Source: Candidatus Levybacteria bacterium RIFCSPHIGHO2_02_FULL_40_18 (GTDB taxonomy: Bacteria > Patescibacteriota > Microgenomatia > Levybacterales > GWA1-39-11). Taken from it: 64,000 bases of DNA. The stretch is from assembly GCA_001782235.1 (NCBI GenBank), contig MFOC01000004.1, positions 115,328-179,327 on the forward strand, read 5' to 3'. How positions within the stretch are numbered: position 1 is the stretch's first letter; each line of letters begins with the position of its first letter. Positions 1 to 64,000 of the stretch are shown here, in pieces. The notes beneath the pieces were generated by a model. It saw nothing but the letters and a program-made list of their open reading frames with translations. It was not told the origin of the DNA and made no database searches. The position numbers and the translations under genes were made by a program.

Positions 1-587
1 GCGCTTCGGAGTTCGGCTGTGGCGCGTGGAGCTCCGCGTAACGGATTCTTCCTTCTCTTAAACTTAATAAAAAGACTTGGACCTGATTCTATTCCATGTG
101 GCGCTTCAACATGGGTCTCAAGTCTTGTTTGTTCTTCTGCTTTTTTTCTTTGTCCTTCTTGTTCGCTAGCGGCCTCCTTCTGTTTTTCTGCCTGCGCTTC
201 TTGTTCGGGTTTAGGTTGCCCAAGAGCGCTTGCAGCCTCACGACTAGTTGCTTCAAACCTTTGAAGACTTTCAGTGAGTCTTTTCTCTTCTTCTTCAATG
301 CGTCTTCTTGTCTCATCATCTAAACTTATTTCAGAAGTGACTTTTCCTTGCATAGCATCAAGTTCCCGCCTCGCTCGCTTGTAGCCCTCTAGTCCTTCCA
401 TTTTCTCGCGTCGCTCGATTGCATTAAGTTCTTCCTCGGACCTAAACTCATGTGAGGGATCTACATAGAGCATTCTTACAAGATCATGAGGAAAATTATC
501 GACCTGCTTTTTTACATTGCGTGTTGCGTCCCAAACAGGTTCCTTTAGAGCTTCGGCAACATTTTTGACTGGTCCTTTTGGCGACAT
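1..587 (-). CDS. hypothetical Glu/Lys/Arg-rich coiled-coil protein, partial (3' end beyond window start)
   Basis: ATG at 587-585 on the minus strand. I translated this frame by hand and found no stop through position 1 (MSPKGPVKNVAEALKEPVWDATRNV...IEEEEKRLTESLQRFEATSREAASALGQPKPEQEAQAEKQKEAASEQEGQRKKAEEQ...). It is absent from the ORF track, presumably because it is incomplete. No recognisable family. Confidence 0.4.
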   Translation of the reverse strand, partial: MSPKGPVKNVAEALKEPVWDATRNVKKQVDNFPHDLVRMLYVDPSHEFRSEEELNAIERREKMEGLEGYKRARRELDAMQGKVTSEISLDDETRRRIEEEEKRLTESLQRFEATSREAASALGQPKPEQEAQAEKQKEAASEQEGQRKKAEEQTRLETHVEAPHGIESGPSLFIKFKRRKNPLRGAPRATAELRS

Positions 588-612
588 ATTTAGAGTTTAT
601 AGCAAAAGTGGT

Positions 613-642
613 TTGACAAGCAAACCCAAATTGCGGTAGAAT
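613..642 (+). promoter_or_regulatory. sigma70-like promoter upstream of htrA (TTGACA, 18-nt spacer, TAGAAT)
   Basis: TTGACA at 613-618 and TAGAAT at 637-642, about 14 nt upstream of the ATG at 656. Lies in a divergent intergenic region. Confidence 0.5.
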
Positions 643-655
643 ATTTTCTTGCGCA

Positions 656-1753
656 ATGAGAAATTTAGGAATTCTACTCATAATTTTGATCGGAGCGCTT
701 TTTCTTCTTCAACAAACTACACCGAGTCGCGAAACCCAAAAAATAATTACCGAGCAGTCTGTTGTAATAGACGTAGTTAAAAAGGTTGGTCAGTCTGTTG
801 TTACTGTAGGAGCAGAGCAAACAGTTGAGAATTCCAGAAGTTTGAGACTCTCACCCTTTGGGTTTTTCTTTGAAGAGCCTGACAGCCTGCCGGATGATCA
901 AAAAGAAGACTATATTGGGTCGGGATTTGTTGTTGATAAAAGCGGTTTGATTGTAACAAATAAGCATGTTGTTTCAAATTCGGGCTTAAAATATATAATA
1001 GTCGATTCGAAAGGCAATAAATATAATGTCGGAAATATTTACCGTGATCCTCTAAATGACGTTGCAATATTGAAAGTTTCAAATCCACCGACCGGTGGTT
1101 TTACCTCTGTTGAATTTGGCGATTCGGATAAACTTGAAGTCGGACAATTTGCAATTGCGATAGGAACGGCACTTGGGGAATTTAGAAACACCGTTACAAC
1201 GGGCGTCATCTCAGGGCTTGGACGAGGTATCTCGGCAGGATCAGTTTACCAAGGATTCGTTGAAAGGCTCGATAATGTTATCCAGACAGACGCTGCGATA
1301 AATCCCGGAAACTCAGGCGGCCCGCTCCTAAATTCCTCAGGACAGGTTGTTGGAATCAATACGGCTATTGCCTCAGCCGGCCAGAATATTGGCTTTGCAA
1401 TTCCGATAAGCATCGTAAAGGAATCGCTCAAAAATTTTAATTCGACGGGTCAATTCAATCGAGCTTTCTTGGGTGTCTCATACGTGATGATAAGTCGGCG
1501 CGCGTCAACATTGAACGAATTGCCTCAGGGAGCATATGTTCGAGGCATAACGGAAGGATCTCCGGCACAAAAAGCAGGCCTTGCGCCGGAAGATGTAATC
1601 ACGAAAATCGATGGCGGGGCTGTAAGTGAGGAAAATAGTCTTGCGGTAATTATTAACAAGAAAAAAGTAGGGCAAGAAGTTACATTAACGGTTTTTAGAA
1701 ATGACAAGACAATTGAGATTAAAGCCACACTCACAGCAGCCCCCAACCAGTAA
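656..1753 (+). CDS. htrA: HtrA/DegP-family trypsin-like serine protease with C-terminal PDZ domain
   Basis: N-terminal hydrophobic anchor. Catalytic motifs TNKHVV (His), D, and GNSGGPLLNSSGQVVGINTA (Ser). A PDZ-like C-terminus. Confidence 0.85.
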   Translation: MRNLGILLIILIGALFLLQQTTPSRETQKIITEQSVVIDVVKKVGQSVVTVGAEQTVENSRSLRLSPFGFFFEEPDSLPDDQKEDYIGSGFVVDKSGLIVTNKHVVSNSGLKYIIVDSKGNKYNVGNIYRDPLNDVAILKVSNPPTGGFTSVEFGDSDKLEVGQFAIAIGTALGEFRNTVTTGVISGLGRGISAGSVYQGFVERLDNVIQTDAAINPGNSGGPLLNSSGQVVGINTAIASAGQNIGFAIPISIVKESLKNFNSTGQFNRAFLGVSYVMISRRASTLNELPQGAYVRGITEGSPAQKAGLAPEDVITKIDGGAVSEENSLAVIINKKKVGQEVTLTVFRNDKTIEIKATLTAAPNQ

Positions 1754-1808
1754 TGCCTCTTGTAATTCTAAGCTCAATTCTGTATCATTAGGCAAGATTT
1801 TATAGTTT

Positions 1809-2081
1809 ATGAGAAAGTATCAATTGGTGGTGGTATTAAAACCAGACCTTAAAAAGGATCAAAAAGACAAGCTTTTTACGGACGTTAAAAAACTAATGGG
1901 CAATGTTTCGGGCGATAAACTAGAATCGCTCGGTGAGAAAAAGCTCTCATATCCGATCAAGCGCGAGAGAAGAGGAGAGTTTGCAGTTCTTGCTTTTGAA
2001 GCAGATAATATTGCTCAAGATTTTAATAAAAGAATCGGAATAAAAGAAGAGGTATTAAGACACCTCCTAGTTAGGAACTAA
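1809..2081 (+). CDS. rpsF: 30S ribosomal protein S6
   Basis: MRKYQLVVVLKPDL... is a typical bS6 N-terminus, about 90 aa. It is the first gene of the conserved rpsF-ssb-rpsR arrangement. Confidence 0.85.
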   Translation: MRKYQLVVVLKPDLKKDQKDKLFTDVKKLMGNVSGDKLESLGEKKLSYPIKRERRGEFAVLAFEADNIAQDFNKRIGIKEEVLRHLLVRN

Positions 2082-2145
2082 GACTAAAGGACTAAAGTGA
2101 TTAAGATTAATCATTTTAATCTTTTAATCTTGAAATCTTAAATTT

Positions 2146-2703
2146 ATGGCAAGAAGTTTAAATAAGGCAGAGTTGATAGGAAATTTGACGCGAGATCCTG
2201 AACTACGCTACACACCCCAAGGAACAGCCGTATGCACTTTTGGTCTTGCGACAAATAGGTCATGGGTTACAGATTCGGGTGAGAAAAAAGAAGAAGCGGA
2301 TTTTCATCGTTTAGTTGCCTGGAATAAATTAGCAGAGCTTTGTTCTCAACTTTTGACAAAAGGAAGAAAGATTTACGTTGAAGGGAGACTTTCAAACAGG
2401 ACATGGACAGGACAGGATGGCGTTCAGAGAAATATAACGGAAATTGTAATAAATGACATGATAATTTTGGACTCAAGACGTGATACGGGAGAGGCAAGAG
2501 GAGAGGTGCCTATGCCTGAATTTTTGGAAGAAAGAAGTTCTACGCCAAGCGAGGCCGCAACTGAATCGGAAGATAAGTCCCGCGAAGCGGGATCCCGCTC
2601 TGCGGGAAAAAAAACAAAGGCCGCCTCCCCCCCGCCTGGGCGGGCCTCTGGCGGGCAGAAGGAAGAGGCGAGCGATATAAATCCTGAAGACATCCCTTTT
2701 TAA
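2146..2703 (+). CDS. ssb: single-stranded DNA-binding protein
   Basis: OB-fold N-terminus ([34 protein letters not shown]...). Gly/Pro/Ser-rich tail ending in the acidic DIPF motif. Confidence 0.9.
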
Positions 2704-2740
2704 TTTGCCTGCCTGTAGCGCAGGCAGGGAATTCAGAATT

Positions 2741-2998
2741 ATGAAAAGCACAAGAACTAAAAGCACGAGAAAACCAAGAAGATTGCAAGAGACAAAGGTT
2801 GATTGTTTTTTTTGCAAAGAAGAGAAAACCCCCTCATTTCTTGAGGAGGTAGTATTGTCGCGATTCATTACCGAACGAGGCAAAATAGTTGCTCGTTCAA
2901 GATCCGGTCTTTGCGCAAAGCATCAAAGAAAACTAACGCAAGAAATTAACCGCGCAAGATATCTCGCGCTTCTCCCTTACGTAGTCAGACCAGAATAA
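2741..2998 (+). CDS. rpsR: 30S ribosomal protein S18
   Basis: CFFC...[40 protein letters not shown] is the bS18 signature. The likely start is the internal ATG at 2741; the track ORF begins at 2705. Confidence 0.85.
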
Positions 2999-3059
2999 AG
3001 GTCAACTTCGCATGCGTGCTGCTTGAACTACCTTCTGAAAACTTGTATCATAGTATCTT

Positions 3060-4340
3060 ATGCAAAAAATTATTTCGCTGAGAATATTCCAACTGATTAT
3101 TGTTGTTTTGATATCCCTTGCAATAGGTTATGTTCTAGGCATAAACCGCGTTGCTCTTTCCTGGAAAGACTACAAGCCGATTGTCTCAATTCTTTCTCGC
3201 AATCCTCCGCCCAGTCAGACTTTGGACATGCGACTGTTTTATGAGATTCTTGACCGAGTAAACCAAGACTATTATGATAAAACAAAAATTGACGCAACAA
3301 AACTTCTATACGGCGCAATAAATGGACTTCTTTCATCTCTTGAAGATCCTTACACATCTTTTTTCCCACCAAAAGAAAATACGGAATTTAAAACACAACT
3401 CGCAGGGGAATTCACCGGTATTGGCGCGGAGCTATCGCTTTCGCCGGATAATCGAATTATGGTTGTTGCGCCTCTTGATGAGTCACCTGCACAAAAAGCA
3501 GGTATTCGATCGCAAGACATAATATTAAAGGTGGATAGTGAGGAAACTTTGGGATGGACAGTTGCAAAAGCTGTCGAAAAAATAAGAGGACCAAAGGGTA
3601 CAACAGTCGAATTAACAGTTCTGCACGATAAAGAAAAATCACCTACTCCAGTAAAGATGGTTAGAAGCATAATAGTTATCAAAAGCGTTACCGGATGGGT
3701 GAAAAATATTTCATGTGCGAAAGATTCCTGTTCGGAGAATAATTCTGGCAGCCCCATCGCCTATATTCGGCTGTCCCAATTTGGAGATAAAACAAATGAT
3801 GAGTGGATTTCTGTGGTTAATTCAATTAATACAAAGGTAAGTGAAAAAGATTTTCGTGGAATAATTCTTGATGTTCGTAATAACCCCGGTGGATACCTTA
3901 ACGATGCTGTCTTCATTGCATCCGAATTCTTGCGAAGCGGAGTAGTGGTAATTCAAGAGGATGATTCAAAAAATCAAGACGCCCTTCGAGTTTCAAGGCG
4001 CGGGACATTACTTGACGAGTCCTTAATAGTTTTAATAAACAAGGGATCGGCGTCAGCCTCAGAGATTGTTGCCGGGGCACTACGCGATCAAAAACGCGCA
4101 AAGCTTTTAGGAGAAAAAACCTTTGGGAAAGGTACGATTCAACAGGCGGTTGACGTTGATAACGGAGCAAGTCTTCATATCTCGGTTGCCAAATGGTTAA
4201 CTCCAAATGGGACGTGGGTAAATAAAGTTGGCATCGAGCCCGATATTAACATTGAGCTTGACGCCACAAAAAGCGCAAATCTCAAAGAAGGCGAGTTCGA
4301 TTACCAACTAGAAACCGCAATTCGCCAGCTCCTCAAATAA
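3060..4340 (+). CDS. ctpA: S41-family C-terminal processing (tail-specific) peptidase with PDZ domain
   Basis: N-terminal TM segment. PDZ region (GIGAELS...PAQKAGIRSQDIILKVD). S41 catalytic region (VLINKGSASASEIVAGALRDQKRAKLLGEKTFGKG). Confidence 0.8.
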   Translation: MQKIISLRIFQLIIVVLISLAIGYVLGINRVALSWKDYKPIVSILSRNPPPSQTLDMRLFYEILDRVNQDYYDKTKIDATKLLYGAINGLLSSLEDPYTSFFPPKENTEFKTQLAGEFTGIGAELSLSPDNRIMVVAPLDESPAQKAGIRSQDIILKVDSEETLGWTVAKAVEKIRGPKGTTVELTVLHDKEKSPTPVKMVRSIIVIKSVTGWVKNISCAKDSCSENNSGSPIAYIRLSQFGDKTNDEWISVVNSINTKVSEKDFRGIILDVRNNPGGYLNDAVFIASEFLRSGVVVIQEDDSKNQDALRVSRRGTLLDESLIVLINKGSASASEIVAGALRDQKRAKLLGEKTFGKGTIQQAVDVDNGASLHISVAKWLTPNGTWVNKVGIEPDINIELDATKSANLKEGEFDYQLETAIRQLLK

Positions 4341-4425
4341 ACATTGCAAATAGCTACATGGCTAAAATAGCTAAATAGTTTGAACTATTCTAACCATTCA
4401 ACTATTTAACTATTCTTTATATTTC
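4341..4425. repeat. dispersed AT-rich intergenic repeat, family A (words atagctacat / gctaaaatagctaaatagtt / aactatt)
   Basis: Related copies at 24012-24095 (inverted), 44365-44440 and 54781-54856. Confidence 0.5.
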
Positions 4426-4440
4426 TGTTAAAATTCGAAT

Positions 4441-5826
4441 ATGAAGCTTTATAATACGCTGTCGCGTTCGATAGAAGAATTTGAACCGCTGGATCCGCCC
4501 AATGTTGGGCTGTATGCTTGTGGACCAACGGTTTATGATTACACGCATATTGGGCATCTTCGAAAATATATAAATGATGATCTTCTTGTTCGAACACTTG
4601 CCGCAAACCGATATAAAGTTCGTCATGTGATGAATATAACCGATGTCGGGCATTTAACTTCAGATGCGGACGCAGGGGAAGATAAACTTGAGAAGGGTGC
4701 CGCAAAGCTTGGCAAAAGCGTTCTTGAAGTTGCAAAGTATTTTGAAGACGATTTTTGGAAGTCGTTAGCACTTGTAAATGTTGAGAAACCAGATGTTACA
4801 GCCCGCGCAACAGAACATATTGATGATCAGATCGCATTAATCGAAACGCTTATCGATAAAGGCTATACCTACAAAACTCGCCAGGCAATATATTTCGACA
4901 TTTCAAAATTTCCAAATTACACCAAACTTTCACGACAGAAACTTTCGGAGAAAATGGCAGGGGCAAGGGGAGATGTGGTTGTTGACGCAAGAAAGCGCAA
5001 TCCGGCTGACTTTGCTCTGTGGTTTTTTACGGTCGACCGATTCGCTAATCACACATTGCGATGGAAATCTCCATTTGGTGAGGGGTTTCCCGGTTGGCAT
5101 ATTGAGTGTTCCGCTATGTCAATGAAATATCTAGGTTTAAGTTTTGACATTCATACAGGAGGCACTGATCATATCCCGGTCCATCATACTAATGAAATTG
5201 CCCAGAGTGAGGCGGCAACAGGCGCGCCCTTTGTAAAATATTGGGTTCATCACGCATTCCTAACTGTCGAGGATGAGAAAATGGCAAAATCAAAAGGCAA
5301 TTTTTATCGAATAAGCGAGTTAGTTGAAAAAGGCTATAATCCACTTGCTTTCCGATATCTTACTTTTCAGACCCATTATCGATCTGAGATGAATTTTACT
5401 TTCGAATCGCTCGCGGGTGCAAAACTTGCCTTAAATAGGCTATACGAAAGGGCCTCTTACTTTAAAGAAGTTCATAAACACGCCGATATCGAATTTGAAA
5501 GAGACTTCCTTGATTCTTTGTCGCAAGATCTAAACACACCGCGCGCGCTTTCAATCATGTGGGGTATGTTAGGATCAAATCTTTCGGATTCGGTAAAGGC
5601 CTCGACCCTTTATAAAATGGATGAAGTTTTAGGTTTGAAGATAAAAGAGAATGCTGTCTTACTACATGATATTCCCGAGTCGGTTATGAAATTAGTTCAT
5701 GATCGAGAGGAGCTTCGCAAACAAAAGCAATTCACAAGAGCAGATCATCTAAGAAGCAAACTTGAAAAAATGGGCTACATTTTGGATGATGAAAAGGATC
5801 GAACAAGAGTCCTTCGCAAGATATAG
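4441..5826 (+). CDS. cysS: cysteine--tRNA ligase
   Basis: Class I motifs: [15 protein letters not shown] (HIGH) and KMAKSKGN (KMSKS). Typical CysRS N-terminus MKLYNTLSR. Confidence 0.9.
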
Positions 5827-5884
5827 ATTCGAAACAAATCACTTAAATCCCAAATCCTAAGCACTAAATCCTAAACAAATACCA

Positions 5885-5985
5885 GTAATAGAAATTGGTA
5901 ATTGGAAACAATACTATTCCATTTTCCATTCTCTATTTTCCATTACCATTTTCTATTTTCTAACAACCATTGTCTATTAGTTAAT
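5885..5985. repeat. dispersed intergenic repeat, family D (aaattggtaat / ccattttccattctctattttccattacc / aacaaccatt)
   Basis: A highly similar copy in inverted orientation at 10241-10310. Confidence 0.5.
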
Positions 5986-5993
5986 ATTGTTTA

Positions 5994-6053
5994 GAATTTA
6001 GATATTAGATATTAGATATTAGATATTAGATATTAGATATTAGATATTAGAAT
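5994..6053. repeat. tandem 7-bp microsatellite (GATATTA)n, about 8 copies
   Basis: gatattagatattagatattag... read directly. Intergenic, between cysS and a minus-strand gene. Confidence 0.85.
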
Positions 6054-6863
6054 TTACCTGGTGGATGTGTTTGTTGGCGTAGGCGTTCCAGATTCCTCAA
6101 CGGGTGCGTACTTCAAAAGAACTTCCGATATTGGTAAATTTGCAAAATGAATTATCCGAGAAGCGTTAACAGTTTCTTTGCTATTCAAATCGGGGAACCC
6201 AATAACAATAACTCTTTGCCCCACTAAAACCTTTGAAAATCCTGACTTTGTTAAAGTTTTATCATCCCATACATTTGTTTTTGTGGAACTCTCAATGTCA
6301 ATATTATTAGTTTTACCGCCTGAGTCAATGACCGTCAAAGTAAATTCGCGGGAATTCTTCCCTGTTACAACGCCTTCAATATTGATTGGAACATTCTCAG
6401 AAACATTTATAAATCGTGCCAAAAGTCTTTTGGTATCCTTGTTATATAGGCCGATAGCCGAAATTCTATCTCCCTCTTTAATGTCTGAAATCCCAAAAGA
6501 GCTTTTGCTTGAAACAAATTTTGTTAACTCATCAATATCTATTGATCTTTGATCCTCTTTATGATCCTCAATGACTATTTGGGAATTTGATATTCTTTTA
6601 ACAACGCCTAATATTCCTCTTTTATCAACAAGCTTTAATTCCGCAACTTTTGACGCCACAAGATCTTTTATCTTTTCAATGGTGTCTTGTTCCTTTTCTT
6701 CAGCAGTAATCTGCGGAGTAGGGGATGGCGCCGCCCCGGAGGGGCTCTGCCCCGGAGTGGGGGTCGGAGTTTTTGTCTGAGCCGCAATAGGGCGGGACAT
6801 AATAGTTACAATTGTTATAAAAATTATAACCATTGTAATAGAACTATTTAAAGCATTTTTCAT
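6054..6863 (-). CDS. hypothetical secreted/membrane-anchored protein with Pro/Thr-rich linker
   Basis: N-terminal hydrophobic segment, then TPTPTPGQSPSGAAPSPTPQ linker. C-terminus GTPTPTNTSTR. No recognisable catalytic motif. Confidence 0.45.
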   Translation of the reverse strand: MKNALNSSITMVIIFITIVTIMSRPIAAQTKTPTPTPGQSPSGAAPSPTPQITAEEKEQDTIEKIKDLVASKVAELKLVDKRGILGVVKRISNSQIVIEDHKEDQRSIDIDELTKFVSSKSSFGISDIKEGDRISAIGLYNKDTKRLLARFINVSENVPINIEGVVTGKNSREFTLTVIDSGGKTNNIDIESSTKTNVWDDKTLTKSGFSKVLVGQRVIVIGFPDLNSKETVNASRIIHFANLPISEVLLKYAPVEESGTPTPTNTSTR

Positions 6864-6864
6864 T

Positions 6865-7281
6865 TTAGAATTCCTCCGTTGAAAAGGTGACTACTCGTCT
6901 GTCGAAAGCTTCTTCCCCATTTGGCGCAATCGCTCGAATAACTATCACATTTGCGCCGGCATCTATTGTGATTGTTACGGAAAATCTGCCGTCAGACGTT
7001 GGCTTTACAACTTCATCCTCAATATTGGTTGAAACAATTATTATGTTGTCAGGATCTGTTTTGCCTTTCATCTGTATAGATCTCCTATCAGAAATTTGCT
7101 CATCGGAAGGAGCATCTATCGAAAGATAAACATTTGCGGCAGGCGCTTTTGTAGGACCCGCCACCGTATTGATAGCTCTTTGCGGAATGGTTTTTGTTTG
7201 CTGGTATAAGAAGAATATAAGAGTTGTTACGAGAAGTCCTATTGCTATCGCAATAAAAACAATAACAATCCGCTCACGCAT
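6865..7281 (-). CDS. hypothetical membrane-anchored protein
   Basis: N-terminal TM helix (IVIVFIAIAIGLLVTTLIFFLY). Separated by 1 nt from the downstream ORF, so likely co-transcribed. Confidence 0.45.
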   Translation of the reverse strand: MRERIVIVFIAIAIGLLVTTLIFFLYQQTKTIPQRAINTVAGPTKAPAANVYLSIDAPSDEQISDRRSIQMKGKTDPDNIIIVSTNIEDEVVKPTSDGRFSVTITIDAGANVIVIRAIAPNGEEAFDRRVVTFSTEEF

Positions 7282-7415
7282 AAGTTGATTTCACCAATGA
7301 TAGATTAAAAATGCTTACTTGTCAACCCATTCGGCTTCGCCGCGTTTGACGCGGCTTCGCTCAGGTTTGGCAACCATAGCTTGAGATAGTAACGGTTGCC
7401 AAGGAAGGAGGATTT

Positions 7416-7934
7416 GTGATAGGATATTGTACTTTTATGGAATTAGCAAAAATTGGAAATTCGGGTGTCAGAATTAGATCGAAAAAAACCGCGTTTATAG
7501 TTGATCCTGCGGATGGTAAAACTGAGGGAGATGTTGTTCTTCTTTACGAAAAGCCAAAAGATTATTCAATCTTTTCAGGGAAATTGGTTATAGATAGCCC
7601 CGGGGAATATGAAGTGGGAGGGGTTAGTATTAAAGGAGAAATGGTTCGCAATAGCTTAGCCTTTGAGTTTCTTGAGGATGGTCAGAAGCTTGTTATAATT
7701 TCGAATACTGATATAATGGGCGACATTGAGACCGAGGACGTGAAAGCTGTTTTAGTCCGTCTCACAAGAAAACTTGGCGATGAAGCCCTCTCATCAATTC
7801 AGTCAGAAGTAGTATGTTTTTATGGGCCTAGCGAGTTTTTGCCACAGGAAAAAGATGCTCTGAAAAGAGTAGATAAAATCAATCTCAAAAAGACAGAAGA
7901 GCTAAAAGGATACTTAGTATATCTAACCAAATAA
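7416..7934 (+). CDS. hypothetical protein
   Basis: 172-aa ORF with no recognisable motif. Checked for a metallo-beta-lactamase HxHxDH motif; none found. Confidence 0.4.
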   Translation: MIGYCTFMELAKIGNSGVRIRSKKTAFIVDPADGKTEGDVVLLYEKPKDYSIFSGKLVIDSPGEYEVGGVSIKGEMVRNSLAFEFLEDGQKLVIISNTDIMGDIETEDVKAVLVRLTRKLGDEALSSIQSEVVCFYGPSEFLPQEKDALKRVDKINLKKTEELKGYLVYLTK

Positions 7935-8017
7935 TACATAGATAATAGTGACTAGATACTAGCTACTAGGGATTTGTTCTATCTATTATCTAATATCTAT
8001 TATCTAACATCTAAAAT

Positions 8018-9352
8018 ATGGCTGTTTCCCGGATTCCACCAAACAATATTGAAGCAGAGCAAGCAGTTCTCGGGGCTCTTCTCATAGATCACGAGGCTAT
8101 TAATACTGTAAGCCAAATGGTAAAACCAGAATACTTTTACGAAGACAACAACAAAAAAATTTATAAATGCATGCTCTCATTATACGAGGAGAGAAAGCCA
8201 ATTGACCTTTTAACCCTGACACACATCCTTAAAAAGAAAAAAAGCTATGATCAGATTGGAGGATCGGAATATCTCACAAGTCTTGCAAACTCTGTTCCAA
8301 CCGCTGCCAATATTGAGCATTACGCAAATATCTTGCGAGAAACCTATCTTAGAAGGTCGTTAATTACCGTAGCGGGAACAATGACTGACCTTTCTTTCTC
8401 GGACAATGAAGCAGAAGAGGTTCTGAACCGTGTAGAACAGGAGATTTTTAGTTTGTCTCAGGAATCTGTCAGGCAGGGATTTATTCATGTAAGAGAGGCT
8501 CTGGCAGAAAGCTTTGATAAATTAGACGAATTACATAAGAGAGAAGCGTTATATAGAGGAATAGCCACAGGGTTTGTGGATTTAGACCTTTTGCTTTCAG
8601 GGCTTCAGGACTCAAACTTAATAGTTCTGGCCGCTCGTCCCGGGCAGGGAAAGACCGCGTTTGTCGTAAATGTAGCCCAATATGTAGCCTCGATACTTAA
8701 GATCCCTGTTGGCATGTTCTCTTTGGAAATGAGCAAAGAAGAACTGGTTGATAGGTTATTGATAAGTCAGGCCAACATAGATGCTTGGAAACTTAAAACC
8801 GGAAAACTTTCAGATGAAGATTTTGAAAAACTCTCGCAAGCCATGGGAGAACTTGCCGAGGCTCCAATCTATATAGACGATACTCCGGGAGCCACAATAT
8901 CTGAAATGAGATCTAAGGCTCGTCGTCTTCAGATTGAACATGAGATGAAGCTTCTGATAGTAGATTATATGCAGTTGGTTAATCCCGGTCGCAGATTTGA
9001 AAACCGCGTACAAGAAGTTTCTTTTATATCGCAGTCTCTTAAGAATCTTGCGCGCGAATTAAAAATTCCAATTTTGGCCGTTTCTCAATTGTCGCGAGCT
9101 GTTGAACACAGAGGAATTCGAAAACCTCAATTAGCTGATCTTCGAGAATCAGGAGCGATAGAGCAGGACGCAGACGTAGTCGTTTTTCTTTACACGGAGG
9201 ATGAGGAGTTTACGCCTCAGAGAATTGTTAAGGTTGTCGTCGCAAAGCACAGAAACGGCCCGGTAGGGGAGAGAGAGTTGCTTTTCCGTGGCGATCGTAT
9301 CAAATTCTTCAATATAGAACGCACCCAAGACGAAGCCCCAGCCACCAACTGA
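8018..9352 (+). CDS. dnaB: replicative DNA helicase DnaB
   Basis: N-terminal IPPNNIEAEQAVLGALLID. Walker A AARPGQGKTAF. RecA-like C-terminal domain. Confidence 0.9.
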   Translation: MAVSRIPPNNIEAEQAVLGALLIDHEAINTVSQMVKPEYFYEDNNKKIYKCMLSLYEERKPIDLLTLTHILKKKKSYDQIGGSEYLTSLANSVPTAANIEHYANILRETYLRRSLITVAGTMTDLSFSDNEAEEVLNRVEQEIFSLSQESVRQGFIHVREALAESFDKLDELHKREALYRGIATGFVDLDLLLSGLQDSNLIVLAARPGQGKTAFVVNVAQYVASILKIPVGMFSLEMSKEELVDRLLISQANIDAWKLKTGKLSDEDFEKLSQAMGELAEAPIYIDDTPGATISEMRSKARRLQIEHEMKLLIVDYMQLVNPGRRFENRVQEVSFISQSLKNLARELKIPILAVSQLSRAVEHRGIRKPQLADLRESGAIEQDADVVVFLYTEDEEFTPQRIVKVVVAKHRNGPVGERELLFRGDRIKFFNIERTQDEAPATN

Positions 9353-9370
9353 GGCTTTGCCTCATCCTGA

Positions 9371-9387
9371 GGTCACGTGAGGTGACC
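9371..9387 (+). terminator. stem-loop downstream of dnaB (GGTCAC-GTGAG-GTGACC); no U-tract
   Basis: Perfect 6-bp stem read directly. Weak as an intrinsic terminator because no T-run follows. Confidence 0.25.
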
Positions 9388-9437
9388 GAAGGATCTCTAC
9401 GAAATAGTCTCCTTTTTAGTATAATATCCATGTCTTA

Positions 9438-9508
9438 GGGCCTATGGTTGAACGGTACAACACTGCATTCGCATTGCAGAGGTTCGGGTTCAATTCCCGA
9501 TAGGTCCA
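9438..9508 (+). tRNA. tRNA-Ala (anticodon CGC)
   Basis: Folded by hand. Acceptor GGGCCTA/TAGGTCC with a G3:U70 pair (Ala identity). D arm GTTG-AACGGTA-CAAC. Anticodon arm CTGCA-TTCGCAT-TGCAG. T arm TCGGG-TTCAATT-CCCGA. Discriminator A; CCA not encoded. A TATAAT box lies at 9417-9422. Confidence 0.75.
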
Positions 9509-9510
9509 CA

Positions 9511-9565
9511 GGTATCTAACGGGGTGAACATTGCGGAGACGGGAGTTCGATTCTCCCATGGTCCA
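9511..9565 (+). other. tRNA 3'-half-like fragment (T-arm GGGAG-TTCGATT-CTCCC plus ATGGTCC-A); no matching 5' acceptor found
   Basis: Lies immediately 3' of tRNA-Ala. It has a perfect T-arm and repeats the GGTCCACA 3' end. I could not fold a complete cloverleaf by eye. Confidence 0.3.
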
Positions 9566-9586
9566 CACATCGACTCGCTAGCTCGC

Positions 9587-10150
9587 TCAGACTAAATTGG
9601 CAAGGGCGAGTTCAACCTTTTGCGTAAGATTCTCGACTGTTCCGTCATTTTCGATAACTACGTCTGAGAGTTCAAGACAGGCCTGGATCTGTTGTTTGTG
9701 CGAGCCTGTTTGGGCAAATTCGCGATCATCAAGCTCTTTAAATTGCTCAAAATTTTGGATTTCATCCGTATATATTCCGCGCGCGCGAAACATATCATAC
9801 CTTTTTCTCTGATTGGCAACCACGCCAATAATCTTTGCACCAAATTTTTGTCTGAAATAATTGATTTCTGCCGGGTTTCGTATAGCATCGATTACAATGA
9901 TATCAGGATTGTCCCGCTCTATAATCTCTGCGGTTCGGACAGCTAGGATATCAGTTCCAAGAGTATTTCTGAGATCATTTGAAACCAAATTACAATTAGC
10001 TCGGTTTACGTCTAGTCCGCGCGATTTAACCTCTTCCTTAAGAACATCTGAGGTAGAGTAGGCAGAATATCCTTTTTTCTTCAGGAATTCGATAACGGTT
10101 CCTTTTCCGGACGCAATGGGGCCCACAAGCCCAATAACAATTCTTGGCAT
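9587..10150 (-). CDS. P-loop nucleoside/nucleotide kinase-like protein (AAA_18 / dNMP-kinase / dephospho-CoA-kinase-like), copy 1
   Basis: Walker A GLVGPIASGKGTV. IVIDAIRNPAEI and QACLELSDVVIEND are shared with the paralog at 10313-10876. 187 aa. Confidence 0.6.
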   Translation of the reverse strand: MPRIVIGLVGPIASGKGTVIEFLKKKGYSAYSTSDVLKEEVKSRGLDVNRANCNLVSNDLRNTLGTDILAVRTAEIIERDNPDIIVIDAIRNPAEINYFRQKFGAKIIGVVANQRKRYDMFRARGIYTDEIQNFEQFKELDDREFAQTGSHKQQIQACLELSDVVIENDGTVENLTQKVELALANLV

Positions 10151-10168
10151 TATGGGAGTATATTCTAC

Positions 10169-10212
10169 ATCAAAAGTATCAAAAGTATCAAGAGTATCAA
10201 AGGGGCATCAAG
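10169..10212. repeat. tandem imperfect 9-bp repeat (ATCAAAAGT / ATCAAGAGT / ATCAAAGGG)
   Basis: Read directly between the two kinase genes. The gtatcaaaag word recurs at 26590-26700. Confidence 0.6.
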
Positions 10213-10240
10213 GGCATGAGAAGCTACTTAATAACATAGA

Positions 10241-10310
10241 AAATGGTTGTTGGATAATGGAAATTGGTAATAGAGAATAGAAATTGGAAAATAGCTTAAA
10301 ACCAATTTCT
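10241..10310. repeat. dispersed intergenic repeat, family D, inverted copy
   Basis: The reverse complement matches ttccaatttctattctctattaccaatttccatt...aacaaccatttt found at 5885-5985. Confidence 0.5.
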
Positions 10311-10312
10311 AA

Positions 10313-10876
10313 CTAAAGATCAAAATTACTTAGAGTTTTTTTTATTTTTTTAATAAATTCTTTTTTTGTTGAGTTATTTTCGATTACTATATCGGATAGA
10401 GCGAGACAGGCTTCGACTTGTTGGCCGTGGATTGTTTCTCCAATGCCGCGATCTCTTTTTTCGACACGTACGAATTCCCTTTCTGTTTTAGGATCAGAAT
10501 CACTCTTTCTTTTTTGAGAAAATTCGAGTCTCAATTTGACAGGAGCCGTTACGCCAAGGGTCGTCGCATTATATTTTTTTCGAAGATAACCTATCTCTCC
10601 GGGATTTCTTATTCCGTCTATTACAATTTTTTGGGATCTTCCGAACAGTTTTTCAGTCTGCCTGACTAAAATGTCATCTCCAAATTTTGTCCGAAGTTCG
10701 TTTCCTATGTCCTGAAGGATTAAGCGATCATGGAGTAATCCGCGACGATCCGCCTCCTCACGCGTTCTATCGCCAAGATTAAAAGATTTAAACCCGAGCT
10801 TTTCAAGCTCCAAAATAACAGTGTCTTTTCCCGAGGCAATCGGCCCCACAACCCCCACAACCATCATCATAAGCAA
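10313..10876 (-). CDS. P-loop nucleoside/nucleotide kinase-like protein, copy 2 (tandem paralog)
   Basis: VVGVVGPIASGKDTV Walker A. IDGIRNPGEIGYL and EACLALSDIVIENN match copy 1. 187 aa. Confidence 0.6.
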   Translation of the reverse strand: MLMMMVVGVVGPIASGKDTVILELEKLGFKSFNLGDRTREEADRRGLLHDRLILQDIGNELRTKFGDDILVRQTEKLFGRSQKIVIDGIRNPGEIGYLRKKYNATTLGVTAPVKLRLEFSQKRKSDSDPKTEREFVRVEKRDRGIGETIHGQQVEACLALSDIVIENNSTKKEFIKKIKKTLSNFDL

Positions 10877-10913
10877 ATTCTAGAGATTTAATTCTGTTAA
10901 ATCAAGCTTTATA

Positions 10914-12551
10914 ATGATTTTCATAAGCGAGATAAAAAATCAACTCGTGTGGTATCATTATCCCATGCAAATAGAAAGTGCTTTTACGAAGGATCGTGCT
11001 GTATTAAGATTTTATCTACTTTTGGGCCTCTTCTTTATTTCTCGTCTAATATTTCTAAGTCCGGATCCTGTATTTTTTGATTCACCCGAATATTTAAGAC
11101 GATTAGAAATGGACGATTGGCCTCGGTCGTTAATTGATGGACACCCACCTTTCCATACTGGTTATATCCTTCTATTTTGGCCTATTTTTCACTTCGGGAA
11201 ATTCTTGGGAGTTAATGGCGCATTTCTTGTGGTACTTACACAAGCTATTCTTGCAACTTTTGCCATCTGGTGTTTTTACAAAAGCATTCTTTTATTGGCA
11301 AACAGGCGTATCGCGATATGGGCATCAATAATAGCATCAGCTTTGCCACTATGGTGGATCGTAACAGATAGCGTTATGATGGAAGCGGGATACTCAAGTA
11401 CATTCCTCATTTCTTTTTATTTTTTCCTTCTTTTTCTGAAAAAACAAAATCTCGCATTTTTCCTAACAAGCATGGTCTTCTTTTTTTTGGCTCTATTAAC
11501 ACATATCGCAGTGCTTTTTTGGATTCCATTGTTCTTTTTTGCTATCTTTCGGATATCGAAAAACCAGAGAGCAAAACTTATCGTTTACGCGACCGCAGGG
11601 TTTGTTGCAACAACAATTGCAATAGTTTATTTTTTGGCCCATGTCGGCAGCTTATCGCTCATTGAAAGCGCATCCCTTATATTTTTAAGCAAAACAGGCG
11701 AACACGTAGAGATATCATTATCGGCTATAGGAATCGCACAGCTTGTGCGGAATACTATGGTTCCGATGATTGTAAATAACACTAGCCTGATAGTTATCTT
11801 AAGTATTTTTAGTCTTTTTATCTTATGGAGAAAAGATAAAAGCTATTTTTTCTTAGGGCTTCTATGGATTTTGCCAATTACTATCACCAATAATTGGTGG
11901 GATTCGCTTTTGTTTGGTAGGCACGCTCTTCTGGCGAGTTTTGGATCCGCATTTTTAGTAGGTTCGCTTTTGGAAAAGAGCAAAAAAAAATTTTTCATAG
12001 TCATTTTTTATCTACTAGTCGTTTCATTACCGGCAGTAACCCATTTGCGACAACCAATCCCATACATAGAGGAAGCGGCAGCCGTAGAAAAATTACCCAA
12101 GGGAGGACTTATTTTGGAGACGCACTTTGCAAGACCTCAAGTTGAAAAAAAATATGAAGGTAAAATAATCTTTGTAAATGAGCCGGGATGGGATCGAGCC
12201 GATACTTTAGAACAGATTCGAACATTCTTAGCTAGCGATAGACCGGTTTTCGTTACTTCTCAAGCACTTTCAGACCCTTATGGTTTATATTCGGGACCAT
12301 ATATTCATAGCTTATCGTTATCATACGCCCACCCTTTTGTACTACAAGGTATCATAGATCGGTTTACTTTAGAAAAGTACAAAATAATTAGCGAAAAAGA
12401 TAATCTCCTTATTTATAAAGTTCTTAATGACAATCCCTCACCATACCCTGAGATTAAAAAGGTGAATCAAAGTAGGAGACGAATTGATTATTTCGATCCA
12501 ATTACACAACTTATCAATATTTTCAAAGCTAGGGCGAATTTAAAACTATAA
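10914..12551 (+). CDS. GT-C fold membrane glycosyltransferase (ArnT/PMT_2-like)
   Basis: At least 10 predicted TM helices. N-terminal motif FFDSPEYLRRLEMDDWPRSLIDGHPPFHTGYILLFW resembles the PMT/ArnT DE..Y...DW...P loop. Soluble C-terminal domain. Confidence 0.55.
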   Translation: MIFISEIKNQLVWYHYPMQIESAFTKDRAVLRFYLLLGLFFISRLIFLSPDPVFFDSPEYLRRLEMDDWPRSLIDGHPPFHTGYILLFWPIFHFGKFLGVNGAFLVVLTQAILATFAIWCFYKSILLLANRRIAIWASIIASALPLWWIVTDSVMMEAGYSSTFLISFYFFLLFLKKQNLAFFLTSMVFFFLALLTHIAVLFWIPLFFFAIFRISKNQRAKLIVYATAGFVATTIAIVYFLAHVGSLSLIESASLIFLSKTGEHVEISLSAIGIAQLVRNTMVPMIVNNTSLIVILSIFSLFILWRKDKSYFFLGLLWILPITITNNWWDSLLFGRHALLASFGSAFLVGSLLEKSKKKFFIVIFYLLVVSLPAVTHLRQPIPYIEEAAAVEKLPKGGLILETHFARPQVEKKYEGKIIFVNEPGWDRADTLEQIRTFLASDRPVFVTSQALSDPYGLYSGPYIHSLSLSYAHPFVLQGIIDRFTLEKYKIISEKDNLLIYKVLNDNPSPYPEIKKVNQSRRRIDYFDPITQLINIFKARANLKL

Positions 12552-12629
12552 CATCCTGACAGGAAGAAATTTATATGCTTATTATGATTATGGTAAAGTA
12601 ATTAATACGCTGTGTACCTACAATAAACC

Positions 12630-14201
12630 ATGAACAATTTCTTATCTAAAATATTTCACGTAGTCAAAGTTCTGATTTTCTTTGGATTGCTCTTATTTTT
12701 AACGCCAAACTCAGCGTCAGCAAGTGGTACGTGGAGCTACACAGGAAGTTTTGAAATTCCAAGGTATAACCCAGCGGCGGTAACCCTTCAAAACGGAAAA
12801 GTATTGCTTATAGGAGGACATACACCAGGAGATGTTTACAACTATAGCACTCAAATATACGATCCTGTAATGGGAACCTGGGCAGCTGCAAGCGACATGT
12901 TTTCTCCCATAGCAGATCCTTTAACAGTTTTGCTTCAAGACGGCACAGTTTTTGCGACGTATAATCGTACTCACCCGCAAACTTATGACCCTAGTACGAA
13001 TCAATGGACGCCTACAGAATATATGATTAACGATCATGCTTTTGGAACTGCGACACTGTTATCAAACGGGCATGTCTTTTTGGCTGGTGGTGTCAATCAC
13101 CCTAACACTGAAATATATAACCCTTCAACACGCACGTATTCCTATACTGGGTTTATGACTACAATTCGAGTCGAGCACGGGGCTGCTTTACTACCTAACG
13201 GTAAAGTATTACTTGCTGGGGGCCGTGATCTTTCTAACCCCATATCCTCAGCTGAGATATTTGATCCCGTAACACAAAGCTTTACTCCCACTGGAAGCAT
13301 GAACAGAGTTCGCCAATATCCAGGGATAGCCGCGCTACCAGACGGTCGTATTTTGGTAGCAGGCGGTCTTGGTGCCTCAGGTTCCCCTACAACAGCGGAG
13401 ATATATGATCTAAATACTGGTATATGGACTTTGACGGGTTCTTTGAATACGGCTAGATATTTTCCCGGCGGGCTTAAATTAGTACCCCTAGCGGATGGTA
13501 CGATAATTGCAGTTGGTAGTCATTCTAGCGGTACAAGCGAAACGTATGATCCTACTACCGGTTCATGGACTATGCAAGGTAACTTACAGGAGCCACAATG
13601 TTTTGGGGCATTAACATCATTACTTGATGGTAAAGTATTATTTGCGGGGGGGTACGATTGTGTTTCCCCAGAGAACAGGCTTTCGATAGCGCAATTATAT
13701 AGTGCTGTTGGACAACTCACGGAACTTTCTCCTGCCAAAATTTGGGTAGGGCTTAAAAATAGCGATGATGTTGGAACAAGATTTGATTTGAAGGCAGAGG
13801 TATATAAAAACAGTACCGAACTTGTTAGCTCAGGACAATTAGATAACGTCTGGGGAGGAAGCAGTGGGTTTAATAATGCTAACCTGCAAACCATTGAATT
13901 CAATCCTTTCTCACCGGTAGATTTTCCACAAGGATCAACTCTAAGCATTAAGTTATATGTCAGAAATGCCTGTCAAGGGCCAACTCATAACTCAGGAACT
14001 GCCCGCCTGTGGTATGACGATGCCGCGGCTAACAGTAGACTTGATGCAACTATTGAGGGAGCAAATAGCTATTATTACCTTAGGAATAACTTTATTTTAT
14101 CTACAACAGTGGGTAGTGGACCGAAAAAGAAAATCGATGTCAATTCAGGATCTCCTTGTAGTCCCTACAAGACTTTCGGGACATGGAGTATTACTCCATA
14201 A
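12630..14201 (+). CDS. secreted Kelch-repeat beta-propeller protein
   Basis: Signal peptide, then repeated Kelch-like units (NGKVLLIGGH..., NGHVFLAGGVNH..., NGKVLLAGGRDL..., DGRILVAGGLGA...). C-terminal domain about 150 aa. Confidence 0.7.
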   Translation: MNNFLSKIFHVVKVLIFFGLLLFLTPNSASASGTWSYTGSFEIPRYNPAAVTLQNGKVLLIGGHTPGDVYNYSTQIYDPVMGTWAAASDMFSPIADPLTVLLQDGTVFATYNRTHPQTYDPSTNQWTPTEYMINDHAFGTATLLSNGHVFLAGGVNHPNTEIYNPSTRTYSYTGFMTTIRVEHGAALLPNGKVLLAGGRDLSNPISSAEIFDPVTQSFTPTGSMNRVRQYPGIAALPDGRILVAGGLGASGSPTTAEIYDLNTGIWTLTGSLNTARYFPGGLKLVPLADGTIIAVGSHSSGTSETYDPTTGSWTMQGNLQEPQCFGALTSLLDGKVLFAGGYDCVSPENRLSIAQLYSAVGQLTELSPAKIWVGLKNSDDVGTRFDLKAEVYKNSTELVSSGQLDNVWGGSSGFNNANLQTIEFNPFSPVDFPQGSTLSIKLYVRNACQGPTHNSGTARLWYDDAAANSRLDATIEGANSYYYLRNNFILSTTVGSGPKKKIDVNSGSPCSPYKTFGTWSITP

Positions 14202-14228
14202 ATTTCTTTCTGATAAGCTAAGCTGTAT

Positions 14229-14291
14229 CTTTTCCAGAGGCTATCGGCCCCACAACCCCCACAGCTTTTGGAGAATTATTCATAGTTTATG
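14229..14291 (-). pseudogene. truncated third copy of the P-loop kinase gene (N-terminal about 20 codons, then stop)
   Basis: Minus strand reads MNNSPKAVGVVGPIASGKDTA followed by a stop. The DNA gtgggggttgtggggccgatagcctctggaaaagat is near-identical to the 5' end of kinase copy 2. Confidence 0.5.
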
Positions 14292-14393
14292 TCGAGCGGA
14301 AACGAGGCGTACCGCGTCAAACGCGGCTACCAAGTTTGACTTGGTGCCGAGAGAGGGAGTCGAATGGTTCGGCTTCGCTCACCACAAGCCCAC

Positions 14394-14481
14394 TGGTGGC
14401 CGGGGAGAGACTCGAACTCTCACGAAGCTTGCGCCACACGAGTTTTTGAGACTCGCCTGTCTACCATTCCAGCACCCGGCC
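14394..14481 (-). tRNA. tRNA-Leu (anticodon CAA), type II with long variable arm, CCA encoded
   Basis: Folded by hand from the reverse complement. Acceptor GGCCGGG/CCCGGCC, discriminator A, then CCA. 3-bp D stem CTG/CAG. Anticodon arm CGAGT-CTCAAAA-ACTCG. 17-nt variable arm with a GCAA tetraloop. T arm GAGAG-TTCGAGT-CTCTC. Confidence 0.8.
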
Positions 14482-14503
14482 ATGTTGCGTTTTGTGCCTA
14501 AAT

Positions 14504-14532
14504 ATTATATACTTTTATCTTCAGCCGATCAA
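14504..14532 (-). promoter_or_regulatory. putative promoter for tRNA-Leu (minus strand TTGATC, 17-nt spacer, TATAAT)
   Basis: Read on the reverse complement: ttgatc ggctgaagataaaagta tataat, about 20 nt upstream of the tRNA 5' end. Confidence 0.4.
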
Positions 14533-14557
14533 ACGAAGAGTAACCTTGATCTAAACT

Positions 14558-15586
14558 ATGACTATTCAACAAATTTATGAACTTGCGATTGAGATGGGGA
14601 TAAAGGCAGATCCCAGAGGCACTTCTGCTGTAAAAAGGCTGCTTGAGAAGAGGGGAAAAGAATACGAAGAATTATCCTCAAAAAAGAAAAAACTTTTTGA
14701 TCTTGAATCCCTCAAAAATCCATACTCGGACACACGAATTTTATTCGGAGATGGGAGCATTGAAGTAGATAAAGTAATGGCAGGAATCGACGCGGGAGCA
14801 CCAGAAGTTCTTTTGGTTGATCGTCTCAACCAGAAAGGCCTCCGGCCCGGCCTCCACCCAGAGGGCTCTGGCCCGGCGGGAGGGGCCTCTGGCCCGGAGG
14901 GAGAAGGAATTGACCTTCTGATTTCCCATCACCCCTCAGGTCACGCTTTTGCCGCATTACATGAGGTGATGGATATTCAGGTTGATATGTTTGCAGACGC
15001 TGGAGTTCCTGCAAACGTTGCGCATTCGCTTTTTGACGTCAGAATGCAAAAGGTGAAACGCGGGATAAGTCCTTTAAATCACTCGCAGGCTGTTGATGCC
15101 GCAAGACTTCTTTTGGTTCCTCTTATGGCAATTCATACTGTTTGGGATAATCTCGGAAACCTCTTTTTAGGAAAATATCTTTCAAAAAGAAAGTTTGAAA
15201 CGGCCGGTGATGTTCTTGATTATATAAACGAAGTTCCCGAATTTGTTGAGGCAACAAAAGGCAAAGCAGGTCCCTATCTTGCGGCAGGGGTGCCTGATCG
15301 ACGAGCGGGGAAAGTGGTTTCAAACTTGACAGGAGGCACAAATCCATCAAAAGACCTGTATATGGAACTTGCTAAGGCCGGAGTCGGTACAATAGTTGAG
15401 ATGCATGTACCGGAAGAAGCGGTAGAAGAATTGAGCAAACGTCATGTTAATGTAATTGACACGGGCCATATGGCGGCTGATTCAATTGGGGCAAACATAT
15501 TTATCGACGAACTTGAAAGACAGGGAGTTACAGTTGTCCCATCCTCCGGATTAATCCGAGTAAAACGAAAAGGAAAAATCGTTTAG
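14558..15586 (+). CDS. Nif3-family dinuclear-metal-centre protein (YqfO/YbgI-like) with a GC-rich low-complexity insert
   Basis: ISHHPSGH and DTGHMAAD motifs are typical of the NIF3 family. The insert GLRPGLHPEGSGPAGGASGPEGEG is encoded by repeated ggcctc(t/c)ggcccgg. Confidence 0.65.
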   Translation: MTIQQIYELAIEMGIKADPRGTSAVKRLLEKRGKEYEELSSKKKKLFDLESLKNPYSDTRILFGDGSIEVDKVMAGIDAGAPEVLLVDRLNQKGLRPGLHPEGSGPAGGASGPEGEGIDLLISHHPSGHAFAALHEVMDIQVDMFADAGVPANVAHSLFDVRMQKVKRGISPLNHSQAVDAARLLLVPLMAIHTVWDNLGNLFLGKYLSKRKFETAGDVLDYINEVPEFVEATKGKAGPYLAAGVPDRRAGKVVSNLTGGTNPSKDLYMELAKAGVGTIVEMHVPEEAVEELSKRHVNVIDTGHMAADSIGANIFIDELERQGVTVVPSSGLIRVKRKGKIV

Positions 15587-15607
15587 CGTATTAAATCTTC
15601 TAAAATT

Positions 15608-17941
15608 TTGTATAATCTTACTGCCATGGCATTAGCAGAGGTAGAACGCCCAAAAGTTTTATACAGGCGGCCAGTCGATATCCCGCCGCTAGATCCTTCA
15701 GAAACTCCATCAAATGTTCGTAGGCTTTCCCAATATGTTTATAACATTGCAATTCCAAATGGCGATTTGCGTCGCGGCCAAGTGGAGGCACTCCGAGAAA
15801 CAGTAAATGCCTTTCAACAAGGCATAAGAGTAGGATATGTTGAACAGGCATCAGGATATGGAAAGTCCCGCTATATGCAGGAGATAGGGAGAGGATTTGG
15901 AGGCAGAATTGTATATGTGACCTCCGGAGAAACAACTTCTACAAATATTTTTGAGAAATATGAAGGTCGGGGCGTCGGAAGAATTGATAAAGACCATAGA
16001 GAAGTTGGCTATGAAATTACAGTTATCACAATGCAAAATTTACAATCTTTGCATAGAGCACTAAGATCCGGTAATACATCAAGGATTGATGATGCGCTAT
16101 TTATCTTTAGAGCAGATCTTATATTCGCAGATGAAGTCCATCATTATTTAACGCCACAGGGCCTTGGCATACTTGCAACTTTTCTATACATAAACCCTCA
16201 AAGCTACATGATTGGCGCAAGCGCAACCGAAGGTTATAATTTGGTGAAAAACTCCGAGCAGCAATTTGGAAAATGTCTTCATCGTGTTGGGCTTTCGGAA
16301 GCAGTTGAAGAAGAAGTCCTTATCTCTCCTCATGTATTGTTTGTCAAAACAGGTGCATCTTTGGATAGCTCAAGAATAACTCCGTCTGGTGACTTTGTTT
16401 TTGATCCCTCAATTCCGCTTCGCGCGCGCGACCAGAAACTTCTTGAGTCCTATCTTAAAGTTTGTGAAAGAGAGGGGAGGAGATTGCGGACGGTCTCTTA
16501 TCTTTCAAGCATTGACCACGCATATGACTATGCAGAACTTTGTGAGGCAATGAGGATACCGTGCGAAGTGATTATTGATGGAACAAAAAACCGCGATAGA
16601 ATTTATGAAAGACTAAGACAAGGACAGCTTGGTACAGTAGCAACAGTAAATACCGCAGTTGAAAGCCTTGATTTGCCATGGCTTGACGGAACTCTTCATT
16701 CGGCTCAAACGCGATCAATGCGAGTTGCGCGACAAATGTTTCCGCGGTCCATGAGGAATATTCCGGGGAAGAGTGCGCCGTGGATTATCCAGGCGGTTGA
16801 TGAGAAGACCTCCTGGCACAGAAGGCCTCTTGTAGCACCAGATATTTTGGGACAAACACGATTTGCCAACGGCTCAATTATTGTCCCAAAAAGTGCAGGT
16901 GAAGACATCCCGATTTCTCATACCGGGAAGGTATATAGTGTTGGGGTTGATCTTGCGGAAGGGACAGATGTTGATGTTGAAGTTATTGACATACGCTCTT
17001 TATTTAAGATGGGCATTTTAGACCGTGCGGTTCTTCTTGGAAAAGGACTATTGCCGCAGGAAGAAGTTGAAAAATTCCGCGCAGAGATAAATGAGTTGCT
17101 TACAAGAAAATTTGAAGGAGAATGGCCACCATCTTCATATAGGGTGTATATAGATATAGCAGGAAGGTTTAAATTATTTGACGAGATAACAAATCAAGAA
17201 GTATCCCTGGCACATATAGCCGGCCGCGTTTTTGACACAGGAACGCAAGAATTGAGAGCAATTCATTGGCATGCTTTTCAAGATTTTCTTAGAACAGGCA
17301 AACTTTCTCAAATTGATAAACAAGAAAATACAGAGAGAAACAACGGTTTAAATGAAAATTTTATTGATCCTGAATTTGCCGAGCTTTGCGATAAATTCAA
17401 AACAGGCAAGATATCAGAGAATGAAAAGAGGGTCCTGGCAGCTACCCTTAGAAGCGTCTGGGAAACAAGAAGTGATACAGTATTTGTAAGTAATCTAGGC
17501 AATATTTGCTTAGACCACGAAATGTTTAGAGGATCAGCAGGAATCTTAGGAAGGTTATTGGGAATTAATATAGCAAGCAGAGTTGGTAGTTACCAATTTT
17601 CATCACAATCAAGAACTCGTCTATTTGAATTCATAAATCAATACAGTGAAGGAGAAGAATTGGGAGCGTCTCAAGATAAAAAGGCAAAAGAGGTTACTTC
17701 TGATGGAACCCATCCGGAATTTGGTGATGTAGGGGCCTTTCTTAAAGAGGTTTTTGAAGACGCCCAAAGAAAAGGTATTGATATTAGGGATCTTACCGTA
17801 ATGACTAGCTATAGAGTTCCGTCCATAGGTAGGCTTTCGACCATTGCCCAAAAATTAGGTATTAGAGATAGAAACAATTACAACTTTATAACTAAACGAG
17901 AGTTAAGTGTTCTTCTTATGATGGCGGGAATTGAAGCATAA
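15608..17941 (+). CDS. superfamily-2 helicase (DEAH/ResIII-like core) with an uncharacterised C-terminal region of about 400 aa
   Basis: Motif I QASGYGKS, motif II IFADEVHHY, motif III GASATEG, motif V VNTAVESLDLPW, motif VI-like QTRSMRVARQ. The C-terminal half has no recognisable motif. Confidence 0.55.
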   Translation: MYNLTAMALAEVERPKVLYRRPVDIPPLDPSETPSNVRRLSQYVYNIAIPNGDLRRGQVEALRETVNAFQQGIRVGYVEQASGYGKSRYMQEIGRGFGGRIVYVTSGETTSTNIFEKYEGRGVGRIDKDHREVGYEITVITMQNLQSLHRALRSGNTSRIDDALFIFRADLIFADEVHHYLTPQGLGILATFLYINPQSYMIGASATEGYNLVKNSEQQFGKCLHRVGLSEAVEEEVLISPHVLFVKTGASLDSSRITPSGDFVFDPSIPLRARDQKLLESYLKVCEREGRRLRTVSYLSSIDHAYDYAELCEAMRIPCEVIIDGTKNRDRIYERLRQGQLGTVATVNTAVESLDLPWLDGTLHSAQTRSMRVARQMFPRSMRNIPGKSAPWIIQAVDEKTSWHRRPLVAPDILGQTRFANGSIIVPKSAGEDIPISHTGKVYSVGVDLAEGTDVDVEVIDIRSLFKMGILDRAVLLGKGLLPQEEVEKFRAEINELLTRKFEGEWPPSSYRVYIDIAGRFKLFDEITNQEVSLAHIAGRVFDTGTQELRAIHWHAFQDFLRTGKLSQIDKQENTERNNGLNENFIDPEFAELCDKFKTGKISENEKRVLAATLRSVWETRSDTVFVSNLGNICLDHEMFRGSAGILGRLLGINIASRVGSYQFSSQSRTRLFEFINQYSEGEELGASQDKKAKEVTSDGTHPEFGDVGAFLKEVFEDAQRKGIDIRDLTVMTSYRVPSIGRLSTIAQKLGIRDRNNYNFITKRELSVLLMMAGIEA

Positions 17942-17997
17942 TAATCTGGAATTTTCCTCATGATCCTGATAAAATATCAAGATTAGTGTTTTTTAAT

Positions 17998-18026
17998 TTG
18001 ACAATTTAGCAATAGAACAATATAAC
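17998..18026 (+). promoter_or_regulatory. putative promoter of efp (TTGACA, 17-nt spacer, TATAAC)
   Basis: ttgaca atttagcaatagaacaa tataac, just upstream of the ATG at 18038. Confidence 0.45.
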
Positions 18027-18037
18027 AATATAATTTT

Positions 18038-18592
18038 ATGATTTCGGTGAATGATTTAAGGGCCGGGGCGACTTTTGAGGAAAATGGCGATATTTTTAAA
18101 GTTTTGGCATTTGAGCATATTAAGATGGGGCGGGGTTCTGCCAATATTAAGGTAAAGGTAAAAAATCTTAGGAATGGATCAATTATTGAGAAAGGTTACA
18201 CCAATGGCGCTAACGTTTCAGATATTATTTTAACAAAACGGGAATTCCAATTTCTTTATAAAGACTCTGAAAATGCCTATTTTATGGATCCCCGGACATT
18301 TGAACAAAGATCAATTCCTTTAAAAACATTATCAGGAAGCGAATATCTTAAAGAAGGGGAGACTGTAAGTCTTGAATTCTTTGAAGACGAAGCGCTTGAT
18401 CTTCTTTTGCCACCTAAGATTACTCTCAGGGTTTCCGATACTACACCCGGGGTTCGAGGGGATTCGGCAACCAATATCTATAAAGATGCGATTCTTGAAA
18501 ATGGAGGTAAAATAAAGGTACCTCTTTTTATCAAGGTTGGGGATAGTATTGTTGTAGATACTAGGGATGGGAGTTATACTAAAAGAGCGTGA
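18038..18592 (+). CDS. efp: elongation factor P
   Basis: N-terminus MISVNDLRAGATFEENGDIFKVLAFEHIKMGRGSA..., 184 aa, three-domain EF-P layout. Confidence 0.85.
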   Translation: MISVNDLRAGATFEENGDIFKVLAFEHIKMGRGSANIKVKVKNLRNGSIIEKGYTNGANVSDIILTKREFQFLYKDSENAYFMDPRTFEQRSIPLKTLSGSEYLKEGETVSLEFFEDEALDLLLPPKITLRVSDTTPGVRGDSATNIYKDAILENGGKIKVPLFIKVGDSIVVDTRDGSYTKRA

Positions 18593-18634
18593 CCCCATTA
18601 GATAACTTCGTATCTAACGGGGTAAACTTCCTAA

Positions 18635-19927
18635 ATGAAAAGCATTTTTGATAAACTTTCCGAGAATCAAATCCTGAGCCTTCTTCTTGATACATCTTAT
18701 TTACCGTTTGCTCTCTCGGTCTTTTTTTCTCAGATTGCTTTCAATATGTTAACGATTGTCCTGATTTTTTTTGTTTTCTACCTTACTTCTTCAAATTTCT
18801 CAGTCTCAATTCTTCTTTTCTGCATTTTAATTCCTCAAATATTTTTAAGTTTCATAGGAGGGATTGTGGCAGATATGTCAAACAAAAAAAAGATAATGGT
18901 TCTGGCAAATCTTGCGCGGGCAGGAGTTCTTCTAATTCTATTTTTCAATCTTAAATCGGTATTGATAATTTATATCGTCGCATTAGTGATCTCGATTATA
19001 TCGCAGTTTTATGTTCCCGCTGAATCGCCTCTTATTCCATCACTTGTTCCGAAAGAAAAGCTGGTGCCCGCAAATTCCATATTTGGGATGGGACTTTTCG
19101 GGTCTATATTAATAGGGTATGTTTTGGCAGGTCCTGCAATAAACACAATTGGACGCTCAAGCGTGTTCATCCTTCTTTCCTTTATATTTTTACTCGCCGC
19201 TATATTTGCTTTTTTAATTCCGAATTCAAAAATCAAACAAGTTTCAGATAGGGTTCGGGCTGGCAGTCTTAAAAAGTCAATTGGTGAGGAATTAAAAGAA
19301 AGCTCTTCAATCCTTATTAAATTCCGGGACGTAGGGGATGCATTTTTCCTTCTTATATTCTCGCAAATGATAATTTTTATTATTGCTACGCTTATTCCGG
19401 GATACGCCAAAACAATTCTTGAGGTTCCGGCAGAAGATCTATCAATAATCTTATTCGCGCCCGCAGCTGCAGGAATGTTATTATCAGCTCTTCTTATTGG
19501 GAGTTTTTTTGCAAAATCGAACAAAAAAAATCTTATCAACTTTGGGATTTTGCTTTCAGGCATGGTTCTGTTATTGCTTCCTCTCACTTCAAGAATAATC
19601 GGCCGAGACATAGTGCAGTTTTTTAATTTACTTCTACCAAGACTAGTTGAATTAAACATTTTTAATTTTGTGCTTGTATTAGCATTTTTTGCCGGTTTTG
19701 CAAATGCTCTAATTTTTATCCCAAGTCAGGCTTTGATCCAAGGAAACGTTCCGCAAGATTTCAGGTCAAAAATTTACGGACTACTGTTTGCGCTAATAGG
19801 AGTTTTTTCATTAGTTCCTATATTAATAGCAGGAGGAGTTGCGGATCTTCTTGGCGTAGGAGCGGTGCTCGCAATAATTGGGGTAACAATACTGTTCATA
19901 GGCCTGTTTAGGATCAGAGAGGGATAA
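18635..19927 (+). CDS. MFS-type transporter (12 predicted TM helices)
   Basis: Hydrophobicity pattern with two six-helix halves and a central loop. GGIVADMSNKKK-like MFS loop motif. Confidence 0.5.
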   Translation: MKSIFDKLSENQILSLLLDTSYLPFALSVFFSQIAFNMLTIVLIFFVFYLTSSNFSVSILLFCILIPQIFLSFIGGIVADMSNKKKIMVLANLARAGVLLILFFNLKSVLIIYIVALVISIISQFYVPAESPLIPSLVPKEKLVPANSIFGMGLFGSILIGYVLAGPAINTIGRSSVFILLSFIFLLAAIFAFLIPNSKIKQVSDRVRAGSLKKSIGEELKESSSILIKFRDVGDAFFLLIFSQMIIFIIATLIPGYAKTILEVPAEDLSIILFAPAAAGMLLSALLIGSFFAKSNKKNLINFGILLSGMVLLLLPLTSRIIGRDIVQFFNLLLPRLVELNIFNFVLVLAFFAGFANALIFIPSQALIQGNVPQDFRSKIYGLLFALIGVFSLVPILIAGGVADLLGVGAVLAIIGVTILFIGLFRIREG

Positions 19928-20590
19928 ATGGAGCTTGCGTTTCTTATACCAGTTCTTACAGTTTGTTTTTTTCTTCTTTATATTTTATGCCGTCAGGATT
20001 TTGTGCTTCTTCGCCAAAATATATCCTTGTCGCAAATTTTAGACATGGCAATCATAACCATTATTTTCGCATTCGTAGCAGGACGGTTATTGTTTTTATT
20101 AAACAATTTGGAAGCTACCTTATTACATGCGATTCGTTTTTTTTATTTTATAAAGTTCCCGGGAGTAAGCCCCCTGGGTTTTTTCCTCGGCGGAGCGTTT
20201 TCCCTCTGGTTTCTCATGAGGGGGAAAAAGGGAATTTTGCGGATTTCTGATATATTTTCCATTTCCTTTCTCCCTCTTTACCTTCTAAGTCTTCTTTTAA
20301 AAAGTTATCCCGGTGCTACCTCTTTTATTTTTCAGATTGCGGCCGTTTTTTTATCTTTAGCGCTTTTCGCCTTTGTTATAAGATCTCATTATAAGTACAT
20401 TTTGCGAGACGGAAGCATTTCCTTAATACTTTTATTTGTGATATCCATAGATACATTGCTTTATGATTACCTTAATCCGGAAAAATACATTATTTTATTT
20501 GATCTTTCCATAAACCAGCTGTTGAGTATTATTCTTGTTTCATCAAGCGTTATTTTTCTGGTTTTAAATCAGAGAAAGCTGAAGATATAA
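19928..20590 (+). CDS. hypothetical polytopic membrane protein
   Basis: Several TM helices. Weak resemblance to the Lgt N-terminus, but the GNF signature is absent. Confidence 0.4.
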   Translation: MELAFLIPVLTVCFFLLYILCRQDFVLLRQNISLSQILDMAIITIIFAFVAGRLLFLLNNLEATLLHAIRFFYFIKFPGVSPLGFFLGGAFSLWFLMRGKKGILRISDIFSISFLPLYLLSLLLKSYPGATSFIFQIAAVFLSLALFAFVIRSHYKYILRDGSISLILLFVISIDTLLYDYLNPEKYIILFDLSINQLLSIILVSSSVIFLVLNQRKLKI

Positions 20591-20594
20591 GTCT

Positions 20595-21371
20595 ATGTTA
20601 ACACCCGATGTTTTGTTCGAGGATTCCGATATTTTAGTAATTGAAAAGCCGGCCGGATTTATTGTCAATCGAGCAGACACCACAGTTAATCAACCAACAG
20701 TGCAAGAATGGGCAGAAGAAATATTAAATATTAAATATAAAAGAGCAAATAGGAAGGAGGGTTCGGAATTCGTAAAGAGGGGTGGAGTAGTGCATCGGTT
20801 GGATAAGGAGACGTCGGGGATTTTAATTATCGCGAAAAATGAGGAGAGTTTTGAGAATTTACAACGACAATTCAAAGAGAGTAGAGTGAAAAAAACTTAC
20901 ATTGCGCTTTGTCACGGAGAGATAAAACCTCCAGAAGGGGAAGTAAAAATACCGATTGGTCGCCTGCCATGGAATAGGATGAGGTTTGGAGTATTGCCGC
21001 AGGGCAGAGAAGCCAGAAGTAAGTACAAAGTATTAAGTATTAAGTATTTACCCCGCACCGATGCGGTGCGGGGTTTAGTATCGAATGGAGAGCGTGAACC
21101 TCTTTCGCTGGTCGAAGTTTATCCTGAGACCGGCCGCACGCATCAAATTAGGGTTCACATGCAATACATAGGACATCCGGTATTCGCAGACGAACTATAC
21201 GCCGGCAGAAAAGTTTCGAAACGTGATAGAAAACTTCTCCCGCGCCACTTCCTACACGCCAGCAAAATCTCTTTCATACATCCAAAAACAGGGCGGAGTA
21301 TGGAATTCGAATCAACGCTTCCGCCCGACCTCGAGAACTTTCTTTCCTCATTAAAAACAGTACAACAGTAG
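20595..21371 (+). CDS. rluA: RluA-family 23S rRNA/tRNA pseudouridine synthase (carries an in-frame palindromic insert)
   Basis: Catalytic motif VHRLDKETSGILIIAKN and downstream TGRTHQIRVH. The insert region is SKYKVLSIKYLPRTDAVRGLVS. Confidence 0.8.
   Translation: MLTPDVLFEDSDILVIEKPAGFIVNRADTTVNQPTVQEWAEEILNIKYKRANRKEGSEFVKRGGVVHRLDKETSGILIIAKNEESFENLQRQFKESRVKKTYIALCHGEIKPPEGEVKIPIGRLPWNRMRFGVLPQGREARSKYKVLSIKYLPRTDAVRGLVSNGEREPLSLVEVYPETGRTHQIRVHMQYIGHPVFADELYAGRKVSKRDRKLLPRHFLHASKISFIHPKTGRSMEFESTLPPDLENFLSSLKTVQQ
21046..21078 (+). repeat. in-frame palindromic insertion element in rluA (CCCCGCACCG atg CGGTGCGGGG) flanked by ATTTA / TTTAG
   Basis: Perfect 10-bp inverted arms, read directly, preceded by an (AAGTATT)x3 tandem. 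The arms are related to the CCAGCACCAT/ATGGTGCTGG elements in the pilin genes and recG. Confidence 0.55.
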
Positions 21372-21493
21372 AACTGTAAAAGAGTGAAACAGTATTCGGT
21401 AGGACAGTAATCTTACCGATTTACTGATTACTGATTTACAGCTTTACTGCTTCACCGCTTTACTGATATTGATACTTTTGGTACCCTTAATAT

Positions 21494-23191
21494 ATGCCGG
21501 GAGTTTTTTTAAGTGAAATTATTCTTATTACTGTTGCCGCGTTTATTGGCGGATTTCTGGCAAGAACAATAAAATTTCCTCCGGTTCTAGGCTACATAGC
21601 AAGCGGTATTGTCTTTGGTATTATCGGGAAAAATATTTTTCAAAGCTATGAGTCCTTAGTCGCTCTGTCTGAAATTGGTATTTCCCTTTTTCTGTTCACC
21701 TTGGGTTTTGAAATATCACTAGACAAGCTTAAAGCTATCAACAGAAAAATTTTCTTAATAGGAATAGCCCAAATACTACTTATTGCAGCTTTCCTCTTGC
21801 CCATATTTTTCATATTTAATCTGGATTTAAAGGTTTCAATTTTATTCTCAATTCTCGCGTCTTTCTCATCAACTGCGGTAGTTGTCAAAATTCTTGAAGA
21901 GAAAGGTTTGCTCAATGATTTCCCGGGCAATAACGTCTTTATTCTTCTTCTGATCCAAGATCTTTTTGTGGTGCCTGTCATTTTTCTCCTTCCGGTGATA
22001 TTCTCAGATGCTGGAATCTCAGGCATGTCAATCGTGGCCTTTATAATCTCTGCAGTAAAAACTATGGGGATATTTATAGGGCTTCTTATCGCTAGCCGGT
22101 TTTTACTCTCAAGATTTCTTAATTTTTTGTTTAGATATCCATCAGGCGAACTGACAATTCTTGCGACCATTTTTACTGCCGCTACAGCAATATATCTTTT
22201 TTCAAGCGTAGGACTGCCTCAAACAATTGCCGCATTTTTAGCCGGTGTTTTGATTTCGGAGCAGGGGAAAAATTTAGCGCCCTTAACAGAGCTACGCCCG
22301 TTTCGCGATCTTTTCTTAGTTCTATTTTTCGTTCTAACAGGAATGCTTTTAAATTTTGGATTCTTCATAGATAACTTTTTCCTAATTGTGGCTATACTTG
22401 CGGTAATAATCATTATAAAATTCATGATAATTTATACAAGTCTCCGCGTGTCTCGCTTCTCGCCAACTTCAAGCGTTTTCATATCTTCTCACTTGGCAAA
22501 TATCGGGGAATTTAGCGTTGTAATAGCCCAAATTGCATTTGTTTCAGGATTTCTGGCTACGAAAGACTATAATCTTATACTTTCATTCTTTATATTATCC
22601 TTAATCTCAATTCCTGTTTGGACTAATTACGCAAGGGGCATTGCGGAGAAAATCGCAAGAACAGGAATACTAGCTAGAATACTTCCCAACGAAGATCTTG
22701 AACCAGTATCGCCATATAAGTTTTCAAATCACGTTGTCATCTGCGGACACGGCAGAGTAGGGCGCGAAGTAAGAGCTCTTCTTGATCTTTCCAATATTCC
22801 TTACGTAGTTGTTGACTTTAACAGGAAGGTAATAAATGATCTTTTGACGGCAGGAAAATATGCAATCTACGGAGATCCAACCGATAGAGAAATTCTTGAA
22901 GCAACATTTATAAAAGATGCGCGTGTTCTTGTAATCGCGGTTCCGGACGGGTTCTCTCAAAAACAAATAGTCAATACTGCGTTAAAGTTCAATCCTTCGA
23001 TCATAATTGTTTGCCGTACCCATGTTGAAGATGACAGATATGACCTAATAAACATGGGCGTAAATACAATTGTTGTGCCAGAGCTTGAAGCGGGTCTTCG
23101 AATCGGCCATGAGGTTCTTTCTCTTTTCAACATTCAAGGAGAGGACATAGACGCACATATTAGAAGACTTCGAAGAACCAGCCTTCTCTAA
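21494..23191 (+). CDS. Kef-type (CPA2) monovalent cation:proton antiporter with C-terminal TrkA-N/RCK domain
   Basis: About 12 TM helices, then the Rossmann motif VVICGHGRVGREV. Confidence 0.8.
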   Translation: MPGVFLSEIILITVAAFIGGFLARTIKFPPVLGYIASGIVFGIIGKNIFQSYESLVALSEIGISLFLFTLGFEISLDKLKAINRKIFLIGIAQILLIAAFLLPIFFIFNLDLKVSILFSILASFSSTAVVVKILEEKGLLNDFPGNNVFILLLIQDLFVVPVIFLLPVIFSDAGISGMSIVAFIISAVKTMGIFIGLLIASRFLLSRFLNFLFRYPSGELTILATIFTAATAIYLFSSVGLPQTIAAFLAGVLISEQGKNLAPLTELRPFRDLFLVLFFVLTGMLLNFGFFIDNFFLIVAILAVIIIIKFMIIYTSLRVSRFSPTSSVFISSHLANIGEFSVVIAQIAFVSGFLATKDYNLILSFFILSLISIPVWTNYARGIAEKIARTGILARILPNEDLEPVSPYKFSNHVVICGHGRVGREVRALLDLSNIPYVVVDFNRKVINDLLTAGKYAIYGDPTDREILEATFIKDARVLVIAVPDGFSQKQIVNTALKFNPSIIIVCRTHVEDDRYDLINMGVNTIVVPELEAGLRIGHEVLSLFNIQGEDIDAHIRRLRRTSLL

Positions 23192-23195
23192 ATTC

Positions 23196-24023
23196 ATGAA
23201 GAAAAAATTCGACAATACCTCATATATAAAATTATTTATTCTGATAGTGCTTTTTACTGCTTTTGTATCCATCTCGTATAAGGCGTTTCTTCTTGTTAAG
23301 AATAGGTCATTTAGAGCAAGCACTTTTAATATTATGCTTGTAGGGCGCGATGTTCACATAGTAGGTTTCAACATTCCAAAAAAACAAATCCATGTTTTAG
23401 AATTTTCTCGCGCCCGCGATTTATTTTCAAGGAAGAAGACGCTCTCGGCGAGTCTTGCTTCCGGCGTGCCTCTGGACGGCATGATTATTTCAATACAAGT
23501 GGCAAACATTATAGACTCAAAAAATGACATTCCAACGTTTGCTCAAACCTTATCATTCCTTTTAGAAGATGAAAAATATGTATTTTATGGCGTAAACAAG
23601 TTTGACTTAATTAAACTTTATATTGTTTCAGAGTTGACGTCATGGGAGGATAAAAGCTTTGATATTATTCAAAATCTCACCCAGGATTTTTCCGAGGACC
23701 AAGTTCTTGCTTCAAAAATTGGAGAAAAGTTTCGTGATTCTGAAATCTTTAATGAAAAGACTTCCATTGAGATTGTTAATTCAACTGAGATCGACGGACT
23801 AGGGGGAAGATTGGGATTTATACTTTCAAATATTGGTGCAAATGTGATATCCATTAAAGATGGAGAAGAATCTGAAACCAAAATCGAAGCAAAAAAATAT
23901 GATATTAAAATCCTTAGGCGTATAGAAAGGCTAGTTGAATTAAAAGCTCAAAAAGAAGATAATACGGGTATCGCTGACGTGACTATAAATTTAGGAAAAG
24001 ATCTTCAACAAATAGTTAAATAG
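23196..24023 (+). CDS. membrane-anchored protein, possibly LytR-CpsA-Psr (LCP) family
   Basis: N-terminal TM helix. C-terminal segment VNSTEIDGLGGRLGFILSNIGANVISI resembles the LytR_C pattern. Weak call. Confidence 0.35.
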   Translation: MKKKFDNTSYIKLFILIVLFTAFVSISYKAFLLVKNRSFRASTFNIMLVGRDVHIVGFNIPKKQIHVLEFSRARDLFSRKKTLSASLASGVPLDGMIISIQVANIIDSKNDIPTFAQTLSFLLEDEKYVFYGVNKFDLIKLYIVSELTSWEDKSFDIIQNLTQDFSEDQVLASKIGEKFRDSEIFNEKTSIEIVNSTEIDGLGGRLGFILSNIGANVISIKDGEESETKIEAKKYDIKILRRIERLVELKAQKEDNTGIADVTINLGKDLQQIVK

Positions 24024-24095
24024 TCGAAATAGTTGAATTGTTGAATGGTTTTAAAACTATGTAGCCATGTAGCCATTTTAGCCATTGAACATTTT
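24012..24095. repeat. dispersed AT-rich intergenic repeat, family A, inverted copy (tagccatgtagccattttagccat)
   Basis: Reverse complement of ggctaaaatggctacatggcta, matching the element at 4341-4425. Confidence 0.5.
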
Positions 24096-24244
24096 TATGA
24101 TTTGGATTTTTATCATCATTCTATTTGCTATCTCGTTTATCTGGGCGCTTTTCAGCGTTCTCAGAGAAAAGGAATCGCCAAAACAAATTCTTAAGGCAAA
24201 GAATGAACTTACAAGGAACAAAATATTGTTCAAAAAATGAGTTC

Positions 24245-24916
24245 TTATTCTCGAGAACTATGAGGTACCGGTTGTAAAATTGGCGTATGGATAAATGAAG
24301 GCTGATCGCGGAACCTTGACATTTTTTTAGTTTCTCTAATAAAAACAGTAACATTCTTATCCCCGACACTTTTAATACACGCAGAGTACTCATTGCCGCC
24401 ATTAATAAAGGTAATCATCCTCATGCCGATATTGTCCGGAAGCATCCCAATGTACGTCTTATCAGGCATTTGAGCAAAAACTTTGGATCTTTTAACGGCA
24501 AGAGACACCGCATCCCCGGGTTGAAGTATTGATATGGTTTTCTTATCCGCAATATTCTTAAGTTCCACGGTTTTGGTCTTCCCAGCTTCCTCAATAAAAA
24601 CATCTTGAATAGATAATCCTGATGAATTCTGCGAGTTTCCGCCTTTCTTTTTTGATTTTGAGAGAGAGTCAAGCCTTTTTAGATTTTTAAGAGCAATGGG
24701 ATTTGTTTTGTCGATATTAAGAACCTTTTGATAAAAGGTTTTTGCTTTTCGAAAACGGCCAAGTTTTATTAGTGCGTGAGCAATTCTATTCAATGAATCT
24801 ATGTCGCCAGGGTTTTCATCAAGTAATTTCAGATTCTCTTTGTATGCTTTTTCCCAATTGTTTGATAACGCATATTTTACGGCCAAATCTTTTGATGGGG
24901 AAGGAATAACGTCCAT
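24245..24916 (-). CDS. TPR-repeat protein with uncharacterised C-terminal domain
   Basis: N-terminal TPR-like helices (AVKYALSNNWEKAYKENLKLLDENPGDIDSLNRIAHALIKLGRFRKAKTFYQKVL). The C-terminal roughly 110 aa is unknown. Confidence 0.5.
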   Translation of the reverse strand: MDVIPSPSKDLAVKYALSNNWEKAYKENLKLLDENPGDIDSLNRIAHALIKLGRFRKAKTFYQKVLNIDKTNPIALKNLKRLDSLSKSKKKGGNSQNSSGLSIQDVFIEEAGKTKTVELKNIADKKTISILQPGDAVSLAVKRSKVFAQMPDKTYIGMLPDNIGMRMITFINGGNEYSACIKSVGDKNVTVFIRETKKMSRFRDQPSFIHTPILQPVPHSSRE

Positions 24917-25004
24917 TTATTGCCTTAAGAATGGCAATAATCTTAAACAAATTTATTGGAAAAGTCAAGGCGGAAGAAGTATAATTGGGGGTTAGATCAA
25001 AATT

Positions 25005-25724
25005 ATGAGCGGACATTCAAAATGGTCAACAATTAAAAGACAAAAAGGAGCGTCCGATATAAAACGCGGTAATCTTTTCACAAAACTTTCAAACGCAATT
25101 ACAGTTGCAGTGAGGCAGGGTGGAGGAGTGACGGATCCTGAAAGCAATTTTAAGCTTCGTTTGGTTGTGGATCGCGCGCGTTCTGCCAATATGCCAAAAG
25201 ATAATATTGAGAGAGCCATTGAACGTGCTCACGGCGGAACAGAAGGAGCGGTCGAAGAGCTTATATATGAAGGATTTGGACCGGGGGGAATAGCAGTGAT
25301 GGTTGAGGCAATTACCGATAATAAACAGAGGACAGCTTCAGAGATCAAAAATGTTTTTGAGAAAAATGGAGGATCTCTTGCTAATCCCGGTTCGGTTTCA
25401 TACCTCTTTAAGAAAAAGGGCATAGTTGTGGTTTCAAAGAATGGAGCGTCCTCGGACGAACTTTTATCAAAAGGAATAGAAGCCGGAGTAGAGGATATGG
25501 AGGAGGAGTTCGAGCGAGTAATTTACTACATTGACCCGCAAAATTTTTCCCAGGCAAAAACAACACTAGAAGGGGAGGGACTCGCGGTTCTCAGCGCTGA
25601 GATTATTTATGAGCCAACAGCATTTGCTGATCAAAATCAAGAAACTCAGGTCCAAATTCTTAAACTGATTGAAAAACTTGAGGAGCTTTCGGATGTTCAA
25701 AAGGTTTACACTAATCTGGCCTAG
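25005..25724 (+). CDS. yebC: YebC/PmpR-family transcriptional regulator
   Basis: MSGHSKWSTIKRQKGASDIKRGNLFTKL... is the canonical YebC N-terminus. Confidence 0.85.
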   Translation: MSGHSKWSTIKRQKGASDIKRGNLFTKLSNAITVAVRQGGGVTDPESNFKLRLVVDRARSANMPKDNIERAIERAHGGTEGAVEELIYEGFGPGGIAVMVEAITDNKQRTASEIKNVFEKNGGSLANPGSVSYLFKKKGIVVVSKNGASSDELLSKGIEAGVEDMEEEFERVIYYIDPQNFSQAKTTLEGEGLAVLSAEIIYEPTAFADQNQETQVQILKLIEKLEELSDVQKVYTNLA

Positions 25725-25739
25725 CGCTAGCGCTAGGCC
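25718..25739. terminator. 22-bp perfect palindrome GGCCTAGCGCTAGCGCTAGGCC overlapping the yebC stop codon
   Basis: Read directly. No U-tract follows. The TAGCGCTAGCG word recurs at 28152-28166. Confidence 0.3.
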
Positions 25740-25754
25740 ATCCTGACCTCGCAC

Positions 25755-26576
25755 TTGATGCGGGGGAAGGATCTCTTTATGCGAAGTTTAATCCCATCTC
25801 TTAACCTTTCTAAAAGACAAAAATTCGTTCTGACAGTTTTGTTCATGTCTATTGGTATTTTTATTTCGACTTATCTTTCGGGAATAAATCTTATTATTAC
25901 GTCTATCTTTTTAAGCTTTCTGGGAATTATTTTACTTTATTTTACGTTACGTTCTGATATTAGTGGAACATTTTATTACCCAATATTAATCCTACCTTTT
26001 TTCTTTACGATCTCTTTCTCACTTTTTTATCCTCTTATACCGGCAAGATTATTAACCCGAATTATAGTCGTTTTGTTATATGCTTTTGGACTCTATTCAC
26101 TCTTCCTTACTCAGAACATTTTTGCCGTTTCTGCAATTAGAACCATAACTTTATTGCGAAGCGCAAGAATTGTCTCTTTTGTCCTGACTATTGTTGTATT
26201 ATTTTTACTTACAAATATTATCTTTTCCCTTAGGCTTTCATTCTTTATCACTCCAATTGTTATATCAATACTTACGTTTCTTTTGAATTTTCAGTCTTTG
26301 TGGGTATACAGTTTGTCAAGAGAATTCATTCGCGAATCCTTCATATCGTCTCTCTTAGTATCCCTTGCGCTAGGTCAATTAGCTTTTGTTTTAAATCTCT
26401 GGCCCGTAACGGCCGCAATATATTCAATTTTTATAACCGGCATATTTTATGCTTATTCGGGCCTTACACACGCATGGATAGAGAAGAGGCTGTTCAAAGG
26501 AATACTTTGGGAGTATGTTTGGGTAGGATTCCTAGCAATTCTCATCTTGGTTTTCTTTTCCAATTGGGGTTTCTAA
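25755..26576 (+). CDS. hypothetical polytopic membrane protein
   Basis: Hydrophobic throughout. No motif recognised. Confidence 0.45.
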   Translation: MMRGKDLFMRSLIPSLNLSKRQKFVLTVLFMSIGIFISTYLSGINLIITSIFLSFLGIILLYFTLRSDISGTFYYPILILPFFFTISFSLFYPLIPARLLTRIIVVLLYAFGLYSLFLTQNIFAVSAIRTITLLRSARIVSFVLTIVVLFLLTNIIFSLRLSFFITPIVISILTFLLNFQSLWVYSLSREFIRESFISSLLVSLALGQLAFVLNLWPVTAAIYSIFITGIFYAYSGLTHAWIEKRLFKGILWEYVWVGFLAILILVFFSNWGF

Positions 26577-27576
26577 TAGGGAAGAGTATCACGAGTACCA
26601 CGTGTATCACGAGTATCAAAAGCTTTTTTATTAAATCGATAAGACTTGGTCGTTACAGATTCCCCCGTGACACCACCTTTGATACTTTTGATACCCTTGA
26701 TACCTTTTAGCTAAGTGGAGTAGTGGAGGCTAAAAATAGCAGTTTGAGTTGATTTAGCAATCTAAATTGGTGATAGGGTTTGATACAGTTTAGTATCCTA
26801 TAATTTTGTGGATAAGTTTTTGCGATCGCAAATTCCAAGCGTTAAGAAGGGATCTCTTCCACTCGTTTCACAGCCTTGAGCCAGCCTCGATACTGTACTC
26901 CTTGCGCAGGGCAGACTTTTCACGGTTCGGCTCCCGCAGGCGGGGGCCGCGCTCATTGCAAGCACAGAGAGATGCTTGTACTGAGGGCCAAAGGGCCTAA
27001 ATGAAAAAAAGTCGAAAGGCCCTTTGGTGAGATTCTCTCTCTTGGAAGCGATCTAAAAATGTTTTACGAACTCTTGTTTTTTGAGGCTAGAAATGAACGT
27101 TTGGACCGAAATTACAGTCTAAATTAAAAACATTCTAAGCAGTCGTCCTGAGAGAGCGATAGGCAAATACGACACAGCGTTTAAGCCATAAGAATAATAA
27201 TGCATTTGGTCCCCATACACAATGATACCCACGTTCCTATAATGCACCTATACTCCACGCGTAAGAGAGAGTACGAATACAGCTTATGTCGTACAATAAT
27301 ACTTTTACGACATGGACGAGTAACCTGAGAGCGAGGCTAAACTTTCCCAATTTAGCCTTAAATCCGAAACAAATTCGTTACTTTACCGTTGCGCTTGTCG
27401 AAGGGTTTCTCTATTTTCCTCCCCAAAGAAAATTTATTGCCTCTACCCTACTATAGGCCATTTATGATTTATTATTTACTATTTATTATTTTTACAAAAT
27501 TGTTTCAGCCAAAAGCGGATGGGTCGTTGGCCCGACTTGAGAAGTACAACTAATGGAAAAGAGCTTATGGGCAACA
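26577..27576. other. roughly 1-kb region with no ORF of 60 codons or more; contains multiple perfect 8-10-bp hairpins and copies of intergenic repeats
   Basis: Stems CCAAAGGGCC/GGCCCTTTGG, ATGTCGTA/TACGACAT and AGGCTAAA/TTTAGCCT. Inverted gtatcac/gtatcaaaag ... ctttgatac word repeats at 26590-26700. GC-rich patch 26890-26965. Confidence 0.4.
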
Positions 27577-27834
27577 TCAGTATGTGGTAGAAGTTCTTCG
27601 CTCAATTGCTGTGACTATTACCTTTTTTGTTTCAATGTAGTAGAAGATTCGATAGTCTCCAACTCGTAGGCGATAGCCATCTGTGAGTTTTTTTATGTGC
27701 TTTCCATCCGCGATATGCGGTCTAGTTGTTAGATGTTTTAAAATAGCCTGTTGAACTTTGTTTTGAATTTGTTTGGGGAATTTTCTTAAACTCTTAACTG
27801 CCGATTTTTTGACGAAAACCTTAAACTTTTCCAC
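27577..27834 (-). CDS. relE: type II toxin, RelE/ParE family
   Basis: 85 aa. C-terminal LTDGYRLRVGDYRIFYYIETKKVIVTAIERR is the RelE/ParE fold signature. Overlaps the upstream antitoxin gene. Confidence 0.7.
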   Translation of the reverse strand: MEKFKVFVKKSAVKSLRKFPKQIQNKVQQAILKHLTTRPHIADGKHIKKLTDGYRLRVGDYRIFYYIETKKVIVTAIERRTSTTY

Positions 27835-28123
27835 TTAGCAAGTCTTTTAATGGATAAGAAAGCTCCTTAGCCGTTTGTTTCTTGGATTTTGTCATTATCA
27901 ATTCTTCCCAAAGTGCCTCGTTTTCATCCATAATCGATTGAAAACGATCTGGGGAAATGACTACCGAGAGTTGATCATTATTTTTAACCACTAAAACTAC
28001 TTCGTTTTTGTTACGGACTTGCTCAAAGACTCGTTTAGCGTCGCGTCTTATATCTGTAATGCTTTTTAAAATAGGAAGTTGCATAGTAAGATTATTATAC
28101 AAATTTATATACAAATTTGTCAA
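27821..28123 (-). CDS. type II antitoxin, Phd/YefM family
   Basis: MQLPILKSITDIRRDAKRVFEQVRNKNEVVLVVKNNDQLSVVISPDRFQSIMDENEALWEEL. The likely true start is the internal Met near 28084. Overlaps the toxin start. Confidence 0.65.
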   Translation of the reverse strand: MTNLYINLYNNLTMQLPILKSITDIRRDAKRVFEQVRNKNEVVLVVKNNDQLSVVISPDRFQSIMDENEALWEELIMTKSKKQTAKELSYPLKDLLSGKV

Positions 28124-28129
28124 CTACTA

Positions 28130-28215
28130 ATTTCCACCTCGGAGGGGCGGACTGTAGCGCTAGCGAAGGAGCCCGCCTGCAAAGCGATAAGCTTTGACAG
28201 GGATGGAGGATTCGT
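28130..28215. repeat. GC-rich intergenic repeat related to the element between pilT and pilC, inverted orientation
   Basis: Reverse complement gives cctgtc...cgctttgcaggcgggctccttcgct...cagtccgcc, aligning with 41352-41440 (gcaggcgRgctccttcgct core). Confidence 0.5.
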
Positions 28216-28223
28216 AGCTGCAC

Positions 28224-28769
28224 TTAGGGGGCGATGAGTTTGTAGTCGGCGGAGATGAAGATTTTGTCGATTTTGTTTTCGCTGTTTAAATTGAAGGACA
28301 CGGCCATGCCGTTTGAAGCTATACCGATTATCTTATTTGCAAAGTTGGCAGGGTCGGCATTTATTAATTTCTGTGCGATTTGGCTGTTCAAAGAAAAATC
28401 CCAAGGAGGCGTTCCGCCATTAAGATATGACATTTGCTCGGTTGCTTTTTGCGCTGTTACCAGACCGCAGCATTCTGTTGCGTAAAGTATAACCGAAACC
28501 TGACTTGCCATGTAGCCTTCAAGAGCCGCATAGTTTTTAGAAGTAACCGAAGCAATAATATTTTCTGTCACCTGAGATTTACTCATAGTTGGTTGAGGGG
28601 TGGTTGTTGGTGCGCCGGTTGGCGAAGACGATACAAAGATAGCGGTCGGAGTCGGCGCGGAAGTAGTAACAGGCTCTTTTTCACTTTGGGCAATGCCGAG
28701 CGTGTATGCTACAACACCAACTGCAATAATAATCGCAATAAGAGCCGCCGGGACAGCGAATTTACTCAT
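28224..28769 (-). CDS. hypothetical membrane-anchored secreted protein
   Basis: N-terminal TM helix, then a Thr/Pro-rich linker. Confidence 0.45.
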   Translation of the reverse strand: MSKFAVPAALIAIIIAVGVVAYTLGIAQSEKEPVTTSAPTPTAIFVSSSPTGAPTTTPQPTMSKSQVTENIIASVTSKNYAALEGYMASQVSVILYATECCGLVTAQKATEQMSYLNGGTPPWDFSLNSQIAQKLINADPANFANKIIGIASNGMAVSFNLNSENKIDKIFISADYKLIAP

Positions 28770-28799
28770 ATAGTCGCGTTATATCACAAAAGTCGTAGT

Positions 28800-28828
28800 T
28801 TGACAAGCAGGATCTTACGTCGCATAAT
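28800..28828 (+). promoter_or_regulatory. putative promoter upstream of the recombinase gene (TTGACA, 17-nt spacer, CATAAT)
   Basis: ttgaca agcaggatcttacgtcg cataat, read directly. Confidence 0.4.
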
Positions 28829-28904
28829 ATTAAGGTGGTGCTGTTCCTGTCACGTCCGTTTTACAACATAAATCAAGGATAGTTATCTATGTCGCAAAAC
28901 GGAC

Positions 28905-29876
28905 TTGGCTGTACTTGTTTGTATGGAAGAAAAACAAGAACCTAAAACTCATCCTCTGATTCAGCAATTCCTTGAGTATCTTGAGATTGAAAGGAATGCT
29001 TCGAAATTAACTATTCGAAATTATAGATTTCACCTTGGGAGATTTTATGAATGGTTTTCAAAAAACTATCCCGGGCGCGACATAAAAGATCTAAATTTAG
29101 ATATAACCCGAAAGTACCGTCTATACTTGTCTAATTATGAATATGATAAAGGAATGACTTTGAAACGAATAACCCAGTCCTACTATATTATTGCTCTCCG
29201 CTCTTTTCTTAAATATCTAATCCGGCACGATTATGATACTCTTGCTCCCGATAAAATTGATCTTCCAAAGGTTGAAAGTAAATCACTGAAATTTCTTGAA
29301 AAGAATCATCTCGAGGATCTTTTCAATGCGGTTGATGTCTCAAAGAATGATGAAAAATCCCTCCGGGATCGTGCGATTCTTGAGATGCTCTTCTCAACCG
29401 GACTTAGAGTTTCGGAACTTGCAAAGCTAAATCGAGATAATATAAATTTCGACACCCGCGAGTTCGGCATAATCGGGAAAGGGGGACGAGCGCGGGTAGT
29501 TTTCTTGTCAGATTCTGCGGCGCACTGGCTCGGACAATATTTTGAGAAGCGCGAAGATCCGTGGAAGCCGGCATTTATAAGGTACTCGAAAGAAAAGGTG
29601 TTCGAAGATGACGGCGAGGAAATGAGACTCACTACCCGCTCAATAGAAAGAATTGTAGACAAATATGTTCGCGCCGCGCGAATTCCAATTAAAGCAACGC
29701 CGCATACTCTTCGTCATTCTTTTGCGACCGATTTACTCTCAAACGGAGCCGACATCCGATCAGTACAAGAGATGCTGGGGCACAAAAATATATCGACAAC
29801 TCAAATCTACACGCACGTCACAAATCCCCAACTTCGCGAAGTCCACAAAAAATTCCACCAGGGAAACCGCCGCTAA
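28905..29876 (+). CDS. tyrosine site-specific recombinase, XerC/XerD (phage integrase) family
   Basis: C-terminal catalytic box HTLRHSFATDLLSNGADIRSVQEMLGHKNISTTQIYTHV (R..H..R..Y). N-terminal SAM-like domain LIQQFLEYLEIERNASKLTIRNYRFHL. Confidence 0.8.
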   Translation: MAVLVCMEEKQEPKTHPLIQQFLEYLEIERNASKLTIRNYRFHLGRFYEWFSKNYPGRDIKDLNLDITRKYRLYLSNYEYDKGMTLKRITQSYYIIALRSFLKYLIRHDYDTLAPDKIDLPKVESKSLKFLEKNHLEDLFNAVDVSKNDEKSLRDRAILEMLFSTGLRVSELAKLNRDNINFDTREFGIIGKGGRARVVFLSDSAAHWLGQYFEKREDPWKPAFIRYSKEKVFEDDGEEMRLTTRSIERIVDKYVRAARIPIKATPHTLRHSFATDLLSNGADIRSVQEMLGHKNISTTQIYTHVTNPQLREVHKKFHQGNRR

Positions 29877-29975
29877 TAGTTAAGTTTGTAAGTTTTAAGT
29901 TGTAAGGTGTAAGAAATTACTTACATCATAAATCTCACATCTTAGATACTTAATGATTTCTGATACAATATCTGG

Positions 29976-30956
29976 GTGGATTCGATTGAGGTAAAGGGTC
30001 TTAAAAAATATTACAAAGTTCAAAAAAAAGAGGCTGGGCTTGCCGCGTCAATCCTTTCTTTTGTGAATAGAAAATATGAGGAAGTAAAGGCGGTTGATGG
30101 CATATCCTTTAAAATTGATGAAGGGGAACTCGTCGGCTTCATTGGCCCTAATGGTGCCGGGAAAACTACAACTTTAAAATGCCTATCAGGGCTTCTTTAC
30201 CCCACCGCAGGGGAAATAAAAGTTTTAGGATACACGCCTTTTTCGCGAAAGACAAACTTTTTAAAACAGATTGCGCTTGTTATGGGGCAAAGGAATCAAC
30301 TCTGGTGGGATTTGCCGCCCATCGAAACGTTTATATTAAATAAAGAAATATACGAGATACCGGATGACAAATTTAAAAAAACGCTTGATGCGTTGGTTTC
30401 ACTTTTGGATGTCACGGATATTCTAAAAACTCCTGTCAAAAAATTGTCTTTGGGACAGCGAATGAAATGCGAGTTTATTGCCTCGGTTCTTCACTCGCCG
30501 CGCGTTTTGTTTTTGGACGAGCCAACTCTTGGACTTGATGTTGTAATGCAAAAAACTCTCCGCGAATTTATAAAAGAATACAACAAACAATATAAAGCAA
30601 CTATACTTTTAACGAGTCACTACATGAGAGATGTTGAGGCGCTATGTAGACGGGTTATTATAATAAATCATGGAAAACTACTTTTTGACGGAAAACTCTC
30701 AGATCTTGTTAAGAGACATGCTCCATATAGGATTGTTAAGCTGACCCTGCAAAAAAATATTGATGAGTCGTTAATGAGGGGACTTGGCGAGATAAAATCC
30801 TTCACCTACCCACAAGTGGTAATCTCGGTTCCTTACAGGCGAATAAGCGACGTTTCAGCCAAGATTCTTAAGGATCTTGCTGTTCAAGATTTAATAATCG
30901 AGGAACCTGAGATTGAAGACATTATACGCGAGATATTTGAGAAGGGAAAATCATGA
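29976..30956 (+). CDS. ABC transporter ATP-binding protein
   Basis: Walker A GPNGAGKTTTL. Signature LSLGQRMKC. Walker B VLFLDEPTLGLD. Confidence 0.8.
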   Translation: MDSIEVKGLKKYYKVQKKEAGLAASILSFVNRKYEEVKAVDGISFKIDEGELVGFIGPNGAGKTTTLKCLSGLLYPTAGEIKVLGYTPFSRKTNFLKQIALVMGQRNQLWWDLPPIETFILNKEIYEIPDDKFKKTLDALVSLLDVTDILKTPVKKLSLGQRMKCEFIASVLHSPRVLFLDEPTLGLDVVMQKTLREFIKEYNKQYKATILLTSHYMRDVEALCRRVIIINHGKLLFDGKLSDLVKRHAPYRIVKLTLQKNIDESLMRGLGEIKSFTYPQVVISVPYRRISDVSAKILKDLAVQDLIIEEPEIEDIIREIFEKGKS

Positions 30957-31753
30957 ATATAAAAAAGTATTATCTCGCCGCAAGAAATACATGGGACGAG
31001 ACTCTTGCCTATAGATTAAATTTTGTAATGTGGAGAGTACGAATGGTACTCACATTATTAACAATGTATTTTTTGTGGTCGGCACTTCTTCTACCGGGGG
31101 GGAATATACTGGGTTATACCCGGGAATTTATGCTTACCTATATCCTGGGAACATCTATCATAAACTCCCTTGTTATTTCGAATCGAAGTTATGAAGTTGG
31201 AGAAGAAATAAATAACGGTAACCTCTCGAATTTTCTATTGCGACCAATAAATTATTTTCTCTATCAGTTCTCACGCGATCTTGGTGACAAAGCAATGAAT
31301 ATAGTTTTCTCGTTTGTCGAGCTTACCATACTATTTATAATTCTTGCGCCTCCTATTTTTATCCAGACAGATTCAAGTTTACTTGCGCTTACATTTTTCT
31401 CCTGTCTTCTTGCACTTACAATGTACTTTTTCTTGAACTTCCTTTTGGGACTTATTGGGTTCTGGAGTCCTGATGTCTGGGCACCTCGATTTGTTTTTAT
31501 AACAGTTTTAACTTTTTTCTCAGGAGGCCTATTTCCGCTTGATATATTACCAAAACCGATATTTTCGATTCTTGAATTTTTCCCTTTTCCATACCTATTG
31601 TTTTTCCCTCTTAAGATTTATCTTGGACAGCTTGTCATGGCCGAAATAATAAAAGGAATAATGATATCTTCTACCTGGATATTCGTGCTTTGGTTTATTG
31701 TTAAATTTGCTTGGGCTCGCGGACTTCGTTTGTATACGGCATACGGACGTTAA
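30953..31753 (+). CDS. ABC-2 type transporter permease
   Basis: Six predicted TM helices. Its start overlaps the ATPase stop by 4 nt. Confidence 0.55.
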   Translation: MNIKKYYLAARNTWDETLAYRLNFVMWRVRMVLTLLTMYFLWSALLLPGGNILGYTREFMLTYILGTSIINSLVISNRSYEVGEEINNGNLSNFLLRPINYFLYQFSRDLGDKAMNIVFSFVELTILFIILAPPIFIQTDSSLLALTFFSCLLALTMYFFLNFLLGLIGFWSPDVWAPRFVFITVLTFFSGGLFPLDILPKPIFSILEFFPFPYLLFFPLKIYLGQLVMAEIIKGIMISSTWIFVLWFIVKFAWARGLRLYTAYGR

Positions 31754-31806
31754 TTTTAGATGTTAGATCATAGGTCTTAGATATTAGAGCATAGATGTAG
31801 ATTGAT

Positions 31807-32598
31807 ATGAAGGAATTTCGAAAATATATAAGAGTTTGGTGGCTTCTTACAATAAAATCTTTTCAGGTGGCTTTTACCTCACGTTTTGGTGTCGCCCTTT
31901 TTGTTTTTGGTAAACTCTTTCGCTTAGGATTTTTTCTTCTTTTTCTGGTAATTATAGAGCAGCGAACAAAAGTAATTGTGGGGTATTCCTTATGGGAAAT
32001 AATTTTATTTTTTGCAACATTTAATCTAATAGATGTATTTTCTCAATTTTTCTTGCGGGAAGTATACAAGTTTAGGTGGTATATAGTAAGCGGCGATTTT
32101 GACTTTTTCTTGACTCGCCCACTCTCACCTCTTTTTCGCTCCCTTTTTGGAGGAGGCGATCCGTTGGATATCCCAATTCTTTGTCTTTCGATTGTTTTGG
32201 TTGCGATTTCGGTTATTAATATTGGGAATGTTTCTTTTGCGAATGCGATTTTATATTTAGTGCTTGTTGCAAATGGACTTCTAATTGCGCTTGCTTTTCA
32301 TATTTTTGTCCTGGCCGTGGGTGTTTTAACCACCGAGGTAGATAATACCATTTGGCTCTATAGAGATCTTACTCAGATGGGGAGGCTCCCTGTTGATATA
32401 TATCAACAGCCGCTTCGGGCACTCATTACCTTCGCAGTACCTGTGGGTATAATGATTACTTATCCTTCAAAAGCAATACTCGGACTACTCTCACCACAAG
32501 CGGTTTTAATATCATTTATTGTTGGTGGAGTTTTTCTTTGGGCCTCTATTCTTTTTTGGCGCTACTCTCTCAAAAACTACTCAAGCGCCAGTTCCTAA
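31807..32598 (+). CDS. ABC-2 type transporter permease (second subunit)
   Basis: Six predicted TM helices. Adjacent to the ATPase/permease pair. Confidence 0.55.
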   Translation: MKEFRKYIRVWWLLTIKSFQVAFTSRFGVALFVFGKLFRLGFFLLFLVIIEQRTKVIVGYSLWEIILFFATFNLIDVFSQFFLREVYKFRWYIVSGDFDFFLTRPLSPLFRSLFGGGDPLDIPILCLSIVLVAISVINIGNVSFANAILYLVLVANGLLIALAFHIFVLAVGVLTTEVDNTIWLYRDLTQMGRLPVDIYQQPLRALITFAVPVGIMITYPSKAILGLLSPQAVLISFIVGGVFLWASILFWRYSLKNYSSASS

Positions 32599-32604
32599 TA
32601 TGAA

Positions 32605-33459
32605 CTACACTTGAACTGCGGCGGCTTCGATGAGATTCGAAAATAAATATGAGAGGTTGATGGGGCCGACGCCGCCGGGAGTTGGGGTATAAGCACCGGC
32701 AATTTTTTCGATATCCTCTATTCTGTAATCTCCTCTCAGTCCTACATCTTCTCCGTGAGTGCCGACACCGATCAATATCGCGCCTTTTTTAATTTGATCG
32801 GCGGTAACGGTATTTGGTTTGCCTACGCAAGAAATAATAACATCTGCCTCTTTTAGAATTTCGTCAGGATTTTTTGTTCTACTGTCTATAATTTGAGGCT
32901 CGATCCCCATTTTTTTTAGGCCGCGAATTATGGGGCCGCCGGCGGTCTCGCCTTTTCCCAATACAACAAACTTTCGTTTGTTGAAATTTCCAATTTCCAA
33001 AACTTCCTCAAGTAATCTTTTGACTGCGAGCCAGACAGGGACTTCAAATTTTGAGTCAGATCGAAATCCGTCTATGTCCTTTTCGGGAGAAATTGATTTG
33101 ACAACTCTTTCCCGATTGAAACTCGAAGGAATTGGTCTTTGGATTATGATGCCGTTATATTTTGGATCCCTATCTATTTCGTGAACTGTTCGAATAAGCT
33201 TTTCTTCATCCGATTCTTCCCCGCCCTTAGGCGAGGTCCAGCCTTCGGCGGAGAGATTTATTAAAACTGCTTTTATTCCAAGCTCCCCTGCAGCTTTTAT
33301 TTTTTGACGAACATAAGTTTCCCAAGAGACTTCAGGCCCAAGAGTAATTATGGCAATCTTTGGAGTTATGTTTTTAGATTTTAGGTCTTGGATCTTGGAT
33401 CTTAGATTATTTCGAATTTCTTGCGCAATCTTTTTCCCATCAATCTTCATAGACTTCAT
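32605..33459 (-). CDS. folD: bifunctional methylenetetrahydrofolate dehydrogenase/cyclohydrolase
   Basis: VVLGKGETAGGPI NAD(P)-binding motif and C-terminal TPTPGGVGPIN. Confidence 0.85.
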   Translation of the reverse strand: MKSMKIDGKKIAQEIRNNLRSKIQDLKSKNITPKIAIITLGPEVSWETYVRQKIKAAGELGIKAVLINLSAEGWTSPKGGEESDEEKLIRTVHEIDRDPKYNGIIIQRPIPSSFNRERVVKSISPEKDIDGFRSDSKFEVPVWLAVKRLLEEVLEIGNFNKRKFVVLGKGETAGGPIIRGLKKMGIEPQIIDSRTKNPDEILKEADVIISCVGKPNTVTADQIKKGAILIGVGTHGEDVGLRGDYRIEDIEKIAGAYTPTPGGVGPINLSYLFSNLIEAAAVQV

Positions 33460-33498
33460 TATAACCTAGTAGCTGATATCTAGTCACTAGTTGCTAAC

Positions 33499-36042
33499 CT
33501 ATGGGGAGACTGTTGTGGCGGCGGCGACTTTATCGGCTTTATTCGAAAATCTCATTAATATTACGCCCTGCGCATTCCGGGATAAAAGAGGCGTTGAGCC
33601 AAGCGGAATTTTTACCACTTGGCCTTTTTCTGAGGTTATAATTACTTCTGTTGCGTTAGATTCTAACACTTGCGCGAGAACCAGCTTTCCGGTTTTCGCA
33701 TTTATATTTGCAATGCGGACTCCCTGTCCTCCTCTTCTTTGATTTCTTACTTCAGAAACCCGAGTTCTCTTCCCAAGACCATTCTCAGCAATAATTAAGA
33801 GCTTGGCTTCTTTATTGTTTTTTGAAACTACATCCATACCGACAACTCGATCATCCTTGACAAGTCTTATTCCGCGAACACCCTGACTTGACCTTCCGGT
33901 TGCTCTAACATGGCTCTCTGGAAAATTAATGATTTTTCCGCTTTGCGTGATCATGACTATATCGTCATCTCCGCTTGAGGAGTTTACCCACTGGAGAGAA
34001 TCGCCGCTTTCAAGTTTTATGGCAATTATCCCTCCTCGGCGAATGTTTGCAAACTCGTCAACGCGCGTTTTCTTGATTACGCCTTTTGCTGTTGCCATGA
34101 CAATATTTTTGAGCTTATCCTTTTCTTTCGGATTGTAAGTTAAGATTGACTGGATTGTTTCTCCTTGTGTAATATCAATTAAATTGACAATTGCGGTTCC
34201 CTTTGAAATGCGGCTTACCTCCTCCATTTCAAATACTCTTGTCTGATATACTTTTCCAAGATTTGTGAAGAATAAGATATAGTCATGAGTCTGGGCATAT
34301 AGAATTTTATCTATCACATCCTCTTCTTTTGTAGTCATTCCCCGTACGCCCTTGCCTCCTCGTGCTTGAGTCCTAAAAGAGGTCATGCTTTGCCGTTTTA
34401 TATATCCTGTTTGAGTGAGCGTGATTACTGTTGGTTCATTCTGAATTAAGTCCTCCTCTGAAAACTCGTCTACTCGTGATTTATAAACCTTGGTTCTTCT
34501 TGGGTCCTCATATTTGTTTTTAATTTTGGTTAGCTCGTCGCCTACTACGGCAAGCATTTTCTTGGGATCGGCTAACAATGCTACAAGATAATCAAGGGTT
34601 TCTTTTACTAAGGCGTGCTCGTCCTGAAGTTTCTCGCGTTCTAAAGCCGCAAGGCGGCGTAGCTGCATGTCGAGGATTGCAACGGATTGGATTTCTGTCA
34701 GTTTAAATCTTTTCATTAAATTCTGTTTTGCATCTTCGACATCCTTCGATTTTTTAATAGTGCTAATTACTTCATCAATGTTTTTAACGGCAATTAACAA
34801 CCCGTCTAAAATATGAAGCCTCGCGCGCGATTGTTTTGCCTCAAATTCGGACCTTCGCGTTATAACAGTGAACCTATGGTAAACGTATTCGTCAATTAGT
34901 ACCTTAAGATTTAAGGTTCTCGGTATTCCGCCAACAAGAGCAACCATATTAGCAGGGAATGTGGTTTGAAGAGCCGTCAATTTAAACAAATTATTTAAAA
35001 CCTTCCTTGGTGCAGCGTCGCGTTTTAATTCCACAACAATTCTAATGCCGTGCCGGTCCGATTCGTCGCGAAGATCGGTTATGCCCTCAAGTTTCTTGTC
35101 TTTCGCAAGTTCTGCGATTTTTGCAACTAACCCTGATTTATTTACTTGATAGGGAATTTCTCGAATGATAATCGCGGACTTACCCTGCCCTACGTCTTCA
35201 ATCTCGGCAATTCCGCGAATTAAAATTCGGCCGCGGCCTGTCCTATAAACGTTCTTAATTTCATTTATGTCATAGATTGCGCCTCCTGTTGGAAAGTCAG
35301 GACCCTTTATGAATTCAAGCAGCTCATCTACCGTAATTCCTGATGAGAGACTAAACGCAGGTTTCAAAGAATTTATCTCTTCATCTGTCAATTCTTGACT
35401 GTCTTTTTGCGGAATATAATCCTCCCTTTTTGCGAAGGTTATCTTTTTGATTGTATGACTTATGGCATCAATTACTTCCCCTAAATTATGAGGAGGGATC
35501 TTAGTTGCCATTCCAACTGCTATTCCTTCGGACCCCATAAGAAGTAGGTTTGGAAGCTTCGCAGGTAAATATTGGGGTTCGTTGAGTGTGCCGTCAAAAT
35601 TTGGCAGAAGCTCAACTGTTTGCTTATCGATATCAAAGAGCATCTCCATCGCAATTTGAGTGAGTTTTGCCTCCGTGTACCTCATTGCGGCCGGTGAGTC
35701 GCCGTCCATTGAACCAAAGTTTCCCTGTCCGTCAATTAATGGATAGCGCATCGAAAAATCTTGAGCAAGACGGACAAGGGTATCGTAGATTGCCATGTCT
35801 CCGTGCGGATGGTATTTTCCCATGGTCTCCCCTACTATTTTTGCCGATTTTGCGTATTTTGCGGTTGGGTAAAGCCCCATTTCATACATCGCGTAGAGAA
35901 TCCGGCGATGTACAGGTTTTAGCCCATCGCGGACATCGGGAAGGGCCCGCGCGACAATAACAGACATTGCGTAATCAAGATACGCCTTCTTTGCTTCTTC
36001 CGAAATGTCAACATATTCAAGTCTGCCGATTTGGTTATCCAT
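33499..36042 (-). CDS. gyrA: DNA gyrase subunit A
   Basis: [28 protein letters not shown] with the active-site Tyr region. C-terminal beta-pinwheel repeats. Confidence 0.9.
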
Positions 36043-36046
36043 GAAG

Positions 36047-38086
36047 TTAGATTAAAAATGGTGCAATCAAAAGAGCTACTATATTAATTACCTTGATCAT
36101 TGGATTAATTGCAGGTCCTGCAGTATCCTTATAGGGATCACCAACAGTATCTCCCGTCACCGCAGCTTGATGGGCGAAACTGCCCTTTCCTCCCAAATTG
36201 CCTTCCTCTATATATTTTTTGGCATTGTCAAATGCAGCTCCTCCGGTTGTCATTGATATTGCCACGAAAAGGCCTGTAACAATACTTCCCACAAGAAGTC
36301 CTCCAAGAGCCTCAGGGCCTAATAAGAAGCCCACTAATATCGGAGCCGCAACAGGAATAAGCGCTGGCAAAATCATCTGACGAATTGCTGCAACCGTTAC
36401 AATATCAACCGCCTTCCCATAATCAGGTTTTGCCCGGCCCTCCATAATTCCTTCTATTTCCTTGAATTGGCGCCTTACCTCATTTACAACCGATACCGCG
36501 GCTTTCCCCACCGCCTCCATTGCAAGCGCACTAAAAAGATAAGACATACTTCCGCCGATAAATAACCCAATCAAGACTTTTGGGTTTGAGAGTGAGAATA
36601 TCAATTCGCTAGCTTCAGGACCAGAGAGCTCCTGTGTGTAGCTTGCAAATAATACAAGCGCTGCAAGACCTGCAGAGCCGATTGCATAGCCTTTTGTCAC
36701 CGCTTTTGTTGTATTTCCTACAGCATCAAGCGGGTCCGTTACATTTCTGACTTTGGCCGGCAAATTTGTCATCTCAACAATGCCACCGGCGTTATCGGTT
36801 ATCGGACCGAAGGCATCAATCGCAACGATTATTCCGGTTAACGAGAGCATCGCCATTGCGGCAATTGCCACTCCATAAAGCCCGGCAAGATTAAAACTTG
36901 CAAAAATTGCTGCCGAAATTAAAAGTATCGGTGCAAAAGTCGATTTCATTGAAACAGCGAGCCCTGCGATTACATTTGTACCATGTCCGGTTGTTGAGGC
37001 CTCGGCAATTGTTTTCACCGGACCGTAATTTTTGGATGTAAAATATTCTGTTATAACAACCATTCCGATAGTCACTATTATCCCGATTATCGAAGAGTAA
37101 AAAATACTAAGCTCCGAAATATCCGCAAGTCCTACCGGGAACAAGCTTTTGGTAACAAAATAGAATCCCGCAATAGCAATGACCGCTGTAGCCCCTAATC
37201 CCGTATAAAGCGCGGACATAATTTTTTTGCCCGAGACTCGTACGGTCCACGAGCCTATTATACTTGCAACAACAGATACTGCTCCCAACAATAATGGGTA
37301 ATAAAGAACCGAAGACGAATTAGGAAATGCCAAGTTTCCTAAAATCATTGAGGCGACTGCCGTTATAACATAAGTTTCAAAAAGATCTGCTGCCATTCCG
37401 GCGTCATCTCCTACATTGTCACCTACCAAATCCGCAATTACGCCCGGATTTCTGGGATCATCTTCAGGTATCCCCTTCTCTATTTTTCCAACCATGTCGG
37501 TTCCGACATCTGCACCTTTTGTATAAATTCCTCCGCCGAGCCTTGCAAAAACGGATATTAAAGATCCACCAAAACCAAGCGCCACCAGTGCGCGGAGCGC
37601 TTGCTCAATTGGTAAGTTTTGTGATTGCAGCATATAAAAGGAGCCGGAGATGGCAAGTAACGCAAGGCCGGCAACCATTAGACCCGTAACCGCTCCGCCA
37701 GAAAATGCAATTCCAAAAGCTTGTGCAAGTCCGCTTTTTGCAGCTTGCGCTGTTCGGATGTTACTTCTAACGGCAACGTTCATTCCAATAACTCCGGCAA
37801 GAGCAGAAAAGACCGCGCCAACTGCAAAACCTGCCGCAGTGTATATATCGAAGACATAATAAAGAATAGCCAAAATAATAACACCAATTATTGAAACAAC
37901 AAGGTATTGTCGTTTGAGATACGCTGCTGCTCCTTCTGCAATTGCATCAGCTATCGCATTCATTTTTTCATCTCCCCGAGGTTTTTGGAGTACTCTTGCA
38001 GTTAGAAAAAGTCCATATAAAATCGAAAGAAATCCTGCACTTATTGCTACCAAAACCGGATTAGAAAGGAGAAAAGATAAATTCAT
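36047..38086 (-). CDS. hppA: membrane-bound proton/sodium-translocating pyrophosphatase (V-type H+-PPase)
   Basis: [56 protein letters not shown] matches the H+-PPase signature. 16 TM helices. Confidence 0.9.
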
Positions 38087-38137
38087 TTAATAGTTAATTA
38101 TAAGGGAAAATATGAGGTTTTTCAAGGCAAAATGTTC

Positions 38138-40102
<1,965 letters not shown>

Positions 40103-40142
40103 TTATTGATATATTTTAACAGAAAACGAAGCAGAAATCCAG

Positions 40143-41339
40143 CTATTGGATTTGCGAGATAAGGCTATAAATTGGCGTTATAACCGACAATATCAAGAAT
40201 GCTATCGAAACTCCCAAAGCAATTATAAGAATGGGTTCGATAGCAGTCGTTAAGGTTCTGATTCTTAGGTCAAGATCGCGTTCGAAATATTCGGATATTT
40301 TAAGCAGGCTTTCATCGATTTTTCCCGTAGACTCGCCAACTCTCGCCATCTGAACAAGCATTGGAGGGAAAATTTTTTCATGCGAAAAAGCATCCGAAAG
40401 AGAAACTCCCTTTTCAACCATCTCGGATGCTGAGAGAATAGAACTTTTATACCAATAATTGCCCGCTATGGCGGCTGTGATGTTGAGACCTTCAATAATT
40501 GACACACCGGAACTTATAAGTAGAGATAGGGTTCTTGTAGTCTCGTCCAGTATCGCCAAGGTAAAAATATTTCCAATCACAGGGAGTCTAAGTTTTATTC
40601 TATCTATGATTTTTACTCCTTCGCTTGTTCTTTTAAATCTTTTATACAAAATAAACGCAGCTATCGGACCAACAATCCAAACAGGCCAAAAAGTAGTGAA
40701 TGTTCTCGAAATTCCAAGAACTATTTTTGTAGTTAAGGGCAATTCAAGACCTAAATTTTCATATAAGGTTCCAAGCTGGGGTATAACAAAAATGTTCATA
40801 ATTACAACTACGATGATCATTCCGGTTACTACAATTGCAGGATAAAACATAGCAGATCTTACTCTCTTTTTAAGATCCTCCTCTTTCTCCATATTATCCG
40901 CTAGACGCGCCAAAACCTTATCAAGCAACCCGCCCTTTTCTGCCGCTTTTATTAACGCAATGTAAACATCCGAAAAGGCTCCTTTGTGATTTGAGAGCGC
41001 ATCAGAAAAGGGTTTCCCCTCGGAAATCTGAGAGATAAGATCATTAATAAGTTCCTGCATGCTAGGTTTATTTCCCTGGTCCTTCAAGACCTTTAAAGAT
41101 TCTATAAGCGTAAGACCTGTTAGGATCATTGAGGCTAGCTGTCTTGTAAACAAAACTATATCCGAGTTTTTAATACCGCGCCCCAATAATAAGACAGCGT
41201 GTTTTTCAACTTTCCTAAGAGAAAGCGGTGTTATGCCGTTTGAGCGCAAAAAATCTATAACTTCTTTTTCGTTATTTGCCTCAAGCTTCCCCTTTTGCTT
41301 TATGGAGTTTTTGTCAACTCCGGTATATATAAATTCCAT
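40143..41339 (-). CDS. pilC: type IV pilus assembly platform protein PilC (GspF family)
   Basis: Two GspF repeats, three TM segments. N-terminus EVIDFLRSNGITPLSL. Confidence 0.8.
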   Translation of the reverse strand: MEFIYTGVDKNSIKQKGKLEANNEKEVIDFLRSNGITPLSLRKVEKHAVLLLGRGIKNSDIVLFTRQLASMILTGLTLIESLKVLKDQGNKPSMQELINDLISQISEGKPFSDALSNHKGAFSDVYIALIKAAEKGGLLDKVLARLADNMEKEEDLKKRVRSAMFYPAIVVTGMIIVVVIMNIFVIPQLGTLYENLGLELPLTTKIVLGISRTFTTFWPVWIVGPIAAFILYKRFKRTSEGVKIIDRIKLRLPVIGNIFTLAILDETTRTLSLLISSGVSIIEGLNITAAIAGNYWYKSSILSASEMVEKGVSLSDAFSHEKIFPPMLVQMARVGESTGKIDESLLKISEYFERDLDLRIRTLTTAIEPILIIALGVSIAFLILSVITPIYSLISQIQ

Positions 41340-41351
41340 GTTTTGCTACAT

Positions 41352-41440
41352 TAATTCGGCCCCCACGCCTGTCCGCTTCGCTTGCAGGCGAGCTCCTTCG
41401 CTCTGCTCGGTCCGCTCCCGCGGCGCGGTCTAAGGGATCG
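41352..41440. repeat. GC-rich repeat element lying between pilT and pilC inside the pilus operon
   Basis: ccacgcctgtccgcttcgcttgcaggcgagctccttcgctctgctcggtccgctcccgcggcgcgg. Hairpin CGCCTG...CAGGCG. About 60 bp homologous to 28130-28215 (opposite orientation) and partly to 26890-26965. Confidence 0.5.
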
Positions 41441-41449
41441 TGGGACCTC

Positions 41450-42517
41450 TTAGCTTATTAGCTGATTAAAGGCTTCTTGTCGCAAGACGTAGGATCTTGC
41501 AACTTCAAGAGTGATTACACCCTCTTTTACAAGAGTTGCAAGTGTTGTTTCAAGAGGAATCATTCCTATATCCTGGGAAGTTTCTATTATAGAATCTATT
41601 AAATGAGTTTTTGCTTCGCGAATATTTGACTTGATTGCATTATTTGCAATCAATACTTCACATGCAACGATTCTCCCACCACTAATTTTGGGGATTAGCC
41701 GTTGAGAAACAATTCCTGCAAGGCTTGCAGAAAGTTGTGCTCTTATTTGGTTTTGTTGTTTTTCGGGAAATGAGTCTATGATTCTGTCTATAGTTTGGGA
41801 TGCGGAGTTTGTATGAAGCGTTGAAAAAACCAGATGCCCGGTTTCTGCCATTGTTATCGCAGATGCAACGCTTTCAGGATCTCTCATTTCGCCGATAAGA
41901 ATAACATCGGGGTCTTCTCGGAGGGCGGATCTAAGAGCCTCAGCCCATGATAGCGTATCCTGCCCAATTTCACGCTGGGAGATAATTGATTTCCCTTTTT
42001 GATAAACATATTCAATTGGATCCTCGATCGTTATAATATTTGCTTCATTCGCCATGTTTATTTCATTAATTATAGATGCAATAGTTGTAGATTTGCCGTG
42101 TCCTGTAGGGCCTGTGACCACGATAAAGCCCTGTTTCAGCTTTGCAAAATAGTGACAAATCTCTGGGAGAGAGAGATCTTCTATAGTTTTAACAGTTGGA
42201 GGCAGCAGCCTGAAAGCTGCGGCAATTGTTCCTCTTTGATAATAAATATTTATTCTAAATCTTCCTCTTTCTCCGTAGTCTCCCCCACCAAACCCATAGG
42301 AGAAATCAAGAGCCTTATTGTTCAAAAATAATTCCTTTTGTTCGGCAGTCAAAATTGAAAAAACCAAGCTTTCTATATCTTCTCTTGACAGTTCCGGATA
42401 GGTTGACATTGGAGATAACTTACCGTCCACTCTGATTGTCGGAACAACGCCCGCAACAAAATGTAAATCAGATGCGCCCGCAGCAATAGTTTTTTCAAAT
42501 AATTCCGTAATAGTCAT
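41450..42517 (-). CDS. pilT: type IV pilus retraction ATPase PilT
   Basis: MTITELFEKTIAAGASDLHFVAGVVPTIRVDGKL and Walker A GPTGHGKSTT. 355 aa. Confidence 0.8.
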   Translation of the reverse strand: MTITELFEKTIAAGASDLHFVAGVVPTIRVDGKLSPMSTYPELSREDIESLVFSILTAEQKELFLNNKALDFSYGFGGGDYGERGRFRINIYYQRGTIAAAFRLLPPTVKTIEDLSLPEICHYFAKLKQGFIVVTGPTGHGKSTTIASIINEINMANEANIITIEDPIEYVYQKGKSIISQREIGQDTLSWAEALRSALREDPDVILIGEMRDPESVASAITMAETGHLVFSTLHTNSASQTIDRIIDSFPEKQQNQIRAQLSASLAGIVSQRLIPKISGGRIVACEVLIANNAIKSNIREAKTHLIDSIIETSQDIGMIPLETTLATLVKEGVITLEVARSYVLRQEAFNQLIS

Positions 42518-42527
42518 ATCTAGTGAT

Positions 42528-42600
42528 CAAGACTAAAAGAATTAGTGATAAGTCAAGTTCAAATCTTAATCATTTTAGTCCTTTAGTCCTAAATTCTTAG
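42528..42600. repeat. dispersed AT-rich intergenic repeat, family B (gactaaag / tcattttagtcctttagtcc)
   Basis: Related copies at 2080-2145 and 57244-57310. Confidence 0.5.
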
Positions 42601-42604
42601 TGAG

Positions 42605-44362
42605 TTATTCTTGTGCAACTCTTAATATTTCGTCTATTGTTGAGATGCCTTCTAAGACCTTAAGATATCCATCCTGTTTCATAGTTATCATTCCCTCAGA
42701 TCTTGCCTGTTTTTCGATTCCCGAGGCATCAGACTTTGTCAATACGAGTTTTGCAACTGATTCGCTTACGGGCAAAACTTCAAAAATTCCTATTCGTCCC
42801 GAATACCCTGAATGTCCGCAATAATCACATCCTTCTCCTTTATAGAGCTTAACATCATCATCTGGGGTCGTCATAAGTTCTCCCAAAGTCTTGCGAAGCT
42901 CATTTACGAGTTCCCGAGGCGGCTTAGATTCACGCCTGCAGTGATTGCAGATTCTTCTGGCAATTCGCTGGCCAACTATGGCGTTCATTGTTGATGCGAG
43001 GAGAAAAGTCTCGGCCCCCATATCAAATAAACGAGGCAATGCTCCCGAGGCACTTGATGTATGAAGCGTTGAGAATACAAGATGCCCTGTAAGGGATGCC
43101 TGTATGGCAAGATCCGTAGTTTCTTTGTCCCGAATCTCTCCTACCAATATAATATTTGGATCCTGCCGAAGAAAAGCGCGAAGACCCGTTGCAAAAGTAA
43201 GTCCTACATCCGGATTTATTTGTACCTGATTTGTTCCTGCGATTTGATACTCGACAGGATCTTCCAGAGTCAAAATATTGACCCGCGTTGTATTAAGTTT
43301 TGAAAGAACCGAGTAAAGCGTGGTTGTTTTCCCTGAACCGGTTGGGCCGCAGACAATAATTATTCCATGGGGACGCAAGATTGATGCCTCAAGATTTCTC
43401 AGAGCGGTTCCTCGAAGGCCCAATTCCGGCAAAGTCGGCACTCCGCCCGATTTCTTAAGTAGTCTCATTACTATCTTTTCGCCAAAAGAAGTTGGAAGCG
43501 TTGATACACGAAGGTCCACCTCTTCATCTCCAAATTTAAAGTTAAATCTTCCATCCTGAGGAATGCGATGCTCGTCAATTTTCATATCTGACAAAATCTT
43601 AATCCTTGAAATTACTGCCTCCCTAACCTGATATGGCAAAGAGAGTCTTTCGTATAAGATTCCATCGATTCTGTATCTTACTCTCACGCGATCTTCCTGA
43701 GGTTCAAGATGAACATCTGATGCCTTGCTTTTTATTGCATATTCAAGAATTGTAGAAACAATTTTTGCAATAGGCGCTTCTTTAATAACTTGCGCCAAGC
43801 TCCTTTTGTCAAATGTTTTTACTCCTATCTGTTCTGTTTCGGCAAGCGCCTCTTTTACTTCTCCAACCAAACCGAACGTATACTGATTTTGAATGGCGGT
43901 TTTTATGTCCGCCGGTATTGCCTGAAAAGTTGAAATTATTGCACCGGTTTTTTGCTTTAGAAAATTAACCGTCTCAAGATCAAGAGGATCAGACATTGCG
44001 ACCGAAAGGGTATTCCTTTCCTTATCGTATGCAAAGGGTATGATTATAAACCTTTCAGCAACCGCCTTTGGGACAAAACTTAAAGCCTCGGGAGAAAAAG
44101 GTAGGGCGGCGATTGAGACATACGGAATGCCTATAAGTTTCGCGCGCGCTTCATAATATCTACCCTCGGTAACTACTTGTGAATCAAGAAGCGCGCGATC
44201 AATTGATACATTGCTATTCAAAGATTCTGTTCTAAGTTTATTGTATTGATCTTGCGTTATTAGTTTTTCTTCAAGCAATATTTGCGTAACGCTTCTCTCT
44301 TGCACCGACTGACCGTCTGTCGATCCCGCTGTCTGGCCTATTGGCATAGTTTGTCCATCCAT
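42605..44362 (-). CDS. pilB: type IV pilus assembly ATPase PilB (GspE family)
   Basis: N-terminal GSPII domain. Walker A CGPTGSGKTTTLYS. C-terminal tetracysteine motif CNHC...CDYCGHSGY. Confidence 0.8.
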   Translation of the reverse strand: MDGQTMPIGQTAGSTDGQSVQERSVTQILLEEKLITQDQYNKLRTESLNSNVSIDRALLDSQVVTEGRYYEARAKLIGIPYVSIAALPFSPEALSFVPKAVAERFIIIPFAYDKERNTLSVAMSDPLDLETVNFLKQKTGAIISTFQAIPADIKTAIQNQYTFGLVGEVKEALAETEQIGVKTFDKRSLAQVIKEAPIAKIVSTILEYAIKSKASDVHLEPQEDRVRVRYRIDGILYERLSLPYQVREAVISRIKILSDMKIDEHRIPQDGRFNFKFGDEEVDLRVSTLPTSFGEKIVMRLLKKSGGVPTLPELGLRGTALRNLEASILRPHGIIIVCGPTGSGKTTTLYSVLSKLNTTRVNILTLEDPVEYQIAGTNQVQINPDVGLTFATGLRAFLRQDPNIILVGEIRDKETTDLAIQASLTGHLVFSTLHTSSASGALPRLFDMGAETFLLASTMNAIVGQRIARRICNHCRRESKPPRELVNELRKTLGELMTTPDDDVKLYKGEGCDYCGHSGYSGRIGIFEVLPVSESVAKLVLTKSDASGIEKQARSEGMITMKQDGYLKVLEGISTIDEILRVAQE

Positions 44363-44503
44363 ACAAATAAATAGCTACATAGCTGAATAGTTACATAGTT
44401 CTAAAACCATTTTGACCATTTTAGCTATATAACTATTTCATATTTAATCGTATTAGATTTGTTGATATAATGTCAACCCTGTTGGAGACTTAAGAAAAAT
44501 AAT

Positions 44504-45202
44504 TTGGTAAAATTATTTTTCTCTTACCGTTATTGCAATTGTGTCTCTAACGGGGTCAATATGACTGGCTATGTTTTAATAGGCGATTTAGAGTCTAAAA
44601 ATAATTTTGTTGCAAACTTTATTAAAAAGGAAGACATTTCAAGCTACAATTTGTTTGATTATAAAGAGATATTAAAAATCCCAGAGGTGCGCGAAATCAA
44701 AAAGCTTCTTTCAAAAAAAGCCTTTTCGGGGAAGAGGCGGCTTTTTATAATTCGAGATGCGACTATTGCCGCGCAGAATGCCCTTCTTAAGACGTTAGAA
44801 GAATTACCCGAAGATACATACTTCATTTTTTTAGAAGAGACAATATTAATCCCAACCATACTTTCGAGAGTACGTTTATTAAAGTTTGAGAGGAAAAAAC
44901 CAAGAATAGATAGGGACCTTGAGACTATATTAGGAAATTTTATTAGCGGGAAAAAAGATCTATCCTCCGCTCTTCTATTGGCAGACAGATTATTCTCCCA
45001 AAATCCCAACTTAACACTTAATGATCTTACGCTCTGCTTAAGAGAAATTCTTTTCAAACAAATTAAACAAGGAGATTTAGAAAAAACTAATTTTGTCTTG
45101 AGATTTCTTAAGTCTTTATACCAGTACATTCCGCTTACCGATAGCAACAATTTAAATAAAAGACTTGCGCTTGAAAGGATTCTGCTTGAAATTGCCTCTT
45201 GA
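44504..45202 (+). CDS. holB: DNA polymerase III delta-prime subunit-like (clamp-loader AAA+ lid)
   Basis: ALLKTLEELPEDTYFIFLEETILIPTILSRV matches the delta-prime sensor region. The likely true start is the internal Met MTGYVLIGD. Confidence 0.6.
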   Translation: MVKLFFSYRYCNCVSNGVNMTGYVLIGDLESKNNFVANFIKKEDISSYNLFDYKEILKIPEVREIKKLLSKKAFSGKRRLFIIRDATIAAQNALLKTLEELPEDTYFIFLEETILIPTILSRVRLLKFERKKPRIDRDLETILGNFISGKKDLSSALLLADRLFSQNPNLTLNDLTLCLREILFKQIKQGDLEKTNFVLRFLKSLYQYIPLTDSNNLNKRLALERILLEIAS

Positions 45203-45245
45203 CAATGCTTTTGCTTTTTGTTTATGCTTTTAACAGAGTAAATTT

Positions 45246-45821
45246 ATGAAGTTATCTGCCCATCAAGCACTTCGGCGCGGCCTAGCCGTGAGCTTTTCGA
45301 AGGGGTTCACCCTCATTGAGCTTCTTGTAGTTATTGCAGTTATTGGAGTCCTAGCAGCAATTGTTCTTCTTGCGGTAAACCCGGGCGAACAACTCTCTCG
45401 AGGCCGCGATACCTCAAGAATCGCAGCGGTTACTCAACTTGGCCGTGCTCTTCAAGGCTATTACACGGCAAATAACGGCACTTTTCCAACGCAAGGAACC
45501 ACATGGATAACTACACTTGTTACCTCGGGCGATGTTAAGGTAGCGCCCGTTAATCCGGCATATTCAATTGCGCCTGTTGCCCCAATTTGTACCTATGCGT
45601 CTTATGCACAAGGCGGTACGGTGACAGGTTATTGCTATAGAGCTACGGCCACAGATGCCATTATCTTCGTTAAACTCGAATCGACCCTTTATGATGGAAA
45701 ATGTGTCGCAGGTGAAGATGTTTTCTACGCCTTCTCAACAGCAGACGCAAGAGCAGGTGGGGTCTGTAGAACTGCTGCAGCCGGAGAGCCTGCTGTCGGT
45801 ACGCAAACATTTGTCTTCTAA
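45246..45821 (+). CDS. pilA: type IV pilin (major pilin candidate)
   Basis: Class III signal SFSKG|FTLIELLVVIAVIGVLAAIV with Glu at +5. Confidence 0.75.
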   Translation: MKLSAHQALRRGLAVSFSKGFTLIELLVVIAVIGVLAAIVLLAVNPGEQLSRGRDTSRIAAVTQLGRALQGYYTANNGTFPTQGTTWITTLVTSGDVKVAPVNPAYSIAPVAPICTYASYAQGGTVTGYCYRATATDAIIFVKLESTLYDGKCVAGEDVFYAFSTADARAGGVCRTAAAGEPAVGTQTFVF

Positions 45822-45874
45822 AATCTTTCTCGGCCCAAGTTTACTTTGACTCCCTATTCGTCTAAAATTTTTAT

Positions 45875-46651
45875 ATGAGTTTATTTTTCTTGAGCCTTTT
45901 TGCTTTTGTTTTTGGTGCCTGCCTTGGGAGTTTTTTGGGTGTTTTAGTAGATCGTGCATCAACTGGGGAACAGGTACTACGCGGTCGGTCGAAATGCGAA
46001 CATTGCCGTAAGGTTCTCGAAACACGCGATCTTATACCTATAGTTTCCTATGTTTTACTCAAAGGCCGATGTCGCCATTGCAATTCAAAAATACCTCTTC
46101 GAGTATTACTGATAGAAGTAACAGGAGGCATGATTGCCTCCGGTCTTTTTTTGTATGCATATTTTACAGGTTTAAATATAATCGAGCTCATATTGCTTCT
46201 TGCGGTGTTCTTCTCGCTTGTTGGGATTTTTTTTGCGGATTTTTCTTACGGAATAATTCCGGATGAGTTTGTCGCTACGATTATTCTTTCAAGTCTATTT
46301 CTGTTAATTTCTTACCCCCAAAATCTTTTTCAAAACCTTATAGTAAATATTATTACTGGCTTTTTAGTATTTTCCTTTTTCCTTGTGATTTTTCTTTTAA
46401 CACGCGGGCGCGGAATGGGGTTTGGAGACGTAAAGCTTTCCTTTGCAATAGGATTATTTCTTGGATTTCCTAAAACTATAGTGGCTTTATATGTCGCATT
46501 CTTGACAGGAATGTTTATATCCATAATACTAGTATTACTGGGCAAAAAGAAATTAAGAGGTGATTCAATTGCTTTTGGGCCCTTTCTGGTCATAGGAGCC
46601 GTAATTGGATATTTTTTCGGAATCCAAATTCTGAACCTATTTTTTAAATGA
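45875..46651 (+). CDS. pilD: prepilin peptidase (A24 family)
   Basis: N-terminal Zn-binding CxxC...CxxC (CEHC...CRHC). Eight TM helices. Catalytic Asp pair region. Confidence 0.8.
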   Translation: MSLFFLSLFAFVFGACLGSFLGVLVDRASTGEQVLRGRSKCEHCRKVLETRDLIPIVSYVLLKGRCRHCNSKIPLRVLLIEVTGGMIASGLFLYAYFTGLNIIELILLLAVFFSLVGIFFADFSYGIIPDEFVATIILSSLFLLISYPQNLFQNLIVNIITGFLVFSFFLVIFLLTRGRGMGFGDVKLSFAIGLFLGFPKTIVALYVAFLTGMFISIILVLLGKKKLRGDSIAFGPFLVIGAVIGYFFGIQILNLFFK

Positions 46652-47211
46652 AGAAAAATTTCTTATTTCTTATTTCTCAATTCTCAATTACCAAAGGTTT
46701 TACCCTCATGGAACTTTTAACTGCAATGGGAATCTTGGGAATTTTAGCCTCCGGTCTTATTATTGCTATTAATCCTGTTGAACAGTTTAAAAAAAATCGC
46801 GATGCGCAAAGGAAAAATGATTTTGCGCAGCTTCAGCGGGCGCTTGAAACGTATTACAATGATTATGGACGTTATCCTCCAAGTTCCGGCAGTCCAAATT
46901 ACCGTATCAATGCGTCAGACTGTGGTGGATCACCATGCCAATGGGGAGGAAGCTTTGGTCCCTACATGAACAAACTGCCAAAAGATCCTGTTTCAACGCA
47001 GACATATAGGTATGTTGTTTCCGACTCAAATGGACAATCCTATAGAGTATATGCGAGCCTTGAGCGCAAAAACCTTGACCTGCAAGTATGTAATCCTGAC
47101 GGCAATCCGGCAACTGATGATCCTTGCGCAAATGTTCCGGTCGGCGTTACATGCGGCACTGCCACAAATGTGTGTAATTATGGAGCATCAAGCTCCAACG
47201 TGAGTCCCTAA
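46648..47211 (+). CDS. type IV pilin-like protein
   Basis: TKG|FTLMELLTAMGILGILA prepilin motif. Confidence 0.65.
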   Translation: MKKNFLFLISQFSITKGFTLMELLTAMGILGILASGLIIAINPVEQFKKNRDAQRKNDFAQLQRALETYYNDYGRYPPSSGSPNYRINASDCGGSPCQWGGSFGPYMNKLPKDPVSTQTYRYVVSDSNGQSYRVYASLERKNLDLQVCNPDGNPATDDPCANVPVGVTCGTATNVCNYGASSSNVSP

Positions 47212-47248
47212 TTTGTATAAAGTATAAAGTATTAAGTATTGTGTATAT

Positions 47249-47770
47249 ATGAAAAAAGAATCCAGAAAGGGGTTTACCCAGCACCATTTTCGCAATTTGA
47301 TAGAATACTGTAAAAATGGTGCTGGGTTTACTCTCGTTGAGCTTTTGGTTGTTATCGTAATTATCTCGGTTCTTGCTGGCCTATTAGTGTCGAATTTTAT
47401 AGGAGTACGCCTGCGTGGCCGCGACGCTCAGAGGAAAAGTGATCTTGCTCAGATACAATCGGCTCTTGAACTCTACCGCGCTGACAACGGCTACTATCCG
47501 GCAACGCTCTACTCAACCGCGTGTCCCACTTCAGGATCATTCTCATATAATTCGATCGTATATATGCGAAAAATTCCGTGTGACCCCCTTCAAAAAACAA
47601 ATTATACATATACGGCCGCTCCGGCTGGTTGTTCGACTGATTGTACAACCTATAGAATCTACGCTTGCCTTGAAAACACCAACGATTCTAACAAAGACGC
47701 CAATGACGGACAGGCAGGGGATCTTTGCACAAGTGCAGGAGTCGTATCCTACACGGTAATAAACCCCTGA
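47249..47770 (+). CDS. type IV pilin-like protein with an extended leader created by an in-frame palindromic insert
   Basis: MKKESRKGFT[QHHFRNLIEYCKNGAGFT]LVELLVVIVIIS. The GFT prepilin site is duplicated around the insert. Confidence 0.7.
   Translation: MKKESRKGFTQHHFRNLIEYCKNGAGFTLVELLVVIVIISVLAGLLVSNFIGVRLRGRDAQRKSDLAQIQSALELYRADNGYYPATLYSTACPTSGSFSYNSIVYMRKIPCDPLQKTNYTYTAAPAGCSTDCTTYRIYACLENTNDSNKDANDGQAGDLCTSAGVVSYTVINP
47272..47331 (+). repeat. in-frame palindromic insertion element (long form), CCAGCACCATTTT...AAAATGGTGCTGG, flanked by GTTTAC direct repeats
   Basis: 13-bp perfect inverted arms with a 22-nt loop. 54 nt including one GTTTAC copy, so frame is preserved. The same element sits in the neighbouring pilin gene. 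Confidence 0.65.
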
Positions 47771-47771
47771 A

Positions 47772-47806
47772 AAATGTCAAATGTCAAATGTCAAATGTCA
47801 AATGTA
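47772..47806 (+). repeat. tandem 7-bp repeat (AATGTCA)x4 spanning the start codon of the pilin gene at 47774
   Basis: atgtcaaatgtcaaatgtcaaatgtcaaatgta places ATG codons in all three frames. Confidence 0.7.
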
Positions 47807-48355
47807 CGGTCAAGAACAGGATTTACCCAGCACCATTTTCGCAATTTGATAGAATACTGTAAAAATGGTGCTGGGTTTACTCTCGTTGAGCTTTTGGTTG
47901 TTTTTTCTCTGATGTCAATCGTCTCAGGTCTTGGATTTGCCTCTTTTATGTCATACTCGAGAAGACAAGTAATTGTCCAGGCGGCTTCAAATTTTAAACA
48001 GACAATAGATCTTGCACGTTTTAATGCTCTCTCGCAGGTTAAGCCTGAAACATGTAGTTCAGGCGACGAGCTTTCAAATTTTAAGGTAAATATTTGCCTT
48101 AATGCAATTTGTCTAAACTCAGGCGTAGATTATGAAATGAATGTTACGTGCGCAGGGCTTGAGCAAGTATATGTTAAAAAAACATTGCCTCAAGGTGTTA
48201 CCTTCTCAAACGTTCCCGGGAACCCGGCGTGCGCAACTTTAACGTTTAATGCCCTTACAGGCGTTGCTCAAGGATTACCCTGTGAGATCTATATTAACGG
48301 ATATGGAAATCAAGTGATATTTTCAGTTGATAGCAATGGTCATGTATCATATTAA
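47774..48355 (+). CDS. type IV pilin-like protein with the same in-frame palindromic insert in its leader
   Basis: MSNVKCQMSNVRSRTGFT[QHHFRNLIEYCKNGAGFT]LVELLVVFSLMS. About 80 nt is identical to 47270-47350. Confidence 0.65.
   Translation: MSNVKCQMSNVRSRTGFTQHHFRNLIEYCKNGAGFTLVELLVVFSLMSIVSGLGFASFMSYSRRQVIVQAASNFKQTIDLARFNALSQVKPETCSSGDELSNFKVNICLNAICLNSGVDYEMNVTCAGLEQVYVKKTLPQGVTFSNVPGNPACATLTFNALTGVAQGLPCEIYINGYGNQVIFSVDSNGHVSY
47821..47880 (+). repeat. in-frame palindromic insertion element (long form), second copy, flanked by ATTTAC / GTTTAC
   Basis: Identical to the copy at 47272-47331 except for the left flank. Confidence 0.65.
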
Positions 48356-48848
48356 AAGCAAAAAGGGATTTCTAAACTCTGCTTGTGGCAAAAAGAGCGG
48401 GCAAACACTAGTTGAAGCAACAATTGCTTTGGCGTCAATTCTTCTGACGCTTGCCGCGATTGCAATTGCAATATCAACAAGCGTTAGCAACTCACAATTT
48501 ATTAAGTTGCAATCACAGGCTGCAAAATACGCACAAGATGGGATGGAGCAGCTTAGATATGAAAGAAATACAAGCCCTGCAAACTTCTTTGCAAGAAATG
48601 GGATTTACTGCATGAATGAAGACAGCTCTTTAACTCCCGGATCCTGTACTGCTGTTAATATTGCGAATACTTTTAAGCGCGAGGCGGAATTTACCCAACC
48701 CTCAAATGTTGCGTGTGGGAATAATACAAGGGTTGCCGTGAATGTTTATTGGTCGAGTGGAAAATGCGGCACAACAAACACTTTTTGTCATAAATCACAG
48801 CTTGCATCATGTTTTGCAAATCAAACTGGAACAAGTGACACTCTATGA
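48327..48848 (+). CDS. minor pilin / pseudopilin-like protein
   Basis: SG|QTLVEATIALASILLTLAAIA prepilin-like motif with Glu at +5. Confidence 0.5.
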   Translation: MIAMVMYHIKSKKGFLNSACGKKSGQTLVEATIALASILLTLAAIAIAISTSVSNSQFIKLQSQAAKYAQDGMEQLRYERNTSPANFFARNGIYCMNEDSSLTPGSCTAVNIANTFKREAEFTQPSNVACGNNTRVAVNVYWSSGKCGTTNTFCHKSQLASCFANQTGTSDTL

Positions 48849-49393
48849 AAAACCACTTACGTCTTATGTCTAATAAGGGCTATACAATTATCGAACTTCT
48901 AGCTGTGATATCAATCCTGGTAATAGTTGCAGGAATTATTTCAGGAATCATCTATTCGACTCTTCGTGGATCAAGTAAGACAAAAATAACCACGGAAGTT
49001 ACACAAAACGGAAGCTATGCAATTTCGGTTTTAACAAACCTGATATCCTCGTCAACTTCGGTGACCAAAATTGGAGGCGTAGATATTCAAGATTGTACGG
49101 CAAATCCCAACGGAGCATCGATATCTCTTGTGGATATAGATGGGGACGAAAAAATAATTTCATGCAGCGGCAATAATATCCTATCAGGATCAGCATCATT
49201 AATAAACACGAGTCAGGTACAAATAAAAACCAATAGCTGCAAGTTTACCTGCAGTCAGAAAGCAGCTGATCCCTATGCCGTGCCGATTGTGAGCGTAGAA
49301 TTTATAGTTGAAGACAAAAGCACAGGGCTTTTTGAAACAAAATCTTCTTCTCTTTTTAAAACCTCGGTTTCAATGCGCAACTACTCCCCCTAG
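48845..49393 (+). CDS. minor pilin-like protein
   Basis: NKG|YTIIELLAVISILVIVAGII prepilin motif with Glu at +5. Confidence 0.55.
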   Translation: MKNHLRLMSNKGYTIIELLAVISILVIVAGIISGIIYSTLRGSSKTKITTEVTQNGSYAISVLTNLISSSTSVTKIGGVDIQDCTANPNGASISLVDIDGDEKIISCSGNNILSGSASLINTSQVQIKTNSCKFTCSQKAADPYAVPIVSVEFIVEDKSTGLFETKSSSLFKTSVSMRNYSP

Positions 49394-49483
49394 CCCCGTT
49401 AGAAGTGTAATATGGGATCAGCTACGAAAAATAATTCCAGTAGGTATAATTAAACAGGTTTTTTGATATGAAAGACTTTTCTA

Positions 49484-50374
49484 TTGCTTTTGCATGTAAT
49501 AAACCTACGAATTATTTTTCTCAAACTTCTAACGGGGTTGACAGGCGTCTCGGATTTCTTCTATGATAGATATATGAAAAAGTTTAAGGGAGAAAAAGGG
49601 CAAATGCTTTTGGTGGTTGTATTGACTATGATCGTTGCGTTGACTGTTGGTCTTTCTGTTGTCTCGCGGACAATAACTAATCTTAGAATTTCAAGGCAAA
49701 GCGAAGAATCTCAGCGCGCGTTCCAAGCGGCGGAGGCAGGAATTGAAAGAACTCTCGAGTCGGGAGCGGGAGTACTAAGTCCCCAATCATTAGGAAACAA
49801 TGCGGAATTTACAACAGACATTAATAATCTATCCGGAAACGCTTTTGGACTTAATGGAGGTGAGATTATTGAGCAAGATATAGGAATAGATCTTTGGTTG
49901 TCAGACTATCCTAATTATTCGAATCAAATCTGTCCATCTTCCTGTACAATCTCTCTTCATTTTAATACTACCGAACAAAGTTGCAGTACAGGCAGCGGAA
50001 ACAACACGCGGGCGGGCCTTGAGGTGGTTGTTTTGTCAGGTAATCTTTCGAGCCCCACTCTTACTAAATACCTTTTTGATTCCTGCACGAGTAGAACTTT
50101 AGGAGCGGGAAATACGGGCAGCGGAACAACAATCGACGGCATAACTTATCAACATGGCGTTAGCATTCCTATTACAAATGGGATAATAGCAAGAGTTATC
50201 CCATTTTATAATTCCGTTAAAATCGGAGTGACGTCAAGCGCTGCCATTCCAGTTCAAGGTAGAATAATAGAATCTACTGGTCAATCAGGAGAAACAGTTC
50301 GTAAGGTTCAATATTTTTCATCACATGCGCAATTGCCGCTTGAAATTTTTCCCTATTCAATCATTTCACAATGA
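49484..50374 (+). CDS. hypothetical pilus-associated protein with N-terminal hydrophobic anchor
   Basis: The likely start is the internal MKKFKGEKGQMLLVVVLTMIVALTVGL. Sits between the pilin genes and pilM. Confidence 0.4.
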   Translation: MLLHVINLRIIFLKLLTGLTGVSDFFYDRYMKKFKGEKGQMLLVVVLTMIVALTVGLSVVSRTITNLRISRQSEESQRAFQAAEAGIERTLESGAGVLSPQSLGNNAEFTTDINNLSGNAFGLNGGEIIEQDIGIDLWLSDYPNYSNQICPSSCTISLHFNTTEQSCSTGSGNNTRAGLEVVVLSGNLSSPTLTKYLFDSCTSRTLGAGNTGSGTTIDGITYQHGVSIPITNGIIARVIPFYNSVKIGVTSSAAIPVQGRIIESTGQSGETVRKVQYFSSHAQLPLEIFPYSIISQ

Positions 50375-51402
50375 GTGCACAAGCATTTGGGTTAGATATT
50401 GGCACTTCATCTATTAAAGCTGCTCTTGTAAAAAAGGACGGAAATGCATTCCGGCTTGAATCTATAGCCGTCACGCCGTCAACACCAAAAGGCTTACTTT
50501 CAGAATCATTGATAGATTTTCAGGCACTTGCCGATGTTATTCGTAAGATGCTTAATGAGGCAAATCTTAAAATAACGAACGTTGTATTTTGCCTTCCCGA
50601 AAGCCAAGTTTATACAAAAATTATTGAAATGCCTCAACTGTCAGATCAAGAATTGTCTGCCGCATTAAAATTCGAGATGGAACAATATATCCCGCTTCCG
50701 CTTGATCAGGTAAAAACCGATTGGGTGGTTCTTTCTCGATCTGACTCCTCGGGTAAAAAAACAATGGAAGTAATGATTATTGCAGCTCCCTTAAACATTG
50801 TTAGTAAATATGAAAAATTGTCGGAAATGCTTAATCTTGTGCCTTCGGCAATTGAAAGCGAGGTTGTCTCAGTGCATCGCGCACTCTTACCGCTTGTAAA
50901 TAACGCTTCTTCTAATATGATTCTCCATATTGGGGGAACAACTTCAAGTATCTGCATTGTAAAGCAGGGAATTATAAAAACAGTAGTATCTCTGCCTCTT
51001 GGAGGAATAGCTATTACACGCGCGGTATCTTTGGACCTTGGGATTGATCAGGCGAGCGCAGAGAACTATAAAAGAGCTTATGGTTTGAGTCGCGACGCAT
51101 TTGAAGGAAAGATTGGCAAGGCGTTAGCGCCGATACTTGAATCTATAACAGGAGACGTTAAAAAGACGATGCTCTCCTTCCGCGAGAAAAATGCTAACGA
51201 AACAATATCGCAAATTGTACTTTCAGGGGGAAGTGCGCTTCTTCCGGGAATCGATGTCTTTTTCACAAACAGCTTGAGTATTCAAGTGGTTTTGGGGAAC
51301 TGTTTTGCCGCCTACAATATGGGCAATGTGCCACAGGAGCTTTTGGCACAAGCGCCTTCTTTCAATGTTGTAGTGGGTCTTTCTTTAAGAAATCTTTTAT
51401 GA
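50371..51402 (+). CDS. pilM: type IV pilus assembly protein PilM (actin-like ATPase fold)
   Basis: FGLDIGTSSIKAALVKK phosphate-1 motif and later HIGGTTSSICIV. Its start overlaps the upstream stop. Confidence 0.8.
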   Translation: MSAQAFGLDIGTSSIKAALVKKDGNAFRLESIAVTPSTPKGLLSESLIDFQALADVIRKMLNEANLKITNVVFCLPESQVYTKIIEMPQLSDQELSAALKFEMEQYIPLPLDQVKTDWVVLSRSDSSGKKTMEVMIIAAPLNIVSKYEKLSEMLNLVPSAIESEVVSVHRALLPLVNNASSNMILHIGGTTSSICIVKQGIIKTVVSLPLGGIAITRAVSLDLGIDQASAENYKRAYGLSRDAFEGKIGKALAPILESITGDVKKTMLSFREKNANETISQIVLSGGSALLPGIDVFFTNSLSIQVVLGNCFAAYNMGNVPQELLAQAPSFNVVVGLSLRNLL

Positions 51403-51944
51403 AAAACGATATAAACTTAATAACCCAAAGAGAGAAACCGCGACGTACCTACGATAAGGTATTTTTAGCCACGTTTTTTCTGTTCGGATTAGTTTTTTTA
51501 CTTGCGCTACTACTTATCATTTATTCCCTCGCACTTAAAGCACAAGCGGGAAGTCTGTCAAGAAGCGTTGGCGAGGCAAGAAATAGGATTGCCAGTATGG
51601 CGGCAGTAAAACAAAAGGCTCTGATCGTTTCGGAAAGACTTAGTACGGCGAGAAATATAATTTCAAAAAGAAACAATCTTGAAACCAGAACATCCCAAAT
51701 ACTTGCGCTGCTCCCCGACAATTTCAACATAAGCTCAATAGTTGGCGAAAAGGATGTGGTTACTGTTACAGTTGGGTCTTCCGATCTTATAACATTTGAC
51801 AAACTGTTCGAGGTGAATCTTAACGCAATAGCCCGCGATAAAAATTTAGGTTTAAAAAAGATTGAATCGTTAGGATTTACAAGATCCGGAAGTGCTTATG
51901 AATTGGCAATAGGTTTTTATTTTAGCGAGGCTAAAAAGAATTAA
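51399..51944 (+). CDS. pilN: type IV pilus assembly protein PilN-like (bitopic)
   Basis: Short cytoplasmic N-terminus, single TM helix (FFLFGLVFLLALLLIIYSL), periplasmic coiled coil. Positioned after pilM. Confidence 0.55.
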   Translation: MKNDINLITQREKPRRTYDKVFLATFFLFGLVFLLALLLIIYSLALKAQAGSLSRSVGEARNRIASMAAVKQKALIVSERLSTARNIISKRNNLETRTSQILALLPDNFNISSIVGEKDVVTVTVGSSDLITFDKLFEVNLNAIARDKNLGLKKIESLGFTRSGSAYELAIGFYFSEAKKN

Positions 51945-51947
51945 TTC

Positions 51948-52601
51948 ATGAAGCAAAAACTGTCCCAAATTTATACAAAGTATAAAAACCAAATTTTGCA
52001 GGCGTTTTTTGTTTTCCTTTCCCTTTTTATTGTGTTTCGTGTAATTCTTCCCCAGATTTCTGTGATTTCTGAAGCCGGACATACAATTGAAGCCAAGAGA
52101 GAGGAACTTGAAACGCTCACAAACTCGATAAGAGTTATAGAAAATACCAATGATGATGCAATATCGCAGGATTTGGCTATTTCAACCGATGCCTTGCCCA
52201 CATCTAAAGATATTGTAAAAATTTTCAGTGCGTTAACCTCAGCGGCACGTGCATCAAATACAGAACTTAGGGAGTTTTCCCTTGTAGTTGGACGTGTTTT
52301 TGGAAAAACAGATCTTGATAGCCAATCGTCTGCCATTGGTGTTCCCGAGCTCTCAGTTGTTGCAAGAGTGGTATCTCCTGATGCTTCAGATCTTATTCAG
52401 TTCGCACAAAAATTAAACCAAACGCTTCCCCTGGCAGAAATTAAAAAAATAGACGCAGGTAACAACTTGGGAACCTTTAATATAAATTTCTATTACAAAC
52501 CTCTAGATCTATCTCTCATATCTAAAAATGACAAGGTTTTACCCTTAAGTCAGGCAGATCGCAACCTATTAAATCAATTAGCAGGGTGGAAAAACAATTA
52601 G
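51948..52601 (+). CDS. pilO: type IV pilus assembly protein PilO-like
   Basis: Single TM helix then a coiled-coil region. Follows pilM/pilN. Confidence 0.5.
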   Translation: MKQKLSQIYTKYKNQILQAFFVFLSLFIVFRVILPQISVISEAGHTIEAKREELETLTNSIRVIENTNDDAISQDLAISTDALPTSKDIVKIFSALTSAARASNTELREFSLVVGRVFGKTDLDSQSSAIGVPELSVVARVVSPDASDLIQFAQKLNQTLPLAEIKKIDAGNNLGTFNINFYYKPLDLSLISKNDKVLPLSQADRNLLNQLAGWKNN

Positions 52602-53275
52602 AGGTCAGGTCTCCTCTTGCGAGTTATTTTTTTTGCTTGTTTCTGCCGGTATTTTTCTATCTCGGCAAAATTGCCCGACAACAATACGGGAGGCACCTTT
52701 TTACCCCGCCAAAGCCGGGGCCTTGTGTAGTGAGGATATTCAAGCATGCGCTTCCCACCAATTTTTGCGAATGATTCAAAGACGGTCGCGTCACTTTTCT
52801 TAAGAACCCCGGGTATAAGCCTTGTGACGGAGTCAACAATTACGATAGCGGGAGCTTCTCCGCCTGAAAGCACGTAGTCTCCGATGGAAATCTCGTAATC
52901 TACAAGGTCGCGAACTCTCTCGTCAAACCCCTCATAATGGCCGCAAACTAGTATCAGATGATCAAGATGGCTGAGTTTTTTTGCTAAGACTTGATCATAT
53001 TTTTTACCTTTTGGATCTAGCAAAATTACACTTTCTCTTTTTATTTTCATTCTTGAAGCTTCAATCGCCCTTGCAACAACATCCACGCGAAGAACCATAC
53101 CTGTTCCTCCTCCATAAGGTTTATCATCAACTATTTTATGTTTGCCAATACCGAATTCTCTGAGATCAATTAGATTAATCTTTATTTTGCCCTGCTCTTG
53201 TGCTCTTTTTATAATAGAAACAGAGAAAATCTCTCTAAAAATCTGAGGAAACAAGGTGATAATTGAAACTTGCAT
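52598..53275 (-). CDS. trmD: tRNA (guanine37-N1)-methyltransferase
   Basis: MQVSIITLFPQIF..., SPOUT-fold motifs GGGTGMVL and ILVCGHYEGFDER. Confidence 0.85.
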   Translation of the reverse strand: MQVSIITLFPQIFREIFSVSIIKRAQEQGKIKINLIDLREFGIGKHKIVDDKPYGGGTGMVLRVDVVARAIEASRMKIKRESVILLDPKGKKYDQVLAKKLSHLDHLILVCGHYEGFDERVRDLVDYEISIGDYVLSGGEAPAIVIVDSVTRLIPGVLKKSDATVFESFAKIGGKRMLEYPHYTRPRLWRGKKVPPVLLSGNFAEIEKYRQKQAKKITRKRRPDL

Positions 53276-53503
53276 TTAGGCTTCTTCTACCTGTACGTCC
53301 ACGCGGACGCCATCGCGAATGGCAATTATCTTGAGGATATTTTTAATTGCATTTATGGTTTTGCCTGAGCGACCTATTATTAGTCCAACATCCTCCTGAG
53401 GTACATTAAGCTTAAACACAACAAATCCATTAGAATTTTCTTCGGAAATCTCGCATTTTTTTCCGGTTATTCCCTGAATCATGTGTGAGAGAAGTTCGCG
53501 CAT
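53276..53503 (-). CDS. KH-domain RNA-binding protein (UPF0109/YlqC-like)
   Basis: GLIIGRSGKTINAIKNIL GXXG loop. Encoded between rpsP and trmD. Confidence 0.7.
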   Translation of the reverse strand: MRELLSHMIQGITGKKCEISEENSNGFVVFKLNVPQEDVGLIIGRSGKTINAIKNILKIIAIRDGVRVDVQVEEA

Positions 53504-53524
53504 AGTTTTTTTACCCCGTTGTTT

Positions 53525-53752
53525 TTACTCAAGCATTTTTTTCACAGAATCTGAAAGTTGCGCACCTTTTGATATCCAATATTTAAGCTTCTCCTGGTCA
53601 ATTGTTTTTTCCACATTTTCAACACGACGCACTAAAGTTCCGAGCGTATCAACCGCCCGGCCGGAAAGCTTAGACCTTTTCTCCTTAACGACGACTCGAA
53701 AGCGAGCCTCGCCCTTTCTCCCAATTCTTGAAAGTCTTATAATAAGCGACAT
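53525..53752 (-). CDS. rpsP: 30S ribosomal protein S16
   Basis: MSLIIRLSRIGRKGEARFRVVV is the bS16 signature. Confidence 0.85.
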   Translation of the reverse strand: MSLIIRLSRIGRKGEARFRVVVKEKRSKLSGRAVDTLGTLVRRVENVEKTIDQEKLKYWISKGAQLSDSVKKMLE

Positions 53753-53758
53753 AAGTAG

Positions 53759-54418
53759 TTATTTTAACATTTTTTGAAGAGCATTGCGAGCCGCGGATTT
53801 TTCTGCTTCTTGCTTTGATTTTCCGACCCCTTCTGCCAAAAGCTTTTCATCTATATATACGCCTATTGTATATGATTTATCATGATCTGGTCCTTCTTCT
53901 TTGATAACTTTATAAACCGGAGACTCACGATGAGTTTCTTGAATTTTTTCCTGGAGCGAACTTTTAGGATCCTTGAGTCCCTGTGCCTCTATTATTTTCT
54001 CGGTACGCGATATTATATTTTCTTCAATAAATTTTTTTGCCGCATCAATCCCCTGGTCCAGATAAATTCCCCCGATTAAAGCCTCAAGCGTATTCGCTAA
54101 AATTGTTTTATTGCTTCTTCCGCCTCCTGCCTCTTCTCCCCGGGATAATTTCAAAAGCTCTCCTAATCCAAGCTCTTTAGATATTTCATAAAGGGTTTCA
54201 GTATTTGTCAAAACAGATCGAATACTTGTCAACTGTCCTTCTTTTGAGGTTTTGTATTTGTCGAATATATGTGCCGAAACAACAAGCGACAAAATACTAT
54301 CTCCTAAAAACTCAAGGCGCTCGTTTGATTCAAGCATATCTTTGGTTTCGTTAAGATAGGATCTGTGTATAAATACTTGATCAAATAATTTTTTGTTCTT
54401 AAACTCAGGTAGTTTCAT
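53759..54418 (-). CDS. rnc: ribonuclease III
   Basis: RNase III signature ERLEFLGDSIL. C-terminal dsRBD. Confidence 0.85.
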   Translation of the reverse strand: MKLPEFKNKKLFDQVFIHRSYLNETKDMLESNERLEFLGDSILSLVVSAHIFDKYKTSKEGQLTSIRSVLTNTETLYEISKELGLGELLKLSRGEEAGGGRSNKTILANTLEALIGGIYLDQGIDAAKKFIEENIISRTEKIIEAQGLKDPKSSLQEKIQETHRESPVYKVIKEEGPDHDKSYTIGVYIDEKLLAEGVGKSKQEAEKSAARNALQKMLK

Positions 54419-54773
54419 CGCTCAAATTTTTTACAAGTTTTCCAAGCGCTCCATTAATAAAACTGGCAGAAGTTTCTCCCCCAAATTCCTTTGCCAACTC
54501 TACGGCTTCATCTATTATAACTTTTTTCGGCTGAGTTTTGTCTATTATGAGTTCATATACTCCAAGCCGCAAGATTGCAAGATCGACGCGATTAATCTTT
54601 TCAATTGGAAATTCCGGAGCGATTATTTTGATATTTCCGTCTATTGTTGATAGTTTTCCTAAAATCTTTTTTAGGTAAGGGCTCGCGGGGGGTCGTTTTA
54701 GGAAGCTTTGCGCGAATAACGCCTTTATAATTTCCTGTCGTCTTTTGTGTCGAGGATCTTTCGGGGTCTTCAT
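54405..54773 (-). CDS. nusB: transcription antitermination factor NusB
   Basis: All-helical protein of about 120 aa with the NusB-like segment VDLAILRLGVYELI. Conserved position next to rnc. Confidence 0.7.
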   Translation of the reverse strand: MKTPKDPRHKRRQEIIKALFAQSFLKRPPASPYLKKILGKLSTIDGNIKIIAPEFPIEKINRVDLAILRLGVYELIIDKTQPKKVIIDEAVELAKEFGGETSASFINGALGKLVKNLSDETT

Positions 54774-54852
54774 AAAAATTAATGGTTAGAATAGTTGAAT
54801 AGTTAAAATAGTTCAAAGCTATTTAACTATTTATCCATTCCAGCTATTTGAT

Positions 54853-55035
54853 TTAGATTACCTTCCTTCCGTCGTAGTATCCACACGCTTTACATAGTTG
54901 ATGTGGTACTACGGGAGAACCGCAGTTTTTACAAATTGAAATTGCACCTAACTTAAGGTGAATGCTTGCTCTCCTCTTCCCCTGTCGGGCTCTTGAATGT
55001 CTCCTCTTTGGTTCGTGCGGCATAATGGTTAGCAA
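54853..55035 (-). CDS. rpmF: 50S ribosomal protein L32
   Basis: PKRRHSRARQGKRRAS N-terminus and CxxCG...CxxCG zinc ribbon. Confidence 0.7.
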   Translation of the reverse strand: MLTIMPHEPKRRHSRARQGKRRASIHLKLGAISICKNCGSPVVPHQLCKACGYYDGRKVI

Positions 55036-55157
55036 CTAGAAACTAGCTACTAGGTTTCTAATTATAATCGAAATAGGCTCAAACCGCAAGAAATTAATAG
55101 TCTTGGGGTAGATCTATCCCACCTCGGGGGGTGTACGCCTATTGACACCTGAGGGTT

Positions 55158-57233
55158 TTAGTCTTTGGAGATCTTAGGGAGACTTATTTCTTCGACTTTT
55201 TGTTTGAGGGTTGGGTATTTGGAGAGTTTGTCAAACAATTGTTCGGCCGAGGTTCGAGCTCGTTCGATTGTGGAAAGGTCGGACAAAGATGCGATTTTAA
55301 GATCCGGAATTCCGTGCTGGGCAGTGCCAAACATGTCACCCGGGCCGCGAAGTTTCAAATCAATTTCTGCAAGCTCAGGGCCATTATCAATAGTTTGCAA
55401 ATATGAAAGTCGCTTGCGAGTTTTATCGCTTGTCGCATCGGTAAACCCAGCACCATGATGGTGCTGGGTAAACAGAAAACAATACGACTCCTTCTCTCCC
55501 CTTCCTACTCTACCTCTCAATTGATGAAGCTGTGCAAGGCCGAATCTTTCTGCTGCCTCAACTATCATAATATCTGCAGTCGGAATGTCGATTCCAACCT
55601 CAATCACAGGAGTTGCAACCAAGATATTAATCGAACCATCCCTGAATTTTTTGATGACCGAACTTTTTTCGGCCGATTTTAATTTTCCGTGAAGAAGTCC
55701 AAGTCTAAAATTTGGGAAGACTTCTTTTTTCAAACGTTCAAATTCTTCTTTTGCAGCTTTTACCGTGGTTAAAGTTTCCGACGGTTCAATAAATGGACAT
55801 ACAATAAATACTTGGCTTTTTTCTTTTCTAATTTTGTCAGAAATCCACCCATAACCCTTTTCTCTTTTTTCTTCAGGGACCACCCATGTTTTAATCTTTT
55901 GTCGTCCTTTTGGCATTTCGTCCAAAACCGATAAGGAAAGATCCGAATAAATTGTTAAAAAGATTGTTCGAGGAATTGGCGTTGCGGTCATCGACAATAG
56001 ATGTGGGTTAGTTCCCTTTTCGCGCAAGATAGCTCGCTGCTCCACTCCGAATCTCTGTTGTTCGTCAATTACTACCAGTCCCAGATTGTCGAATTTTGCT
56101 CGATTATGAATTAGAGCATGAGTGCCAATTGCTATATCGAAGTTTGGCTGTTGGCTTTTGGCTTTTGGCTTTTGGCTTGAAGTGAAAAGATCCACCTTAA
56201 CTCCAAAAGGTTCGAGAATACTTTGAATAGTATCGAAGTGCTGGTTGGCAAGGATTTCTGTCGGCGCCATAAACGCAGTTTGATAGCCGTTTAAAAAAGC
56301 AACATATGCCGCAATTGCCGCAACCACAGTTTTCCCCGATCCAACGTCTCCCTCAAGAAGTCTGTTCATGGGAATACTTTTCGAAAGATCCTCGAAAATT
56401 TCGTTTGCTGCTCTTTTTTGTGAGGATGTTAATTCGAATGGAAGGCTCTTAATGAGTTCTGCAACTTTTGCGCCGTGCTTTTCAATTTCAAAAGGAATTG
56501 CCTTTCCTCTTTTCTCCCACTCTTTTTTTCTGATAAGCGCTGCCGTGTGTTTTATCAACAATTCATCAAATGAAAGCCTGGCTCTTGCATATTCCGCTTC
56601 TTCAAAGGTCTTTGGGAAGTGGATGGTTCGAATAGCGGTTGGGAGATCTATTAAATTATTTTCTGACCGAATGTTTTCTGGGAGATATTCGGATATGCGG
56701 ATATTTTCAAGCAAACTTTTAATTCGGTTCCTGATCCATTTTGAGAAAAGCCCGCGGGTTTCAGAATAAACCGGAACAAGACCGGTTGTATGAATTGCCT
56801 CCGCATCTTTATTCGAAAGAACTTCGTAAGAGCGAACACTTAATGTTTTTTTACTGCCGAATTTCTCTACCCTTCCTGCAAAAGAGACAAATTCACCTTT
56901 TCGAATATTCGATAAAATGAATTTTTGATTAAAAAAGATCGCATCTATTTTCCCGGTGTCATCTTGGACAGTGATTTTTTGAATTGTAAGGGCTCGCCCT
57001 GAGGAGCGAAGTGACGAATGGGTAAAAATATTTGTGGCTGAAACAACCTTGCCTTGAACGGTCACCTGCTCCCCGAATTGAAGGATTCCAATTTTCGAGA
57101 CATGATAATTCTCATAGCGAAAAGGAATATAGAGCAAAAAATCCTCAACCGTCTCTAGGCCGACTTTTAATAATACCGCCCTCTTCATTCTGAAAGTCGG
57201 CCCAAGTAAAGCAAGCGGAGTCTTCAAATCCAT
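55158..57233 (-). CDS. recG: ATP-dependent DNA helicase RecG (carries an in-frame palindromic insert and a 7-mer coding tandem)
   Basis: Wedge domain, Walker A GDVGSGKTVVA, DEQQRFGV motif II. Unusual segments LFTQHHHGAGFTD and SQKPKAKSQQPN. Confidence 0.85.
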   Translation of the reverse strand: MDLKTPLALLGPTFRMKRAVLLKVGLETVEDFLLYIPFRYENYHVSKIGILQFGEQVTVQGKVVSATNIFTHSSLRSSGRALTIQKITVQDDTGKIDAIFFNQKFILSNIRKGEFVSFAGRVEKFGSKKTLSVRSYEVLSNKDAEAIHTTGLVPVYSETRGLFSKWIRNRIKSLLENIRISEYLPENIRSENNLIDLPTAIRTIHFPKTFEEAEYARARLSFDELLIKHTAALIRKKEWEKRGKAIPFEIEKHGAKVAELIKSLPFELTSSQKRAANEIFEDLSKSIPMNRLLEGDVGSGKTVVAAIAAYVAFLNGYQTAFMAPTEILANQHFDTIQSILEPFGVKVDLFTSSQKPKAKSQQPNFDIAIGTHALIHNRAKFDNLGLVVIDEQQRFGVEQRAILREKGTNPHLLSMTATPIPRTIFLTIYSDLSLSVLDEMPKGRQKIKTWVVPEEKREKGYGWISDKIRKEKSQVFIVCPFIEPSETLTTVKAAKEEFERLKKEVFPNFRLGLLHGKLKSAEKSSVIKKFRDGSINILVATPVIEVGIDIPTADIMIVEAAERFGLAQLHQLRGRVGRGEKESYCFLFTQHHHGAGFTDATSDKTRKRLSYLQTIDNGPELAEIDLKLRGPGDMFGTAQHGIPDLKIASLSDLSTIERARTSAEQLFDKLSKYPTLKQKVEEISLPKISKD
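55441..55473 (-). repeat. in-frame palindromic insertion element (short form) in recG: CCAGCACCAT g ATGGTGCTGG flanked by GTAAAC (GTTTAC on the coding strand)
   Basis: 10-bp perfect arms. 27 nt including one flank, adding QHHHGAGFT to RecG. Same arms and same flanking hexamer as the pilin copies. Confidence 0.65.
56149..56176. repeat. tandem 7-bp repeat (TGGCTTT)x4 inside the recG coding sequence
   Basis: ttggcttttggcttttggcttttggctt read directly. It encodes a Lys/Ala/Gln/Pro low-complexity stretch. Confidence 0.6.
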
Positions 57234-57243
57234 GAGTAAGATT

Positions 57244-57310
57244 ATAAGACTAAAGGACTAAAGTGAAAAGTTGATCCTAATCACTTTAATCTTTTAGTCC
57301 TAATCATTGG
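57244..57310. repeat. dispersed AT-rich intergenic repeat, family B (gactaaaggactaaagtga...aatcactttaatcttttagtcc)
   Basis: Near-identical to the word string at 2080-2145. Inverted relative at 42528-42600. Confidence 0.5.
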
Positions 57311-57421
57311 AAGATTATAACGCAAAGAGAAACGGAATGAGAAGACTTACTAATATTGCAAGTGTCGCAATAATCATTATCACTTTATAAATCCACTTGT
57401 GCTTCCTCAACGTCTCCATAA

Positions 57422-58612
57422 TTATGATATTTTTATTCGGATGAAATTGCGTTTGCCGCATTTTATGAGCATATTGTCTTCAGGAATTATTTCCTCGGTT
57501 GGGGAATCGACGACATCAGAATCTACCTCAACCGCGCCTTGTTCAACTAACCTTTTTGCCTCCGATTTACTTCCCACAAGCCCAGCGCGAACAAGTAGGT
57601 CTGTAATTACCAAATGCTCATCAGCTTTCATTTCAAATGTCGGAATATCCTCCGGCAATTCCTTCTTTTGAACAGTTTTCTCGAAATACTCTTGAGCATG
57701 TTTAGCGGACTCTTCACCATTCAACTCCTTTACGATTTCAAAAGCCAGTCTTTTTTTAAGCCCTATTGGGTTTGCTCCGCTCTCAAGTTCCCTTGCAATT
57801 TCATCAATCTTACTGGTTGGAACATCAGTCAAAAGTGTAAATCCAGAGATAGTTATTTCGTCCGGCCAACTCATTATTTGCCCAAACATGTCTACGGGAT
57901 TTTCTTCAAGTGCAATAATGTTACCTTCAGTTTTCCCCATTTTCTTCCCAGTTGGATCCGTTAGTAATTTAGTCGTTAAGACAAATTTCTCTTTGTTTTT
58001 AAGTTTTCTCATTAGCGTTCTTCCCGCCAACATATTGAAAGTCTGATCATTACCGCCGATTTCCATATCTACATTCATAGTTACTGAGTCATAAGCCTGG
58101 AAAATAGGATATAAAAATTCGTGGACATAAATTTCCTTATTTTCTTTAATCCTTTGCTGAAACATATCTCTTTCAAGAAGCTGGGAAACAGTAAAATATG
58201 AGGCGAGTTCAAGCATGTCTTCAGGTTTTAACTTATTGCTCCATTCTTCATTATGCAGAAAACGAATGTTGGCTCTTTTCAAATCTAGTACTTTGCCTAT
58301 TAGTTCTTTGTAATTGGCAGCGTTTTCTTCTATCTGCATTTTTGATAATTTTTTCCGAGTAGCTAGCTTGTCTGTGGGATCCCCAATCCTAGCAGTAAAA
58401 TCACCAATTAAAATAATAATTTCGTGGCCCAAATCTTGAAACTGACGCAGTTTTCGTAAAACTGATAAGTGTCCAAGGTGCAACTTTCCCGTAGGATCGA
58501 TTCCATTATAAATTCTAAGTTTTTTATCTGAACGTAAAACTTTTTCAAGGACATCTCGGGAGGGATAAATTGTCTCGACGCCTCTAGTCAATAGTTCAGT
58601 TATCTTGTCCAT
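57422..58612 (-). CDS. tyrS: tyrosine--tRNA ligase
   Basis: GIDPTGKLHLGHL (HIGH-type), KMGKTEGN (KMSKS), C-terminal S4 domain. Confidence 0.85.
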   Translation of the reverse strand: MDKITELLTRGVETIYPSRDVLEKVLRSDKKLRIYNGIDPTGKLHLGHLSVLRKLRQFQDLGHEIIILIGDFTARIGDPTDKLATRKKLSKMQIEENAANYKELIGKVLDLKRANIRFLHNEEWSNKLKPEDMLELASYFTVSQLLERDMFQQRIKENKEIYVHEFLYPIFQAYDSVTMNVDMEIGGNDQTFNMLAGRTLMRKLKNKEKFVLTTKLLTDPTGKKMGKTEGNIIALEENPVDMFGQIMSWPDEITISGFTLLTDVPTSKIDEIARELESGANPIGLKKRLAFEIVKELNGEESAKHAQEYFEKTVQKKELPEDIPTFEMKADEHLVITDLLVRAGLVGSKSEAKRLVEQGAVEVDSDVVDSPTEEIIPEDNMLIKCGKRNFIRIKIS

Positions 58613-58677
58613 GGTTTTATTATACTTTATATGGGTGGATTCGACAATATAGCCTCATATTGTTATAATATTCGGAC

Positions 58678-61032
58678 ATGCAGTATTATAGTTCGGGTCC
58701 GCGTTCAAGAAGATTAAGGTTTCAAAGATCCTCCCTTAGACTCCTCATTTTAAGTCGCCTCACAAGGTATATTTTCTTGGGGCTGATTGGAGGAATTGTT
58801 TTGTTTTTTCTCTACTTTTTGTGGGCTTCGCGAGATCTCCCCACTCCGGGAAAACTTGCCGGCAGCGATATAAAAGATTCGACCAAAATCCTTGATAGAA
58901 ACGGCGTTGTGCTCTACTCCATATTCAAGGACTATAATCGTCTATATGTTCCACTAAAAGACGTTCCCACAGATTTGAAAGAAGCGACAATTTCAATTGA
59001 GGATAAGGATTTCTATACAAATAAAGGGTTTTCTGTGACTGGATTAATTAGAGGCTTATTGATAGACCCTATTTTAAAAAGTCGAGTTTCAGGTGGTTCA
59101 ACCATTACCCAGCAGTTGGTCAAAAATGTGCTTTTGACGCCGGAGAGAAGTATCGCAAGAAAAATGAAAGAGCTGATATTGGCGATTCAAGTAGATCAAA
59201 GGTTCTCAAAAGACGAGATTCTTGAGATGTACCTGAATAATGTTGCCTACGGAGGAACAGCAGTTGGTGTTGAGGCTGCAGCCAATCTCTACTTTGGCAA
59301 ACACGCAAAAGAACTTAATCTTGCGCAGTCTGCATTCTTGGCAGGCCTTCCGCAGGCGCCCTCAATCTATTCGCCATTTGTGGGGAAGGATAAGGCATAT
59401 ATTGCGCGAACAAAGGATGTCTTGCGAAGAATGAGAGAGGACGGGAAGATCACCCGAAAAGAGGAACAAGGAGCTTTCAAAGAAGTCGAGAGCTTTACAT
59501 TCACCCAAAAACAGGGGAATCTTAAGGCGCCTCACTTTGTGCAGTATATTCGCGAACAATTGGTGAAATTGTACGGTGAAGCGGTTGTTGAAAACGGAAA
59601 CCTAACGGTTGTTACAACACTTGACTATGAGATCCAAAAAAACGCAGAAGATATAGTATTTGAGGAAATTGAAAAAATTGAAAAATATGACGTTGGGAAT
59701 GGTGCGGCTATTGTGATGGATCCTAAAGCAGGCAGCATTTTGGCTATGGTCGGAAGCCGCGATTATTTTGACACAGAGCATGAAGGGAATTTCAATGCTG
59801 CAATAGCTCACCGGCAACCCGGATCGGCATTAAAGCCAATCATGTACGCAACGGCCTTTGAAAAAGGATACACACCGGCAACTCTACTCATGGATCTAAA
59901 AACCGAATTTCCGACCAACGTCCCTGGGCAAAAAGACTATATTCCCGTTAATTACGACGGGAAATACCGCGGCCCAATGCAGGTAAGATTTGCTCTGGGA
60001 AACTCCGAAAATGTACCTGCGGTCAAAATGCTTGCTCGTGTAGGTATAAAGCCTGTCATGCAAAAGGCATATGATATGGGTATTGAAAACTGGAAGCCGA
60101 CACAGGAAAATCTTAATAATGTTGGGTTGTCTTTGGTTCTTGGCGGTCGCGAGATAACGCTTGTTGAAATGGCGACTGCTTACTCTACCTTTGCCAACAA
60201 GGGGGTAAAAAAAGAAGCTTTTTCAATTGACGAGGTAAAGGATAGAAAAGGAAAAACAATTTACAAGCACAAAGATCAAAAAGGCGTAAAAGTTCTATCG
60301 GAAGAAGTTGCATTTTTAATTTCCCATATTCTTTTGGACAATAATGCCCGATCTGAGGTTTTTGGGACGAACTCGTTACTAAATATTGCCGGCCGAACAG
60401 TTTCCGTAAAAACCGGAACTACAGATTCAAAGCGAGACAACTGGGCTGTCGGATATACACCATCTTTTGTTGTTGCTTCTTGGGTTGGTAACAATGACAA
60501 TACTCCCATGCATCCAACAATTGCTTCGGGCGTAACAGGTGCAACACCAATTTGGAGAAGGATTACGCAATTTGTTTTGAAGGGGAAACCTGATGAAAGA
60601 TTCGGCGAACCGCAAAGTGTTGTCGCCATGCAAATCGATGCTTTTTCAGGAGGACTGCCGCGGGATGGTCAACCAACAAGGAGCGAATATTTCCTAAAAG
60701 GGACTGAACCTACAACAAATGCCGTTATTTATAAAAAAGTTAAATTGTCAAAACATCAAGGCGGAAAACTTGCGAATGAAGAGGAGATAAAGCGTGGAGA
60801 CTATGATGTAAAAGAATATATTGTTTTTGAAGAGCAGGATCCGGTTTCACGAGATGGGCGCAATCGCTGGCAGGACGCAATAAATAATTGGATTAACGAA
60901 GCCCACCCTGGAGACGATCTCTACCGCCCTCCAACAGAAGTCTCGGATCACAAATACGAACCTGAAGAAACACCAACGCCAACAATTTCGATTACACCAA
61001 CTTCGTCTTTAACCCCAACCACGGTCCCATAA
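58678..61032 (+). CDS. class A penicillin-binding protein (transglycosylase + transpeptidase), PBP1A-like
   Basis: GT51 motifs EDKDFYTNKG and GGSTITQQLVKN. Transpeptidase SALKP (SxxK) and KTGTT. Confidence 0.85.
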   Translation: MQYYSSGPRSRRLRFQRSSLRLLILSRLTRYIFLGLIGGIVLFFLYFLWASRDLPTPGKLAGSDIKDSTKILDRNGVVLYSIFKDYNRLYVPLKDVPTDLKEATISIEDKDFYTNKGFSVTGLIRGLLIDPILKSRVSGGSTITQQLVKNVLLTPERSIARKMKELILAIQVDQRFSKDEILEMYLNNVAYGGTAVGVEAAANLYFGKHAKELNLAQSAFLAGLPQAPSIYSPFVGKDKAYIARTKDVLRRMREDGKITRKEEQGAFKEVESFTFTQKQGNLKAPHFVQYIREQLVKLYGEAVVENGNLTVVTTLDYEIQKNAEDIVFEEIEKIEKYDVGNGAAIVMDPKAGSILAMVGSRDYFDTEHEGNFNAAIAHRQPGSALKPIMYATAFEKGYTPATLLMDLKTEFPTNVPGQKDYIPVNYDGKYRGPMQVRFALGNSENVPAVKMLARVGIKPVMQKAYDMGIENWKPTQENLNNVGLSLVLGGREITLVEMATAYSTFANKGVKKEAFSIDEVKDRKGKTIYKHKDQKGVKVLSEEVAFLISHILLDNNARSEVFGTNSLLNIAGRTVSVKTGTTDSKRDNWAVGYTPSFVVASWVGNNDNTPMHPTIASGVTGATPIWRRITQFVLKGKPDERFGEPQSVVAMQIDAFSGGLPRDGQPTRSEYFLKGTEPTTNAVIYKKVKLSKHQGGKLANEEEIKRGDYDVKEYIVFEEQDPVSRDGRNRWQDAINNWINEAHPGDDLYRPPTEVSDHKYEPEETPTPTISITPTSSLTPTTVP

Positions 61033-61056
61033 TAGGTTATCTTAGAACATCTTCTA

Positions 61057-61830
61057 AAACACCTTCGGGGTGTCTCTCGATGGCACCTGACGTTTTATTT
61101 AAACCCAACCACTTTCATAGTCTAATAGGAGATGTTTTATTTGGTCAATTTTTTTTGCGTAATCAATATGATCTAGAACAAACTGTTTATAGCTATTTTT
61201 TGTTTCGAATTGATCAAGGATGACTTCCTTTTGACAAACCTCGTTATTAATAGAATTAATATATTCTGGATAGGACGACCATCTATATGTTTCCAAGTTT
61301 TTTGTTACAAAACCGATTAACGGATTTAAATGAATGTAACGTCCAAGATGAAGAAGTTGTTCGTTTGATTCGACATGAACTGCTTTAAAATCTCCCTGGA
61401 GAATTGGTCCTACTCTATTATTTTTGATATTAAAGTATTTAGTATAGCTATTGCTTATTTTACTGATGAATTCCGAGATTCCCCCATCCGTTACTTGTTT
61501 TAATAGGAAATGGAAATGATTTGGCATAAAACAGTAAGAAATAATATCGACAATTTTTTTAGATGAATCTAATTCATAAGTTTCTGATGTAAACTTTGAG
61601 AATCGTGGTTTTTGATCATCAATTTGATAATAAAGGACGCATTTAAGAAATCTATTATAATCATAGAAATTATTAAAAATTCTCATCTTTGCGACACCGC
61701 GGTTGAATATGTGGTAGTATTCTCCGGTTGCAAGTGGTACTTTTCTTGAGGCCATATTCTAAATAAAGCAAATAATACGCCGGGTGTCAACGGTAAACAC
61801 CTTCGGGGTGTCTTACGATTGCACCCGCAG
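61057..61830 (-). mobile_element. IS200/IS605-like unit: Y1 HUH transposase gene flanked by about 35-bp direct repeats, each with an ACACC-TTCGG-GGTGT hairpin
   Basis: Left copy 61057-61092 (aaacaccttcggggtgtctctcgatggcacctgacg). Right copy 61794-61830 (taaacaccttcggggtgtcttacgattgcacccgcag). About 775 bp in total. Confidence 0.5.
61099..61755 (-). CDS. Y1 HUH-family transposase (IS200/IS605 TnpA / REP-associated tyrosine transposase-like)
   Basis: YHIFNRG N-terminal motif, HUH motif MPNHFHFLL, C-terminal Tyr region RYIHLNP. 218 aa. Confidence 0.65.
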   Translation of the reverse strand: MASRKVPLATGEYYHIFNRGVAKMRIFNNFYDYNRFLKCVLYYQIDDQKPRFSKFTSETYELDSSKKIVDIISYCFMPNHFHFLLKQVTDGGISEFISKISNSYTKYFNIKNNRVGPILQGDFKAVHVESNEQLLHLGRYIHLNPLIGFVTKNLETYRWSSYPEYINSINNEVCQKEVILDQFETKNSYKQFVLDHIDYAKKIDQIKHLLLDYESGWV

Positions 61831-61874
61831 ATTTTGGATAGAGTTTATATGTTGAGTTTGCTGTAGAATTTAGG

Positions 61875-62654
61875 TCACAAGAATTTTTGAATAAATTCGA
61901 TTGTTGCACTGTCTGCTAATTCGGCGTCTTCTTTTCTATTGTGGAGGCCGTGTTCCGCCCCTTTGATAATCACAAGCGAACCATTTTTAACGAGCTTTGA
62001 ATACTTGACGGAATCTTCATAAGGGACGAAAGTATCCTTGTCTCCATGAATGAAAAGTATCGGTATTTCGACTTTCAAAAGTTCTTGCCACGGCGTAAGG
62101 GATTGTATTTTATGCATTAAATTCCTGCCTGCCTTAAACTTTCTCCGTCCAATTTCGGAAAAACCATATTTTTCGGCTCTGTCAAAAGCGAGTTTTCCCC
62201 AGTTTTCTTTTCCCCAAGGAGTCGTTACGTTTATGTGTGAGTCATAATCAATCAAAGAATTCCATAAAATGAGCGCTTTTACAACATCCTTGTGCTTTGG
62301 AATAAAAAATGAAGCTGCACCACCAGCAAAACTTGCCGCGATTAAACCGAATTTGCTAAATGCTTTCGATTCCAGATATTTTACCGCAAATTCGATATCC
62401 TCAGTCTCACCTTTTATCGTTATGTCGACAGAATTCCCTTCGCTTTCTCCGTGCCCACGAAAATCAAATCGAAAAACTGCAAATCCCGCACTTGCTAGCT
62501 TTCTAGCTAATCCTGTAAATATTCCACCTTCATCTTTGTCGACAGTTATTCCGTGGCATAAGATTATGCATTTATTTGTTTTTATGCTTGGATAAGTAAA
62601 GACCCCACAGAGTTTTAGACCATCCGTAGAATCAAAATAAACTTTCTCTTCCAT
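61875..62654 (-). CDS. alpha/beta-fold hydrolase
   Basis: HGITVDKDEGG and FRGHGESEG oxyanion/lid-region motifs, nucleophile-elbow-like AASFAGGAA, C-terminal GAEHGL. Confidence 0.6.
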   Translation of the reverse strand: MEEKVYFDSTDGLKLCGVFTYPSIKTNKCIILCHGITVDKDEGGIFTGLARKLASAGFAVFRFDFRGHGESEGNSVDITIKGETEDIEFAVKYLESKAFSKFGLIAASFAGGAASFFIPKHKDVVKALILWNSLIDYDSHINVTTPWGKENWGKLAFDRAEKYGFSEIGRRKFKAGRNLMHKIQSLTPWQELLKVEIPILFIHGDKDTFVPYEDSVKYSKLVKNGSLVIIKGAEHGLHNRKEDAELADSATIEFIQKFL

Positions 62655-64000
62655 TATGCCGGTTCTGCCTTAAATTTACTTTTCAAAACTGACGTAATTT
62701 TCTCGCGCAAGTTTGTTAGGTCCTCATTAGTTAGATTTTTCTCATAACTCTGGTAGATGATTCTGAAGGTCTTTTTGTTTTGAAAGATATCAAGAAGTGA
62801 AACGTCCTTTATCAGATTGCTCTGCTCGCGTATGTTTCTAACGATTTTTTCATATGGAATTGTTTCATCAATTTCAAAACGTAGGTCCTCGATTGATTCC
62901 GGGAATTTTGAAATAGGTTTATAAACTTTCTTGAGAGTTGCGTACTTAAGAATTGTTTCGAAATCGAACTCAAAGTCAATTAGGTCTTCCTCAAGTTGCT
63001 CAATCTCACCTAAGGAATCCTTGCCAATATATATCGCCGCGCCGAATGCACCACTTTCAGTTGGTTTAAATTCAAAAGCCGAAATTCCAAGATCTTCGAG
63101 TAGGGCCTCTATAATGCCTTTGACATCAAGAAAGGAAGCTTTTGGGTTTTTATCCAGTACCAAACTGGTGCTGGATTTATATATTCCTGCAAGCTTCAGC
63201 TTTTCATCAGGGAGGTTTTTTTGTTTTTTAATATATACATTTGCCAATTCAAACAACTTTAACTCGATTCGACCTTTATTTTCTCTTACCGCCTCAAGTA
63301 AACTTGGGACAAGAGATGTTCTCATGTATACATGATCCGAATCTAAGGGATTTCGAATTGTCACAGCATCGTCAGTTGACACTTCAAGTAAGTCTTCTGA
63401 AAACATGGAGTAAGTGTAAACTTCAGTGAATCCAAAAAACTTTAACGCGTCTTTGACTGTTCTCTCCCAATAGAATTGATTCGTAGCCAAGCTAAAAGGC
63501 TCACCGGTTTCAAAAGCCGGAATTCTGCTTGGCAATTTTTGATAACCATAAATCCTAACGATCTCCTCTATCAAATCCTCTTCAATTTGTACATCATTTA
63601 AGCGCCAGGATGGAACTTTTGCTTTTATATTCGAATCAATTATATTCGTTTGAAAGCCTAAATCTTCCAAAATCTTTTTAGAAGTTTTAAGAGGAATATC
63701 AGTGCCAACAATAGCGTTTATTTTTTGTTCCGAAATAGTTACCGAGATAGACTTTGGTTTGTTTGGATAAATATCCAAGACTTCTGAAATCATTTTGCCA
63801 TCTGCAATCTCCTCCAATAGCTCAACTCCACGAAGAACAGCACCGTATGCTATTTCTGGATCTGCTCCTTTCTCATTTAAGGTTGCAGCCTCGGAACGAA
63901 TAGCAAGACTCATTGATGTTTTTCTAATTCTCACGGGGTTATTATTATCAACGAACAAAAGCACTCTTTTGGTGTTGTCATCAACTGCCGAGTTTAGCGT
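62654..64000 (-). CDS. pheT: phenylalanine--tRNA ligase beta subunit, C-terminal part (ORF runs beyond the window end)
   Basis: B5 and core domains, C-terminal FDX-ACB-like LTNEDLTNLREKITSVLKSKF. The minus-strand frame stays open past position 64000; the track start is a GTG. Confidence 0.7.
   Translation of the reverse strand, partial: TLNSAVDDNTKRVLLFVDNNNPVRIRKTSMSLAIRSEAATLNEKGADPEIAYGAVLRGVELLEEIADGKMISEVLDIYPNKPKSISVTISEQKINAIVGTDIPLKTSKKILEDLGFQTNIIDSNIKAKVPSWRLNDVQIEEDLIEEIVRIYGYQKLPSRIPAFETGEPFSLATNQFYWERTVKDALKFFGFTEVYTYSMFSEDLLEVSTDDAVTIRNPLDSDHVYMRTSLVPSLLEAVRENKGRIELKLFELANVYIKKQKNLPDEKLKLAGIYKSSTSLVLDKNPKASFLDVKGIIEALLEDLGISAFEFKPTESGAFGAAIYIGKDSLGEIEQLEEDLIDFEFDFETILKYATLKKVYKPISKFPESIEDLRFEIDETIPYEKIVRNIREQSNLIKDVSLLDIFQNKKTFRIIYQSYEKNLTNEDLTNLREKITSVLKSKFKAEPA

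Follow-up and report, generated by a model that had tools for sequence, protein, structure and literature searches.

A conserved tRNA-bounded locus in Levybacteria with replaced tRNA genes, tRNA scars and variable cargo

The interval between tRNA-Ala(CGC) and tRNA-Leu(CAA), at positions 9438-14481 of a 64,000-nt stretch of DNA (the window) from Candidatus Levybacteria, a groundwater bacterium, is probably a conserved backbone locus of this lineage. It would act as a hot spot for the exchange of cargo, in which both tRNA genes were scarred by elements that replace tRNA genes. At both boundaries the resident tRNA gene has given way to a foreign allele, with fragments of the earlier gene left beside it. 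A previous sequence-only reading saw here an accessory block, integrated at a tRNA gene. Its observation is partly confirmed and its interpretation as a whole partly supported, but a single integrated island is unsupported.

Gene order, variable slot and cargo

The order DnaB, tRNA-Ala(CGC), kinase 1, variable slot, tRNA-Leu(CAA) and Nif3-like gene is kept across 12 related Levybacteria loci. Eleven relatives have in common the upstream genes, DnaB, tRNA-Ala(cgc), kinase 1 and tRNA-Leu(caa), and no informative Levybacteria relative lacks either tRNA or kinase 1 or has them in another order. In the minimal form of the locus (L003 and L005) the slot is empty, and kinase 1 is followed directly by tRNA-Leu and the Nif3-like gene. 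Since the relatives are metagenome-assembled genomes, gaps in the assemblies could account for some of the absences; the two minimal loci, however, are contiguous. A direct junction of dnaB and the Nif3-family gene, which the sequence-only reading had suggested looking for, never occurs in the relatives examined. The name of this neighbour is backed by its match to PDB 3rxy, a "NIF3 protein" (2.8e-21 over residues 117-332), but not by the Pfam NIF3 profile, where it scores 15.6 bits against a cut-off of 23.4.

Almost every relative has its own content in the slot that separates the kinase genes from tRNA-Leu. This slot holds a MaoC-type hotdog protein in the closest relative (L050), LAGLIDADG and MazG in L001, a uridine-kinase-like protein in L006, an MFS transporter in L009 and Maf in L011.

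As had been noted before, the window encodes two P-loop kinase paralogues of 187 aa each. Both lie on the minus strand, and they are 40% identical to each other. Kinase 1 (9587-10150), a putative UPF0200 / dNMP-kinase-like P-loop kinase that stands alone, belongs to the conserved backbone. Its orthologues (42-77% identity) occupy the same position in L001, L003-L011 and L050, and it was inherited vertically. Kinase 2 (10313-10876) is an old paralogue of kinase 1 common to the window and L050, where the orthologue is 72% identical and the homologous upstream DNA reaches window position 10905. The spacer between the two genes contains three overlapping copies of the 9-nt tandem unit ATCAAAAGT (10169-10201, repeat family D5), and the same spacer in L050 has a different short tandem repeat. 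Both kinases carry the Walker A motif GPIASGK(G/D)T and match the P-loop families AAA_17 and AAA_18 as well as phage dNMP-kinase profiles. Further matches fall below the curated cut-offs, namely full-length matches to PRK08356 (69.7 and 58.4 bits, cut-off 189), PDB 3h0k/3lw7 (5e-7), PHROG 139 (1e-12 to 1e-15) and the kinase-like part (positions 153-325) of the PADLOC dCTPase (1.5e-27 for kinase 1). An anti-phage dCTP deaminase system was considered and rejected: at 187 aa the kinases cover no more than the kinase-like part of the 630-position model, and they have no fused deaminase domain.

The slot of the window is filled by two genes on the plus strand. The first, starting 37 nt from kinase 2 and divergent from it as previously described, encodes a putative GT-C type membrane glycosyltransferase (GT39 / PMT_2-like, 545 aa, 10914-12551). 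Its own PMT_2 score is weak (19.5 bits, cut-off 26.1), but homologues with 40-49% identity carry PF13231 and are named GT39. The second encodes a secreted Kelch beta-propeller protein of 523 aa (12630-14201), in agreement with the previous description. The Pfam families Kelch_1 and Kelch_6 (92.6 bits, E about 1e-26), Kelch_2 and Kelch_4 all pass their thresholds; the N-terminus, by inspection, has a signal-peptide-like hydrophobic stretch ending in SASA, and the C-terminus forms an uncharacterised domain of ~150 aa. The two proteins probably act together at the cell surface, either by glycosylation of the secreted protein or on a shared envelope glycan.

This pair (about 10906-14221) is the only lineage-specific part of the interval. 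Neither gene has a tblastn match at any of the 80 DnaB loci, and homology to L050 ends at window position 10905 and resumes at 14434, save for a 21-nt fragment of tRNA-Leu. Accessory DNA is present, as described before, but the tRNAs and kinase 1 belong to the backbone and kinase 2 is also found in L050. Elsewhere, GT-C homologues are common in Levybacteria and occur in unrelated contexts, full-length Kelch homologues (58-60% identity) are found in other CPR-like contigs, and in L207 one of these lies directly downstream of a GT-C gene that is 75% identical, in a neighbourhood that differs from that of the window.

The compact GT-C and Kelch module leaves only the first 21 codons of a third kinase paralogue. 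The remaining stub (14218-14283, minus strand), truncated where the cargo begins, covers the Walker A region and encodes MNNSPKAVGVVGPIASGKDTA, followed by a stop. Apart from this truncated gene the junctions of the cargo bear no signature. The fragment had been reported previously as abutting tRNA-Leu and as near-identical to the 5' end of kinase 2. It exists, but its start codon is 110 nt from the 3' end of tRNA-Leu and 60 nt from an intervening tRNA-Leu 3' fragment, and the similarity is confined to the P-loop (88-92% identity, 36/39 or 37/42 nt), while the first seven codons are unrelated. Because the kinase 2 orthologue of L050 is equally similar to window kinase 2 (37/42 nt), the stub is not a fresh kinase 2 duplicate. 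It could be a third tandem paralogue or a product of recombination.

Could the GT-C, Kelch and three kinase genes simply be ancestral, deleted in the relatives, with the tRNA fragments as unrelated decayed duplicates? Their composition is native, GT-C homologues are widespread in the lineage, and CPR genomes are prone to gene loss. Nevertheless, such vertical evolution is unlikely. It needs an independent loss of the pair in all 11 relatives, including the closest one, whose slot holds a different gene. The truncated kinase points to a destructive event in the lineage of the window, and in L207 the pair sits in another neighbourhood. An assembly or binning artefact, in the form of a chimeric contig with its join in a repeated tRNA or kinase sequence, is extremely unlikely. 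The source is a metagenome assembly and repeated P-loop and tRNA segments are present, but these repeats are imperfect and only 21-42 nt long. Moreover, the Kelch protein is indexed on at least 23 contigs, and a 71-kb JGI contig from an independent assembly has it in the same gene order, starting at the upstream genes and continuing past EF-P.

Replaced tRNA genes and their scars

The two tRNA genes that were said to bracket the block were both called by ARAGORN and Rfam. The intact tRNA-Ala(CGC) (9438-9509, plus strand, Rfam 66.9 bits) has its own -10 box (tagtataat) ~20 nt upstream. It is identical in 70 of 72 nt to a tRNA-Ala of L003, whose DnaB is 81% identical, versus only 58 of 72 nt in the much closer L001 (DnaB 90%). 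The L003 counterpart is the inner gene of a nested pair. Directly behind the window gene lies the right arm of a palindromic mini-element (9510-9529, plus strand), with ATCTAACGGGG at 9514-9524 and then TGAAC. The matching left arm, CCCCGTTAGAT, is absent from the window, but in L003 both arms flank the same tRNA and can form an 11-bp pairing. The arm is followed by part of a different tRNA-Ala(CGC) allele, its 3' half from position 37 to the discriminator base (9530-9566, plus strand), which is the scar of an interrupted gene. When this half is joined to the 5' half from upstream in L003, ARAGORN calls a tRNA-Ala(cgc). Together, the tRNA-Ala and its scar are 97% identical to L003 over 129 nt, compared with ~71% for the flanking genes.

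At the other boundary, the intact tRNA-Leu(CAA) (14394-14481, minus strand, Rfam 53.6 bits) has an encoded CCA end. Compared with close relatives, the window carries a foreign allele over the whole length of this gene. Its identity to L050 is only 66 of 87 nt, though the DnaB of this relative is 94% identical, and the acceptor stem is altered on both strands; the best identity to any relative is 70/89 nt. The resident tRNA-Leu(CAA) allele that was replaced has left its last 21 nt, from the T-loop to the discriminator base (14344-14364, minus strand). This scar matches the 3' end of the L050 tRNA-Leu in 21 of 21 nt and differs at six positions from the adjacent intact gene. Between the two lies a 29-nt spacer (14365-14393, minus strand) that arrived with the present tRNA-Leu gene. 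By eye, this spacer bears a loose resemblance to the structured flank that follows tRNA-Leu(CAA) in Collierbacteria loci. For both tRNAs, identity to the relatives is incongruent with DnaB relatedness, which also argues against purely vertical evolution. Recombination within the block, as proposed in the sequence-only reading, has clearly happened here.

The same reading had taken a tRNA 3' end as the classic integration site of one island. In this scenario a tyrosine-integrase element in the 3' end of tRNA-Ala or tRNA-Leu would have brought the kinases, GT-C and Kelch. Indeed, the block is bounded by tRNA genes, each with a partial tRNA 3' end beside it, and relatives lack GT-C and Kelch. Yet this scenario is very unlikely and already largely refuted. 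No integrase, excisionase or transposase was found within 24 kb, either by Pfam searches of the larger ORFs at 0-24 kb or in the precomputed Pfam annotation of the source contig. There is no tRNA 3'-end repeat at the far side of the block that could serve as a distal att site; the tRNA fragments sit 20 and 29 nt from their own tRNA, and not at the far boundary. Kinase 1 and both tRNAs are conserved backbone. The composition, which had been proposed as a check, is not shifted: the four genes do not stand out from the spread of the other 52 ORFs, with codon-usage z-scores of +0.72, +0.25, -0.68 and -1.51 (56 ORFs in total) and with GC and GC3 within about one standard deviation. Furthermore, relatives retain upstream 5' halves with a whole tRNA in between, which an integrase crossover does not yield. 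The tRNA genes do serve as targets of mobile DNA, though not of the classic kind: the candidates are small cassettes, palindromic or of the homing-nuclease type, which take the place of the tRNA gene itself.

Split tRNA genes and palindromic elements

The intact form of the scars is found in relatives and metagenomes. There, a resident tRNA gene is split in a loop by an insert with inverted-repeat ends. Besides a complete tRNA of matching identity, the insert often includes a small GIY-YIG nuclease gene of roughly 80 aa. In tRNA-Ala, the insert lies in the anticodon loop (33/34 to 37/38), and in the tRNA-Leu of L006 it lies in the D-loop. About 25 metagenome loci have an intact tRNA-Ala followed by a 3' half, many with the matching 5' half upstream, and in seven loci ARAGORN calls a tRNA-Ala once the outer halves are joined. 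In the nested gene of L003, the outer halves come with an 11-bp closing helix, and the minimum-free-energy fold reproduces this architecture (z-score -4.6). The deepest nesting seen was the triple nest of L177.

The ORFs within the elements are GIY-YIG proteins (E about 1e-17 to 1e-18), present in the tRNA-Ala cassettes of L100, L108, L177 and L212-L216. Nine of ten tblastn matches of the nuclease adjoin a tRNA, including the tRNA-Leu of the syntenic locus L006, and all five further contexts of nuclease homologues have the same split-tRNA architecture. In L001 a LAGLIDADG-like ORF abuts tRNA-Leu. The window itself has scars only, with no homing nuclease gene detected by tblastn.

The palindrome also occurs away from tRNA genes. 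Its motif has six occurrences in the window versus 0.8 expected. Terminal inverted-repeat pairs CCCCGTTAGA / TCTAACGGGG lie at 18593-18622, 44477-44555 and 49394-49537, and the half-copy lies at 9514-9524. The first of these tRNA-less copies, just after the EF-P gene, runs from CCCCATTAGAT to ATCTAACGGGG (-15.5 kcal/mol, z-score -3.6). The second has TCAA on both flanks. The third is 144 nt long and runs from CCCCGTTAGAAG to CTTCTAACGGGG (-48.6 kcal/mol, z-score -7.1). Four tRNA-less copies are flanked by 4-nt direct repeats (TTGA, TTCA, TCAA, TCAA), a pattern more in line with transposition than with homing, and L216 adds TTGA. No such repeats flank the remaining copies or any copy within a tRNA gene.

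Alternatively, the inserts could be true introns, with the outer halves spliced, or held by the closing helix, into a functional tRNA, the inner tRNA freed by RNase P and RNase Z, and 9510-9566 as the remnant of an intron-containing gene. Several loci are interrupted at or next to the canonical 37/38 position, and the closing helices vary in sequence yet stay complementary. The leader can pair with the inner tRNA at its ACCA end and trailer, and tRNA genes of uncultured phyla are known to contain group I introns. However, complementary ends are equally expected of terminal inverted repeats, and these palindromes are also found in intergenic DNA that contains no tRNA. Although several outer genes remain perfect cloverleaves, most are incomplete, lack an anticodon or carry further D- or T-loop inserts. 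No group I or II core was found by Rfam at relaxed thresholds in the window region and nine element-holding loci, and no bulge-helix-bulge motif was visible by eye. We therefore regard introns as quite unlikely.

A bolder interpretation, to which we give slightly less than even odds, is that small mobile elements of a class not described before are present in CPR bacteria. They would have palindromic ends, often a GIY-YIG gene, insert into tRNA loops and carry a replacement tRNA; the window would contain two remains (9510-9566 and 14344-14393) and three tRNA-less relatives, and nuclease-induced breaks at the two tRNAs would make the interval a hot spot of cargo exchange. We found no published description of tRNA-splitting palindromic elements that carry a replacement tRNA.

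Possible mechanism and comparison with known systems

In such a system, the putative nuclease would cut uninterrupted tRNA genes, and repair would copy the cassette in, while the carried tRNA would keep the cell viable. An element could break an essential single-copy tRNA gene without killing its host because it carries a complete replacement of the same identity. If true, it could also invade its own cargo again, and this would produce the nested tRNA genes, up to three deep. The scars would then be trimmed as the inner gene recombines with the outer halves. The DNA turnover between the two tRNAs may be due to repeated breaks at both of them, repaired from foreign or ectopic templates. A link between such tRNA-directed breaks and the arrival of GT-C and Kelch is purely inferential.

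Tyrosine-integrase islands and prophages associated with tRNAs offer a partial parallel, with tRNA targets, a carried tRNA part that keeps function, displaced fragments as scars and variable adjacent DNA. In contrast to them, the elements described here have no integrase, the insert brings a whole tRNA and not just a 3' end, it lies inside the anticodon loop and leaves 5' and 3' halves, and the scars are beside the tRNA instead of distant. Like MITEs and Rickettsia palindromic elements, the copies are short, with inverted-repeat ends, long hairpins, several copies per genome and some short flanking direct repeats. They differ in that some copies carry tRNA and GIY-YIG genes and sit inside tRNA genes, and no transposase was identified.

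Structural RNA genes are also interrupted in the same host group by the insertion sequences of CPR rRNA genes, some of which encode LAGLIDADG or GIY-YIG proteins; GIY-YIG ORFs are reported there in inserts unlike either group I or group II introns (PMC11270868). The study is confined to rRNA and makes no mention of tRNA. The tRNA inserts differ in carrying a replacement gene, whereas rRNA tolerates fragmentation. Archaeal split and intron-containing tRNA genes, such as the split tRNAs of Nanoarchaeum and the multi-intron tRNAs of Thermoproteales (PMC4390854, PMC4090602), share the breaks in or near the anticodon loop, the complementary flanks and additional D- and T-loop inserts. Here, though, the hosts are bacterial, no bulge-helix-bulge was seen, a complete tRNA lies within the insert and the outer genes look mostly decayed.

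SegB of phage T4 is a free-standing GIY-YIG homing endonuclease in a tRNA gene cluster, which acts by "intronless homing" (PMC2330249). In both cases a small GIY-YIG gene is tightly linked to tRNA genes. SegB lies between genes, while the cassette described here, for which cleavage is only predicted, has palindromic ends and lies within its target gene, which it destroys and duplicates, leading to recursive nesting. Homing of the SegB type is expected to cause preferential inheritance of the nuclease-linked tRNA allele, with co-conversion of the flanks, and the tRNA alleles seen here are incongruent.

The tRNA-flanked locus in relatives

The tRNA-Ala(cgc) gene (9438–9509, plus strand) and the tRNA-Leu(caa) gene (14394–14481, minus strand), called by both ARAGORN and Rfam, are the sole tRNA genes across the 64 kb. 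Four intact genes lie between them: kinase 1 (9587–10150) and kinase 2 (10313–10876) on the minus strand, followed on the plus strand by a 545-aa multi-pass membrane protein, GT-C (10914–12551), and a 523-aa Kelch protein (12630–14201). The PMT_2 match of the membrane protein is weak; its homologues at 40–49% identity carry that domain and are named GT39. The right-hand neighbour gene stays below the Pfam threshold and is, judging from its similarity to PDB 3rxy, NIF3-like.

A search with DnaB led to genomes of Candidatus Levybacteria (CPR, Microgenomates), with DnaB identities to the window of 94% for L050, the closest relative, 90% for L001 and 82–66% for L002–L011. When ten window proteins were compared by tblastn with the DnaB-matched loci, together with tRNA scans, a common order emerged: two upstream genes, a 172-aa protein, DnaB, tRNA-Ala(cgc), kinase 1, a variable slot, tRNA-Leu(caa) and the Nif3-like gene. 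In L003 and L005, tRNA-Leu directly adjoins kinase 1. The content of the slot differs in almost every relative. L050 has kinase 2 there together with a MaoC-type protein, and L001 another kinase along with a MazG-like protein and a LAGLIDADG-like ORF; a single protein of uridine-kinase-like type occupies the slot in L006, whereas L009 has an MFS transporter and L011 a Maf-like protein.

The sequence-only reading had described the gene content of this block, and had taken the whole of it as an island at a tRNA. The description was partly right, and the interpretation too simple: both tRNAs and kinase 1 belong to the backbone which the relatives share between DnaB and Nif3, and only one small module was acquired. 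The locus is a conserved, tRNA-flanked backbone slot; besides a kinase remnant, it contains one small surface module that was acquired. Instead of an island at a tRNA, we speak of a backbone locus with a small lineage-specific surface module and two swapped tRNA genes.

The module consists of GT-C and Kelch, for which tblastn found no match among 80 loci. Nucleotide homology to L050 ends at position 10905 and restarts at 14434, which delimits lineage-specific DNA at approximately 10906–14221, comprising the two genes and ending at the cut in a third kinase gene. An independent contig of 71 kb has the same gene order, which is evidence against an assembly artefact. A compositional shift at 9.5–14.5 kb, as might be expected for foreign DNA, was not seen: GC, GC3 and synonymous codon usage of the four genes fall inside the spread of the other ORFs, with the Kelch gene being the most deviant in codon usage (z = −1.5). 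Furthermore, no integrase or transposase was found within 0–24 kb, where the neighbours have housekeeping functions (HtrA-like protease, SSB, CtpA-type protease, CysRS, EF-P, Lgt and RluD-type proteins), and the locus lacks what defines an integrase island. GT-C homologues occur in unrelated neighbourhoods, which have no conserved link to tRNAs or kinases. In the metagenome locus L207, a Kelch homologue (58%) comes directly after a GT-C that is 75% identical over its C-terminus, in another context, and therefore the pair travels together. There (L207:1–2076), the pair adjoins a 132-aa ORF, tRNA-Val(cac), a signal peptidase, ParB, and ribosomal proteins L27 and L21. Downstream of another Kelch homologue, P0083, are a Ni-superoxide dismutase and a PhdYeFM/PIN toxin-antitoxin pair. 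A 15-nt inverted repeat around the Kelch gene (12560–12574 and 14198–14212) was discarded, being at about chance level for 6 kb of AT-rich DNA.

Kinases 1 and 2 are only 40% identical and are thus old paralogues. Their matches include AAA_17, AAA_18, PRK08356 and the phage dNMP-kinase PHROG 139, as well as the solved UPF0200/AdkA-like proteins 3h0k and 3lw7 (5e-7). The model of the anti-phage dCTP deaminase is covered only in its kinase-like part, and membership in that system was ruled out by the missing deaminase domain. By these matches, both are predicted to be stand-alone nucleotide-kinase-like proteins. Upstream of kinase 1, 9-nt tandem repeats (ATCAAAAGT) at 10169–10201 may form an operator or promoter element; another short tandem repeat takes their place in L050.

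The kinase remnant (14218–14283, minus strand) encodes MNNSPKAVGVVGPIASGKDTA, then a stop. It had been considered near-identical to the 5' end of kinase 2; however, the similarity is confined to the Walker A codons (36/39 nt; 37/42), and codons 1–7 are different. Kinase 2 is as similar to its L050 orthologue as it is to the remnant. We therefore rejected a recent copy of kinase 2, and regard the remnant as the head of a third paralogue.

Several smaller features were noted along the backbone. The 172-aa protein directly upstream of DnaB (7416–7934), without a match in Pfam or NCBIfam, is kept in all Levybacteria relatives (30–72% identity). At 14834–14901, the Nif3-like gene contains a 21-nt unit about three times in tandem, which codes for a stretch rich in Gly, Pro and Glu (GLHPEGSGPAGGASGPEGEG); about 60 nt are skipped here in the alignments with L001 and L050, which indicates an insertion specific to the window lineage. 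A 777-aa ResIII-type helicase-like protein follows (15608–17941), conserved in L001 (57% identity) and not detected behind Nif3 in other relatives within the fetched flanks. L006 lacks the Nif3-like and ResIII genes, having an aminopeptidase gene and EF-P instead. In L003, L006 and L009, the tRNA-Ala unit, its −10 box included, has the opposite orientation with respect to DnaB, compared with the window; in L003 tRNA-Leu is inverted too, with kinase 1 unchanged in orientation. The 244-aa LAGLIDADG-like ORF of L001 (L001:4696–5756, minus strand) is near the Pfam threshold and begins 7 nt past tRNA-Leu; behind it come the MazG-like ORF and a 206-aa kinase paralogue of a third kind.

Scars and nested tRNA genes

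Both tRNA genes of the window have a piece of another tRNA gene beside them. Downstream of tRNA-Ala, the scar at 9510–9566 consists of 20 nt containing ATCTAACGGGG, then ATTGCGGAGACGGGAGTTCGATTCTCCCATGGTCCAC, which corresponds to positions 37–73 of a different tRNA-Ala(CGC). At tRNA-Leu, 29 nt past the gene, the scar at 14344–14364 reads TTCGACTCCCTCTCTCGGCAC; it is identical to the last 21 nt of the L050 tRNA-Leu, but differs from the adjacent window tRNA-Leu, whose acceptor stem is changed on both strands. This tRNA-Leu is identical to that of any relative in at most 70 of 89 nt, and the window tRNA-Ala matches L003 in 70 of 72 nt, versus 58 of 72 in the closer relative L001. The fragments and the incongruent alleles together indicate that both tRNA genes were replaced. 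The flanks hold no intron, ribozyme or known small RNA: Rfam, run on the window and nine element-holding loci at gathering and relaxed thresholds, gave just tRNAs and chance matches. A hammerhead-like reading of the tRNA-Leu flank (CUGGUGAG...CGAA), made by eye, was dropped for want of Rfam support.

The origin of such scars can be read in L003. The window's tRNA-Ala recurs in this relative together with the 57 nt that follow it (97% identity over 129 nt), and is preceded there by GGGCCATTAGCATGGTGGTAGTGCGCCGCACTCGC, then CCCGTTAGATGGTAC. Joined together, the upstream and downstream pieces form a perfect tRNA-Ala(cgc), and one tRNA gene lies inside another. The flanks of the inner tRNA pair over 11 bp, and the minimum-free-energy fold consists of the outer cloverleaf, the closing helix and the inner tRNA. 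An RNA-level role of the closing helices is one alternative reading.

The architecture is recurrent. Other relatives retain 5' halves, 3' halves or both, of allele types that are intact in other genomes. A metagenome scan for a further T-arm and acceptor behind the 3' end of tRNA-Ala recovered about 25 loci in which an intact tRNA-Ala(CGC or TGC) is followed by a 3' half, many of them with a matching 5' half upstream. ARAGORN calls a tRNA-Ala in seven joined outer genes; run with introns allowed, it did not report the outer genes, which were recovered only from halves joined by hand. The inserts fall into several flank families, with insertion at 33/34, 35/36, 36/37 or 37/38 and complementary ends (TCCCGAT..ATCGGGA; CCCCGTTAGA..TCTAACGGGG; CCCCCACACCA..TGGTGTGGGGG; CCCGCC..GGCGGG). 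A bulge-helix-bulge reading of these anticodon-loop inserts was rejected on inspection, as the sequences do not fit.

Two families are combined in the metagenome locus L177 (4290–4930, minus strand), where tRNA-Ala is nested three deep. The outer tRNA-Ala is split by a CCCCGTTAGAC-ended element carrying a second tRNA-Ala, itself split at 35/36 by a TCCCGAT-ended element with an 85-aa GIY-YIG ORF and, innermost, an intact tRNA-Ala; the two sets of 3' halves come afterwards, in mirror order. In L120, four 5' halves are stacked. The outer tRNA-Ala halves of L133, L121, L129, L094, L213 and L214 bear additional short palindromic inserts in the D-loop or T-loop (CCCCGAT, hairpin, ATCGGGA and similar), and are presumably dead. 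In L185, the 5' and the 3' part of a tRNA-Lys(ttt) (11581–11654) are each repeated exactly, approximately 100 and 70 nt from the gene, so nesting is not restricted to tRNA-Ala and tRNA-Leu.

GIY-YIG genes and tRNA replacement

Full-length elements carry an ORF of about 80 aa with a GIY-YIG domain (E about 1e-17 to 1e-18), and nine of the ten GIY-YIG ORFs among the loci compared adjoin a tRNA. At the same syntenic DnaB locus in L006 (13235–13720, minus strand), a 78-aa GIY-YIG ORF adjoins an intact tRNA-Leu(caa), in the order promoter, older tRNA-Leu 5' fragment (GGCGCGGTGGC, hairpin, GCGGAATGG), GIY-YIG ORF, tRNA-Leu(caa). All five further homologue contexts show an outer 5' half, TCCCGAT, the GIY-YIG ORF, a hairpin and an intact tRNA-Ala, and in four of them (L213–L216) the element's right end and a 3' half are preserved as well. 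These ORFs are candidate sequence-specific nucleases with defined short targets. GIY-YIG ORFs adjoin tRNA-Thr, tRNA-Phe, tRNA-Arg, tRNA-Val and tRNA-Leu(gag) too (L100, L099, L132, L090 and L215). Evidence for phage-borne elements was not obtained, scans of viral contigs for the end motifs giving only chance matches in coding DNA with no tRNA nearby.

The window tRNA genes carry the remains of tRNA-replacing cassettes, which appear to be a kind of mobile element that is widespread in CPR bacteria and undescribed in the literature searched. The anatomy recurs in independent assemblies, a nuclease domain is present, the tRNA alleles are incongruent and most outer genes are decayed. In the proposed replacement route, the nuclease would cut uninterrupted tRNA genes, the cassette would be copied in by repair, and its own tRNA would rescue the host. 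One or both scars could then be lost if the inner gene recombined with the outer halves, which would explain why no 5' half lies directly past the window's promoter. With two tRNAs about 5 kb apart, breaks that recur at both might promote replacement of the intervening DNA, which would fit both the cargo, different in almost every relative, and the truncation of the kinase in the window.

Alternatively, the elements could have moved by transposition, which would fit the 4-nt direct repeats flanking some palindromic copies that lack a tRNA. Three CCCCGTTAGA copies without a tRNA are present in the window (18593–18622, 44477–44555 and 49394–49537), and have the ends CCCCGTTAGA and TCTAACGGGG in common with the scar at 9514–9524. 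The copy at 44477 has TCAA on both sides, and the 144-nt copy (49394–49537) has a folding energy of −48.6 kcal/mol (z-score −7).

The cassettes are similar to free-standing homing genes of the GIY-YIG type, for example T4 segB, which lies in a tRNA cluster (PMC2330249), and to the non-intron inserts with GIY-YIG ORFs that were reported from the rRNA genes of CPR bacteria (PMC11270868). Unlike these, they sit inside the target tRNA gene and supply a whole replacement gene. They are also reminiscent of archaeal split or intron-containing tRNA genes, yet lack the bulge-helix-bulge motif, and most of their outer genes are decayed. We found no description of nested bacterial tRNA genes in the literature searched, which is no proof of novelty.

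Starting from the scars, we arrived at an architecture that recurs in uncultured bacteria: one tRNA gene within another, in linkage with a very small gene for a GIY-YIG nuclease. If this is truly a mobile system, it would solve a general problem of selfish DNA, the invasion of a non-coding gene that is essential and single-copy, and would do so with no need for a self-splicing intron. Such a system would explain why tRNA sequences in these genomes depart from species relationships, why tRNA finders report fragments beside genes, and why the DNA beside these tRNAs turns over fast.

A further structured insert, with no matching Rfam family, is conserved past tRNA-Leu(caa) in six Collierbacteria-type DnaB loci (L023, L033, L040, L048, L061 and L078). 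It lies 90–125 nt downstream of the tRNA and comprises GGGGATCGAAC, a hairpin with a CGTAACG loop, and GGTGAGGCAGG. A duplicate of the last 20 nt of the tRNA follows, in some loci with the terminator duplicated too, and some have a 5' fragment upstream as well.

What the first reader, a model, noticed from the sequence alone, without database searches (positions are those of the whole stretch)
47272..47880. Palindromic elements inserted in frame into coding genes, flanked by (G/A)TTTA(C) direct repeats
Four loci carry an inverted-repeat element of the form CCC(A/C)GCACC...GGTGC(T/G)GGG. Two tandem pilin genes (47272-47331 and 47821-47880) have the long form: 13-bp arms plus a 22-nt loop, 54 nt including one flank. 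recG (55441-55473, minus strand) has the short form: CCAGCACCAT g ATGGTGCTGG, 27 nt. rluA (21046-21078) has a diverged short form: CCCCGCACCG atg CGGTGCGGGG. Each copy is a multiple of 3 nt, so it adds residues (QHHFRNLIEYCKNGAGFT or QHHHGAGFT) without breaking the frame. On the coding strand each is bracketed by the same GTTTAC direct repeat (ATTTAC/GTTTAG in rluA), which looks like a target-site duplication or a fixed target. In the pilins the insert duplicates the G|FT prepilin cleavage site and lengthens the leader peptide. This resembles in-frame Rickettsia palindromic elements or IS200/IS605-derived palindromic elements that insert next to TTAC. I am not aware of a comparable family described for this kind of genome. 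A Y1 transposase gene lies 6 kb away.
Basis: seen in the sequence. Interest (0 to 1): 0.8.

Follow-up and report, generated by a model that had tools for sequence, protein, structure and literature searches.

The report
Tiny in-frame palindromic mobile elements
Four short DNA palindromes sitting in frame inside two pilin genes, recG and an rluA-like gene are gene-less copies of a very small mobile element of Patescibacteria; its full form carries only an ~85-residue GIY-YIG nuclease gene, often written as the "leader" of a pilin, and no such element turned up in the literature searched.

Summary
The window (Candidatus Levybacteria, Rifle aquifer) holds four perfect palindromes, CCC(A/C)GCACC…GGTGC(T/G)GGG. 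Each is flanked by a direct TTTA repeat, and all four are read through in frame.

The Y1/IS200-IS605 reading is not supported. The Y1 gene has different flanking repeats, and no Y1 homologue lies near any of about 130 related elements.

In related Patescibacteria loci the same arms are the terminal inverted repeats of an element of roughly 0.3-0.4 kb. Its only ORF is an 81-100-residue GIY-YIG nuclease. The window copies are MITE-like derivatives without that gene.

TTTA is a true 4-bp target duplication:
- The closest RecG orthologue (84% identity) has an empty site with one GTTCAC.
- A filled orthologue has TTCA on both sides; the window has TTTA on both sides.

The minimal element is 23 + 4 = 27 nt, so it is in frame by construction. 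Of 20 intragenic non-pilin insertions, 18 are multiples of three.

The element strongly favours the G|FT codons of type IV pilin genes. There the right arm plus the duplication re-encode GAG|FT.

Among the best 149 GIY-YIG representatives, 89 are 150 aa or longer with the GIY-YIG domain N-terminal in nearly all; 81 of these carry a prepilin cleavage motif after it.

The closest known system is Ssn/SRM (2025). TIR plus TSD, in-frame tolerance and pilin-leader fusion were not found described.

The parts
47273..47276 (+). Left copy of the 4-bp target duplication (TTTA), pilin A. It lies within the codons G-F-T of the original leader MKKESRKGFT.
   Evidence: by analogy with the recG empty and filled sites
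47277..47326 (+). Long solo element in pilin A: arms CCCAGCACCATTTT / AAAATGGTGCTGGG with a 22-nt loop. Translated as (T)QHHFRNLIEYCKNGAG.
   Evidence: D4/I1; ssDNA hairpin -16.4 kcal/mol, z -6.4
47327..47330 (+). Right copy of the TTTA duplication, pilin A. Together with the right arm it encodes GAG|FT, the functional prepilin cleavage site.
   Evidence: N_methyl motif at residues 22-46
47822..47879 (+). Pilin B: TTTA (47822-47825), an identical 50-nt element (47826-47875) and TTTA (47876-47879). The 80 nt at 47823-47902 are 100% identical to 47274-47353 in pilin A. The genes are about 50% identical outside this tract.
   Evidence: (D4)
55442..55472 (-). recG: TTTA, a minimal 23-nt element CCCAGCACCAT-C-ATGGTGCTGGG (55446-55468) and TTTA. 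It adds QHHHGAGFT between helicase motif VI and the C-terminal domain.
21047..21077 (+). rluA-like pseudouridine synthase gene: TTTA, a minimal 23-nt element of the C/G variant CCCCGCACCG-ATG-CGGTGCGGGG (21051-21073) and TTTA. It lies in a loop of the PseudoU_synth_2 domain.
47249..47770 (+). Host gene: type IV pilin A, 173 aa. It is 100% identical to a protein of Candidatus Levybacteria bacterium RIFCSPHIGHO2_02_FULL_4x.
47774..48355 (+). Host gene: type IV pilin-like protein B, 193 aa.
55158..57233 (-). Host gene: recG, 691 aa. The closest orthologue is 682 aa, which is 691 minus 9.
20595..21371 (+). Host gene: RluA-family pseudouridine synthase, 258 aa.
45875..46651 (+). Prepilin peptidase PilD (A24). 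This is the enzyme inferred to remove the lengthened leaders.

Best explanation
The four palindromes are gene-less, MITE-like copies of a family of very small mobile elements that is widespread in Patescibacteria (CPR).

The autonomous form is roughly 0.3-0.4 kb (my estimate from the loci). It consists of a 9-15-bp terminal inverted repeat CCC(A/C)GCACC(AY)TTT, a single ORF for an 81-100-residue single-domain GIY-YIG nuclease, and the complementary repeat. Insertion duplicates 4 bp of target, usually TTTA and more generally T-N-N-A.

Loss of the ORF leaves the two repeats as a hairpin-forming palindrome. The smallest version is 23 nt, and with the 4-bp duplication it adds exactly 27 nt, or 9 codons. 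Intragenic copies therefore do not shift the frame, and copies in permissive loops survive, as in recG and rluA.

The preferred home is the sequence GGN-TTT-AC that encodes the G|FT prepilin cleavage site. There the right repeat plus the duplication spell (K)SGAG|FT. A working cleavage site is rebuilt directly in front of the mature pilin, and the extra residues are discarded with the leader by PilD.

Shown here: the anatomy, the target duplication, presence/absence among orthologues, the in-frame bias, and the physical link to GIY-YIG genes and to pilins.

Inferred: the GIY-YIG protein is the mobilising nuclease. By analogy with Ssn nucleases it probably recognises the hairpin in single-stranded DNA and cuts beside it, with host repair or recombination completing the copying. 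Also inferred: PilD removes the long leaders. The window copies may be inactive relics, since no GIY-YIG gene lies in these 64 kb.
For: 1. Family and flanks. The metagenome scan fixed only TTAC on the left. Among 133 non-redundant elements the free right flank is TTTA in 75, against about 4 expected by my estimate from base composition.

2. Co-varying repeats in unconstrained hits: TCAA/TCAA (L082), TATA/TATA (L110), TTGA/TTGA (L264), TAAA/TAAA (L190).

3. Empty versus filled recG sites. P0121 (84% identity) reads TTCTT-GTTCAC-TGATG. P0122 reads TTCAC|23 nt|GTTCAC. The window reads TTTAC|23 nt|GTTTAC.

4. Autonomous copies in which the same arms bracket a GIY-YIG ORF: L212, L241, L247 (inside an RHS 'RFTGHELDEE' motif), L253, L264, L190 and L231. 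TIR variants differ between lineages.

5. A GIY-YIG HMM finds about nine genes next to palindromes in the loci held, whereas no Y1 homologue is adjacent to one.

6. The GIY-YIG protein is a confident GIY-YIG fold (pLDDT 95). Its best structural matches are UPF0213, Slx1 and I-TevI. Residues Y16, R26, H30 and E62 are invariant and Y5 is nearly so.

7. In-frame bias. Of 20 intragenic non-pilin insertions, 18 are multiples of 3 and are read through. About 50% of non-genic copies are multiples of 3.

8. Pilin link.
- 2 of 5 prepilin sites in the window are occupied, against 2 of about 190 other TTTAC sites.
- 19 of the 133 elements sit at G|FT LIE sites.
- 3 of 4 further GIY-YIG genes looked up lie directly upstream of pilin genes in T4P clusters.
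- Of the best 149 representatives for GIY-YIG, 89 are 150 aa or longer, with GIY-YIG at about residues 1-81 in nearly all. Of these, 81 carry a G-F-T-x-x-E signal right after it, and 67 have xAG at positions -3 to -1. Pfam confirms GIY-YIG plus N_methyl.

9. Tandem pile-ups of 2-3 elements at one pilin TTTA site (L141, L212, L174, L233) show repeated insertion.
Against: - No GIY-YIG gene lies in the 64-kb window. The rest of the source genome could not be searched.
- A hydrolytic single-domain GIY-YIG nuclease has no known strand-transfer chemistry, so how a 4-bp duplication arises is unexplained.
- Three autonomous copies (L241, L253, L231) lack a clean duplication.
- The pilin enrichment could owe much to survivorship, because insertions there are harmless, rather than to target choice.
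- W, P0122 and P0123 share the recG insert while the closer P0121 lacks it. This needs either precise loss, recurrent insertion at one site, or recombination.
- The in-frame statistics come from loci chosen by a sequence pattern.
Confidence: 0.72

Rival explanations
1. IS200/IS605-type palindrome-associated element or REP, mobilised by the Y1 (HUH, RAYT-like) transposase encoded at 61099-61755. It would insert 3' of TTAC in single-stranded DNA without a target duplication.
For: - A Y1_Tnp/RAYT-like gene is present: Pfam E = 1.8e-6 and NCBIfam REP_Tyr_transpos E = 1.4e-10, below the curated cutoff.
- The target ends in TTAC, as for IS608 (my background knowledge).
- The hairpins next to the Y1 gene are also followed by TTTAC or TTTTAG.
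Against: - The Y1 gene is flanked by a different 40-nt direct repeat. Its hairpin (ACACC/GGTGT) is weak and folds no better than shuffles.
- No Y1 homologue is adjacent to any related palindrome in the loci held; the single hit was a weak partial match about 900 nt from an element.
- The elements have symmetric perfect TIRs.
- The flanking 4-mer changes on both sides together: TTCA, TCAA, TATA, TTGA.
- There is no GTAG head.
Confidence: 0.05
2. An ordinary MITE moved in trans by a classical (DDE-type) transposase that was not seen. The GIY-YIG gene would be a passenger, or a homing endonuclease that secondarily colonised the MITE or the pilin site.
For: - TIR plus short TSD with a T..A target is the classical signature of DDE cut-and-paste elements (my background knowledge).
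- GIY-YIG enzymes are not known to catalyse strand transfer (my background knowledge).
- In L259 the GIY-YIG gene lies outside the palindrome.
Against: - In at least 7 independent autonomous copies the GIY-YIG ORF is the only gene between the TIRs.
- The TIR sequence varies with the GIY-YIG lineage: CCCAGCACCAC, CCCCGCACCC, CCCCGCCC, CCCCGCACCTTCT.
- I did not notice a transposase gene next to the elements in the loci I inspected; this was not searched systematically.
- The GIY-YIG family was seen almost only in Patescibacteria-type contigs, and many of the related elements also lie in Patescibacteria loci.
Confidence: 0.15
3. Not mobile. The hairpin would be a host-encoded functional signal that recurs by selection rather than by transposition, for example a regulatory RNA/DNA structure, a recombination or uptake signal for pilin variation, or a terminator.
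For: - Stable hairpins.
- The two pilin genes share an 80-nt identical tract that could serve gene conversion between pilin paralogues.
- In Neisseria, Ssn-bound hairpins modulate transformation (PMC11893778).
Against: - The same element sits inside unrelated genes: recG, rluA, an integrase, an RHS gene, and even another element's GIY-YIG gene.
- It occurs in both orientations.
- It shows presence/absence among close orthologues and carries a target duplication.
- No Rfam family matches.
Confidence: 0.05

Closest known systems
Ssn nucleases and their Ssn-related motifs (SRM, e.g. Neisseria NTS/dRS3); Chenal et al., Nat Commun 2025 (PMC11893778)
   Same: - A single-domain GIY-YIG protein of about 90 residues.
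- Its gene is physically tied to a short, hairpin-forming, multi-copy repeat with non-palindromic flanks.
- The authors noted that the repeat-gene-repeat layout looks like an insertion sequence.
- The family is enriched in host-dependent bacteria.
   Different: - The published SRM consensus (HGTCWY…) finds none of the window copies.
- Here the gene lies between the two halves of one palindrome (TIRs), not between two complete hairpins.
- There is a 4-bp target duplication.
- Copies are common inside genes and in frame, whereas NTS copies are 2% intragenic in N. meningitidis.
- The nuclease ORF is frequently fused to a pilin.
- The paper's main text mentions neither CPR or Patescibacteria nor in-frame insertion; its only mentions of pilin are in cited references.
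- Membership of the cd10448 clade could not be tested.
Rickettsia palindromic elements (RPE)
   Same: Short palindromic repeats inserted in frame into protein-coding genes and tolerated as extra peptide segments (my background knowledge). Rickettsia is listed among SRM-rich genera in PMC11893778.
   Different: RPEs are about 100-150 bp, with no TTTA duplication or defined partner gene known to me. No sequence similarity was tested. The host lineage is different.
MITEs (miniature inverted-repeat transposable elements)
   Same: - TIRs and a short target duplication.
- No coding capacity.
- Autonomous relatives share the same ends.
- Many insertion sites, with presence/absence polymorphism.
   Different: - The autonomous partner encodes a GIY-YIG nuclease, not a DDE transposase.
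- The elements are far smaller than typical MITEs (23-50 nt).
- The minimal size plus TSD equals 9 codons.
IS200/IS605 family, PATEs and REP/RAYT
   Same: Hairpin DNA, and a preference for a T-rich tetranucleotide ending in TTAC. A RAYT-like gene is present in the window.
   Different: - Perfect symmetric TIRs.
- A true target duplication.
- No adjacent Y1 gene.
- No GTAG head.
Homing endonuclease genes in introns or inteins, and free-standing GIY-YIG HEGs
   Same: - A selfish nuclease gene lodged at a highly conserved coding sequence.
- An arrangement that leaves the host protein functional.
- A short identical tract around the element in two paralogues resembles co-conversion.
   Different: - There is no intron and no intein.
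- The removal step would be proteolysis of the pilin leader by prepilin peptidase (inferred).
- The elements also reach unrelated TTTA sites and leave gene-less palindromes.

Membership tests
IS200/IS605-derived PATE / REP-RAYT | Associated Y1 (HUH) transposase whose gene is flanked by the same hairpins | tested here: not met
   The window Y1 gene is flanked by a different repeat. phmmer of Y1 against all six-frame ORFs of the palindrome loci gave only one weak partial hit, not adjacent to an element.
IS200/IS605-derived PATE / REP-RAYT | No target-site duplication; different left and right subterminal hairpins (REPs: a GTAG head) | tested here: not met
   Perfect TIRs. The 4-bp repeat co-varies on both sides, and the empty site holds one copy.
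IS200/IS605-derived PATE / REP-RAYT | Insertion next to a fixed tetra- or pentanucleotide (TTAC for IS608) | tested here: inconclusive
   The target is TTTA, often followed by C, but TTCA, TCAA, TATA, TTGA and TAAA also occur.
Ssn / SRM system | Single-domain GIY-YIG protein of about 90-100 residues | tested here: met
   81-100 aa, Pfam PF01541 only. GIY-YIG fold with pLDDT 95 and matches to UPF0213, Slx1 and I-TevI.
Ssn / SRM system | Gene flanked by its own hairpin-forming repeat, which is multi-copy in the genome | tested here: met
   The arms flank the gene in L212, L241, L247, L253, L264, L190 and L231. Solo hairpins lie nearby and elsewhere. The geometry differs: half-sites rather than whole hairpins.
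Ssn / SRM system | Repeat matches the published SRM consensus HGTCWYN(0-2)YYVSBRHN(0-5)WNVSBRGN(0-2)RNCYNB | tested here: not met
   0 matches in the window and 0 in the four elements with flanks.
Ssn / SRM system | Protein belongs to CDD clade cd10448 | not testable with these tools
   CDD is not available, and no Ssn structure is in the PDB copy. The nearest solved sequence is UPF0213 BH0048 at E = 0.017.
Ssn / SRM system | Site-specific cleavage of single-stranded DNA beside the hairpin, with no activity on dsDNA or RNA | not testable with these tools
   Requires biochemistry.
MITE | Terminal inverted repeats plus target-site duplication, with no ORF | tested here: met
MITE | Autonomous element with the same ends exists | tested here: met
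MITE | The autonomous partner encodes a DDE-type transposase | tested here: not met
   The only ORF between the TIRs is GIY-YIG.
Homing endonuclease gene | Resides in a self-splicing intron or intein, or is free-standing with a long specific target in a conserved gene | tested here: inconclusive
   There are no intron or intein features. The pilin G|FT site is strongly preferred, but other TTTA sites are used too.

The most novel reading that the evidence does not exclude
The autonomous element would be a new kind of prokaryotic mobile element: a unit of roughly 0.3-0.4 kb bounded by TIRs and a 4-bp TSD, whose only product is a GIY-YIG nuclease. It would have specialised on the prepilin cleavage-site codons. 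Its ORF reads through its own right inverted repeat (…KSGAG|FT) into the pilin. The selfish nuclease would thus be made as the N-terminal 'leader' of a highly expressed pilin and released in the cytoplasm by prepilin peptidase. This would be a proteolytic counterpart of the intron/intein trick. The 23-50-nt in-frame palindromes would be its gene-less progeny.
Probability: 0.4. Interest if true: 0.9.

Novelty: new variant of a known kind. Interest (0 to 1): 0.8.

Why it matters
1. It would add a nuclease class (GIY-YIG) to the enzymes that define bacterial TIR/TSD-bounded mobile elements. At roughly 0.3-0.4 kb the element would be among the smallest autonomous ones I know of, and it would turn the loose 'looks like an IS' remark made for Ssn/NTS into a testable case.

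2. It explains a recurrent annotation oddity in CPR genomes. These are pilins with very long or GIY-YIG-bearing N-termini, and 9-residue QHH…GAGFT / PAP…GVY / LPSTT… inserts in housekeeping proteins.

3. Type IV pili are central to the episymbiotic lifestyle and competence of Patescibacteria. A selfish element that lives in their leader sequences, and possibly acts on single-stranded DNA, may affect pilin expression, paralogue conversion and DNA uptake.

4. A small hairpin-specific nuclease with a simple TTTA-hairpin site could be useful as an ssDNA tool, as proposed for Ssn.

Tried and rejected
- **Y1/RAYT link.** Examined the gene, its flanks and their folding, and searched for homologues near related palindromes. 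Rejected.
- **Rfam scan of the window.** Only a tRNA was found, so no known RNA family explains the hairpins.
- **First genome-collection scan.** The flank-free pattern was swamped by high-GC terminator-like hairpins (Streptomyces and others). Only the low-GC hits were informative. Corynebacterium hits (GGTTAC flanks) were judged unrelated.
- **First regular expression for the GIY-YIG C-terminus.** It was mis-spaced and found nothing. Corrected.
- **Published SRM motif.** No matches.
- **Supplementary data of the Ssn paper.** Not held, so the N. meningitidis SsnA sequence could not be compared.
- **AFDB fold search.** Unavailable. PDB was used instead.
- **Integron attC site.** Considered and rejected. 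The flanks are direct repeats, not the inverse core sites, and the match of L016 to an integrase gene is simply another host gene.
- **Transposon-excision footprints (P-nucleotides).** Considered and rejected, because the palindrome sequence is conserved across sites and phyla.
- **Literature searches.** Searches for GIY-YIG with pilin, palindrome, TIR or CPR found no description of this element.
Full report
**1. Observation**

Four perfect palindromes of the form CCC(A/C)GCACC…GGTGC(T/G)GGG occur in the 64-kb window.

- Two identical long copies lie in tandem type IV pilin genes, at 47277-47326 and 47826-47875. Each has 14-bp arms and a 22-nt loop.
- One minimal 23-nt copy lies in recG (55446-55468, minus strand).
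- One minimal copy of the C/G variant lies in an RluA-family pseudouridine synthase gene (21051-21073).
- Each is bracketed by a direct TTTA repeat.
- Element plus one TTTA measures 54, 54, 27 and 27 nt, and every host ORF reads through.

Chance does not explain this. The pattern search that matched the two short copies had no hit in 100 shuffles of the window. As single-stranded DNA the copies fold 6 standard deviations better than shuffles. No further copies or half-sites with TTTA flanks exist in the window.

The window comes from Candidatus Levybacteria bacterium RIFCSPHIGHO2_02_FULL_4x. Pilin A is 100% identical to a protein of that MAG, and the context is the same in 24 Rifle contigs.

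**2. The inserts are lineage-specific insertions**

RecG of T. maritima and E. coli has a gap exactly at 'tqhhhgagf'.

Among Patescibacteria RecG orthologues the pattern is mixed:
- The closest one (P0121, 84% identity, 682 aa against 691 aa) lacks the nine residues.
- Two others (79% and 77% identity) have them.
- More than 30 further orthologues lack them.

At the DNA level:
- The empty site reads …TTCTT-GTTCAC-TGATG….
- The filled site of P0122 reads …TTATTCAC|CCAGCACCATCGCGGTGCTGG|GTTCAC|TGAT….
- The window reads …CTGTTTAC|CCAGCACCATCATGGTGCTGG|GTTTAC|CGAT….

The empty site therefore holds one copy of the 4-mer and each filled site holds two. The 4-mer follows the local codon usage (TTC or TTT for Phe) on both sides. 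This is the signature of a true 4-bp target duplication, and 23 + 4 = 27.

The RluA-like insert is likewise absent from solved relatives. Of the 120 closest homologues of pilin A that were listed, my pattern flagged only 3 element-derived leaders, two of them the window's own N-terminus, and one more looked element-derived by eye. The closest homologues have ordinary leaders.

**3. A large family**

A flank-free scan of one genome per species returned mostly unrelated high-GC terminators. It also returned Patescibacteria, Nitrospirota and Ratteibacteria hits with the same flanks.

A metagenome scan fixed only TTAC on the left. It gave 120 loci, and together with the genome-scan loci and the window these yield 133 non-redundant elements.
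- The free right flank is TTTA in 75 of them, where I estimate about 4 from base composition.
- Most of the rest differ from TTTA at one position.

Hits that were not constrained in the flank show the repeat changing on both sides together: TCAA (L082), TATA (L110), TTGA (L264) and TAAA (L190).

The commonest total sizes are 27, 30 and 31 nt.

I also classed elements as intragenic by their flanks alone, requiring at least 70 open codons on each side in any frame.
- After removing high-GC chance hits and the pilin fusions, 18 of the 20 remaining are multiples of three and are read through.
- About half of the non-genic copies are multiples of three.

Part of it follows from the size of the minimal element, and part from selection.

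**4. The partner gene is GIY-YIG, not Y1**

The Y1 gene at 61099-61755 is RAYT-like. It sits between its own 40-nt direct repeats, whose small hairpin is different and not significantly stable. Its protein has no homologue adjacent to any related palindrome; the one hit was a weak partial match about 900 nt from an element.

While translating pilin-site elements I found that the frame upstream often reads …PW.L.YYEAY..E.LAR.REKRLK.NGNAIRELKKR. This is the C-terminus of a GIY-YIG protein. An HMM of these proteins finds about nine such genes next to palindromes and none in the window.

Looking up further homologues gave clean autonomous copies:
- L212: pilin leader ATGAAAAAAGGCTTCA | CCCAGCACCATTTTT - GIY-YIG ORF - AAAAATGGTGCTGGG | TTTA.
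- L247: inserted in the RFTGHELDEE motif of an RHS gene.
- L264: TTGA duplication, arms CCCCGCACCC.
- L253 and L241.
- L231: arms CCCCGCCC.
- L190: arms CCCCGCACCTTCT, TAAA duplication. A second, solo element is inserted into the GTTTAT codons of its GIY-YIG gene.

The palindrome arms are thus the terminal inverted repeats of an element of roughly 0.3-0.4 kb (my estimate) whose only ORF is the nuclease. The window copies are what remains when the ORF is lost.

The protein is 81-100 residues with the Pfam GIY-YIG domain only.
- Residues Y16, R26, H30 and E62 are invariant and Y5 is nearly invariant.
- The model is confident (pLDDT 95).
- It superposes on UPF0213, the Slx1 nuclease domain (TM 0.73, rmsd 1.4 Å) and I-TevI.

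**5. Pilins as the preferred home**

In the window 2 of 5 prepilin sites are occupied, against 2 of about 190 other TTTAC sites. Of the 133 elements, 19 lie exactly at G|FT-L-I-E. Three of four further GIY-YIG genes looked up lie directly upstream of a pilin gene in a T4P cluster.

The right arm plus the duplication reads AAA AGT GGT GCT GGG TTT AC, which encodes K S G A G F T. Every insertion therefore rebuilds a cleavage site in front of the mature pilin.

Where the total is not a multiple of three, the pilin frame is still open upstream. This happens in one of three ways:
- through a new ATG that overlaps the GIY-YIG stop codon (ATGA; L118, L141);
- through an ATG inside the loop (L259, L260);
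- most often, because the GIY-YIG ORF runs without a stop through the palindrome into the pilin.

A search of 1.84 billion representative proteins shows that this is common:
- 6085 hits at E ≤ 1e-3 and 488 at E ≤ 1e-10.
- Of the best 149, 89 are 150 aa or longer, with GIY-YIG at about residues 1-81 in nearly all.
- 81 of these have a G-F-T-x-x-E signal right after it (median position 96).
- 67 have xAG at positions -3 to -1.

Pfam confirms GIY-YIG plus N_methyl in three examples.

Tandem arrays of two or three elements at one pilin TTTA site show repeated hits at the regenerated target (L141, L174, L212, L233).

In the window, pilin A and pilin B are 100% identical over 80 nt, covering the element and the following 26 nt. 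They are about 50% identical outside that tract. This suggests copying of the element with some flank between paralogues.

**6. Mechanism**

Shown: TIRs, a 4-bp duplication, autonomous and gene-less forms, polymorphism among orthologues, the in-frame bias, and the link to GIY-YIG and to pilins.

Inferred: the nuclease mobilises the element. The best precedent is the Ssn family (PMC11893778). Its members are single-domain GIY-YIG proteins that bind their cognate hairpin in single-stranded DNA and cut just upstream, and their genes are flanked by those hairpins. By analogy the enzyme here would recognise the stem formed by the two arms and cut at the TTTA borders. Host replication or repair would complete the copying.

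How a hydrolytic nuclease yields a 4-bp duplication is open. A classical transposase acting in trans therefore cannot be excluded. I give that rival 0.15.

That PilD removes the lengthened or GIY-YIG-bearing leader is also inferred. A PilD gene is present at 45875-46651, and the leader stays on the cytoplasmic side, so a folded N-terminal domain need not be translocated (established T4P biology, from my own knowledge).

**7. Comparison with what is known**

*Works like.* It resembles a MITE and its autonomous partner, Rickettsia palindromic elements (in-frame tolerance), and a homing endonuclease that avoids harming its host gene.

*Membership.*
- It fails the IS200/IS605/REP tests: no Y1 partner, symmetric ends, and a target duplication.
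- It meets two structural Ssn/SRM criteria but not the published SRM consensus.
- Clade membership (cd10448) and ssDNA specificity could not be tested.
- It meets the MITE criteria except that the partner enzyme is not a DDE transposase.

Full-text searches found no description of this element, of GIY-YIG genes bounded by TIR and TSD in bacteria, or of GIY-YIG::pilin fusions. That library is incomplete.

**8. Verdict**

I class it as a new variant of a known kind (Ssn-like GIY-YIG/hairpin systems; MITEs). A substantial chance remains that the autonomous element is a new class of mobile element with a new way of sparing its host gene.

Confidence in the structural account is about 0.7, and in the mechanistic steps about 0.4-0.5. 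Interest is 0.8.

Noticed in passing
window 61057-61834: The RAYT-like Y1 gene (61099-61755, minus strand) is bracketed by two direct 40-nt repeats (61057-61096 and 61795-61834, 83% identical). Each contains a small hairpin ACACC…GGTGT followed by TTTAC or TTTTAG. This may be a separate, single-copy REP/RAYT-type unit.
   Followed up: partly
window, many intergenic spacers (e.g. 5998-6051, 7980-8014, 10169-10201, 21413-21467, 26584-26707, 47215-47239, 47772-47805, 54781-54813): Many intergenic spacers carry their own short tandem repeat of 7-9 nt, with a different unit at each place. Some units recur in inverted orientation at distant spacers (I3-I17). The function is unknown.
   Followed up: no
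window 47772-47805, 21020-21048, 56143-56178: Heptamer tandem repeats also lie inside ORFs. AAATGTC x4.9 encodes MSNVKCQMSNVKC at the start of pilin B. TAAGTAT x4 lies just 5' of the rluA palindrome. TTTGGCT x5 lies inside recG.
   Followed up: no
window 27577-28123 (minus strand): A ParE-toxin / Phd-YefM-antitoxin pair sits in an otherwise gene-poor stretch (26.7-28.2 kb).
   Followed up: partly
L190 (minus strand, about 690-960); L141, L212, L174, L233: Nested and tandem insertions occur. One solo element is inserted into the GTTTAT codons of another element's GIY-YIG gene. Arrays of 2-3 elements, some with degenerate right arms, pile up at a single pilin TTTA site.
   Followed up: yes
L247 2480-2830: An autonomous GIY-YIG element is inserted at the R-F-T codons of the conserved RHS motif RFTGHELDEETDL. 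This splits an RHS toxin cassette in a Komeilibacteria genome. The same arrangement is seen in 6 contigs from different samples.
   Followed up: partly
P0391-P0417 (pilin homologues): Several related pilins have long called N-termini that begin MYHEYM… or MYYKYM…. This may reflect translated upstream repeats or remnants of the GIY-YIG start (MYYVY…). Not analysed.
   Followed up: no

Follow-up and report, generated by a model that had tools for sequence, protein, structure and literature searches.

A gene for a Y1/HUH endonuclease lies between two hairpin-bearing repeats in the 64,000-nucleotide stretch of Candidatus Levybacteria DNA analysed here (the window), raising the question of whether this locus is an insertion sequence that jumps or a resident enzyme kept together with palindromes of its own. 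An initial annotation had read it as a single-ORF IS200. To our knowledge, work on REP-type repeats and the Y1 enzymes dedicated to them has been confined almost entirely to Proteobacteria and Cyanobacteria, and full-text literature searches returned no description of such systems in CPR/Patescibacteria. We consider it probable that the locus is REPtron-like, consisting of a single-copy, vertically inherited Y1/HUH endonuclease for single-stranded DNA (TnpAREP/RAYT class) between two cognate palindromes. It would then be the known arrangement of REPs with a dedicated enzyme and not a jumping IS200, found here in the small-genome CPR/Patescibacteria.

The gene and the motifs of its product are the following:

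61099-61755, minus strand: Y1/HUH endonuclease gene, 218 amino acids, an ORF read from the sequence with an ATG start
Protein residues: H80-F81-H82, the HUH motif; Tyr140 in RYIHLNP, the catalytic tyrosine; WSSY in the tail

The window ORF encodes a Y1/HUH enzyme that belongs to the IS200-related superfamily. Its protein contains YHIFNRG, PNHFHFLL (HUH) and RYIHLNP (Tyr140), and the profile search proposed in the initial annotation matched Pfam Y1_Tnp (PF01797) at residues 65-142 with 28.5 bits (E 1.8e-6), above the gathering score of 23 bits. The match to NCBIfam NF047646 (REP_Tyr_transpos) reached 41.3 bits, well under its cut-off of 80. A total of 3765 homologues were found. In 25 homologues of 60-86% identity, residues H80, H82, Y140, N144, P145, S160 and S161 never vary, so that the earlier description of the ORF as an HUH/Y1 gene is confirmed, and beyond HUH and Tyr another 49 positions are invariant in the same 25 proteins.

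An AlphaFold model of the protein (pLDDT 77, pTM 0.78) agrees in fold with HUH Y1 enzymes as judged by Foldseek. The top PDB match was 4ER8, the E. coli REP-associated tyrosine transposase (E 6.2e-6, probability 1.0), whereas IS608 and ISDra2 were matched more weakly with E values of about 1e-2. Since a PDB sequence-profile search returned only weak ISDra2 matches (E 0.14) and missed 4ER8, the fold comparison was needed. The C-terminal tail comprises about 75 residues and is helical, and a domain profile search detected no DnaA_C or HTH domain in it, a difference from subclass 2.1 proteins. Proteins of the IS200/IS605 subclass 1.1 carry a Y---Q motif and consist of the core only, with about 150 residues (PMC6006769, Table 1). 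The window protein shares the HUH and Tyr core with IS200, IS608 and ISDra2 but differs from them in having Y---NP (YIHLNP) and 218 residues with a helical tail.

A 40-nt direct repeat brackets the gene (61057-61096 and 61795-61834, 83% identity), in good agreement with the flanking repeats of about 35 bp described in the initial annotation. Each copy also holds the perfect 5-bp stem ACACC/GGTGT noted there, closed by a 5-nt loop (61059-61073 and 61797-61811). The 17-mer ACACCTTCGGGGTGTCT, common to both copies, has exactly two matches in 64 kb with up to three mismatches allowed; the chance expectation is 0.07 matches, and 1 of 100 shuffles reached two. With an nhmmer profile of 20 related units, only the two flanking sites were recovered (E 1.5e-15 for U and 1.5e-11 for D, as named below), and searches of the 64-kb window with the 17-mer, the hairpin pattern and this profile found no further unit. 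While the two copies stand as described, the upstream one belongs to a longer imperfect palindrome:

61781-61827, minus strand: unit U (5', upstream), a double-armed imperfect palindrome of about 47 nt with an inner perfect hairpin at 61797-61811
61059-61091, minus strand: unit D (3', downstream), left arm and inner hairpin only, the latter at 61059-61073

On the gene-sense strand, unit U reads GGTGCAATCGTAAG-ACACC-CCGAA-GGTGT-TTACCGTTGACACC, and unit D, which starts 11 nt past the stop codon, reads CAGGTGCCATCGAGAG-ACACC-CCGAA-GGTGT. Folded as single-stranded DNA, unit U reached -13.8 kcal/mol (z = -3.3) and none of 200 shuffles was equally stable. A counterpart of unit U 5' of the gene and the left arm with hairpin of unit D 3' of it are both present in the related loci L106, L110, L083, L084 and L003. 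The sense-strand hairpin foot is CG[T/A/G][A/G]AG, in which the T is not conserved, and there is no GT[AG]G head. In the window and several relatives, the two flanking copies align in direct orientation. What is always kept across relatives is the hairpin with its gene-proximal arm on each side of the Y1 gene, from which we infer an inverted arrangement of related feet.

We compared the flanks of 69 Patescibacteria Y1 homologues with those of 329 other genes at the same loci, which served as controls. Flank-repeat scores of at least 15 were obtained for 71% of the Y1 genes and 3% of the controls (Mann-Whitney p = 1e-22). Perfect stems of at least 5 bp occurred in 86% of the shared flank repeats compared with 11% of random segments. 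The stem sequence changes with the Y1 lineage while its palindromic character is retained on both sides of the gene, and where one contig holds two paralogues (L024 and L031), each is paired with a palindrome of its own. A specific tie between the flanking hairpin repeats and the Y1 gene family is thus supported. Eight of 43 relatives carry a further copy of the flanking palindrome, placed in frame within the Y1 coding sequence.

These data bear on the idea that the repeats are ordinary promoter and terminator hairpins, similar by chance and not acted upon by the Y1 protein. Both units do contain signals of this kind:

61762-61790, minus strand: candidate Y1 promoter, with -35 TTGACA at 61785-61790, a 17-nt spacer ending in TG-n (61768-61770) and -10 TTTATT at 61762-61767
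61068-61098, plus strand: alternative terminator-like hairpin, GGGTGTC...GGCACCT with 7 pairs followed by a T-run, a consensus match

The -35 box lies within the right arm of unit U, which therefore appears to carry the Y1 promoter. Because the Y1 ATG (61753-61755) comes only 6 nt after the -10 box, the arrangement suggests a leaderless mRNA lacking a Shine-Dalgarno sequence. The pattern TTGACA-17-(TGn)TTTA[TGC]T-N6-ATG is kept in five lineages whose proteins are 62-100% identical. The TTGACA-17-TTTATT arrangement was missed by a consensus promoter scan because the scan's -10 rule demands A at position 2, so that it is comparative conservation only that speaks for this candidate. The plus-strand hairpin is made from unit D and would be a terminator-like signal for PBP1A, a convergent gene with its stop codon at 61030-61032. 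Together with the conserved TTGACA and the solo units found between genes (see below), such terminator-like hairpins are what a purely transcriptional origin would lead one to expect. Chance similarity, however, does not account for the excess of flanking repeats at Y1 genes over their neighbours or for a palindrome that changes with the Y1 lineage and yet remains on both sides, and in-frame copies, in Y1 genes as well as within leuS of one relative, are unlike a terminator. We therefore regard this explanation as quite improbable. Under the REPtron-like reading, the same signals may reflect co-option of the units as gene punctuation, with the right arm of unit U providing the -35 box of a leaderless promoter and unit D providing terminator-like hairpins for both convergent genes.

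To what extent the gene moves can be judged from its copy number and surroundings. No second Y1 copy or paralogue is present in the 64-kb window. An identical protein is listed in 52 index blocks, and the 24 contigs read from these represent just two places, nearly identical to each other, at one and the same site. The gene occupies the same pheT...PBP1A-tyrS-recG site in five lineages (the window, L106, L110, L084 and L003), across which the neighbouring proteins are only 44-89% identical. Identities to L106, L084 and L003, respectively, are 87, 67 and 62% for Y1, 77, 55 and 65% for PBP1A, 66, 53 and 52% for RecG and 55, 44 and 47% for TyrS; for L110, they are 84% for Y1 and 89% for PBP1A. 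Judged by these values, the Y1 gene is conserved about equally with its housekeeping neighbours. It is interior to long contigs, some exceeding 1 Mb, and the assemblies pass straight through it.

The site is not static throughout. The block was found elsewhere in two close lineages, L083 (82% identity) and L111 (70%), and the gene content adjoining the upstream unit varies among relatives. For L083, homology with the window spans 61055-61824 only, that is, unit, gene and unit, which indicates that the hairpins delimit a module. The presence of the block at other sites in two close lineages makes occasional relocation of the unit-gene-unit block likely.

Such a module, with a Y1_Tnp domain and directly oriented hairpin repeats at both ends, resembles an autonomous minimal insertion sequence of the IS200 type, in which the hairpins would serve as LE and RE of the same strand and a single-stranded circle would be excised and reinserted as in IS200 and IS608. 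Same-orientation subterminal hairpins on both sides and a module boundary that falls at them are indeed features of IS200/IS605 elements, and the sharp limits of the L083 homology, the displaced block in L111 and the changing genes beside the upstream unit all fit this proposal. Against it stands the single copy, which five deeply diverged lineages keep at a shared site and which is conserved to the same degree as housekeeping genes. One copy at a fixed site, as counted from the window and the contigs read, and no tnpB also set the locus apart from IS200/IS605. Further, the Y---NP motif, the C-terminal tail and a structure that resembles the RAYT 4ER8 more closely than IS608 or ISDra2 argue against it, as do assembly through contigs of more than 1 Mb and the occurrence of solo single-hairpin units where LE+RE miniatures would be expected. 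An insertion sequence of this type is thus unlikely. What remains valid of the IS200 proposal made in the initial annotation is the Y1/HUH enzyme and the hairpin-delimited module.

Few units lie nearby and the window strain shows no sign of recent movement, as would also be the case for a decaying remnant, in which a former transposase gene is inactive and its ends are fossils. The ORF is intact, however, and its invariant residues in homologues down to 60% identity, the number of homologues, a conserved candidate promoter and identities as high as those of PBP1A, RecG and TyrS make decay a most improbable explanation.

Solo copies of the palindrome of about 47 nt with its perfect ACACC-N5-GGTGT core are present as well, mostly between genes, both in this genome and in those of close relatives. 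A full third unit stands alone in an intergenic position of the same organism, 7.5 kb past the end of the window (L001:2497-2547). Scanning metagenomes for the unit yielded 24 loci, including about 12 distinct sites without a Y1 gene in related contigs. Of 15 checked, 12 were intergenic, and solo copies occur as single-hairpin units. The search for additional copies suggested by the initial annotation was productive for solo repeats outside the window but gave no second gene copy within it. Unit copy number appears low, with 3 units in about 72 kb around the window locus; one 80-kb contig holds a Y1 gene and five units. We also looked for empty sites to compare. The leuS gene with the in-frame unit is absent from the window, and a 97%-identical leuS homologue holds the same unit, with a 10-residue length difference elsewhere in leuS. 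In the case of L083, the flanks are not represented in the window.

It had further been proposed that the Y1 enzyme mobilises other palindromes in the window (ACCCAGCACCAT/ATGGTGCTGGGT), which was not borne out. These are unrelated in sequence and do not adjoin the Y1 gene, and we rejected them as substrates on these grounds. As members of a different family, the ACCCAGCACCAT palindromes provide no evidence for activity of the Y1 element.

If it works like E. coli TnpAREP and IS608 TnpA, the Y1 protein would bind the folded hairpin on single-stranded DNA and may read the conserved bases at its foot (CG-N-A-A/G-G on the sense strand, with the related CGRYAA on the other). Cleavage and rejoining nearby would proceed via Tyr140 and an HUH-bound metal. 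Units would be copied or maintained in this way, and the whole unit-gene-unit block may occasionally be moved.

REPtrons combine a TnpAREP/RAYT enzyme with its cognate REPs, as exemplified by E. coli YafM (PDB 4ER8), and Bertels groups 2 and 3 correspond to Quentin subclasses 2.2 and 2.5. The window locus resembles them in that a single-copy, housekeeping-like Y1/HUH gene is bracketed by its own palindrome, which is also dispersed intergenically, and in the covariation of gene and repeat between lineages, the best structural match (4ER8) and the Y---NP motif. Classic REPs number hundreds per genome, whereas few copies are found here. Further differences concern the host, a CPR bacterium with a genome of about 1 Mb and not a proteobacterium, and the score below the cut-off for the NCBIfam equivalog. 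The original RAYT definition includes flanking inverted repeats (PMC2817692), while the window copies align directly, and RAYTs sensu Nunvar 2010 have a GT[AG]G REP head at the 5' foot of the hairpin, which the window unit lacks. Residues specific to RAYTs are an N-terminal Thr and, following the Tyr, NP[LV][RK]xG (PMC2817692); the window protein has neither, its first strand reading YHIFNRG and the stretch after the Tyr NPLIGF, and it is longer, with a C-terminal tail. Rapid evolution has been reported for RAYTs (PMC2817692), but the window Y1 evolves no faster than its neighbours.

The motifs of the window protein point to class 2 and resemble the signature of subclass 2.1. This TnpAY1 subclass (Quentin et al. 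2018, PMC6006769) is the same as Group 1 of the RAYTs (Bertels et al. 2017, PMC5581495), and the TIRYTs described by Di Nocera et al. 2013 fall within it. Its signature comprises NH[YF]H, FQ, Y[IV]HLNP, an SS tail and low copy number (PMC6006769), to which NHFH, [L/F]QG, YIHLNP and WSS of the window clade correspond in a by-eye comparison with Table 1 of that paper. A length of a little over 200 residues and low copy number are likewise shared. Group 1 genes are flanked by moderately repeated 16-mers with about 12 copies per replicon (PMC5581495), in line with the density extrapolated here, one solo unit in roughly 70 kb. The terminal inverted repeats of TIRYTs are long and contain GGGGWSAS, and no REP-like structures were found near subclass 2.1 genes (PMC6006769), whereas short hairpin palindromes flank most of the clade studied here. 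Either the subclass assignment is wrong or the window clade differs.

The locus and roughly 70 analysed relatives show that streamlined genomes of about 1 Mb maintain a strongly constrained Y1 enzyme along with a hairpin that co-evolves with it, which argues for a host-beneficial role over parasitism. With short perfect hairpins, a clear foot and many natural covariants, the clade also offers compact material on substrate choice by class-2 Y1 enzymes. For annotation, 'transposase' calls of this type in CPR MAGs should not be counted as active insertion sequences.

As a tentative extension, it is possible that a Patescibacteria-wide, subclass 2.1-like clade constitutes a distinct REPtron variant, with lineage-specific, GTAG-less hairpins at both gene ends, usually in the same orientation and apparently supplying promoter and terminator, and with a third, in-frame copy at a fixed loop in about one fifth of the lineages. 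Such an arrangement would hint at self-targeting, by autoregulation or self-excision, and at blocks that relocate between hairpin sites like cassettes. The window gene has no intact internal copy; a candidate half-site relic at the corresponding position (TTTACA[T/C]C[A/C]GAAAC, encoding F-T-S/P-E-T) was rejected as too short and confounded by protein conservation. REPs inserted in frame between HUH and Tyr are described for tnpAREP genes of subclass 2.4 (PMC6006769), which differ from the present clade in protein subclass. In the relatives of the window gene, the internal palindrome is instead N-terminal to HUH and lies in a surface loop at the equivalent of window residues ~50-65.

The locus is best read as a REPtron-like system, REPtrons being TnpAREP/RAYT genes with their cognate REP palindromes. 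The region bounded by the PBP1A stop codon and the alpha/beta-hydrolase gene contains one ORF.

58678-61032, plus strand: class A penicillin-binding protein (PBP1A) gene
61099-61755, minus strand: Y1 gene, 218 aa, sole ORF within 61033-61874
61875-62654, minus strand: alpha/beta-hydrolase gene, then pheT

The hairpin-bearing direct repeats reported around this ORF by the initial annotation proved to be real. A 40-nt alignment of 61057-61096 with 61795-61834 showed 83% identity, and a 17-mer common to both repeats occurs exactly twice in the window when up to 3 mismatches are allowed (0.07 expected). Searching the 64-kb window with a profile from related units returned only these two sites, upstream (U) and downstream (D) of the Y1 gene, each with a perfect ACACC-N5-GGTGT hairpin. 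U, which reads GGTGCAATCGTAAG-ACACC-CCGAA-GGTGT-TTACCGTTGACACC on the gene-sense strand, is a 47-nt imperfect palindrome (ssDNA fold -13.8 kcal/mol, z = -3.3), while D, beginning 11 nt past the Y1 stop codon, is reduced to the left arm and inner hairpin.

The encoded protein scored 28.5 bits against Pfam Y1_Tnp (gathering score 23), giving the expected profile match, and its HUH motif was confirmed: H80 and H82 are invariant across 25 aligned homologues (60-86% identity), as are Y140, N144, P145, S160 and S161. The best match of an AlphaFold model (pLDDT 77, pTM 0.78) was 4ER8, the E. coli REP-associated tyrosine transposase with REP hairpin (E 6.2e-6, probability 1.0), followed by IS608, ISDra2 and IS200 transposases at E ~1e-2 and above; the sequence profile alone found ISDra2 only (E 0.14). 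The motifs NHFH, [L/F]QG, YIHLNP and WSSY agree with those that Quentin et al. 2018 (PMC6006769) list for TnpAY1 subclass 2.1, or Bertels Group 1, and judged by these motifs the protein would fit that subclass. Subclass 2.1 is described as lacking REPs whereas the window gene is palindrome-flanked; moderately repeated flanking 16-mers have been reported for Group 1 (Bertels et al., PMC5581495). We rejected a canonical GTAG-REP RAYT based on the head motif, RAYT-specific residues and the NCBIfam REP_Tyr_transpos model, where the protein stayed sub-threshold (41 vs cut-off 80 bits). Nunvar et al. 2010 give narrower hallmarks for RAYTs, an N-terminal Thr and NP[LV][RK]xG, and the protein has neither. 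IS200-group membership was likewise rejected, as three of the defining features were looked for and not found. Of the initial reading as a minimal single-ORF IS200, the Y1/HUH enzyme and flanking hairpins remain, but IS200-type transposases carry a Y---Q motif where this protein has YIHLNP, and the gene occurs once in the window and occupies a fixed site in five lineages.

In the assembly collection, 52 blocks list the identical protein; the 24 contigs read with it resolve into two near-identical places, both the window's site, and the 64-kb window holds no Y1 paralogue. Homologues number 3765, mostly one contig each, and are named, if at all, 'transposase' of Levybacteria or Curtissbacteria. 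A genome scan yielded at least 580 Y1 loci, the majority in Patescibacteria MAGs, many of them internal to contigs as long as 1.1 Mb; one locus comes from a complete genome. The site, with PBP1A-tyrS-recG on one side and pheT on the other, is kept in five lineages.

Identity of syntenic loci to the window (reference, 100% for Y1, PBP1A, RecG and TyrS).
L106: Y1 87%, PBP1A 77%, RecG 66%, TyrS 55%
L110: Y1 84%, PBP1A 89%; RecG and TyrS not in locus
L084: Y1 67%, PBP1A 55%, RecG 53%, TyrS 44%
L003: Y1 62%, PBP1A 65%, RecG 52%, TyrS 47%

Conservation of Y1 is thus close to that of its housekeeping neighbours, and the gene has kept this site through deep divergence. A long-held site and neighbour-like conservation are behaviour described for domesticated RAYTs, not insertion sequences (PMC5581495, PMC8266576). 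A static site across relatives, which the initial annotation held to count against mobility, was seen in the five lineages but not in two other close ones: the Y1 block lies between unrelated genes near rpsB-tsf in L083 (82%) and adjoins a D-Ala-D-Ala carboxypeptidase gene in L111 (70%). Homology between L083 and the window is limited to 61055-61824, exactly unit-gene-unit, so either the block relocated occasionally or rearrangement breakpoints fell at the units.

Gene content between pheT and U differs in every syntenic relative, which makes the stretch beside the unit a short variable region: an alpha/beta hydrolase in the window (61875-62654), a 246-aa ORF on the opposite strand in L106, a 168-aa hypothetical in L084, an acetyltransferase, a peptidase S51 and a 211-aa ORF in L110, and a gap of ~700 nt in L003. 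In the latter (syntenic, 62%; 4880-5000 and 5650-5700), the outermost stem pair is altered in both unit copies, on the left arm upstream (GCACC...GGTGA) and on the right arm downstream (ACACC...GGTGC), and between them the two altered arms would form a perfect stem. Such a pattern, a single case that could be chance, would be expected had the gene block entered the loop of a GCACC/GGTGC hairpin already in place.

Association of gene and palindrome extends across the clade. For 69 Y1 homologues in fetched genome loci, the 200 nt upstream were aligned to the 200 nt downstream in direct and inverted orientation. Flank scores of at least 15 were obtained for 71% of these genes but for only 3% of the 329 non-Y1 genes that the loci also contain (medians 19 vs 9; Mann-Whitney p = 1e-22). 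Perfect stems of at least 5 bp were present in 86% of shared flank sequences (median 7 bp) vs 11% of random same-length segments, and stems of at least 7 bp in 51% vs 0.3%. Both flank arrangements occur, the direct one being commoner among closer relatives. The palindromes are wholly different among lineages (ACACC/GGTGT, TTCCAC/GTGGAA, AGGGGTT/AACCCCT, CTAGGACCGCCCTGTC/...), and therefore gene and hairpin co-vary. Two divergent paralogues ~19 kb apart on contig JBAZXP010000001.1 (L024 and L031; 46% and 43% to the window protein) are each flanked by a distinct palindrome, as also reported for REPtrons.

In 8 of 43 relatives with flanking palindromes (L026, L041, L048, L059, L066, L071, L073, L078), the Y1 coding sequence itself holds a third, in-frame copy of the lineage's own palindrome (CDS nt ~153-201), always in the loop corresponding to window residues ~50-65, N-terminal of the HUH motif; the window gene has no intact third palindrome there. 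Subclass 2.4 is the only one for which in-gene REPs have been reported, and there they lie between HUH and Tyr (PMC6006769). At the family level a more novel but less likely reading is that these loci form a CPR variant of REPtrons in its own right, marked by a third hairpin that recurs in frame. Full-text literature searches found no description of REP/RAYT systems in CPR bacteria, and a preprint gives a mere K07491 annotation in a DPANN archaeon.

The units also appear to carry transcription signals. In five lineages, a perfect TTGACA from the U right arm is followed by 17 nt, TG-n-TTTA[T/G/C]T, 6 nt and the Y1 ATG, with no Shine-Dalgarno ahead of it, which suggests a leaderless transcript driven from within U; a simple promoter scanner did not call the TTGACA-17-TTTA[T/G/C]T arrangement. 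In D, the ACACC hairpin precedes TTTT on the gene strand, and the other strand offers a 7-pair alternative hairpin and T-run behind the PBP1A gene. The 71% to 3% contrast between Y1 and other genes, the lineage-specific covariation and the in-frame copies cannot be accounted for by resemblance between terminators alone. Promoter and terminator roles would be compatible with an enzyme acting on the units and would not replace its action.

Units are also dispersed without the gene. A third full unit in the same organism is intergenic, 7.5 kb past the window end (L001:2497-2547). Scanning metagenome contigs with ATCGWRAGACACCCCGARGGTGT gave 24 loci, including ~12 distinct sites without a nearby Y1 gene; 12 of 15 solo sites checked were intergenic. 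One 80-kb contig carries a Y1 gene (87%) and five units. Density is low, with two solo units in the ~130 kb of gene-anchored sequence made up of the window, its continuation L001, L083, L084, L003 and L106; by extrapolation, a ~1-Mb genome would hold some tens of units. Solo units are full double-armed palindromes or a left arm and hairpin followed by AAWCGG. Related feet stand beside the stem on both arms (CG-N-AAG on one strand, CGRYAA on the other), much as in REPs with a 'double foot', which have been described for another subclass. In a related organism a unit lies in frame within leuS, the leucyl-tRNA synthetase gene (L090:1716-1757; also L096, L098, L107), where it encodes ...FAGVIERHPEGVINVDEGVNG... 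within a variable loop and represents a REP-like insertion inside the coding sequence of a housekeeping gene.

Cleavage and rejoining of single-stranded REPs by E. coli TnpAREP depend on both hairpin and foot (PMC8266576). By analogy with this and IS608-type enzymes, the Y1 protein probably recognises units that have folded in single-stranded DNA, and would cut near the foot via Tyr140 and an HUH-bound metal before religation. Units would thereby be maintained and slowly spread, the unit-gene-unit block being moved rarely. Partial tandem duplications of hairpin arm and flank adjoin several units (L084:10669-10720 and 9900-9960; L110:3208-3260; L108:4357-4400; L093/L103), for example GGTGTAAACGGAA-GGTGTAAACGG and twofold CCGATTACACCCCG, and the strain pair L105 and L108 differs by one of them. 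Such duplications may have been left behind by cleavage and rejoining, or by slippage at the hairpin.

Other repeats in the window are separate from the Y1 units. A tandem 7-mer array (ATATTAG/TAGATAT, 5974-6073; related degenerate copies near 7935, 31753 and 33364) bears no relation to them. The suggestion that the Y1 gene mobilises the window's other palindromes fell away, these being an unrelated sequence family (GGTTTACCCAGCACCAT ... ATGGTGCTGGGTTTAC; 47270-47330, 47820-47880, 55438-55476) in which a 12-mer matches exactly six times where 0.11 matches would be expected. In two copies the start of a pilin-like gene (ATG GTG CTG GGT TTT ACT CTC GTT GAG, MVLGFTLVE) pairs with its complement upstream, a 28-nt loop lying between them, and the third is a near-perfect 19-bp palindrome within recG, on the strand encoding ...HHHGAGFT....
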